This document shows positions 1 through 29,078 of a stretch of DNA of 29,078 bases, one piece after another. A model generated the notes under the pieces. The model was not told where the DNA came from. It ran no database searches and worked only from the letters and a program-made list of their open reading frames with translations. This DNA is from a virus. Taxonomy: Duplodnaviria; Caudoviricetes. Each line of letters opens with the position of its first letter. Position 1 is the stretch's first letter. The position numbers were made by a program, and so were the translations under genes. The stretch lies in IMG/VR virus record IMGVR_UViG_3300032820_000075, positions 1 to 29,078 of that record. One strand, given 5' to 3'.

Positions 1-80
1 TTTTGAAAACGCGAGCATATACACAAGGGGCTGGCGCGGGCTGTCGGGGTGCGCCCTCTCGGGATTGACCCCCCCCCTGG
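1..80 (-). other. putative cos/packaging-site region preceding the (out-of-window) terminase small subunit
   Basis: Non-coding. The minus strand reads CCA-G9-TCAATCCCG...CAGCCCGCGCCAGCCCCTT...GCTCGCGTTTTCAAAA. This G-run plus GC box layout resembles the interval between HNH and terS in HK97-like cos phages. It lies at the end of the operon containing the HNH gene. Confidence 0.45.
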
Positions 81-83
81 GTG

Positions 84-311
84 CTAGTAGCTGCCCGGTC
101 CTTCGAGCGCCTCGAAGTCGGCGCGCGTGCCCTGGCCTTCGGGTCGCAAGCCGCAACGATCCCGGTAGCCGAGTGCACAACGTCGGCACATGATCCCAGC
201 ATACACGCCGAACGAGTAGCGCAGATCGACCGTGGTGTCGTGCCGCTTGCACCGTTCGCAGATCCCGCGCTCGATTGCCCTGGCAACGTAGGCCGCGTGT
301 CTGTCGTTCAT
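84..311 (-). CDS. small Cys-rich (CxxC...CxxC...C) putative zinc-finger protein, paralog of 325-591
   Basis: ATG at 311 with an AAGGA RBS; 75 aa MNDRHAAYVARAIERGICERCKRHD...CRRCALGYRDRC. Confidence 0.75.
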   Translation of the reverse strand: MNDRHAAYVARAIERGICERCKRHDTTVDLRYSFGVYAGIMCRRCALGYRDRCGLRPEGQGTRADFEALEGPGSY

Positions 312-496
312 CGCTGGTTCCTTTTCAGAATCGCGCGCCCTGGCCTTCAGGTCGCAAGCCGCAGCGATCCAGGTAGCCGAGCGCACAACGTCGGCACACG
401 ATCCCAGCATAGACGCCGAACGAGTAGCGCTCGTCGACCGTGGTGTCGTGCCGCTTGCACCGTTCGCAGATCCCGAACTCGATCGCCCTCGCGACG
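124..496. repeat. 165-bp direct repeat (124-288 / 332-496), 15 mismatches, from a tandem gene duplication
   Basis: Ungapped manual alignment with an offset of 208 bp. Confidence 0.95.
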
Positions 497-591
497 AGAC
501 GTTTGTGCCTCGCGATAAGCCGAATTACCTGTGCCCTGTCTTGATCGTTCATCGCCGCCAGGTCGTCGCGCGTAATTCCGAACGCGTTCAT
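325..591 (-). CDS. small Cys-rich putative zinc-finger protein, paralog of 84-311
   Basis: ATG at 591 overlaps the upstream stop (ATGA); MNAFGITRDD...GICERCKRHD...CRRCALGYLDRC. Confidence 0.75.
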   Translation of the reverse strand: MNAFGITRDDLAAMNDQDRAQVIRLIARHKRLVARAIEFGICERCKRHDTTVDERYSFGVYAGIVCRRCALGYLDRCGLRPEGQGARF

Positions 592-1460
592 CGCGTCACC
601 ATGTACGCCTTCTCGATCACGTCGCCGCCCTGCTGCCCCTTCATGTGCGGGGCGATCCAGATCACGCGGTGCGCCTTGCGACTGGGATACCACTGGGCGC
701 GATGATGCCCCGACACAATCCATCGGCGACGATACGCCCGACGCTGCCCGTCGTCCTCACTCGCGTCGGCGTTGGGTTCGCCCGTCGCCAGGCGTCGCAG
801 ACGCACAACGCGGATCTGTTGCTCTTTGTATGCGGCGAACTCTTTGCCGCGTCGCCACGCCCTCGGCAGCGTGCAGTCGTCGGTGTCGGTGTAGTGTGAG
901 TTGATCAGCGAAAGGATCGCGAGCGCCCATCGAACCGTACTGCGATCCCTGGCTCGGATGTCATCGGGAAACGTCTGCCCGTATCTGATGTGGACATCAT
1001 GCGCGATCGGCCAGGCATTATCAGGGCGTTCCATATGAACGACAACAGCGACGCCGTCATCCTGCCCGAGTAACTGGAGTCCGACCGCCTCGGCCTGCTC
1101 TGCGCTGCTGCCGTGCTGCCGTAGCTCGGTCTGAAACTCAGCCTCGAAGGCGAGATACATCGACCGAAACGGCAACAGGTCCGAGTCGATAACGTGCCTC
1201 GGCATCGGTGCGTCTGCCGCAAGGTTCGTCAGGTCGTGCGACAACGCGAACGTCTCGGCCGCTAGGATGCTCGACAAAAGATAGCCGCGCTCGCTGTCGC
1301 CGTAGGGTCGGTTGTCCAGGTGCACGAGCTTCCGCGCCGATGCCATCGCGACGGCAATGGTTCGTTGCTCCGCGATCGCCTTCCAAGGTTGATCGACGAA
1401 GTACTCGCCCCTGGCTCGACGCAAGGCGATCAACTGCCGCACTAGTGGATCGGCGCTCAC
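588..1460 (-). CDS. conserved phage hypothetical protein with C-terminal RWxVxGHxRxQW...WIxPHxKG motif
   Basis: GTG at 1460 is coupled to the upstream TGA (GTGA). The C-terminal RRWIVSGHHRAQWYPSRKAHRVIWIAPHMKG motif is one I recognise from phage hypothetical proteins. Confidence 0.8.
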   Translation of the reverse strand: MSADPLVRQLIALRRARGEYFVDQPWKAIAEQRTIAVAMASARKLVHLDNRPYGDSERGYLLSSILAAETFALSHDLTNLAADAPMPRHVIDSDLLPFRSMYLAFEAEFQTELRQHGSSAEQAEAVGLQLLGQDDGVAVVVHMERPDNAWPIAHDVHIRYGQTFPDDIRARDRSTVRWALAILSLINSHYTDTDDCTLPRAWRRGKEFAAYKEQQIRVVRLRRLATGEPNADASEDDGQRRAYRRRWIVSGHHRAQWYPSRKAHRVIWIAPHMKGQQGGDVIEKAYMVTR

Positions 1461-1687
1461 GTCCTCGAAGACTCGCCGCCGCGCGGCCTCACCGACGAGC
1501 GGCCCCGTGTAGGTGCAGCGCGTGACGTCTGCCCGGCGTCGGCCAGCAAGGGCGCAGAGCGCACGCCAGGCGGTCGTCGCCGCATGTCCGGCTGCGGTTG
1601 CTCGCCCCACCAGCAGACGGGGCAGGCGAAGTAGGTGCGCCCGTTGTCGAGATACCGATCGCACGGTCCCAGCGCGCAGCATGTCAA
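1457..1687 (-). CDS. small Cys-rich hypothetical protein
   Basis: TTGA and GTGA overlaps at both ends; CC...C...CPVC. Confidence 0.6.
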   Translation of the reverse strand: MTCCALGPCDRYLDNGRTYFACPVCWWGEQPQPDMRRRPPGVRSAPLLADAGQTSRAAPTRGRSSVRPRGGESSRT

Positions 1688-1866
1688 CGACTGCCCCGCG
1701 TGGTCGGCCCGTCGGGTCGCGCCTCGCGCGGCGCCTCGACCGCCGCCGGTTGCCAGCGGTTGATCAGGTCGACGCGGAGCACACAGATCTCGTGCTTGGT
1801 GGCGCGCACCTCGTCGACCAGGTCTTCGAGGGCGCGCAGCAGCCGTTCGGATTGTGACTCGGTCAT
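1684..1866 (-). CDS. small helical/coiled-coil hypothetical protein
   Basis: ATG at 1866 overlaps the upstream stop (ATGA); MTESQSERLLRALEDLVDEVRATKHEI. Confidence 0.65.
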   Translation of the reverse strand: MTESQSERLLRALEDLVDEVRATKHEICVLRVDLINRWQPAAVEAPREARPDGPTTRGSR

Positions 1867-1994
1867 GGTTTTGTTAGAAGCCGTGCCGGGATAACGCGGA
1901 CCGCGTTGCACAAGTCGCAACACCTGCCGACCTGGACTGGCTCGGCGTTGTGTCCGTAGCCGACGATCGTGATCTCACAAATGCAGCACTTCAT
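1863..1994 (-). CDS. 43-aa zinc-binding microprotein (not in ORF track)
   Basis: MKCCICEITIVGYGHNAEPVQVGRCCDLCNAVRVIPARLLTKP. ATGA overlaps at both ends. The CxxC-GYGxN-GRCCDxCN-VIPAR pattern is one I recognise from small phage proteins. Confidence 0.85.
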   Translation of the reverse strand: MKCCICEITIVGYGHNAEPVQVGRCCDLCNAVRVIPARLLTKP

Positions 1995-2221
1995 AGTTGA
2001 CCCTCGCAATAGCGCACGAGCGCGATCAGCTCGCGGCGATACGCCGCCACGTCGAGATCGCGCGGCGACTGGTTCCCGGTCGGCGGGTCGACAACGAGCT
2101 GCCCCGCGCGCACGACCACGTCGCGGCCGTCCTGTTCTAGTGAAAGCAGCAACACCAGGGCAGGAACAGACACGCGCAGGCCGCCGCGCAGGGCAACAGT
2201 CAAGGGCGCAGACTCGGGCAT
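1991..2221 (-). CDS. hypothetical protein, TubC N-terminal docking domain-like
   Basis: LLLSLEQDGRDVVVRAGQLVVDPP...AYRRELIALV pattern; TGATG/ATGA coupling. Confidence 0.6.
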   Translation of the reverse strand: MPESAPLTVALRGGLRVSVPALVLLLSLEQDGRDVVVRAGQLVVDPPTGNQSPRDLDVAAYRRELIALVRYCEGQL

Positions 2222-2724
2222 CAGCTCACGCGGGGCGGTGTCGTCGGCAGCGGAACGATCAACCGCCGTTGCAGCGGTTCGCCGCCACCGTTCGGCGGCT
2301 TCGTGATCGCCTGGTCGTGCGTCGCCAGAATGAGCGACTCGATCCGCTGCACCGCGCCGGGCAGGTCGGTAAACTGCCGCTTGAAATCTTCGAGCAGCAC
2401 GCGGATCTCGGCGAGGTCGGCGTCGACTTTATCCGACGAGGTCAGCATTGCCTCGACGCGCGCATCGGCCCGCGCTTGCTTCAACGTGCGCGCGGCGTCG
2501 CGCTTGGCCTGCACCTCGGCGCGGGCGGCGAGCTTCGTGCGCCACCGTTCGGCCTCGGCCTCGACGTCGGCGATCGTCGGGCGGATCTGATTGCGCCCAT
2601 ACTTACCGCCGGGCACCGACGGGAAGCGCCCGGCCTCGGCCCAGGTGCGGATCGTGGTCGGCGTGACGCCGATCATCTCGGCGGCTTGCTTGCTGTCAAT
2701 ACGTAGAAGCGATCGATCGGTCAT
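2221..2724 (-). CDS. MerR/HTH_17-type DNA-binding protein with coiled-coil C-terminus
   Basis: SKQAAEMIGVTPTTIRTWAEAGRFPS winged HTH; ATG at 2724 overlaps the HNH stop. Confidence 0.75.
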   Translation of the reverse strand: MTDRSLLRIDSKQAAEMIGVTPTTIRTWAEAGRFPSVPGGKYGRNQIRPTIADVEAEAERWRTKLAARAEVQAKRDAARTLKQARADARVEAMLTSSDKVDADLAEIRVLLEDFKRQFTDLPGAVQRIESLILATHDQAITKPPNGGGEPLQRRLIVPLPTTPPRVS

Positions 2725-3110
2725 GCGGTGTTCTCCCTCTGGAAGCGGCTCGGGCGGCGAGCCTTGGTTTCGGCGAGCGTTTTGCGCGAGTGGCACGGCT
2801 TGCAGAGCGGCTGCCAGTTGTCGCGCGTCCAGAACCGATCGAAGTCGCCATCATGCGGCACGACATGATCCAGTTCGGTCGCGCGCACTTCCCGGCCCGC
2901 TGTCAGGCACGTCGCGCAGAAAGGGTGCTTCCGTAGGAACCCGGCGCGCGCTTTGCGCCAGGCGGTCGAGTACATGCGCTGCGTCGGGCGTTTCGGCTTG
3001 AGCCGGGCGACGACCTGGCCGCGCGCCTTGATGCACTCCGCGCAGCGCCAGGTGCCGTAGACCAGGACGCGACGACAGATCCGGCACGGGCGCGGTAGCG
3101 GGTCAGCCAT
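2721..3110 (-). CDS. HNH endonuclease (HK97 gp74-like terminase-associated type)
   Basis: YSTAWRKARAGFLRKHPFCATC...ATELDHVVPHDGDFDRFWTRDNWQPLCKPCHSRKT. Confidence 0.93.
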   Translation of the reverse strand: MADPLPRPCRICRRVLVYGTWRCAECIKARGQVVARLKPKRPTQRMYSTAWRKARAGFLRKHPFCATCLTAGREVRATELDHVVPHDGDFDRFWTRDNWQPLCKPCHSRKTLAETKARRPSRFQRENTA

Positions 3111-3660
3111 CGCAGCCCCGCAGGTGCTCGACGAGCGCCCGCACTTCGGCGACGTCGAGCGTCAAACTGTAGGCCGCCTTGACGCGCAGCCAGCGGCGAC
3201 CGTAGTGGCACCCGTCGACCGTCGGCCACCAGGTCGCCGGATCGCGGTCGCCCTTCGAGCGGTTGACCGAGGCCGAGCTGAGATCAAGGTTCAGCCGGTC
3301 GAGCGCGAAGCCGCGCCGCATCACCGTCGGCCAGGCGCTCGCGCCGGAGCGGTGCGCCTCGGCCAGCGGCACGATGTGGTCGACGTCTATCTGCCCGGCG
3401 TCGGTGAGCGGTGCGCCCGTGTACGGGTCGACCCACGCGCCGCCGACGACACGGCAGTCGCGCGTCGTGGCAAACGTCACCGGCTCGGCGCTCGCGGCAA
3501 TCAACAGCTCGGCGCGCAGGTTTTGACAGTCGCGATCCGTGTCCGGCCAGCCGACGAAGTAGTCGGCCCGGTCGTAGCCGGTCGGCTCAGGCGCGATCAT
3601 TCGCACCCCACCGACGACGACGAGCGCCGACACCGCCGCGCCGATCGCCGTGCGCCGCAT
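3103..3660 (-). CDS. DUF1524 (GmrSD C-terminal-like) HNH nuclease with N-terminal signal/membrane anchor
   Basis: WVDPYTG...IDVDHIVPLAEAHRSGA.W...NL...SVNRSKGDRDPATWWP...C.Y...W..VK..Y.L. The N-terminus MRRTAIGAAVSALVVVGG is basic then hydrophobic. Confidence 0.88.
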   Translation of the reverse strand: MRRTAIGAAVSALVVVGGVRMIAPEPTGYDRADYFVGWPDTDRDCQNLRAELLIAASAEPVTFATTRDCRVVGGAWVDPYTGAPLTDAGQIDVDHIVPLAEAHRSGASAWPTVMRRGFALDRLNLDLSSASVNRSKGDRDPATWWPTVDGCHYGRRWLRVKAAYSLTLDVAEVRALVEHLRGCDG

Positions 3661-3833
3661 CACATACCGCCCGGCCACGGTCGACGCCTGGCGCGCGCGA
3701 GCGTTTCATGGGTGACGCGCATTTCGAGCCGCGCCCGTTCCTCGATCGGCAACCGCGCGCGCCACCGATACCAGATCCACAACGCGCGCACGCGTCCGAG
3801 AACCGCCGACACCGGCCAGACTTCGATCGTCAT
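3660..3833 (-). CDS. 57-aa hypothetical protein (not in ORF track)
   Basis: MTIEVWPVSAVLGRVRALWIWYRWRARLPIEERARLEMRVTHETLARARRRPWPGGM; fills the operon gap with TGATG coupling to the next gene. Confidence 0.6.
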   Translation of the reverse strand: MTIEVWPVSAVLGRVRALWIWYRWRARLPIEERARLEMRVTHETLARARRRPWPGGM

Positions 3834-3839
3834 CGTCGA

Positions 3840-4145
3840 TCACCCCGTCTCGTTGCGTGCGTACCACTCGCGCAAGTGGATCGCGAGCGTGTCTGCTGGT
3901 CGCCCGGTGCCCGTCGTGCACTGGTCGCAACCCTTGCAGACGCCATGCGAAATGTTCCACGCATACGTCCAGGCGCGCGCCTTCGAGGCGATATACGGAT
4001 TCGCCCACCGTGCGACGCCGCGCTGCTCTGCCAGTCGCGCGTGCCGCATCGTGTCGCGGACGTGTTCGTTGCCCATGCGTCGCAGCACGGCAGAGCGCCG
4101 ATCGGGTGCGACGTAGGCGCGGCGCGGGTTGTTGACCCCTGGCAC
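3840..4145 (-). CDS. hypothetical protein (NPY...AW...W, CxxCxxC)
   Basis: GTG start just after the upstream stop with a GAGGA RBS; fits the operon. Confidence 0.6.
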   Translation of the reverse strand: MPGVNNPRRAYVAPDRRSAVLRRMGNEHVRDTMRHARLAEQRGVARWANPYIASKARAWTYAWNISHGVCKGCDQCTTGTGRPADTLAIHLREWYARNETG

Positions 4146-4146
4146 G

Positions 4147-4467
4147 TCATTCCTCGTCGCCGCCCGGCGGCTCGCCGTGCAGGTCGATCCAGTCCGACCA
4201 GCGCACCACGACCAGCGCGTCGCGTCGTGGTCGCCGGGGCCGGTTTAACACCAGCACGCCGATCTGGTGGCGGCGTTCCGACACACGCCGAACCCCGTCG
4301 AGCCAGTCGAACAGATATTTCGGGATCACCTTCCGCACTTTGAGCTGATACCCGAATAGCCCCGACGTGAAGTCAGCGCCGTCGCGTTCGCCCGTCACCG
4401 GAATCCGTTGTGTACCGACGTCGCGGGCGTGCGCCCGTTCGGCGGCTTTCCAGCTCGCGTTCGTCAT
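4147..4467 (-). CDS. putative Holliday-junction resolvase, PD-(D/E)xK fold
   Basis: WKAAERAHA...RIPVTG...GAD......YQLKVR...ALVVVRWSDW; ATGA coupling; position after the replication genes. Confidence 0.7.
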   Translation of the reverse strand: MTNASWKAAERAHARDVGTQRIPVTGERDGADFTSGLFGYQLKVRKVIPKYLFDWLDGVRRVSERRHQIGVLVLNRPRRPRRDALVVVRWSDWIDLHGEPPGGDEE

Positions 4468-5081
4468 CGCCGCCCCCGCGATTGCGCGTTGCTGGTTTGT
4501 CGAATGGCCGCCCGTGCGCGGCGGGCCGCGATCGTCTCGTTCGTGTCGACACAGGCGCACCGCTCGACGTAGTCGTGCTCGTAGTCGCTGCCGAGTGGCG
4601 CGCAGGCAAACCGCCCGCAGCGCGTGGCCGCCGTGCACATGCGCGGACGCCAGCCGGAGTCGTCGCACACGTCGCACGATGGCGGCACCGGGATCGCAAT
4701 GCGCCCGGCCTCGATGGTATCGGCGAGCTTCGCCCACCCGCGCGCCCGGAGCTGCGCGACGCAGGCGGCTTTCGCGAGCTGCACGCGGGCCACCTGGCCG
4801 GGCGTCGCGTTCGGCATCTGCGCGACCAGGCGCGCGGGCGGCGCGTGCTTCGAGGCGACCGCCTCGGCAGCGAGCGCCCACTCGGAGACGGTCGGCATAT
4901 ACCGCCCGGTGCGTTGCAACTGCGAGGCGGCGTCGACAATCGCCGCGACCGGCAGATCGGCCAACGCCTCGTAGTAGATCTGTCGCTGGTCGGCTCCGCC
5001 GTCACGCGAGGCGGGCACGCGAAACGCGAGCGCCAGGCCGTCGTAGGCGTGCGCGAACGCCGGGGCATCGGTCGTCGTCAC
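4464..5081 (-). CDS. putative helicase loader/inhibitor (G39P-like N-terminus) with C-terminal zinc finger
   Basis: YYEALADLPVAAIVDAASQLQRTGRYMPTVSEW; C-terminal CDVCDDSGW...ERCAC; GTG at 5081 coupled to the upstream TGA. Confidence 0.7.
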   Translation of the reverse strand: MTTTDAPAFAHAYDGLALAFRVPASRDGGADQRQIYYEALADLPVAAIVDAASQLQRTGRYMPTVSEWALAAEAVASKHAPPARLVAQMPNATPGQVARVQLAKAACVAQLRARGWAKLADTIEAGRIAIPVPPSCDVCDDSGWRPRMCTAATRCGRFACAPLGSDYEHDYVERCACVDTNETIAARRARAAIRQTSNAQSRGRR

Positions 5082-5419
5082 TTGAGCCGCTCCAGGAATT
5101 GCGCGCTCGCCGCCGCGAAGGTGTCCGGCGCAGGCGCGTCGCCGAGGTACTGGTTGATCCGATTGCCGCCCGCGAACACCTCGAACGGGTGCCGCCGTTT
5201 CGTCAGGTAGGGATCGTCGTCGGCGACATACCGGGCCGCCGCCGCCGCCACCTCGTCGCGCGTGAGTCCGAATGCGATCAGCCCCTTCGCCACTTTGCCC
5301 AGCCTCGGCCCGAACCCGAGATACGGGCGGCCATACCGGACGCGCCACGCCTGATCGAACGCCGCGAAGGCATCCGGCACCGTCAAGGCAGGGTTCGGCC
5401 GTTCGGCACGTTCTGGCAT
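5078..5419 (-). CDS. replication-initiator C-terminal-domain-like protein
   Basis: FDQAWRVRYGRPY...ARYVADDDPYLTKRRHPFEVF...INQY resembles the C-terminal domains of phage replisome organisers. AAAGG RBS; directly upstream of the loader-like gene. Confidence 0.55.
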   Translation of the reverse strand: MPERAERPNPALTVPDAFAAFDQAWRVRYGRPYLGFGPRLGKVAKGLIAFGLTRDEVAAAAARYVADDDPYLTKRRHPFEVFAGGNRINQYLGDAPAPDTFAAASAQFLERLK

Positions 5420-5441
5420 TCTTGCGCCTTTCGTACACGGT

Positions 5442-5652
5442 ACGACTTAGGCCCACACCGGCAAATCGTCGCGGGTTTGCCGTTGATCTCTCGCCTATGC
5501 TGCGCGGCCTGGCGGTCATAGTCCCGCCGTGGTGCTCGCTTCGTCGCCCGACCACGTCGGCCCCTGGGTGTCAGGTGATACCGCACGCCGTCGCACCGAG
5601 GCCAGGGTGTCGCGGATCAAACGCGACAGCCGGGATCGCACCGGCAAGTCGT
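5442..5652. ncRNA. candidate structured RNA or ssDNA element (multi-way junction)
   Basis: Intergenic. Helices: 5442-5448/5646-5652, 5449-5453/5506-5510, 5459-5465/5476-5482, 5511-5515/5524-5528, 5529-5533/5551-5555, 5562-5567/5602-5607, 5608-5614/5622-5628, 5629-5633/5641-5645. Confidence 0.55.
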
Positions 5653-5659
5653 CAACCCT

Positions 5660-5869
5660 TTACTTGGCCCCACCATTGCCGCTCGCAGATCTGCCGCGCC
5701 GTGTGGTCGGCGCGCTGCTCGCGGTCGCTTTTTGTATCCCGCCCGACCGTCGGCGGCGTTGCGCGTCGCGGTTCTTACACCGCCGCGAGCAATACTTCTG
5801 CGCGGCCGTTCTCGGCGTCATGATCCACACGCCGCACGCCGCGCACCGAATCGCATCAGACTCGAACAC
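5660..5869 (-). CDS. small CGNR-like zinc-finger protein
   Basis: CAACG...QKYCSRRCKNRDAQRRRR. Confidence 0.75.
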   Translation of the reverse strand: MFESDAIRCAACGVWIMTPRTAAQKYCSRRCKNRDAQRRRRSGGIQKATASSAPTTRRGRSASGNGGAK

Positions 5870-5878
5870 CTGATGCCC

Positions 5879-6649
5879 TCAGAACACGATCTCTTGTCGC
5901 CACTTCCAGAGCCGCAGGATCGCGTCGCACGCGGGCCATAATTCCTCAAGGCTCGGCACCGCCGCGACTTCGACGTCGGGATCGCCGACGACCTTCGGCA
6001 ACCGGATCACGACGGCCCCATCGACCGCCCCGTGCCCCATCTCGGCGAGCGCGACCTGATAAAAGGCCGACTGTAGGAACGCTTCCTCGCGATAAATCCG
6101 CTTGCCGGTTTTGAAGTCGATCAGGAGTCGCTGCCCGGCCACGGTCGCGACGAGATCGAGCGTGCCCGCGTACTGGTGCGTGGTCGAATACACGACCTGC
6201 TCGACCAGTTCGGGTTTGATCGTGTCGCCTGCCCAGTCCTCGAAGCGACTGACGGCCCAGCGCGCCGGATCGCTGACGTCCGGCTCGGGGCCGAGCGTCT
6301 GCCCGAGTCTGATCCGCAGCCGGTGTTCGATCAGCCCGTGCGCCTCGCTGCCGATGTTGCCCGCGCTCTTGAGTTGCTGCGTGTGCGCCTTCGGGCCGAG
6401 TTGCTTCGACAGCGTGCTCGCGAACTTGGTGCCGGTGATCGTGCTCTGGTGCGCGCGCAGCCCGTCGTAGAGCTGCCCGGCAACGCCGACCACGTAGTCG
6501 CGCTCGACCTTCGCGGCCCACGGCACGAGCGCCGGTTTGCTGAGCAACCCGAGCATCGTCGTCACGCCGACATAAAACTCGTTCTCGATCTCGTACTGCC
6601 GCCCGGCTTTTGTCTGCCGACGGTTTGCGGTTGTGACGGTCGGCGTCAT
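5879..6649 (-). CDS. PD-(D/E)xK exonuclease (RecB/Cas4-like phage recombination nuclease)
   Basis: VGVTTML..LSKPALVPW, GSEAHGLIE, VEQVVYS....YAGTLDL, IDFKTG, LQSAFY; ATG at 6649 with ATGA overlap. Confidence 0.9.
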   Translation of the reverse strand: MTPTVTTANRRQTKAGRQYEIENEFYVGVTTMLGLLSKPALVPWAAKVERDYVVGVAGQLYDGLRAHQSTITGTKFASTLSKQLGPKAHTQQLKSAGNIGSEAHGLIEHRLRIRLGQTLGPEPDVSDPARWAVSRFEDWAGDTIKPELVEQVVYSTTHQYAGTLDLVATVAGQRLLIDFKTGKRIYREEAFLQSAFYQVALAEMGHGAVDGAVVIRLPKVVGDPDVEVAAVPSLEELWPACDAILRLWKWRQEIVF

Positions 6650-6864
6650 GCCTGCGCCTCGTTCACTAAATTCAGATCGCCGCGCCGGAGCAGGATGGTA
6701 TCGACGCAGCCCTCGGTCGGGCACGTCCCGATCGCGGTGACGTAGCCGACGGGTCGCCAGTTCTGCGAACGCCCGATGCCCTCTAGCTCGGTGCCCGCCT
6801 TGACCGTGAGCGGCTCGCCGCAGCTGACACAGTGCGACGGCTGGTAGGCGTAGGTCGTCGGCAT
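6646..6864 (-). CDS. small zinc-ribbon protein
   Basis: CVSCG...CPTEGC; TAATG and ATGA coupling. Confidence 0.7.
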   Translation of the reverse strand: MPTTYAYQPSHCVSCGEPLTVKAGTELEGIGRSQNWRPVGYVTAIGTCPTEGCVDTILLRRGDLNLVNEAQA

Positions 6865-7304
6865 TAGAACGGCACCGCGTCGACAGGCGGCGTGATGTCT
6901 GGCGGCGGTGTCGTGGTCGGCGCACCCGGCGGGAACACGCCCTCGACGTTCGCCCACACGTCGCCGTCGGTCTTGATCGCGTGCTTGATCTCAACCTGGC
7001 ACGTTTTGCCCACGAGCTGCATGAGGTCGATCCCGTCGCGTTCTTCCTCGGGCGAGACGGGCACGCCGCGCCACGAGTCGAGCGTCTTGCGGAGCATTGC
7101 CCGCGCGTGTAGCGATCGCGTGTAGCGGCGGCGCACGACGAACAACCGCTCGCCGCCGTTCAACTGCCACGAGATCGAGATCATTGCCTTGGTGCCGTAG
7201 GCCGTCTCGACCTGGCCGAGATCTTCGACGTCCAGGCAGACGGCCTCGTGCCGTCCCTCGGGCGCTTTTTCACTAGTGGACACGTTCACTACTAACCTCG
7301 TCAT
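6864..7304 (-). CDS. phage ssDNA-binding-like protein (NGO0469-like family) with acidic ...DAVPF tail
   Basis: APEGRHEAVC.DV.DLG...YG, YTRSLH.RA.LRK.L.SWRG, DL.QLVGK.CQV.I.H, WANV; the C-terminal D-x-x-PF tail is SSB-like. Confidence 0.75.
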   Translation of the reverse strand: MTRLVVNVSTSEKAPEGRHEAVCLDVEDLGQVETAYGTKAMISISWQLNGGERLFVVRRRYTRSLHARAMLRKTLDSWRGVPVSPEEERDGIDLMQLVGKTCQVEIKHAIKTDGDVWANVEGVFPPGAPTTTPPPDITPPVDAVPF

Positions 7305-7503
7305 GTGGCGAACCTCGTAGCGCCGGGCGGGCGGCGCAGACTGTGCATTCGTACGACGGCGGCGGCGACTCGAACCGGGTGACGGTGATCGGCCCAGAGC
7401 CGAAAATTGACACCGAGGCCAGGACGGTCTGATAGCCGATCCAGCAATCAGCGCAAACCAGATCGGCGGGCGAGTTTGAGTGCGCGACCAGGTGCCACGC
7501 CAT
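7273..7503 (-). CDS. small zinc-binding hypothetical protein
   Basis: CADC...CTVC; TGATG coupling to the upstream gene. Confidence 0.6.
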   Translation of the reverse strand: MAWHLVAHSNSPADLVCADCWIGYQTVLASVSIFGSGPITVTRFESPPPSYECTVCAARPALRGSPHDEVSSERVH

Positions 7504-7709
7504 CAGCGATCCCTCGGCGGTCGCGGCGTCGTGTCGGTCGCCGCGCGTTTGACGATGATCCGGTCGAGGTCGCGCGGCAAGTACAACGGCGTGCGACCAA
7601 AGCGCACGCGCGGCACGCGCAGCCGGGAGACGCGACTGCGAAAGCTCGCGAGCGTGCCAGGGAATCGGACGTAGTCCATTGCTTCGGCTTCGGAGAGGTA
7701 GCGCGGCAT
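7503..7709 (-). CDS. excisionase-like HTH_17 DNA-binding protein
   Basis: RYLSEAEAMDYV...LRVPRVRFGRTPLYLPRDLDRII. Confidence 0.75.
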   Translation of the reverse strand: MPRYLSEAEAMDYVRFPGTLASFRSRVSRLRVPRVRFGRTPLYLPRDLDRIIVKRAATDTTPRPPRDR

Positions 7710-7710
7710 C

Positions 7711-8001
7711 TTAGGCGGTGCGCTTTCGGTCGGCGAGGGCGATCGGGCGGGCTGGTCGCGTCGGTCGCTGCCTGACGTCGGGGTGTTGCAGCCAGGCGAT
7801 CACGTCCTCGCGCAGCCAGCGATACCACTGGCCCGAGACGCGCGGCATCGGCGGCGGGAACCGGCCCGAGCCTTGATCGGCGTCGCGCTGGATCGTCGAC
7901 GGGTGTACGTCAAAAAGCGCCGCCAGGTCGCCCCGTCGAATGATGGGCGGCAAGTCTCGGGCGCGGCTGATCAGGCTTTGCTGTCGTTTCGGGCGGGGCA
8001 T
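7711..8001 (-). CDS. AlpA/Xis-like winged HTH regulator (Cro position)
   Basis: IIRRGDLAALFDVHPSTIQRD...GRFPPP...RWLREDVIAWL; first gene divergent from the repressor. Confidence 0.82.
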   Translation of the reverse strand: MPRPKRQQSLISRARDLPPIIRRGDLAALFDVHPSTIQRDADQGSGRFPPPMPRVSGQWYRWLREDVIAWLQHPDVRQRPTRPARPIALADRKRTA

Positions 8002-8008
8002 AAGGGGC

Positions 8009-8037
8009 ACGATATGGGCGCAGCAATATCTCGTCAA
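8009..8037 (-). promoter_or_regulatory. sigma70-type early (lytic) promoter, probably leaderless
   Basis: TTGACG (8037-8032) - 17 nt - TATCGT (8014-8009) - 7 nt - ATG (8001); no Shine-Dalgarno sequence. Confidence 0.7.
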
Positions 8038-8098
8038 GCAATAAAGGCGTTATCGCACCACAACGGTGCAAACTGACGCACGAAGGGGCATTTTTCTC

Positions 8099-8128
8099 TT
8101 GCGTGCGTGTAATTCTGCGCCATACAAT
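8099..8128 (+). promoter_or_regulatory. sigma70-type repressor promoter, near-leaderless
   Basis: TTGCGT (8099-8104) - 18 nt - TACAAT (8123-8128) - 9 nt - ATG (8138); no Shine-Dalgarno sequence. Confidence 0.6.
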
Positions 8129-8137
8129 CGCCCGCCT

Positions 8138-8449
8138 ATGCCGATCCACCTCGACGACATTCGCTGGCACGTCGGCCACGTACTGCGACGACTGCGGCAA
8201 GCGCACCAGCTCAGCCAGTCCGCCCTGGCCGAGGCGTCAGGCGTCGCGCAGTCGAAGATCCAGCGACTCGAAGATCGTGGCGTCGGCAGCCTGGACACCG
8301 TGACGACGTTGGCCGAGGTACTCGGCACGACCGTCGGCGAGGCGACGAGTTACGCCGAGCGATTGAACGGTGCCCGCTCAGGCGACCAGGACGCAGTCGA
8401 TACGCTGGCCGCCCTCATTCGGAAGGAAACCGGACCAAGGAAATCATGA
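8138..8449 (+). CDS. XRE-family HTH repressor (CI-like, no peptidase domain)
   Basis: VGHVLRRLRQAHQLSQSALAEASGVAQSKIQRLEDRG.GSLDTVTTLAEVLG; divergent from the early operon. Confidence 0.9.
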   Translation: MPIHLDDIRWHVGHVLRRLRQAHQLSQSALAEASGVAQSKIQRLEDRGVGSLDTVTTLAEVLGTTVGEATSYAERLNGARSGDQDAVDTLAALIRKETGPRKS

Positions 8450-8470
8450 CCCGTCGTCGGAGGATTGACT

Positions 8471-8749
8471 ATGCCCAGGAACGCGCAACACCCGTTCGGC
8501 GTCAGTCATCTTGTACACGCGGCGCTCGGCTCGATGAACTGCACGCTTGACGACTTTGCCACAACGCACCACCTCGCGCGCGATCAGCTCGCCGCGCTAA
8601 TCGACGGTGCACCGGTTCCCGCCGAACTGCCGCTCGCGGTTGTCGTGGCGCTCGGATGGACGGCGCGCGACGCCCTCGACCATCTCGCCGAGATCTCGGC
8701 CATCGAGACACCTGGAGGATCAGCCGATGACACCCCAGCGACACGTTGA
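8471..8749 (+). CDS. hypothetical protein, possible degenerate XRE HTH
   Basis: GGAGG RBS; LVHAALGSMNCTLDDFATTHHLARDQLAALIDG...LAVVVALGWT follows XRE helix spacing. Confidence 0.6.
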   Translation: MPRNAQHPFGVSHLVHAALGSMNCTLDDFATTHHLARDQLAALIDGAPVPAELPLAVVVALGWTARDALDHLAEISAIETPGGSADDTPATR

Positions 8750-8951
8750 CGTGCCGACCGACGACCAGCGCGGCGGCACCTTCGATATCACGCCCGACAT
8801 GCGAGTCGTCTGCCGGTATGCCCAACACCTCGCCCGCTCGAAGCTGGCGCAGGGTGACGGGCGCGACGTCGTCGTCGAGGCGCTCGACTACGCGATCAGG
8901 CTGATCGATATGGAGCAGGAGCGGCAGCGGCGGGCGCACGGCGGGCCGTGA
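8727..8951 (+). CDS. hypothetical protein
   Basis: GGAGG RBS then ATG at 8727; 74 aa ending immediately before the att repeats. Confidence 0.6.
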   Translation: MTPQRHVDVPTDDQRGGTFDITPDMRVVCRYAQHLARSKLAQGDGRDVVVEALDYAIRLIDMEQERQRRAHGGP

Positions 8952-8954
8952 TCG

Positions 8955-8987
8955 GTATGCCAATAGTATGCCCAGAGTATGCCAAAA
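8955..8987 (+). repeat. left arm-type sites: GTATGCCAATA / GTATGCCCAGA / GTATGCCAAAA
   Basis: Tandem 11-bp period; 8954-8974 is repeated exactly at 9196-9216. Confidence 0.9.
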
Positions 8988-8999
8988 ACGGTCAAACCA

Positions 9000-9039
9000 G
9001 TGACATCGAGCGACATCCAGTGACACCGAATGACATCGA
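9000..9039 (+). repeat. four tandem 10-bp repeats (GTGACATCGA, GCGACATCCA, GTGACACCGA, ATGACATCGA), candidate Xis/RDF sites
   Basis: Helically phased 10-bp period, located between the left arm sites and the core. Confidence 0.85.
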
Positions 9040-9096
9040 GAGGGCAACGCAAAACGCCAGCAAAACCGGGATATAATGCGTTTTGTCTAAGGTTTC

Positions 9097-9137
<41 letters not shown>

Positions 9138-9196
9138 AGCGCGGACACCAGAAACACCCCCAAAAACACAGGGCAAAATCGACCCCCTCGCGGAAG

Positions 9197-9218
9197 GTAT
9201 GCCAATAGTATGCCCAAG
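9197..9218 (+). repeat. right arm-type sites: GTATGCCAATA / GTATGCCCAAG
   Basis: Direct copies of the left arm units. Confidence 0.9.
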
Positions 9219-9351
9219 GCACCGCAGCCCGCCGCCGAGACGCCGCGAGCTGATCGCGTGCGCTGTACGCCACGCGGCCCCGGCCCCATACCGCTGCAAG
9301 GCCCGGCCGGAGATCGTCCCGTACACGGCAACCTCGCACGCCGTTTTCGGG

Positions 9352-9594
9352 TCAGACGACCGTCGAGAGCCACAAGCCGAGCGCCGTGCCGCAGCCCGCG
9401 CCCGTCGCATAACAAACCATCGCGACCGGGCCGTCGGCTCGACTCGCCGTGCGGGCGTTCAGCCACCAGACGCCGGAGAGCGCCGCCGCCACGACGATCG
9501 CCAGCGAGCGCCCCGAGGCGAGCAGGGTGGTATTCCACGACACCAAGCAAACGATCGCCAGGCCGCGCAGGAAGATCGACGCGTAGAGCATCAC
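9352..9594 (-). CDS. small multi-pass membrane protein
   Basis: Three hydrophobic segments and a C-terminal YATGAGCGTALGLWL; GTGA coupling. Confidence 0.75.
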   Translation of the reverse strand: MMLYASIFLRGLAIVCLVSWNTTLLASGRSLAIVVAAALSGVWWLNARTASRADGPVAMVCYATGAGCGTALGLWLSTVV

Positions 9595-9902
9595 GCCCCC
9601 TTGTCGAGCTGATGGTGCCGCCAGATCAAAAAGGCCCACGCGGCGATCTTGGCGACGTCCTCGACATCACCGCGCGCCAGGTAGCGTCGGGCCTTGTAGA
9701 CGATTTCCCCTGCGGCGTGCCCGTGGCCGCCGACCATCTCGGCGACCGAGCGGTAGAGCACGTTGTCGCCGTCGGGGCCGTTCTGGCTGTAATGCTTCGA
9801 GGCGGCAGTCGCGCCGAGCAGGGCGGCGACATCCGCGCAAAACTGATCAAACGTCGGCGCGTCGGCTGCGCCCTTTTTTTCGTCGTCGGCAATATTCGGC
9901 AT
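9591..9902 (-). CDS. all-alpha protein, possible DUF3310/NTP-pyrophosphohydrolase-like
   Basis: KHY...HAAGEIVYKARRYLARGDVEDVAKIAAWAFL. Confidence 0.5.
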   Translation of the reverse strand: MPNIADDEKKGAADAPTFDQFCADVAALLGATAASKHYSQNGPDGDNVLYRSVAEMVGGHGHAAGEIVYKARRYLARGDVEDVAKIAAWAFLIWRHHQLDKGA

Positions 9903-10203
9903 AGAACAGTTGCACCTCGTCATCGGTTAGAAACTTGCGTAGCTGCGTCGTCGTGCGTCGGATCGAGCGTTCGGATCGATCAGGATACACCCGGTGCAGC
10001 AGCTCGTGCAGGATGGTGTCGACGGTCGCGGGCACCGGGTTAATCACCACGGCATCGCCGTCGATGCAGACGCCGTGCACCGTCTCGCCGGGTGCCGTCA
10101 GATACGCCTCGACGATCGGCGCTGCGCCCAGCTCGGCCCACAGTCGGAGCCAGAGCGCGCGCCGCCTGGCGTCATCGCTGCCAGGGTGCGCCGTCTTCGA
10201 CAT
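9847..10203 (-). CDS. small HExxH zincin-like metallopeptidase
   Basis: VHGVC....VVINP.....DTILHELLH......SE. Confidence 0.7.
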   Translation of the reverse strand: MSKTAHPGSDDARRRALWLRLWAELGAAPIVEAYLTAPGETVHGVCIDGDAVVINPVPATVDTILHELLHRVYPDRSERSIRRTTTQLRKFLTDDEVQLFYAEYCRRRKKGRSRRADV

Positions 10204-11314
10204 CGAACCAGTGCAGCGTGACCGAGTTGAGATCCGTCCGCCCGTCGACCTGCTCGAAGGTCACATACCCGCGCCGTTGCGGTCGGCCGCCGATCTTGGC
10301 CTGCGTCATATACCCGGCCGTCTTACACAGGCACCCGCACTCGACGAGCATCGACGACGCACGCCAGGGCAGCATTGCAAGCGTGTGCGTGTGGCCCATC
10401 ACCAGCAACCGGATCGCGTCGAGGCCGAGGGCGTCTGAATTATCGGCGAGCCATTCCTCGAACGCTCGGAGCGCCGCGCCGGGCGTGCGGCTGTATTTCT
10501 CAGGATGCGCCAGGACAGCATCGCCGACGACGGTGAGCCAGTCGATCGCGTGCGTCGTGCCCGGCACCGGGTGCGAGGCGACGCTGACGTTCTCGAACCG
10601 CCGGGCGAGTGCGGTGATCGGGCAGAGCGTGCCACTCGGCGTCATCGCGGTGATCGCGTCGACCATGTCGGGCGTCAGTTGCGCGGCGAGCGCCTTTCGC
10701 AATCTGGCGTCGTGATTGCCGACGATGATCCGCACGGCGGGCAGCAACTCCGAGAACGTCTCCAGGATCAAGGTGACGGCGGCCCACTCGTCAGCATACG
10801 GCACCCGCTCGTGCTTGCTGAACCGAGACAACGAATAGCAGTCGCCGACGTCCCCGATCAGCACGGCGAGATCGGTGCGCTTCGACTCGCGCGCCAGCAT
10901 GGTCGCTAACATGTCCGGCTCGTGAAACGGGACGTGGAGATCCGGCACGACCAGAACGCGCGTCCGCCCGTCAGGCGTGCGCGCCTTCGCTGCGCCGCGA
11001 TACCGATCGCGCGCCTGGTGGATACACTCCTGCCAGCGTGCCCAGGCTTCGTCGTAAGTGCGGAGCGGTTGCCGCAGATGCGCGTCGGCCTCGTCGCGCT
11101 CTGCCTTGGCCTCGCTGCGCTGATACAGCCGCGAGCATTTAAAACAGCGCGTCGCGCGCTTCGAGCACGGTCCGCCGCAGTCGATGCACGGCGCATTCGG
11201 CAACGCCCGACTCGGCACGCCCCGCCGCGCGTAGTAGCACTGGATGCACCTGGCCGCCGTCGCCACCGACAGCGGGCGTTCCTTGCAGACCGGGCAGATC
11301 CTCGGTTTAGTCAT
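10172..11314 (-). CDS. calcineurin-like metallophosphoesterase with N-terminal CxxC zinc fingers
   Basis: PDLH, GDVGD, GNHD, H, GHTH, ECGCLC motifs; N-terminal CPVC/CIQC/CIDC/CFKC. Confidence 0.9.
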   Translation of the reverse strand: MTKPRICPVCKERPLSVATAARCIQCYYARRGVPSRALPNAPCIDCGGPCSKRATRCFKCSRLYQRSEAKAERDEADAHLRQPLRTYDEAWARWQECIHQARDRYRGAAKARTPDGRTRVLVVPDLHVPFHEPDMLATMLARESKRTDLAVLIGDVGDCYSLSRFSKHERVPYADEWAAVTLILETFSELLPAVRIIVGNHDARLRKALAAQLTPDMVDAITAMTPSGTLCPITALARRFENVSVASHPVPGTTHAIDWLTVVGDAVLAHPEKYSRTPGAALRAFEEWLADNSDALGLDAIRLLVMGHTHTLAMLPWRASSMLVECGCLCKTAGYMTQAKIGGRPQRRGYVTFEQVDGRTDLNSVTLHWFDVEDGAPWQR

Positions 11315-11798
11315 CGCCGGGATCGCCGTCGGCCTGCGCGTGCGCCAGCGACGGCCATGACCCCGATCGCATCATGCCCGCGAGGCGACGGGCGCGCACC
11401 GGCACCTGCGTCTGCCAGCGGGAGTCGAGCAGCTCGTCGGCGCAGCGATCGAAGTCGCCAGCCTTCAACGCGGCGAGCGCCCGGCGGAAGCCGCACACGC
11501 CCCGCACGCCCAGGTTGTGCGCCATGTCTCGCAACGCCGCGAGGCGCACCGGGTCGAGGCTGGCCGCCCACGGCAACGCCCCCGAGATCTCGGCGGCGGT
11601 CGCGACGAGGTCGTGTTCGAGCAGCTCGCCCGCCTCGGCCTGCGTCACGCCGCGCACGTCGAGCGCCCGGCCGAATCCGATCGTCGGGTGCCCGACCAGC
11701 GTGTCGCCAGGGCCGATCGGTTTGCCGGTCGCGTCGTCGTAGACCGTCAACCGACAGCCCTCGTGCAGTTGCACCAGGGCGCGCACGGTGTCGATCAT
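11307..11798 (-). CDS. endolysin, T4-type lysozyme (GH24)
   Basis: HEGCRL.VYDD...TIGFGR, R..AL.DM.HNLG..G...F, ELLDSRW..QV..RA.RLA.MMRSG. Confidence 0.93.
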   Translation of the reverse strand: MIDTVRALVQLHEGCRLTVYDDATGKPIGPGDTLVGHPTIGFGRALDVRGVTQAEAGELLEHDLVATAAEISGALPWAASLDPVRLAALRDMAHNLGVRGVCGFRRALAALKAGDFDRCADELLDSRWQTQVPVRARRLAGMMRSGSWPSLAHAQADGDPGDD

Positions 11799-12175
11799 GA
11801 CGTGGTCGCTGCGGCCTCGGCTGCCGCGTCGCGCTTGGCCTGATAATCCGACACGACCGCATCGAGCGCCCGCCGGGCATTGCCCGCCGCCACGGTCGCC
11901 CGCACGAACTCGCGCGCACACGTCGCGACAGCCTCGTCGGAGAGTAGATCGCGCCCGAGCTTGCCCTCGACATGCCCGAGCACGGTCGCGCTCAAGTTGA
12001 TCGCGGCTTGTTCTTTTTCAGCGCCGGGCGTGCCCAGCTCGACGGCGTCCTCGGTGATCTGCGTCGCCAGTGTCAGGATGCCCGCAATGCCCTGCGCGCC
12101 TGGCACGAGCGCCGCGAACGGCGAGGCGATGGCCGCCGCGTTGCCGATCTTTCGTAAGATACTCAAGAATCCCAT
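11795..12175 (-). CDS. lysis-region protein, possible holin
   Basis: Amphipathic/hydrophobic N-terminus and a GAEK..AA motif; immediately upstream of the lysozyme. Confidence 0.5.
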   Translation of the reverse strand: MGFLSILRKIGNAAAIASPFAALVPGAQGIAGILTLATQITEDAVELGTPGAEKEQAAINLSATVLGHVEGKLGRDLLSDEAVATCAREFVRATVAAGNARRALDAVVSDYQAKRDAAAEAAATTS

Positions 12176-12187
12176 TCCGCCCCCTAG

Positions 12188-13612
12188 CTAGTCGTCGAGC
12201 CGCCCGACAATCAGACGCCCGCACGCATACTCCAGATCCAGTTCGGCATTCGCCGTCATCGTCACGTCGTCATACTCGCCCGTGTCCGGCACGATGATCC
12301 GGCAGGACAACGCCCGCACCGCGCGCAGCCGCGTGTGTCGCGCCAGGCTATAGACCAGCGTGACGAACCGGCCATCGTCGGCGACGACACTGTCGATCCG
12401 ACGGTCGGCCGCCTCGGGGAACCCGTCGGCGTCGGTCAGCGGCGACTCGTCGCGGTTGCCGTGCACGATCAGCCGAAACGCCGATTGCAGATCGTCCGGC
12501 AAATGCCGCCGCACGTTCGGCACAACCTCGAAGCCCGGCTCGTCGGCGATCGGGCCGAGCCATACCCGCACGCCCCGGTGCGTATGAAAGACGAACGCCG
12601 CCGGGGCCATAAAGTTCGCGACCGCCAGCAGGCACAACGCCTCGGGCGTTTCGATCGGCCCCATGACGTCAGCGCCGATCAGATCACGGCTCGGCCCGCC
12701 GGGTTCAGACTCGACGCCGAGCCGACTGACGGGCCGCCCGTGGCCCTCGTCGTAGGTGATGCCGCGCGCGTGCCGGATCGCCGAGACGTGATCTTGCTCG
12801 AAGTGGCCCCGGTGCCCGTGCTTTTGCCAGAGCGGCGGCCGACCCCACCGATCGAGGTCAACGATCTCTTCGCTATACGCACTGCGCAAGCGCAGGCACG
12901 GCAGCGCGTAGGCGTCGACCAGCGGATCGATCACAAGCCGGTCGAGGTCGGCGGGATCGTCCGGCTCGGAATCGTACAGCCAGTTCTGCCAGGCCTCGTT
13001 CACGTCGGCGAAGATCATCACGCCCGGCGCAGCGACGGCGATGACCTGGCCGACCGTCTGCGCCCAGGTGGTGAGTTGCGCCTCGTTGCGATCGAACATC
13101 TGGAGATCGCCGCACGACCAGAACAACCGCAGGGCACGCTCGTCGAGCGCCCGACAATAGCCCGCCACCATGTCGTCGTAGTCCGGCCACGCCTCGACCC
13201 GCACGTCGTCCTGGCCGGTGAACGCGATCGGCGCGACTTCATGCCCGCGCCAATACGGATACCAGCCGAGCGAAAACCAGGTGCGGACGAACTGGTAGCC
13301 CGCCGTCGCAATCGTGTCGAGCTGGTGCAGGCAGGCATCGGGATCGGCGCGGTACTGGCCCAGGCCCCAGCCGTACGTGATGCCCAGCGGTAACACCGGG
13401 CCGACGTCGTCGGCGAAGTGGCTGCCAGGCACCGCCCGCAGCGCGCCGTAGATCTGCCCCGGCACCAGCGGCGGCGACGGTTCCGGCTCGCGGTCTGGCT
13501 CGGTGACGACCGGCGGATCGCGCGGCAGTCGCTCGGGATCGCGCGCGCCCTCGTCGCCCGCGCCGAGATCGTCGTTCTCGACGTGCCCGTGCCAGGACCG
13601 TCGATCAGTCAT
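12188..13612 (-). CDS. putative clan GH-A (TIM-barrel) glycoside hydrolase
   Basis: LDTIATAGYQFVRTW, DVNEAWQN (acid/base-like NE), H..R, ESEPGG (nucleophile-like); Pro/Glu-rich N-terminal linker. Confidence 0.6.
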   Translation of the reverse strand: MTDRRSWHGHVENDDLGAGDEGARDPERLPRDPPVVTEPDREPEPSPPLVPGQIYGALRAVPGSHFADDVGPVLPLGITYGWGLGQYRADPDACLHQLDTIATAGYQFVRTWFSLGWYPYWRGHEVAPIAFTGQDDVRVEAWPDYDDMVAGYCRALDERALRLFWSCGDLQMFDRNEAQLTTWAQTVGQVIAVAAPGVMIFADVNEAWQNWLYDSEPDDPADLDRLVIDPLVDAYALPCLRLRSAYSEEIVDLDRWGRPPLWQKHGHRGHFEQDHVSAIRHARGITYDEGHGRPVSRLGVESEPGGPSRDLIGADVMGPIETPEALCLLAVANFMAPAAFVFHTHRGVRVWLGPIADEPGFEVVPNVRRHLPDDLQSAFRLIVHGNRDESPLTDADGFPEAADRRIDSVVADDGRFVTLVYSLARHTRLRAVRALSCRIIVPDTGEYDDVTMTANAELDLEYACGRLIVGRLDD

Positions 13613-13847
13613 CGTCGAAACACGCGACCCGGTCGGCGGGTGTCTGGCTGGTGTTAATACAGATCTGGCGCAGCACGGGCAGCAGCTCGCGCAGCTCGGC
13701 CTCGCTGCGATCGGCGTGAGTCTGGATCGCGGTCAGCACTTGCGTCGACAACAGCCAGACGAGATAGATCGCAATCGCCGACGGGACGCCGACGGCGCTG
13801 ACGGCCTTGACGATCCAGGGTGTTCCGTTCGCGAGCAACGTCGGCAT
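13605..13847 (-). CDS. single-TM holin-like protein (YvrJ-like GxPxAIAIYL motif)
   Basis: AVSAVGVPSAIAIYLVWLL followed by a helix; AGAGG RBS. Confidence 0.65.
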   Translation of the reverse strand: MPTLLANGTPWIVKAVSAVGVPSAIAIYLVWLLSTQVLTAIQTHADRSEAELRELLPVLRQICINTSQTPADRVACFDDD

Positions 13848-13850
13848 CCT

Positions 13851-14018
13851 CTAGCCGCCTTCTGTGTCCTCGTCGGGGTCGGCAGGCGGCGCGAGTTGCT
13901 GCGCCTGCTGCGCGACGAGCGCCTGCAATCTGGCGATCTGGATCACTTGTTCGCCGATCACGGTAAACAGGGTTTCGGTCGTGACGGGCGGCAGCGTCGG
14001 GGCTGTCGGTTCGGTCAT
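13851..14018 (-). CDS. 55-aa coiled-coil protein after the tail fibre (not in ORF track)
   Basis: AAGGA RBS; MTEPTAPTLPPVTTETLFTVIGEQVIQIARLQALVAQQAQQLAPPADPDEDTEGG. Confidence 0.75.
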   Translation of the reverse strand: MTEPTAPTLPPVTTETLFTVIGEQVIQIARLQALVAQQAQQLAPPADPDEDTEGG

Positions 14019-14035
14019 CGTCGGTGTCCTTTTGG

Positions 14036-16132
14036 TTAGGGTTCAGGCTCCGGCGCGGGTGCCGGTTCCGGTTCTGGGTCTGGTTCTGGTTCTGGGTCTG
14101 GTTCTGGGTCTGGTTCTGGTTTCAGCGGTTCGATAATGGGATAGCCTTCATCGTCTGTCCACAGCGTGTGGCTGCTTTTCATGTGGTCATCCTGCCGACA
14201 GGCTACGACCATCCATGACACCGTGTCAGTGCAGTCCGACTCTTCGCAGTCGATGGTCAAGGTGCTGCCCGTCACGCTCCCGCGCACATGCTTCCACCCG
14301 GTTTCGTTTGACGTGTAGCACTGCTCATCGCGGCAGAGCAAAATCCATGTCCCGCTGGACATCCCTGCGGCCTCGTCCAGATCCACCGTCGCTTGCCCGT
14401 CCACCAGTGTGGCGGTGCCACGGTAAATCAGATCCGCTTTCGGTCCCTCTATGAACGAATGAATGAGATGGTGCGTGTCCGTCATGGACGGCAGCGGATG
14501 GTCGATCTTGAATGTCCCCGATACCTTGGACAACGTTCCCGCCACGTTCACGGCGTCGATGAAGTTGACGGTATTTGAGGCTCCGAACACTTTGATACAC
14601 ACATTGTCATGCACGTTATTAAACAGATTCATGTCGGCAGTCGAGTCTGTACTGCCCTGACCTTTCATACCCCACGACCACTTGGTGACGTTGTCCACCA
14701 TGAAATTAATCCCGTTATCGGTATTGTTGTTGTTGGTCGTTCCCGTGTGGGAGCCGAGCGTCAGGAATGCCGATCCCCCAGTTGCGCCAGCTGCCCCAGA
14801 GGTGCCGGGAGATGTATCAACCTTGATCCCTTGACCGCCCCCAGCAGATACCGTGAGCGGTTGGGTGATCTCCGTTGTGCCGATGCCGACGTACCCCGTA
14901 TCACCTTCGATCCGCATTTTGATTGAATTGTTATAGGCGAACGACACGTCAGTTCCGTTCGCATACATCTCCCATGCGTCCGCTGTGGAATCATGCAGCA
15001 CCAATCCCGCGTGGGTGCCGTCCTCAATCTCAAGGATTCTAGCCACATCTGACGGTGACGTGGGGGTGGAAGTCCCGATCCCAACGTTGGCGTTAAATTT
15101 CACAACACCAGTACCACGCACTATGCGGAACGACTCCGTCGCGGTGTCGTTCACCAGTCGCTGGAACACAGGGTCGCCGGTATCAGCCAATCCCACTTGT
15201 AACCCGTACGCCGCTGCACCTGATGCCCGCTGCGTGATACGGAAAATATCGAGCACGTTGTCGCCGCCAGTCACGTCAAGCGCAACATCAGGATCGGTTA
15301 CTCCGAGGCCAACATTCCCGGCATTATCAATCCGCATCCGTTCCGCCGCGTTCGTGGTAAACGACATAAAGTTGGAGCTGTGGTTGTAGATGAGACGCCC
15401 GATATCGCTGTCGCCACTGTCACCGAAATCGATTATTCCGGCCCCACCTGTCCCGCTGTAGATACCCACGGCGCAGTTGTCGTTGTGCTCCACGATGAGG
15501 CGCGTATTGGTATCCCCCGGTGTCGCGCCTGACGCGGTGTTGGTGATGGTGGTTATTCCGTCAACATCCAAGGTGCCATCTAGCCGCGTCGCCCCATCGT
15601 CTACAAACAGGGCGTAATTGGCACTCGCCTCGCCAGCTGCGCCAGTGATCCAGAGCGATGCTGAGGTGCCAGCGCTTCCACCGCCCCCGACGATGATCGT
15701 AGGCTCGTCGATCTTGACTTGGTAGACCGTCGTGACGGCTTGGCTTGCTTGCGTCGTGATCGCATTCCCGAAAATCGTTCCGCCCAGGGATGACGTATCG
15801 CCAGCAACGCCGGTCAGCGTTCCGGCGTACCACTGTTTCGCCGCGTTCGACGCCGCGCCGCCAGATGTGAAATTCCCGGCAAAATAGTTTGCGATGTAAT
15901 CGAGCGGAGACGCGCCGACCGACAGGCTGTTCGTGCTGGCGTTATACGTCAACGCGCTATTTCTCGCCAGTTGCGTGCCGCTGCTCGCGAAGATCAGCTC
16001 GTTCGCACCCTGTGACGCGATCGCGATCGAGCCGGTACGCAACGCGGCACTATTGGCAACGACTGAGGCGTTCCACTCTCCGGCCGTAACCATATCCCCG
16101 GTTGTCAGGGTCGAAGCGGCGACGTATGCCAT
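14036..16132 (-). CDS. tail fibre / receptor-binding protein with C-terminal chaperone-like domain
   Basis: Gly/Thr/Ser-rich with repeated ERMRI...GNVG(I/L)G(T/V)..P units; C-terminal FKIDHP...HSFIEGPKADLIYRG domain. Confidence 0.88.
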   Translation of the reverse strand: MAYVAASTLTTGDMVTAGEWNASVVANSAALRTGSIAIASQGANELIFASSGTQLARNSALTYNASTNSLSVGASPLDYIANYFAGNFTSGGAASNAAKQWYAGTLTGVAGDTSSLGGTIFGNAITTQASQAVTTVYQVKIDEPTIIVGGGGSAGTSASLWITGAAGEASANYALFVDDGATRLDGTLDVDGITTITNTASGATPGDTNTRLIVEHNDNCAVGIYSGTGGAGIIDFGDSGDSDIGRLIYNHSSNFMSFTTNAAERMRIDNAGNVGLGVTDPDVALDVTGGDNVLDIFRITQRASGAAAYGLQVGLADTGDPVFQRLVNDTATESFRIVRGTGVVKFNANVGIGTSTPTSPSDVARILEIEDGTHAGLVLHDSTADAWEMYANGTDVSFAYNNSIKMRIEGDTGYVGIGTTEITQPLTVSAGGGQGIKVDTSPGTSGAAGATGGSAFLTLGSHTGTTNNNNTDNGINFMVDNVTKWSWGMKGQGSTDSTADMNLFNNVHDNVCIKVFGASNTVNFIDAVNVAGTLSKVSGTFKIDHPLPSMTDTHHLIHSFIEGPKADLIYRGTATLVDGQATVDLDEAAGMSSGTWILLCRDEQCYTSNETGWKHVRGSVTGSTLTIDCEESDCTDTVSWMVVACRQDDHMKSSHTLWTDDEGYPIIEPLKPEPDPEPDPEPEPDPEPEPAPAPEPEP
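14040..14122. repeat. 6-bp coding microsatellite (GGTTCT/GGGTCT) encoding a PEPD/PEPE tail
   Basis: Translation PEPDPEPDPEPEPDPEPEPAPAPEPEP at the fibre C-terminus. Confidence 0.9.
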
Positions 16133-16143
16133 GTCTCACTCCT

Positions 16144-17715
16144 CTAGAACGACAGCAGCGTCGAGGTGCCGACGTTCGACGCGCCCGCCGTGCCGATGAA
16201 CCAGTACACGATCCGGCTCGCGGGCGACAGCGTCCACTTACACCGGATAACGTTCGTCGGCTTGATCGTCAACGTCACCGATTGAATAAAGTAGCCCTCG
16301 TCGAGCGCCGTCTGCGCTTCGCTGATGCCGATCCGATCGCCGACTTCTCGGGTAAGCCCGGCGGCCATGAGTCCCGCGTTTTTGTTCAACAGGATCGTCA
16401 CGCTCTCGGCGCTCTGTTGCGCGTCTTTGTACACCCCGAGGAAGTGTTTTGCGAACGAGTTGCCCACCACCGGGTCCATCTGATAGCTGGCGTCGTAGCG
16501 GTAGGTGTTCGTGCCGAACGTCGACTGGCTCGTCGCGTCTTCTAATTCGTTTACGGTCGTCTGCTGGTCGTAGATCCCGAGGCCACGGAAATCGAACTTC
16601 GTGATGTACAGCGTCGTGCTCGCGTGGTTGTTCGTCAACACGACCGACGCCGACGTGCCGCCATACGTGGCACTCACCCCGAGACTGCTGGACATGTCAG
16701 CGCCCGACGCATCGGCGGCGGCGTTGGCCGTGTAGTCGGTCGAGCTGGCAGGCGTGACCATTGACGTCCCCGCGCACCGCTGCTCCCGGTCGTCGGGATC
16801 GGTGTAGGGGCAGACAAGCGTGATTGACTCGCCCGCCAGGAGCGCGACCGCCGAGTCGGTGCCGACCGTCGCGTCGCGCATCGAGTACAGCACGACGCTG
16901 CTGCCATCCTTGCGGCGCGGGTGCGTCAACACCTGCATGCGGTTGATCACCGAATCCCGCGAGCGCCGGATCGAGATCGCCTCGATGTCGTCGTCGTCGA
17001 ACGTCGACTGGTTCGTGTTTTTCTTGGCGCGGTCGGTGCGGCTCTCGTACGTGAACGCCTGCGCCGTGCTGGCGTTGGTCGTGCCCTTCGCATAGATAAA
17101 ACCCGCCTCGGACATTGCGAGGCGTTGCAGCTCGCCGAGCACGCTGACGCCTTCCTCGGGCGACTTCGCGTCGAGCGCGAGCGCGTAGGTTTCCCGCCCG
17201 GTGCCGCTCGTCGAACTGCCAGGCGCGGACGGCATCGCAGCGACCAGCGTGTCGAAGACCTCGTCGCCGCGCTTCGAGGTCAGCACGGCCTGCCGTTTGA
17301 GTGACGTCCGCAGGCATTCGTCAAGGTAGTCGTGCACGACGCATAACGTCGTCCAGGGTCCGCGCTGGTTTGCCGTCGCATGAATCGACGCCAGCCGCCC
17401 GACGAACTTGTAGTACGTCGTGCCGCCGTACGTGATCGCGAGACGGCACGCGATGCCGATCTCGAACCCGCTGCGGACGTTCGCATGCCCTGGGCTGTAA
17501 TACCCGACAGCGGTGTTCGAGTTGTTCGCGGAATTATCGAGCGCATACGTTAGTGCGCCAGGCTGCGCGCAGCGGTCGCCCGGCCCCCCTGCGGATATCC
17601 CGTAGGACGCCACGACGTCAACCTGCGCGCGCACGTCGGCCCAGACGTTTGTCCACGCGCCAGCCGTGCCCGCGAACTGCATCTCTAGGGCGATCGAGGT
17701 CGGCGCAACGCCCAT
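16144..17715 (-). CDS. tail tip / baseplate hub-like protein
   Basis: Between tape measure and fibre; L.Y.LDN, SEAGFIY, VIN...V, REVGDRI...YFIQSVTLTI pattern of minor tail proteins. Confidence 0.75.
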   Translation of the reverse strand: MGVAPTSIALEMQFAGTAGAWTNVWADVRAQVDVVASYGISAGGPGDRCAQPGALTYALDNSANNSNTAVGYYSPGHANVRSGFEIGIACRLAITYGGTTYYKFVGRLASIHATANQRGPWTTLCVVHDYLDECLRTSLKRQAVLTSKRGDEVFDTLVAAMPSAPGSSTSGTGRETYALALDAKSPEEGVSVLGELQRLAMSEAGFIYAKGTTNASTAQAFTYESRTDRAKKNTNQSTFDDDDIEAISIRRSRDSVINRMQVLTHPRRKDGSSVVLYSMRDATVGTDSAVALLAGESITLVCPYTDPDDREQRCAGTSMVTPASSTDYTANAAADASGADMSSSLGVSATYGGTSASVVLTNNHASTTLYITKFDFRGLGIYDQQTTVNELEDATSQSTFGTNTYRYDASYQMDPVVGNSFAKHFLGVYKDAQQSAESVTILLNKNAGLMAAGLTREVGDRIGISEAQTALDEGYFIQSVTLTIKPTNVIRCKWTLSPASRIVYWFIGTAGASNVGTSTLLSF

Positions 17716-20700
17716 TAGTTTGTCGCCCCCGACTGCGCGATCGCCGCCGCCAACATCTTCGGCACGAGTTGCGATTGAAACGTGCGCTCGACTTCGAGGT
17801 CGGCCCGCAGCGCGCGGATCTCGTGCGCGAGCGCAGCAACCCCTGGCGCGCTCTGGCCTTCGGGCACGACCGCCTCGCGACCGTGCAACCGTACCAACGT
17901 GCCCTGCCCGCCGCCAAAGTCGACGAAACGCCCGCCCGTGCCGTGCTGGAAGCCTTGCGTATAGTTGTCGGCATCGCCGCTTTCCTCGCCGACGATGTCG
18001 CTAAAGATATCCTGCATCTCGTCGTGGATTTCGTCCCACGGCACGTTATCGACATCCCACTCGATCTCGGTGCGAATGTGGATCACGTCTGGCAGGTTAC
18101 GGATCGAGGCGTCCAGATCGATGATGTTGCCGTTAACGTCGATAATCGCGCGGCTCAGTTGCGTCGCGAGCGCGTCGTCGGCCAGTGACCCGACCAGCGC
18201 GCGCAGATCTTCGAGGCTCATGCCCATTTTGTGCGCGACCTGGATCAGCTCGTAGAACTGGATCTGCCCGGTGTCGGATGCAGTCGCGAATCCCGCCGCA
18301 AGATCTTCGAGGATCGGCCCGATCGCCTCGGCCGCCTCGCCGCTTGTAATGTGCCCCTGCTCAACCATCGACCAGAGGTCGCGGGCGGTCCTCGCGACGA
18401 GCTGGTAGTCCTCCGACATATGCAACCCCTGGGAGCGCGTGATCTCCGACAGGTGCAGCAAGAACGCCGTGTAGTCGTGCCCGATCTCGGTCGAGGTCGC
18501 CGCGATCGCGCGCTGCATACTCGATCCAAACTGGAAGCCCATCCGCTCGCCCATGATCCGAATGTTGTCCTCGGTACTCCGGCCGAACAGCCCCTTGAGC
18601 GCCACGCCGAGCTTTCGTAAGCCCTTCAGGCCTTCCTTTACCGCCGCGCTGATGCCCTTGCCGATCAGTTGCCCGGCCATCGCCCCGATCGGACCAAACG
18701 CCGCGCCGATCGCCGCGCCGACTTTGCCGGTAAGCGCGCCGACGAGCTTGCCCTCTAGGTGCGTGCCGATCAGCCCGCCAAAGTGCGACCCGACCGCGCG
18801 CACCGCGTCGCCGCCTTGCATGATCGTTTTCGTGATCATGCCGGGCACCGCCGACCAGGCCGTGCGGAGTTGTTGAAATAGTGACGGCTGTACGACGAGC
18901 TGCTCGTTCAACAGCTTGATGTCTTGCGTCACGCCGCCGAGCTTGGTCGCGTTAATCATCGCGAGCCAATACTCGTGTTGCCGTGCAACCTCTTCGAGCT
19001 GCGGCGAGAGTTGCGCGCCGCGCTGGCGCAGCGTGACCGCCTCCGCCCCCAGGCGCATGACTTCGTTGTAGGTCAACTCGCCCGCGATCTGCACTTCGGA
19101 AAGCGCCGTTTCCCACACATGCAGCTCGTCGTCGAGATTGCCGTCGGTGATCGTCGTGATCGCGCCCTCTACCTTGCTGTTAAAGGCGCGCGTTTTCTCG
19201 GCGGCTCGCGCGGCGGCGTCGGCAGCCAGGTCCGCGCTCGTCGCATAGGCGCGCATCGCGTCGTTTACAGGGCCGCCGCGATCGATCAACGCCTGGATCT
19301 GATCGACCAGCCGTTTCGCGTTCTCGGTGTTCGCGAGTTGCTCGTCGTCGAGTCCCTCGAAGACCGTCGTGAGGTTCGCGACGTCGCCCGCGAGCGCGCT
19401 GTCGAGAATCCCGGCGCGCAGCTCGTCGAGCTTTGTCGCTAGATCATCGGCGGCGGTCGAGGCGGTGCCCGCTCTGGTGCCGAACGTCTCCAACCCGGCC
19501 CCGGCGTTCGGCGCACTCGTGGCGACGGCTCGCAGGCTCGTGTCGACCTGGCGCGTCGCGGTCGTCAGCGTGTTAATCGCGGGCGTGAACTCTTCAGTTT
19601 TTGTCTTGGCCAGGCTGAGAAAATCTGCCAGATCTTCGAGGCGATCGGCGACCCATCCGAAGATCTCACCGAAGAACCGAAAGATGGGCGTTAATTTGTC
19701 GCCGACCCAAGCGCCGAGCGTTTTGAGCGCGCCCCACAGGGCGACCGCTTCGGAAATTAGCGGTCGAATACTCAACAACGCAACATTCTTTATCACCCGA
19801 CCGAGCTGATACATGACGCGCCGCCCGGTTTCGGTCGAGCCGACCAGCAAGGCCACCGCCGTCGCGGCGAGGCTGACCGGGTTCGAGAACCCGACAACGA
19901 CTCGCCCGAGCGTCACCAGCACGCCGCGCAACCCTGCGGCCGACGTTGCGATCCGTGCGAGACGGCTGCCAAACTTCACGATCGGCCCACCGCCGACACC
20001 GACAAGCACGCGCTTAAGCACGCCGAGCAGCGGCAGGAGCGTTCCGAACGCGTGCGACACCGCGCCCGTAACAAACAACATCGGCCCGAGCGCGGCGACA
20101 AACACCCCCGCACCGATCGCCGCGTTCTGCATCGGCGTCGGCAGCGCGGCGAACCCCTGCACCAGCGCGCGCACCTTCGGGATCGCCGCGTCGGCCATGT
20201 CGACCAGGCGCTCGAACATCGGCAGCAGCGCAACGCCCAGCTCGATCCCGACGTCGACTAGTTTGTTTTTGAGTAGCGTCAGTCGTGACGCGGTCGTCTT
20301 GAATCGCTCGGCGGCTTCCTTCGTCAGCGCCAGGTTCGCGGTCCACGCGGTGTTGCCTTCCTCGACCGCCTCGCGCAGCAAGTCGCCCGCACCCGACGCG
20401 CGCAGCATGGCATCGCGCACGCGGATCTCCGACATGCCGAGATCTTCGAGCACGGCGAACGTGTTGATCCCGGCATCGTCGAGCGTGCCCAGCCCTTCGA
20501 TAAACGTGACGATCGCGCCTGCGGCATCCTCCTCGAACGCCTGCGCAAAATCCTCGCGCGCAATGCGGCCAGTCCGCGACGCAATCTCGGCGAACTGATC
20601 CAGCTCGGCACCGCCCGTCGACACGGCGCTCGCGATCTGGATCATTACTTTGCTGATCGCCGTGCCGCCCGCCTCGGCCCCGATGCCGACCGACGAGAGC

Positions 20701-21326
20701 GCGGTGCCTAACCCGAGGATCTCGCCCTCGGTCAGTCCGATCTGCGCGCCCGCGCCAGCAATCCGCAGCCCGAACTCGACGATCTCGGCTTCGGTCGTCG
20801 CGAAGTTATTGCCCAGGCCGACGACCGTCGATCCGAGCTTGTCGAAATCGTCCTGCGCCATCCCGGTAATGTTCGCGAGCCGCGCCAGTGACGTCGCCGC
20901 CTCTTCGGCGCTCAGGTTCGTCGCGACCCCGAGCTGCGCCATTGTTTTTGTAAAGTCGAGAATGTTCTCGGTCTTGATCCCGAGCTGCCCGGCGGCCTCG
21001 CCGATGTTGTTCAGTTGATTCACTGACACCGGGATTTCGAGCGCCAGGGCGCGGAACCCTTTGGCAAGGTTTTGAAACTCGGCCTCGGTCGCGTCGACCG
21101 TTTTGCGAACACCAGCGAACGAACTCTCGAAGTCGATCGCCGCCTTCACCGCCAGGCCGCCCATTGCCGCCAGCGGCAGCGAGATCCCGCGCGTGAGCGA
21201 TGCGCCCGCCGTCTGCGCCTTCGCGCCAAACTGGCGTAATTGCTTGCCCGCATTATTCAAGCCGGGCGACATCGTATCCTTCAGCCGGAGCACCGCTTCG
21301 AGCACGCCGACGTTGACAGTCGCCAT
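17715..21326 (-). CDS. tail tape measure protein (TP901-type core)
   Basis: 1203 aa, Ala-rich; AIDFESSFAGVRKTVD, LGNNFATTEAEI, AEAGGTAISK; C-terminal GFQHGTGG...LHGREAVVP. Confidence 0.96.
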   Translation of the reverse strand: MATVNVGVLEAVLRLKDTMSPGLNNAGKQLRQFGAKAQTAGASLTRGISLPLAAMGGLAVKAAIDFESSFAGVRKTVDATEAEFQNLAKGFRALALEIPVSVNQLNNIGEAAGQLGIKTENILDFTKTMAQLGVATNLSAEEAATSLARLANITGMAQDDFDKLGSTVVGLGNNFATTEAEIVEFGLRIAGAGAQIGLTEGEILGLGTALSSVGIGAEAGGTAISKVMIQIASAVSTGGAELDQFAEIASRTGRIAREDFAQAFEEDAAGAIVTFIEGLGTLDDAGINTFAVLEDLGMSEIRVRDAMLRASGAGDLLREAVEEGNTAWTANLALTKEAAERFKTTASRLTLLKNKLVDVGIELGVALLPMFERLVDMADAAIPKVRALVQGFAALPTPMQNAAIGAGVFVAALGPMLFVTGAVSHAFGTLLPLLGVLKRVLVGVGGGPIVKFGSRLARIATSAAGLRGVLVTLGRVVVGFSNPVSLAATAVALLVGSTETGRRVMYQLGRVIKNVALLSIRPLISEAVALWGALKTLGAWVGDKLTPIFRFFGEIFGWVADRLEDLADFLSLAKTKTEEFTPAINTLTTATRQVDTSLRAVATSAPNAGAGLETFGTRAGTASTAADDLATKLDELRAGILDSALAGDVANLTTVFEGLDDEQLANTENAKRLVDQIQALIDRGGPVNDAMRAYATSADLAADAAARAAEKTRAFNSKVEGAITTITDGNLDDELHVWETALSEVQIAGELTYNEVMRLGAEAVTLRQRGAQLSPQLEEVARQHEYWLAMINATKLGGVTQDIKLLNEQLVVQPSLFQQLRTAWSAVPGMITKTIMQGGDAVRAVGSHFGGLIGTHLEGKLVGALTGKVGAAIGAAFGPIGAMAGQLIGKGISAAVKEGLKGLRKLGVALKGLFGRSTEDNIRIMGERMGFQFGSSMQRAIAATSTEIGHDYTAFLLHLSEITRSQGLHMSEDYQLVARTARDLWSMVEQGHITSGEAAEAIGPILEDLAAGFATASDTGQIQFYELIQVAHKMGMSLEDLRALVGSLADDALATQLSRAIIDVNGNIIDLDASIRNLPDVIHIRTEIEWDVDNVPWDEIHDEMQDIFSDIVGEESGDADNYTQGFQHGTGGRFVDFGGGQGTLVRLHGREAVVPEGQSAPGVAALAHEIRALRADLEVERTFQSQLVPKMLAAAIAQSGATN

Positions 21327-21648
21327 TAGGTGTCACCCTCGCGGGCGGCGACCCGTTCCTGGTGCAGCGCGAACACGTTGGCGATCACTTGATCCATAAG
21401 TGGCGACTCGTCGAGCTTGTCAATTTTTCCGTCGGCCTGCGTGTAGGCCCGCAGCGCGTTCGCATAGGCGCGCAGTTCGAGGATCTGGATCGCGGTGTCC
21501 TGCGGATCGTCGAGCCACAATTTTTCGGCGACCGTCGGCAGGCAATGGAACTCCTCGCACAACCGCGACACCATCCAGACGCGCAGCAGCTCGGGATCGG
21601 CGCTCGCCGACTCGCTGTCGGACAGCAGTCGGTGAAACGCCTTCAGCC
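21326..21648 (-). CDS. tail assembly chaperone C-terminal extension (gpT-like), reached by -1 frameshift
   Basis: The open -1 frame after the slippery site reads RLKAFHRLL...SRLCEEFHCLP and ends TAATG into the tape measure gene. Confidence 0.8.
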
Positions 21649-22065
21649 GTTTTTTCGTGCAGCCGCATCGCTTGTCGCATCCTCTGCCGTTACCGCGACC
21701 CGACTGAGCCGCAGGATCTCGCGGAACAATAGATCTGACGTCTCGGGTTCGAGGTCGTCGATCTGCTCGGGTGTCACGTCCTCGGCTGCCGTCCACGAGA
21801 CGATGCCCTCGACGAGTACCGTCGCTTGGTCGTAACTCTGCGACGGGTCGCGCTCGACCGCCTCGCGCACTTCGCGCTCGCCTCCGAGATCCTGAATAGC
21901 CGCGAACGCTTTGGCCCCGCCGATCCGCTCGACCAGCGACGCGGCACGCGTGATCACGGCTTCCTGGCACCGCGCTTTCGCCCGGCCCGACAGTTGCCGG
22001 ATCGTGACCGTGTACGCCGGATCGGTCGGCGTCTGGATCTCTTTCGTGATTCGCGATGCGAACAT
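21643..22065 (-). CDS. tail assembly chaperone (gpG-like)
   Basis: VTIRQLSG...GIVSWT...VTPEQIDDL; ends in KNG at the slippery site; lies between tail tube and tape measure. Confidence 0.85.
   Translation of the reverse strand: MFASRITKEIQTPTDPAYTVTIRQLSGRAKARCQEAVITRAASLVERIGGAKAFAAIQDLGGEREVREAVERDPSQSYDQATVLVEGIVSWTAAEDVTPEQIDDLEPETSDLLFREILRLSRVAVTAEDATSDAAARKNG
21649..21655 (-). other. -1 ribosomal frameshift heptamer A AAA AAC
   Basis: CGA AAA AAC GGC TGA at the chaperone 3' end; downstream hairpin at 21607-21632. Confidence 0.85.
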
Positions 22066-22083
22066 CTCGCCCCCTTAGTACAG

Positions 22084-22125
22084 GACGCCAGGCGAGGCCA
22101 CACTCTGCGGCGAGCGCCTGGCGTC
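22084..22125. promoter_or_regulatory. intergenic hairpin after the tail tube gene (mRNA stabiliser/attenuator)
   Basis: GACGCCAGGCG (22084-22094) / CGCCTGGCGTC (22115-22125); no U-tract. Confidence 0.55.
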
Positions 22126-22137
22126 GTGTGAAACGAT

Positions 22138-22557
22138 CTACGCCTCTGTTACGGTGCCCGTCGGTACGAGCGTTACCTCGAACGCGGTCAGCTCGTTGCG
22201 TGTCGCGGTTCGGGTGTACTTGCTGATGATCGCCTCGAACGAGCAGGTCTTCGACCCCCCAAACGTGATCGTCACTGTTCGAGTGCTATCGCTCGGGCCG
22301 TCGGCGACGTCATTAAAGATCGCATCCGGCCCTGTCGTGCTCGTGTCGTCGTACAGCCCGCCAAGTACCAGATCGCTCGCCTTGCGTACGCCGGTCGCCA
22401 ACTGCTCAAACCAGGCATCGCCGAACGAGTGCGACTCAGTCAAGATCGCCTCGACTTCGATCGCGTTGATCGACGTAATGTACGAGGTCATCGTCACGAC
22501 CGATCCCGATGAATTGTCCACCGCCACGATCAAACTGTTACTACCGTATTTCGCCAT
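22138..22557 (-). CDS. major tail tube protein
   Basis: 139 aa, beta-rich; ESHSFGDAWFEQLATGVRK...GLYDD...YTRTATRNELTAFEVTL..TG; upstream of the chaperone. Confidence 0.8.
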   Translation of the reverse strand: MAKYGSNSLIVAVDNSSGSVVTMTSYITSINAIEVEAILTESHSFGDAWFEQLATGVRKASDLVLGGLYDDTSTTGPDAIFNDVADGPSDSTRTVTITFGGSKTCSFEAIISKYTRTATRNELTAFEVTLVPTGTVTEA

Positions 22558-22560
22558 CTG

Positions 22561-22818
22561 TCAGCCCCTTGTCGAATGTCGCGAGGCGACCGAGGCACCG
22601 GCAGAGCCGGGGCGAGCGGGCGCGCGTCGGCGCGAGTGGTCTGCCGTTTTGGGCGGCACCGGAACCGCCCACCGTTCGAGCTTGCGGCGCACGCCGACCG
22701 TTAGTCGGAGCAACGTGCGCGCCTCGGCAACGTCCTGTTCGGCCGTCGCCTCGTACAGTTGCAGCCGCGCGAAGCGTTCCAACTCGCGCGCCGCATGTTG
22801 ATAACGTCCAAGATCCAT
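22561..22818 (-). CDS. hypothetical protein between the two tube-like genes
   Basis: TAATG coupling; MDLGRYQHAARELERFARLQLYE. Confidence 0.6.
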   Translation of the reverse strand: MDLGRYQHAARELERFARLQLYEATAEQDVAEARTLLRLTVGVRRKLERWAVPVPPKTADHSRRRAPARPGSAGASVASRHSTRG

Positions 22819-23537
22819 TAGCCTCGCGCAAAGCCCACCATAAACGTGAACTCCGGCGACGTCCCGCCGTGCGTCCAACTGGCCAGCACGTACTGATTCA
22901 CGGTGCCGCTCGCGGTAACGCGCTCGGCCGTCACGTCGGTCGCCTGCGTGAAGCTCAGCAGATCGGCGTAGGTCGAATTGTCGGCCGAGTGGCGCAGCTT
23001 GGCGTCGAGCGTCGGCGACGTGCCTGCCTTGACCGTAACCTGCAAGTAGCCGACCGCGCCCGACGACGTGCTCGCGTCGTTGTTCGCCGCGCCGCCCGTG
23101 CCGGTCGCCGTCTCTGACCCGAGCGCGTGCATGATCATTCCGTTGTCTTTCTGCCCGCTCACAGTCCAACTCGCCGACGCCTTCGTCAGCTCGTCGCGCG
23201 TCGCGGTGCGCGTATACGTGCCTCCGAATGTGCCCTCGTGCCCGACCATTGCCTTGTGAATCGTGTTTGATTCGTAGGCGTAACAGACCACGCGCGACGT
23301 GGCCTCGTTGCCGCTGAGCGCCGCGTTGACCGAGTCGCTGGCATCGTCGTAGAAGCCGTCGGCGGTCAGCTCGGCAGACCGCACGCCGGTCGCCGTCTGC
23401 TCGGCCCAACTGTCGCCGAGGCCGGTTGTCTCTTCCATTTCTGCCGACGTGCTATCCGCGAGCGACGTCGAGACGCCGATCAGGTTGTAGCCGTCGACCA
23501 GAAAAAACCCGACATCCTTCGCGCCATACTTCGCCAT
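22818..23537 (-). CDS. tail tube paralog with an additional C-terminal beta domain
   Basis: MAKYG start, EETTGLGDSWAEQTATGVRS, GFYDD and YTRTATRDELT shared with 22138-22557, plus ~105 extra aa. Confidence 0.75.
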   Translation of the reverse strand: MAKYGAKDVGFFLVDGYNLIGVSTSLADSTSAEMEETTGLGDSWAEQTATGVRSAELTADGFYDDASDSVNAALSGNEATSRVVCYAYESNTIHKAMVGHEGTFGGTYTRTATRDELTKASASWTVSGQKDNGMIMHALGSETATGTGGAANNDASTSSGAVGYLQVTVKAGTSPTLDAKLRHSADNSTYADLLSFTQATDVTAERVTASGTVNQYVLASWTHGGTSPEFTFMVGFARG

Positions 23538-23728
23538 TAGTCGCCCCCCCTACGTGCACGCGACCGCCCGCCCGTGGCTTCGCTCTTCGGGATAATCAAC
23601 TTTTGCTTCGAGAGCCAGCCGATCGACTTGTCGGGCACCTGGCCGCACGTCTGACCCTCGGCGGCCAGCACGTCGCCCTCGCGATTCGTCAGGCGCGTCG
23701 TTGCAATGTAGTCTTTCCCTTTTGGCAT
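23537..23728 (-). CDS. small virion-associated hypothetical protein
   Basis: GAGGTG RBS; MPKGKDYIATTRL...EG....VPDKSIGWL..QKLI; TAATG coupling. Confidence 0.7.
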   Translation of the reverse strand: MPKGKDYIATTRLTNREGDVLAAEGQTCGQVPDKSIGWLSKQKLIIPKSEATGGRSRARRGGD

Positions 23729-23733
23729 TCTGA

Positions 23734-23964
23734 TCACCTCGTCGCGCGTTCGAGATCGCGCTCGGCCTCGTGCTGGTGTCGTGTCTCGCGCCGCCGTTTC
23801 GATCGCGGATTTTTCGCGCCTGAAAAAGTCCCGGCAGTTTGCTCGGGGCACTCGGCCCCGCACACGCCGCAGACCTCGGATCGCACTTCGCCGAACCCGC
23901 ACGACTCGACGCGCGACTCAGCCGACGCGCCGCACCGATGGCACGATCGATCGCGGTCGGTCAT
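23734..23964 (-). CDS. small zinc-ribbon protein
   Basis: CHRCG...GFG.....VCGVCG; ATGA coupling. Confidence 0.6.
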   Translation of the reverse strand: MTDRDRSCHRCGASAESRVESCGFGEVRSEVCGVCGAECPEQTAGTFSGAKNPRSKRRRETRHQHEAERDLERATR

Positions 23965-24383
23965 ATCCGCTTCACCTGGAGATCCTGCGCGAGCCGTTTG
24001 AGCATTCGACCGGATTGCCGGTGCGCCGTGTTGTACAGCCACTTACGCTCGCCGTCGTCGTGCCTGTAGTGGGCGTAATGCTGAATAAAGACATACGGGA
24101 TCTCGTCGGGTGCGCCGCCGAATCCATACTTCGCGACAAAGTCGTCGCCGAGCTGGAACCCGTCGCCCGCGATAGCAGAGCGGGCCAGGTCGCCAGAATC
24201 CCACGGCGTGCGCTCCTGCGCGAGTCCCTTCTGGTACTCGGCCTCGTCGCCCAGTGCGGCTTTTGCCTGGCCGGGGATCCGACGCATCTGGCGTTCGAGC
24301 GCCTCGCGCAGATCGCGCTGGCCGCGTAGTTTAAAATTCGCGCTCTTGGCCGCCGTCGCGTCGATCGGTTTGCGGATGCCCAT
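23961..24383 (-). CDS. HK97 gp10-like tail completion/neck protein
   Basis: AQERTPWDSGDLARS...YVFIQH......G..KWL. Confidence 0.8.
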   Translation of the reverse strand: MGIRKPIDATAAKSANFKLRGQRDLREALERQMRRIPGQAKAALGDEAEYQKGLAQERTPWDSGDLARSAIAGDGFQLGDDFVAKYGFGGAPDEIPYVFIQHYAHYRHDDGERKWLYNTAHRQSGRMLKRLAQDLQVKRI

Positions 24384-24386
24384 CGC

Positions 24387-24800
24387 CTAATCCTCGGCCA
24401 CCGTGTAGACGAAGTCGGCCGCGATGTGCTTGGTTTTGATGCCGTTGATCAGCTCGTCGGGCAGCGACGTCGATCCCTCGTGCAGTACTTGGATCGCCGT
24501 GTGGTTCGTCAGGCTCGGCGTTGTGCCGCGAATCAAGTCGACAGCCTTGTTGATCACTTGCTGCGCTTCCTGGTTCCCGGCGTACTGCGAGAAACAGTGC
24601 ACTCGCACCCGGCACCGTTTGAAGATCTGCCCGAACGTGCCCTCGGTGTCATCCTCGCGCACCGTGTACCACGCGAACGGATAGCTGACACTCTGCGGCG
24701 GGTCGTCATACACGCCGCCCGAGGCCAGCGTCGTAAACGCCGACACGTTCAACGCGGTATAGACCGCCTCGCCGATCGGTTCGAGGGCTGAGCGTGGCAT
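24387..24800 (-). CDS. tail terminator (DUF3168/gp17-like)
   Basis: AVYTALN.......GGVYDDPPQ..SYPF...VHCFSQYAG..EA..V. Confidence 0.85.
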   Translation of the reverse strand: MPRSALEPIGEAVYTALNVSAFTTLASGGVYDDPPQSVSYPFAWYTVREDDTEGTFGQIFKRCRVRVHCFSQYAGNQEAQQVINKAVDLIRGTTPSLTNHTAIQVLHEGSTSLPDELINGIKTKHIAADFVYTVAED

Positions 24801-25153
24801 CAGGCCGCCGCCCCGCAATCTAGCGCCAGCGTTTGCGATGCCCGGTCAGGCCGGATGCCGTGGATCTCCAAATAGGTCGCCCCGGCTCCGCTGGCCCACG
24901 ACGGCGTCCAACTCACGCGCATTTTCGGTGTCACGTCGGATCGGTAGCGCACCGTGACCTCGTACCCGACCTTCGAGGCCGCCGCCTTCGCCGCGATCGA
25001 CTCGCGACTCGATAGTGCCCGCACGTCGGCCCACACGGTCGCCAGGGTGCCCCAGGACGCCGATCGCCCGCCTTGGTTATCCACGCTCGTCGTCGCTGTT
25101 TGAATCGTCACACGCTCGCTGAGCCTCGCCGGGTTGAATGGTCGCCGCGCCAT
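24800..25153 (-). CDS. head closure / head-tail joining protein (SPP1 gp16-like)
   Basis: RLSERVTIQ......DNQGG...W..LATVWA.V..LS.RE...VTVRYRSDV...MRV. Confidence 0.92.
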   Translation of the reverse strand: MARRPFNPARLSERVTIQTATTSVDNQGGRSASWGTLATVWADVRALSSRESIAAKAAASKVGYEVTVRYRSDVTPKMRVSWTPSWASGAGATYLEIHGIRPDRASQTLALDCGAAA

Positions 25154-25746
25154 CAGCCGATCCCCTGCCCGCCGCGATACGCCGCCACATGCCCGGCGTA
25201 GGCGACGTCGACCTGCTCGATCCCGGCAATCGGATCGGGCTGCTCGAACCAGTGCGCCACGAGCTGATACAGCGCGAGCCGCAACGGTTGCGGCACACTC
25301 GACCCGCTCGCCCCGTAGCCCGCAACAAACCGCACGACGGCGCTGCTATGCGTTCGCAGATCCGTCGGCCAGTCTTCGTCGTCGTTCAGCGCGATCCGTC
25401 CCTGCGCCGTATCGACGAGGTATTTTGAGCTGGCGAACGTCGCCGAGGCGTCGTCTTCGTCATAACTCGTGATCGACGTTACCGACGCCAGCGGCAACCG
25501 TGGCAGCACGATCGCCCGCTCGTCGGGAAACTGATCAAACGTCAGATCCCAAGTTGTCGTGATCAGGCTGCGCCCGGTGTCGGCCTCGACACGCTGCCGC
25601 GCCGCCGCGATCAGATCGTCAACGAGATCATCCTGCGTCGAATGGTCGACCCGCAAAAACGCCTTCGCCTCGGCGGTCGTGATCGGCTCGGCACTCGGGG
25701 CCGATACCTCGACCAGCTCGTGCCAGATATCCGACCACTTAGCCAC
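25153..25746 (-). CDS. head-tail connector (HK97 gp6 / phiE125 gp8-like)
   Basis: EPITTAEAKAFLRVD...LIAAAR..VE..TGRSLI...LP..P..SVTSI.Y...F.AGYG....VP..LR.A...LVAHWFE; GTG at 25746. Confidence 0.92.
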   Translation of the reverse strand: MAKWSDIWHELVEVSAPSAEPITTAEAKAFLRVDHSTQDDLVDDLIAAARQRVEADTGRSLITTTWDLTFDQFPDERAIVLPRLPLASVTSITSYDEDDASATFASSKYLVDTAQGRIALNDDEDWPTDLRTHSSAVVRFVAGYGASGSSVPQPLRLALYQLVAHWFEQPDPIAGIEQVDVAYAGHVAAYRGGQGIG

Positions 25747-25954
25747 GCTTGCCCCGGCGTCGCGGCTGCGCGCGTGCCGTCGTCGCGACTTCCGGCGCAC
25801 CGCCGACTGCCGCCGCTTCGGGCGCACCGTCGACTGCGACCGCTTGATCGCTGTCGATCAATCGCGCCGCGAGTAACGGCTCGCACTCGACGACCTCGCC
25901 GGGCCTGGCTGTCAGATCCGCACCTGCGATCGACGTCAACATTCTGATTTGCAT
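25739..25954 (-). CDS. small post-capsid protein (head fibre/decoration or gpFI-like)
   Basis: GAGG RBS; MQIRMLTSIAG.....PGEVVE.....A.RLI....A, with a basic C-terminus. Confidence 0.75.
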   Translation of the reverse strand: MQIRMLTSIAGADLTARPGEVVECEPLLAARLIDSDQAVAVDGAPEAAAVGGAPEVATTARAQPRRRGKRG

Positions 25955-25972
25955 CGTGTGTCGCCTCTCTGG

Positions 25973-26012
25973 AAAAAGGCGGCGCAGGCGCACTACGCAC
26001 CCGCGCCACCTT
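25973..26012 (-). terminator. intrinsic terminator after the major capsid gene
   Basis: AGGTGGCGCGGGTGC-GTAGT-GCGCCTGCGCCGCCT stem with G.U pairs, followed by a T-run. Confidence 0.8.
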
Positions 26013-26033
26013 GAGCAGTTCAGCACCGCCCGA

Positions 26034-27215
26034 CTAGGCCTGCTGGAGAACCTTGACCGCGTCGGTGAGTACGTTTGCGCCGTCGGTGCGGCTCGATGCA
26101 ATGAACCCGACCTGGCCGTTCGCGGCATACAACTCATTGAGACGTTGCACCGAGATCCCGGCACGGTCTGCGATCCAGTACGCCGATCCGATGTCACCGA
26201 ATACGATCGACTTTTTCGCCGTCGTCGGAACCGGGATCCCGTCGCTCGTGTAGACCGGGCGACCGAGTAGCCGGTCGGGTGCCCCAGCCTGGAGGCCTGG
26301 CTGCCATAAGAATTGTGAATCACCATCAACCAGTTTCCTGACTAGTTGCACCGTGTTGTCGTGCAAAAGCCACGACGCCCGATCGCGATACTGCCGACCG
26401 AGACTGTGGTACAGGCTTACCAACTCCAGAGCAGTCACCGCCGCCGCGCCCGCCGCTGTTACCGCCACGGTCGCGTCGTAGATCGTTCCCTTGGGCTGTC
26501 CAGAGCCAGAACCATCGCAAAATGCAGCTTCCTCCAACACGCCGATCCGTCGGCCGAACTCCTGCGCGAGGTAGCCTTCGAGGTCGTAGGCGTTGTCGTT
26601 CAGCAACTCGTCGCTGACCTTCACCAGCGTCGAGGCCTTGTAGGCCGAGAACTGCACAATACCGAACGCCGGATCGCTCTCCGTATGAGCACTTTCCTCG
26701 GTGGTCCAGCTTGCGGTGCCTTGCGAGCTAACCGTCGGTACGTTGAAGGTGCCGCTAGTCGTCGTCACGACGGTCGCCAACTGGCGCATCACGTTTTCTG
26801 CGTTGCGCGCCTGGACGAGCTGATTCGACCAGCTATCGGGCACCAGGTAGCCGCCCTCGCTGTTCGTGCCGACTTCGAGCGCACGACGCTCCATAACGCC
26901 GCTTCGCAGGTAGCCGTCGAATGCCTCGCGGTACTCGTCGGACCCGACGCCGATGCGCGTCTCGGTGTGTACGGGCACGCTCACCGTTGACGGTGTGCGC
27001 GTTTCCATTGGCTCGGCGATCTGGACGTCGGCCCGCTCTTCGGCCTCGACCGCTTCGGCACGGTCGATCGTCGCCTTCAGTGCGTCGATGTCGTCGTTGA
27101 TTGCGTCGAACTTCGTCAGCTCGTCGACTGTCATGCCCCGCGACTCGTCGTCGGCGGCCTTGACAATCTGGCGCTGCTGTTCGACCAGCTTGGCGCGTTG
27201 TTCACGTAGCTTCAT
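26034..27215 (-). CDS. major capsid protein, HK97 family (with delta domain)
   Basis: N-terminal coiled coil; RALEVGTNSEGGYLVP, VKVSDELLND, DLEGYLAQEF.RRIG..EE.AF..G.GSGQPKG, LLGRPVYTS, FGD...Y.IADR. Confidence 0.97.
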   Translation of the reverse strand: MKLREQRAKLVEQQRQIVKAADDESRGMTVDELTKFDAINDDIDALKATIDRAEAVEAEERADVQIAEPMETRTPSTVSVPVHTETRIGVGSDEYREAFDGYLRSGVMERRALEVGTNSEGGYLVPDSWSNQLVQARNAENVMRQLATVVTTTSGTFNVPTVSSQGTASWTTEESAHTESDPAFGIVQFSAYKASTLVKVSDELLNDNAYDLEGYLAQEFGRRIGVLEEAAFCDGSGSGQPKGTIYDATVAVTAAGAAAVTALELVSLYHSLGRQYRDRASWLLHDNTVQLVRKLVDGDSQFLWQPGLQAGAPDRLLGRPVYTSDGIPVPTTAKKSIVFGDIGSAYWIADRAGISVQRLNELYAANGQVGFIASSRTDGANVLTDAVKVLQQA

Positions 27216-27301
27216 GCGATCCCCCTCAGTAAGGCCGCGTTGCTGCGTGTGGGCTAGCTAGCCGATGACGCGAGCGCCGACGCGAGTGTTAAACCGTTGT
27301 C

Positions 27302-27889
27302 CTACTCGTGCATCGTGTGCCGGGCGACCGTCAGACGTCGCTGCGCGGTCGCGCTGTCGTTCGTGTGTGTACGGGCTGCCGCCTGGCTGCGCGCCTCGGC
27401 GGTCGTCTCTGCATACGCGGGCATCGTCACGGGCGAAACGTCATACAGGGCGACGCGTTCTAAATGTCGCACCGGCAAGTCGCCCGGCGTTGCGCCGTCA
27501 GTCCAGCGATCTTGTAATACGCGGAACCCGAACGAGCTGCCAGAAATGTCGCCGCGTTGCAGCAACTCAAGCACCTCGCGGCCGGTCGCGGTGTCCGGCG
27601 GGCGCACCAGGTAGCGCAGTCCCGTCTCGTCGACCGCAATCGACGCGGTGCCGCTTTTGGTGCGACCGAGTAACCGGCTCGGGTCGTGGTTAAACAAGAC
27701 GCGCACGTCGTCGCCGAGGGCGTCATCGAACGCGCCGCGATCGATCGTCTCGGTGAACGCGCCCGCGATCGTCGTCGGCGTGTCGAAGATCGCCGCGTAG
27801 CCGGTGATCTCGTTGTGCGGCCCGGCGTCGTCGCCAGACGCACGCGCCTCGACGCGTCGGGTTAGGGTGCGAACTTCGCGATCTGCCAT
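27302..27889 (-). CDS. prohead protease, HK97 family (peptidase S78)
   Basis: ITGYAAIFD, F.ETI..GAF, LFNHD...LGRT.SGT, RGDISGSSFGF, LYDVSPVTMPAY..T. Confidence 0.96.
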   Translation of the reverse strand: MADREVRTLTRRVEARASGDDAGPHNEITGYAAIFDTPTTIAGAFTETIDRGAFDDALGDDVRVLFNHDPSRLLGRTKSGTASIAVDETGLRYLVRPPDTATGREVLELLQRGDISGSSFGFRVLQDRWTDGATPGDLPVRHLERVALYDVSPVTMPAYAETTAEARSQAAARTHTNDSATAQRRLTVARHTMHE

Positions 27890-27898
27890 CGTGCCCCC

Positions 27899-29078
27899 TT
27901 AGTTCGGTTCGCCAGTCGCGAGCGCCAGCAAGCGCGCCGACTGCTCGTCGCTGATTGCGTCGACCGGGTCGTCGGGTGCTCCTGCCGCCTGCATGTTAAG
28001 CGGCTGCATGTAGTCGTTGCCCGCGTCGCCGATCGGGTTCATGTCTTCGAGCTTGCGAACGTCGTTGATCGACAGCCAACCCCATTGCCTGCCGGTCGCG
28101 TACGCCTGATACCGCGTCTGAATATCACCGCGCAACATGCCCTCGATCACGAACTTGGAAAAGTGCGTGCGCGTCGAGCGGGCCGACAGTAGCGTTTTAT
28201 CGAGCTGCGATTCCCACCGACGCAGCCAGCCCGAGATCTCGCGCGCAAAGTCGATCGCCTGCTGCTCGACCGAGTTGTAGGTTGCGGCGTGTTCCATTTC
28301 GTACAGTGTCCACGGCGGCAGGCCGAATAGCCGCGCGATGTCGAGCACGCCGAGCTGCCGCGCTTCGATCCACTGGCTGTCACGATTGCCGACGCTGATC
28401 GGGTTCCACGTCCATCCGTCTTCGAGCAGCGCCACGCGATGCGCGCGTGCCGCCCCCTTGTGCGCGGCATCCCACGACGAGCGCAGGCGTTGGTGCGCCT
28501 GCTCGGTGAGTCGCCCGCCGCGCGGCCCTTGCAGGACGCCGCCCGGTGCCGCGCCGTTGCCGAAAAACGTCTGCCCGTAGGTGTCGGCCGCAATCGCCCC
28601 GGCGACCGCATCGCGTGCGACCTCGATCGGCGAACGCCCGACAACGCCGTCGGCGCTAAAGGATCGCAGGTGCAGGATCGGCGGGTGCAGCGGGTCGGCG
28701 ACGAACTCGTGCCGCGCCACGTCGGTCTGGTATGAATACACGAGCCGCAGATCCTTGTCGCGCGAGATCTGCATCCGTCGCGCCTGGAGTGGATACAGCG
28801 CGGTGATGCGTTGCTGACGGTCGCGCACGATCTGCGCGAACGCGTTGCCGTAGAGACACAGATCGCTTTGGAGCGCCTCGCGGAAATCCATCGAGGTCTG
28901 CTCGCCGTTCGGCGAATCGTGCAGCAGCGGATAGAGCCGGTGCGCCGGTTCGGCGATCTTGCCGTCGTTCGGCAGGCGTCGATAGATCTTGAGCGGTAGC
29001 GATCCTACGGTCGCGCTGATCAAACTCACGGCGCGATAAACGGCAGGATGGCGCAGCGCCGTTTCGTGTGTCACGGTC
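27899..29078 (-). CDS. portal protein, HK97 family (5' end outside window)
   Basis: AVYRAVSLIS..V.SLPL, LL...PN..QT..DF, YGNAF..I.RD, G.SPI..AR, FFGNGA.PGGVL, IARLFGLPP, EQQ.IDF, LRGD...RY..Y. Confidence 0.97.
   Translation of the reverse strand, partial: TVTHETALRHPAVYRAVSLISATVGSLPLKIYRRLPNDGKIAEPAHRLYPLLHDSPNGEQTSMDFREALQSDLCLYGNAFAQIVRDRQQRITALYPLQARRMQISRDKDLRLVYSYQTDVARHEFVADPLHPPILHLRSFSADGVVGRSPIEVARDAVAGAIAADTYGQTFFGNGAAPGGVLQGPRGGRLTEQAHQRLRSSWDAAHKGAARAHRVALLEDGWTWNPISVGNRDSQWIEARQLGVLDIARLFGLPPWTLYEMEHAATYNSVEQQAIDFAREISGWLRRWESQLDKTLLSARSTRTHFSKFVIEGMLRGDIQTRYQAYATGRQWGWLSINDVRKLEDMNPIGDAGNDYMQPLNMQAAGAPDDPVDAISDEQSARLLALATGEPN

Follow-up and report, generated by a model that had tools for sequence, protein, structure and literature searches.

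A conserved, structured non-coding element beside a putative truncated initiator gene in the replication module of a tailed phage

The early module and its putative truncated initiator

The window, by which we mean the whole 29,078-nucleotide stretch of DNA analysed here, is part of the genome of a tailed phage, with genes for the portal, prohead protease, capsid, connectors, tail and tape measure all on its minus strand. At least half of the region's words are contained in 20 of the 24 sequencing runs listed, and all 20 are labelled marine or seawater; five runs are possible sources of the DNA. Several excisionase-like HTH genes (2221-2796, 7503-7709 and 7711-8037, minus strand) and a divergent repressor-like gene (8066-8449, plus strand) suggest that the phage is temperate; no integrase was found among the ORFs scanned in the window.

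Read along the minus strand, the early module consists of a possible SSB-like gene (6864-7304; weak PHROG match only), a PD-(D/E)XK exonuclease (5879-6649; phrog_298 at E 1.9e-32, PF12705), a small zinc-finger ORF with the pattern CxxC...CxxxC (5660-5869; weak PHROG matches), a gap, an ORF of 113 aa (5078-5419) and an ORF of 205 aa (4464-5081). The element that is the subject of this report fills the gap and reaches into the 3' tail of the zinc-finger ORF.

Which protein is encoded by the gene just downstream? The 113-aa product has no Pfam or PHROG match. Its structure model (pLDDT 90) is all helical and resembles, in BFVD, the C-terminal domains of phage replication proteins, with a best E of 1.5e-3 and all E values above 1e-3. 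A further lead, to PF09524, comes from the Atlas, where this family ranks 30th at 0.93 and shares 144 of 256 features. Fold searches against the PDB returned nothing clear: the best Z was 5.1, and G39P (4.9) and two DnaD-like chains (4.2 and 3.8) lay amid unrelated helical domains.

The 58 relatives of this protein at E <= 0.001 comprise seven of up to 125 aa, 37 of 126-190 aa and 14 that are longer. Among the 14 are one spurious 2783-aa repeat protein and one natural fusion (P0010); most of the remaining 12 (216-358 aa) have the shared domain in their C-terminal half, one of them with an N-terminal DUF1376 and one (P0034) with a zinc ribbon. The 37 relatives of intermediate length (in P0011-P0059) have a short N-terminus, helical by eye, in place of the DNA-binding domain, and many of them bear a C-terminal CxHxPxC motif. 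Stand-alone initiator domains of 112-130 aa are present in other phages. In the window, the stop codon upstream of the 113-aa ORF lies only nine codons beyond its start, and the N-terminal DNA-binding part is absent. The N-termini of the 12 longer relatives were also sought in the window, itself a partial genome, and no separate homologue was found; the one exception was a match from a relative whose first 110 residues include the shared domain. What the gene seems to encode is the C-terminal domain of an initiator resembling SPP1 G38P, the DNA-binding half being absent.

The 205-aa neighbour, which has C-terminal cysteine motifs, is a likely helicase loader of the G39P/P-like kind. A Pfam search with it gave no match, and the Atlas gave a weak lead to G39P_N (0.87 with an 11% share). 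P0010 (323 aa, from a cluster of 25) is a natural fusion of the stand-alone initiator domain to a protein like this 205-aa neighbour. At another locus (L302), a relative of the 205-aa protein comes after a longer gene that by eye resembles a full initiator, and no such element is present there. The labels of initiator and loader are leads, not HMM matches.

In the phage SPP1, G38P belongs to PF09524 and G39P is its loader; the origin oriL, made up of iterons and an AT-rich element, is embedded in gene 38 and is bound by G38P (PMC5737612). The module described here is similar in that a probable initiator-type C-terminal domain precedes a likely loader, both lying downstream of recombination genes, and in that the element takes up the position expected for the 5' part of the initiator gene. 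It differs from SPP1 in that this position is occupied by a structured element that is GC-rich (65% G+C, with no AT-rich unwinding stretch) and has no iterons, and in that the 113-aa protein is without the N-terminal part. No iteron or other repeat array was found in the three loci examined, and there is no GATC enrichment. A promoter and terminator scan detected neither a sigma-70 promoter of the element's own nor a terminator-like site.

Extent, fold and strand of the element

A search with the 113-aa protein gave a 96% variant (L001-L003), and an alignment of four sequences led to two diverged metagenome loci, L013 (51%) and L014 (62%). Gene order is the same in the window, L013 and L014, including the position of the zinc-finger ORF, and L014 ends within the 113-aa gene. 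Four full sequences of the element are available, one pair being 96% identical. At the nucleotide level, the element of the window shares 71% identity with L013 and 58% with L014; the corresponding values for the exonuclease are 59% and 58%.

A first-pass annotation of the window had drawn attention to this gap, as an element of about 210 nt adjoining a replication gene. The interval is indeed structured, but alignments with L001/L011, L013 and L014, together with pair counts, give the whole conserved element a larger extent, 5433-5748 on the minus strand or about 315 nt. Conservation begins about 100 nt upstream of the interval first marked, within the tail of the zinc-finger ORF. Between the element and the start codon of the 113-aa gene lies a spacer of 13-42 nt that is variable in length and sequence. 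The element is present in single copy: a covariance model scores just one site of the window strongly, and the next best has an E of 0.22.

Several motifs of the minus strand are invariant: GGGATAC, GGGTTGACGACTTG, TGC(G)A, GGGCGAC..GAGCA, CCGCG, GYGTGG, AAGTCG and TGTAC. The 14-mer GGGUUGACGACUUG (5645-5658) is identical in all four sequences and bears the 5' strand of helix P1; UGUAC (5433-5437), equally present in all four, lies 11 nt after the start of AAGUC. A purine-rich motif, GGCGRGA(TAC or GATC)AA, occurs in two copies per element (by eye in the window), one in the loop of H0 and the other within the internal loop of P6: 5723-5748 and 5483-5500 on the minus strand of the window, and 1874-1888 and 2114-2128 in L013. 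In L014 both copies are upstream (2546-2557 and 2604-2615). This pair is possibly a repeated protein-binding site.

Thirteen helices with 66 pairs were set by hand, anchored on the invariant motifs. At the 5' end is a hairpin, H0 (5723-5748), with the invariant GGGAUAC in its loop; four of its five pairs show a double change in the unedited alignment, and its loop motif, CGGGATACAAAG, is present twice in L014. The H1 domain (5685-5718) consists of a 4-bp stem and a 7-bp hairpin with an ACCAYN loop, and L014 retains 11 of its 11 pairs, six of them changed on both sides. The 3' tail of the zinc-finger ORF overlaps H0 and H1 in the window; in L014 this ORF terminates before the element, and H1 is outside any such ORF.

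A long-range helix, a:b (5671-5665 with 5604-5598), is absent from the first list of helices and is continued by GGG/CCC (5658-5656 with 5607-5605). In L014, a:b has three double changes, a change from G.U to G-C and one broken pair, and in L013 an A-U pair has become G.U. Helix P1, CGACUU/AAGUCG (5651-5646 with 5448-5443), is the closing helix proposed originally, and all six of its pairs are invariant. Because the 5' strand of P1 lies inside a:b while its partner is downstream, the two helices cross; they are predicted to form either a pseudoknot or two alternative folds. The pseudoknot is a prediction because the invariance of P1 leaves it without covariation for or against.

P2, a 5-bp stem with a loop beginning UGCGA, and P3 together occupy 5608-5645 and keep all their pairs. 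In the hand alignment, L013 and L014 show one and two double changes in P2, and four and three in P3. P1, P2 and P3 abut with zero linkers in all four sequences. By consensus, the P2 loop is T-loop-like. Next is the P4 arm (5531-5597), with GGUGC/GCACC, an inner helix, a variable tip and a conserved unpaired stretch that starts GGGCGAC (5549-5536); P4 has a double change from G-C to A-U in L013, and the inner helix has changes from G-C to A-U and from A-U to G.U in L014.

The hairpin P5 (5511-5528), which was named at the outset as GGCGG/CCGCC, exists in four stem versions, each fully paired, and shows a double change even in the 96% variant, where it is the sole pair altered. P6, CCGCGC/GUGUGG with two G.U pairs (5453-5507), encloses P7 (5482-5459), the CGGCAAA/TTTGCCG of the first list. 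One G.U pair of P6 is G-C in L014 and one terminal pair is broken in L013; P7 has two double changes in each of these loci. At 2869-2936 of L014, a long inserted arm with a purine-only loop extends P7, and there is an extra hairpin within P6, so this 3' domain tolerates large insertions. Short contigs known only from read mapping retain, by eye, the 3' strand of H1b (CTGC), and one of them has a P2 stem with an inserted hairpin resembling that of L013.

How well is this fold supported? In L013, 54 of the 66 pairs are unchanged, nine double and two single changes keep the pairing, and one pair is broken; in L014, 39 are unchanged, 21 double and three single changes are kept, and three pairs are broken. 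Changed cells still pair in 35 of 39 cases, against 17.3 expected, and in 20 of 24, against 10.3 expected, when three hairpins of variable length are left out; since all sequences were in view when the helices were picked, the counts are optimistic. In an unedited MAFFT alignment, which misaligns P2, P3, P6 and P7, a double change is found in 17 of 68 pairs against 5.9 +/- 2.1 in shuffles (0 of 500 reaching it), in a control that ignores relatedness. Sliding the partners on the same alignment gives 0-6 pairs with a double change. RNAalifold, given this alignment, recovers unaided H1b, H1c, a:b, GGG/CCC, P5 and, in P4, GGUGC/GCACC.

Other measures do not single out the element. Blind enumeration of helices without a slide kept 4 of 271 (two with double changes), and six coding controls from the exonuclease kept 0-6 (0-1 with double changes); the slid counts were noisy on both sides. 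The folding z of the whole minus-strand element ranges from -1.1 to +0.4, and single-sequence ensembles favour other folds, most conserved helices being of low probability. Taken together, we consider it very probable that the structure is real and conserved.

The first-pass annotation had left the strand open, and it is most likely the minus strand, the coding strand of the operon. Read on this strand, the alignment has ten G.U cells and no A.C cells, and of seven one-sided changes five involve G.U, two are A.G mismatches and none is A.C. The element is likely to be an RNA of the transcribed minus strand. Could it instead encode a protein? All minus-strand frames are interrupted by stops in each of the four sequences, and the sole open plus-strand frame of the window is closed in L013 and L014. 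Spacings between anchors shift the frame among sequences, and the variants have 1-nt indels. A protein-coding gene was rejected, there being no reading frame open and preserved across the four sequences, and the comparison supports a non-coding element under selection for secondary structure.

The fold drawn for the window alone has fared less well than the idea of a structured, non-coding element. As described, each of the eight helices named there is perfectly paired within 5442-5652, and the junction has seven linkers, six of them of zero nucleotides. As a conserved fold, the seven-way junction is nevertheless rejected, since three of the eight helices fail in relatives. The closing helix (as 6 bp), GCCGG/CCGGC, TGTCGCG/CGCGACA, GGCGG/CCGCC and CGGCAAA/TTTGCCG are kept. 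CCCTGG/CCAGGG has no double change, three of six pairs broken and a pairing probability of 0.00-0.01; GTGGT/ACCAC has no double change and three of five pairs broken; and, in the 96% variant, the middle pair of AGGCC/GGCCT is broken. Their replacements are a:b, GGUGC/GCACC with the unpaired GGGCGAC stretch, and CCGCGC/GUGUGG. The original fold lies 7-9 kcal/mol above the RNA minimum. RNA folding of that interval does not stand out from shuffles, with z of -1.57 on the plus and -0.94 on the minus strand (14 and 34 of 200 shuffles as good); for DNA the values are -0.76 and -2.99, the latter equalled in 1 of 200 shuffles and being the best of four tests. A competing TCGTAC/GTACGA hairpin, proposed at first as a possible switch near the ribosome-binding site, is present in the sequence, but by eye its form is not kept in L013 or L014 and the switch is unsupported.

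Distribution and comparison with known systems

No match to the window was found among the 4227 models of Rfam 15 at the gathering score; weak matches at E 2.4 and 3.8 were far below it, and eight loci including L013 and L014 gave none at E <= 1. Among plasmid records, none covers more than 18% of the element. It is absent from 77 other viral and 29 cellular-genome loci with relatives of the exonuclease, and from 29 related phage records, which indicates that it is rare and travels with the cassette of zinc-finger and truncated initiator genes. A search of 411 loci with nhmmer returned known loci only, and the covariance model, run on the window with 99 of 413 loci and on 30 records, returned known sites only (next best E 0.014-0.07). 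Pattern scans picked out 21 viral and 27 genome stretches, and then 120 out of about 550 and 119 out of about 160 viral ones; every new hit was judged to be chance, and no homologue outside the four types came to light. A profile of the initiator domain, searched without a positive control, gave none in 29 records, genome scans with this domain gave nothing real, and GenBank phages gave no protein match and one DNA match, due to chance. The single metatranscriptome considered has no coverage of L013 and carries no weight on expression.

Two further loci, L190 (minus strand, around 480-520) and L287, share GGGTTGACGACTTG and a downstream AAGTCG. They represent an unrelated phage intergenic region with possible pairing and no covariance-model match; they were dropped on account of their other context and lack of an Rfam match, and the likeness is probably chance.

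A search of the literature found no description of the element. The three contig identifiers and a 13-nt motif were not found in the part of the supplements of Fremin et al. 2023 (PMC10690425) that was covered; the candidates of that study are 29-151 nt, and the element may overlap one of them. We rate the element as a structured-RNA family new to Rfam, in a variant SPP1-like replication module.

Among known systems, the element may be compared with three motifs from plasmid replication regions, ARRPOF, GEBRO and PAGEV, which are 223-349 nt long and for which the choice between RNA and single-stranded DNA is undecided; the plasmid with ARRPOF can replicate in the absence of its rep gene (Weinberg et al. 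2017, PMC5737381). The element resembles these motifs in being structured and non-coding, in its length and in its replication-gene context, and it differs from them in lying in a tailed-phage operon beside a truncated initiator, with no Rfam match. The three plasmid motifs themselves are, we presume, represented in Rfam.

Persistent transcripts can also open an origin: in the ColE1 RNA II preprimer and the R-loop origins of T4, a folded or persistent transcript does so without a sequence-specific initiator. The mechanism proposed below for the element would be analogous. Differences are that the element has no sequence or Rfam match to them and that its module keeps an initiator C-terminal domain and a loader; an R-loop or primer is for the element a proposal.

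Possible roles of the element

What might such an element do? We tentatively favour, at somewhat less than even confidence, a predicted origin element that replaces both the missing DNA-binding half of the adjacent initiator and its iteron origin. This role is the most likely because the element occupies the place of the initiator gene's lost 5' half. Gene context favours it as well, the position of the element between the zinc-finger gene and the 113-aa gene being fixed, and ARRPOF, GEBRO and PAGEV, of similar size and from plasmid replication regions, provide an analogous precedent. Several points weigh against it. The element is GC-rich with no AT-rich stretch for unwinding, and an element on the sense strand just 5' of a start codon also fits a cis-regulator. 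The DNA-binding half may be lost without such an element, since 37 of the 58 relatives have another short N-terminus and stand-alone domains of 112-130 aa exist; and an origin-binding gene may lie elsewhere, as the window is a partial genome.

If the element is an origin, the early operon would be transcribed through it, and the folded transcript might remain at its template, keeping the duplex open as an R-loop or as a primer precursor. Next, the stand-alone initiator domain would be recruited, either by the RNA in its folded form or by the displaced minus strand, which is identical in sequence, with the zinc-finger protein and the GGGAUAC loop perhaps as intermediaries; this domain would in turn bring the loader and the host helicase. 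The strongest version, that a pseudoknotted RNA has replaced the initiator's DNA-binding domain and iterons, marks and opens the origin and is read by the stand-alone domain, which loads the helicase, is rather doubtful. Were it true, it would amount to RNA-directed origin recognition coupled to the remnant of a protein initiator, which would be categorically new if shown.

Large covarying RNAs of bacteria and phages that lack a known function are rare and have often led to new biochemistry. Here the context is compact: four small genes surround the element, and one absent protein domain hints at what the RNA would replace. As an origin element it would offer a minimal replicon for asking how ARRPOF-like motifs might work, and a case in which RNA takes over origin recognition from a protein domain.

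A possible, if improbable, alternative is a cis-regulatory RNA of the early operon that controls the genes for the initiator domain and the loader at the level of translation, antitermination or processing, possibly through a switch between a:b and P1. Its sense orientation, its end 13-42 nt 5' of the start codon and the presence of the same downstream gene in all syntenic loci would suit such a regulator, and P1 and a:b do cross, nested folds with either being similar in energy. However, the stretch separating the element from the start codon varies in both length and sequence, the hairpin first noted near the ribosome-binding site is not conserved, and no terminator-like site is present. Moreover, about 315 nt with many invariant unpaired bases exceeds what most translational operators need, which counts against this reading.

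Alternatively, the functional form might be DNA rather than RNA: a folded minus strand serving as an assembly site for a primase or primosome, or as a single-strand origin. Motifs such as ARRPOF may act as single-stranded DNA (Weinberg et al., PMC5737381). The location in a replication module agrees with this, and the sole fold above chance is that of minus-strand DNA over the interval first marked, although this z of -2.99 is the best of four tests. G.U (in DNA, G.T) wobbles have been accepted repeatedly, and crossing helices and T-loop-like loops are features more often met in RNA. We consider a DNA element unlikely.

Unlikely to the same degree is a phage RNA acting in trans, or an RNP scaffold, of the GOLLD and ROOL kind, co-transcribed with the replication genes and able, perhaps, to bind the zinc-finger protein. 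Both ROOL and GOLLD are regarded as RNAs that phages use, and ROOL averages 581 nt (PMC5737381). Like them, the element has a multi-junction fold, here with invariant unpaired motifs and a predicted pseudoknot; its absence from the 77 viral and 29 cellular exonuclease-relative loci also suits a cassette with the zinc-finger gene. Unlike them, it is about half the size of ROOL, has no Rfam match and has no tRNA gene in the window, where ARAGORN found none; no cloverleaf or tRNA-like domain was found for the element either. In addition, no sigma-70 promoter or terminator of its own was found, and in the loci seen it is always immediately 5' of the truncated initiator. Even as a regulator or a scaffold, it would still be an RNA family absent from Rfam with its secondary structure worked out.

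A self-splicing intron or self-cleaving ribozyme, for example one joining the zinc finger to the initiator domain or cutting the transcript, is very unlikely. GACUU/AAGUC followed by two hairpins resembles P7 of group I introns, where such a helix likewise crosses another and its 5' strand precedes two hairpins, and a zinc ribbon fused to the initiator domain does exist in P0034. Compared with the group I consensus, however, the alignment shows no base bulged from P1 at the guanosine site, lacks a P4-P6 domain in the stretch from the a strand to P1 and does not conserve J8/7; there is no Rfam match, each flanking gene has its own stop or start, and the DNA contigs have no joints. Equally improbable is that the helices arose by chance, either in GC-rich spacer DNA or in what decay has left of the initiator gene's 5' half, for although RNA folding z is near zero and blind enumeration did not set the element apart from coding controls, double changes far exceed shuffled and slid controls, RNAalifold agrees blind, and motifs are invariant despite 58% overall identity.

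Elsewhere in the window, two neighbouring ORFs at the left end (84-723 and 588-1682, minus strand) have a near-identical zinc-binding segment, CERCKRHDTTVD...CRRC, which suggests a tandem duplication. Two adjacent HNH-type genes lie at 2721-3110 and 3103-3678 (minus strand), the second with a hydrophobic N-terminus. An ORF of 698 aa 3' of the tail genes (14036-16132, minus strand), for which Pfam and PHROG searches gave no match, has a G+C content of 56-59% against about 66%, and is possibly a recently swapped receptor-binding gene.
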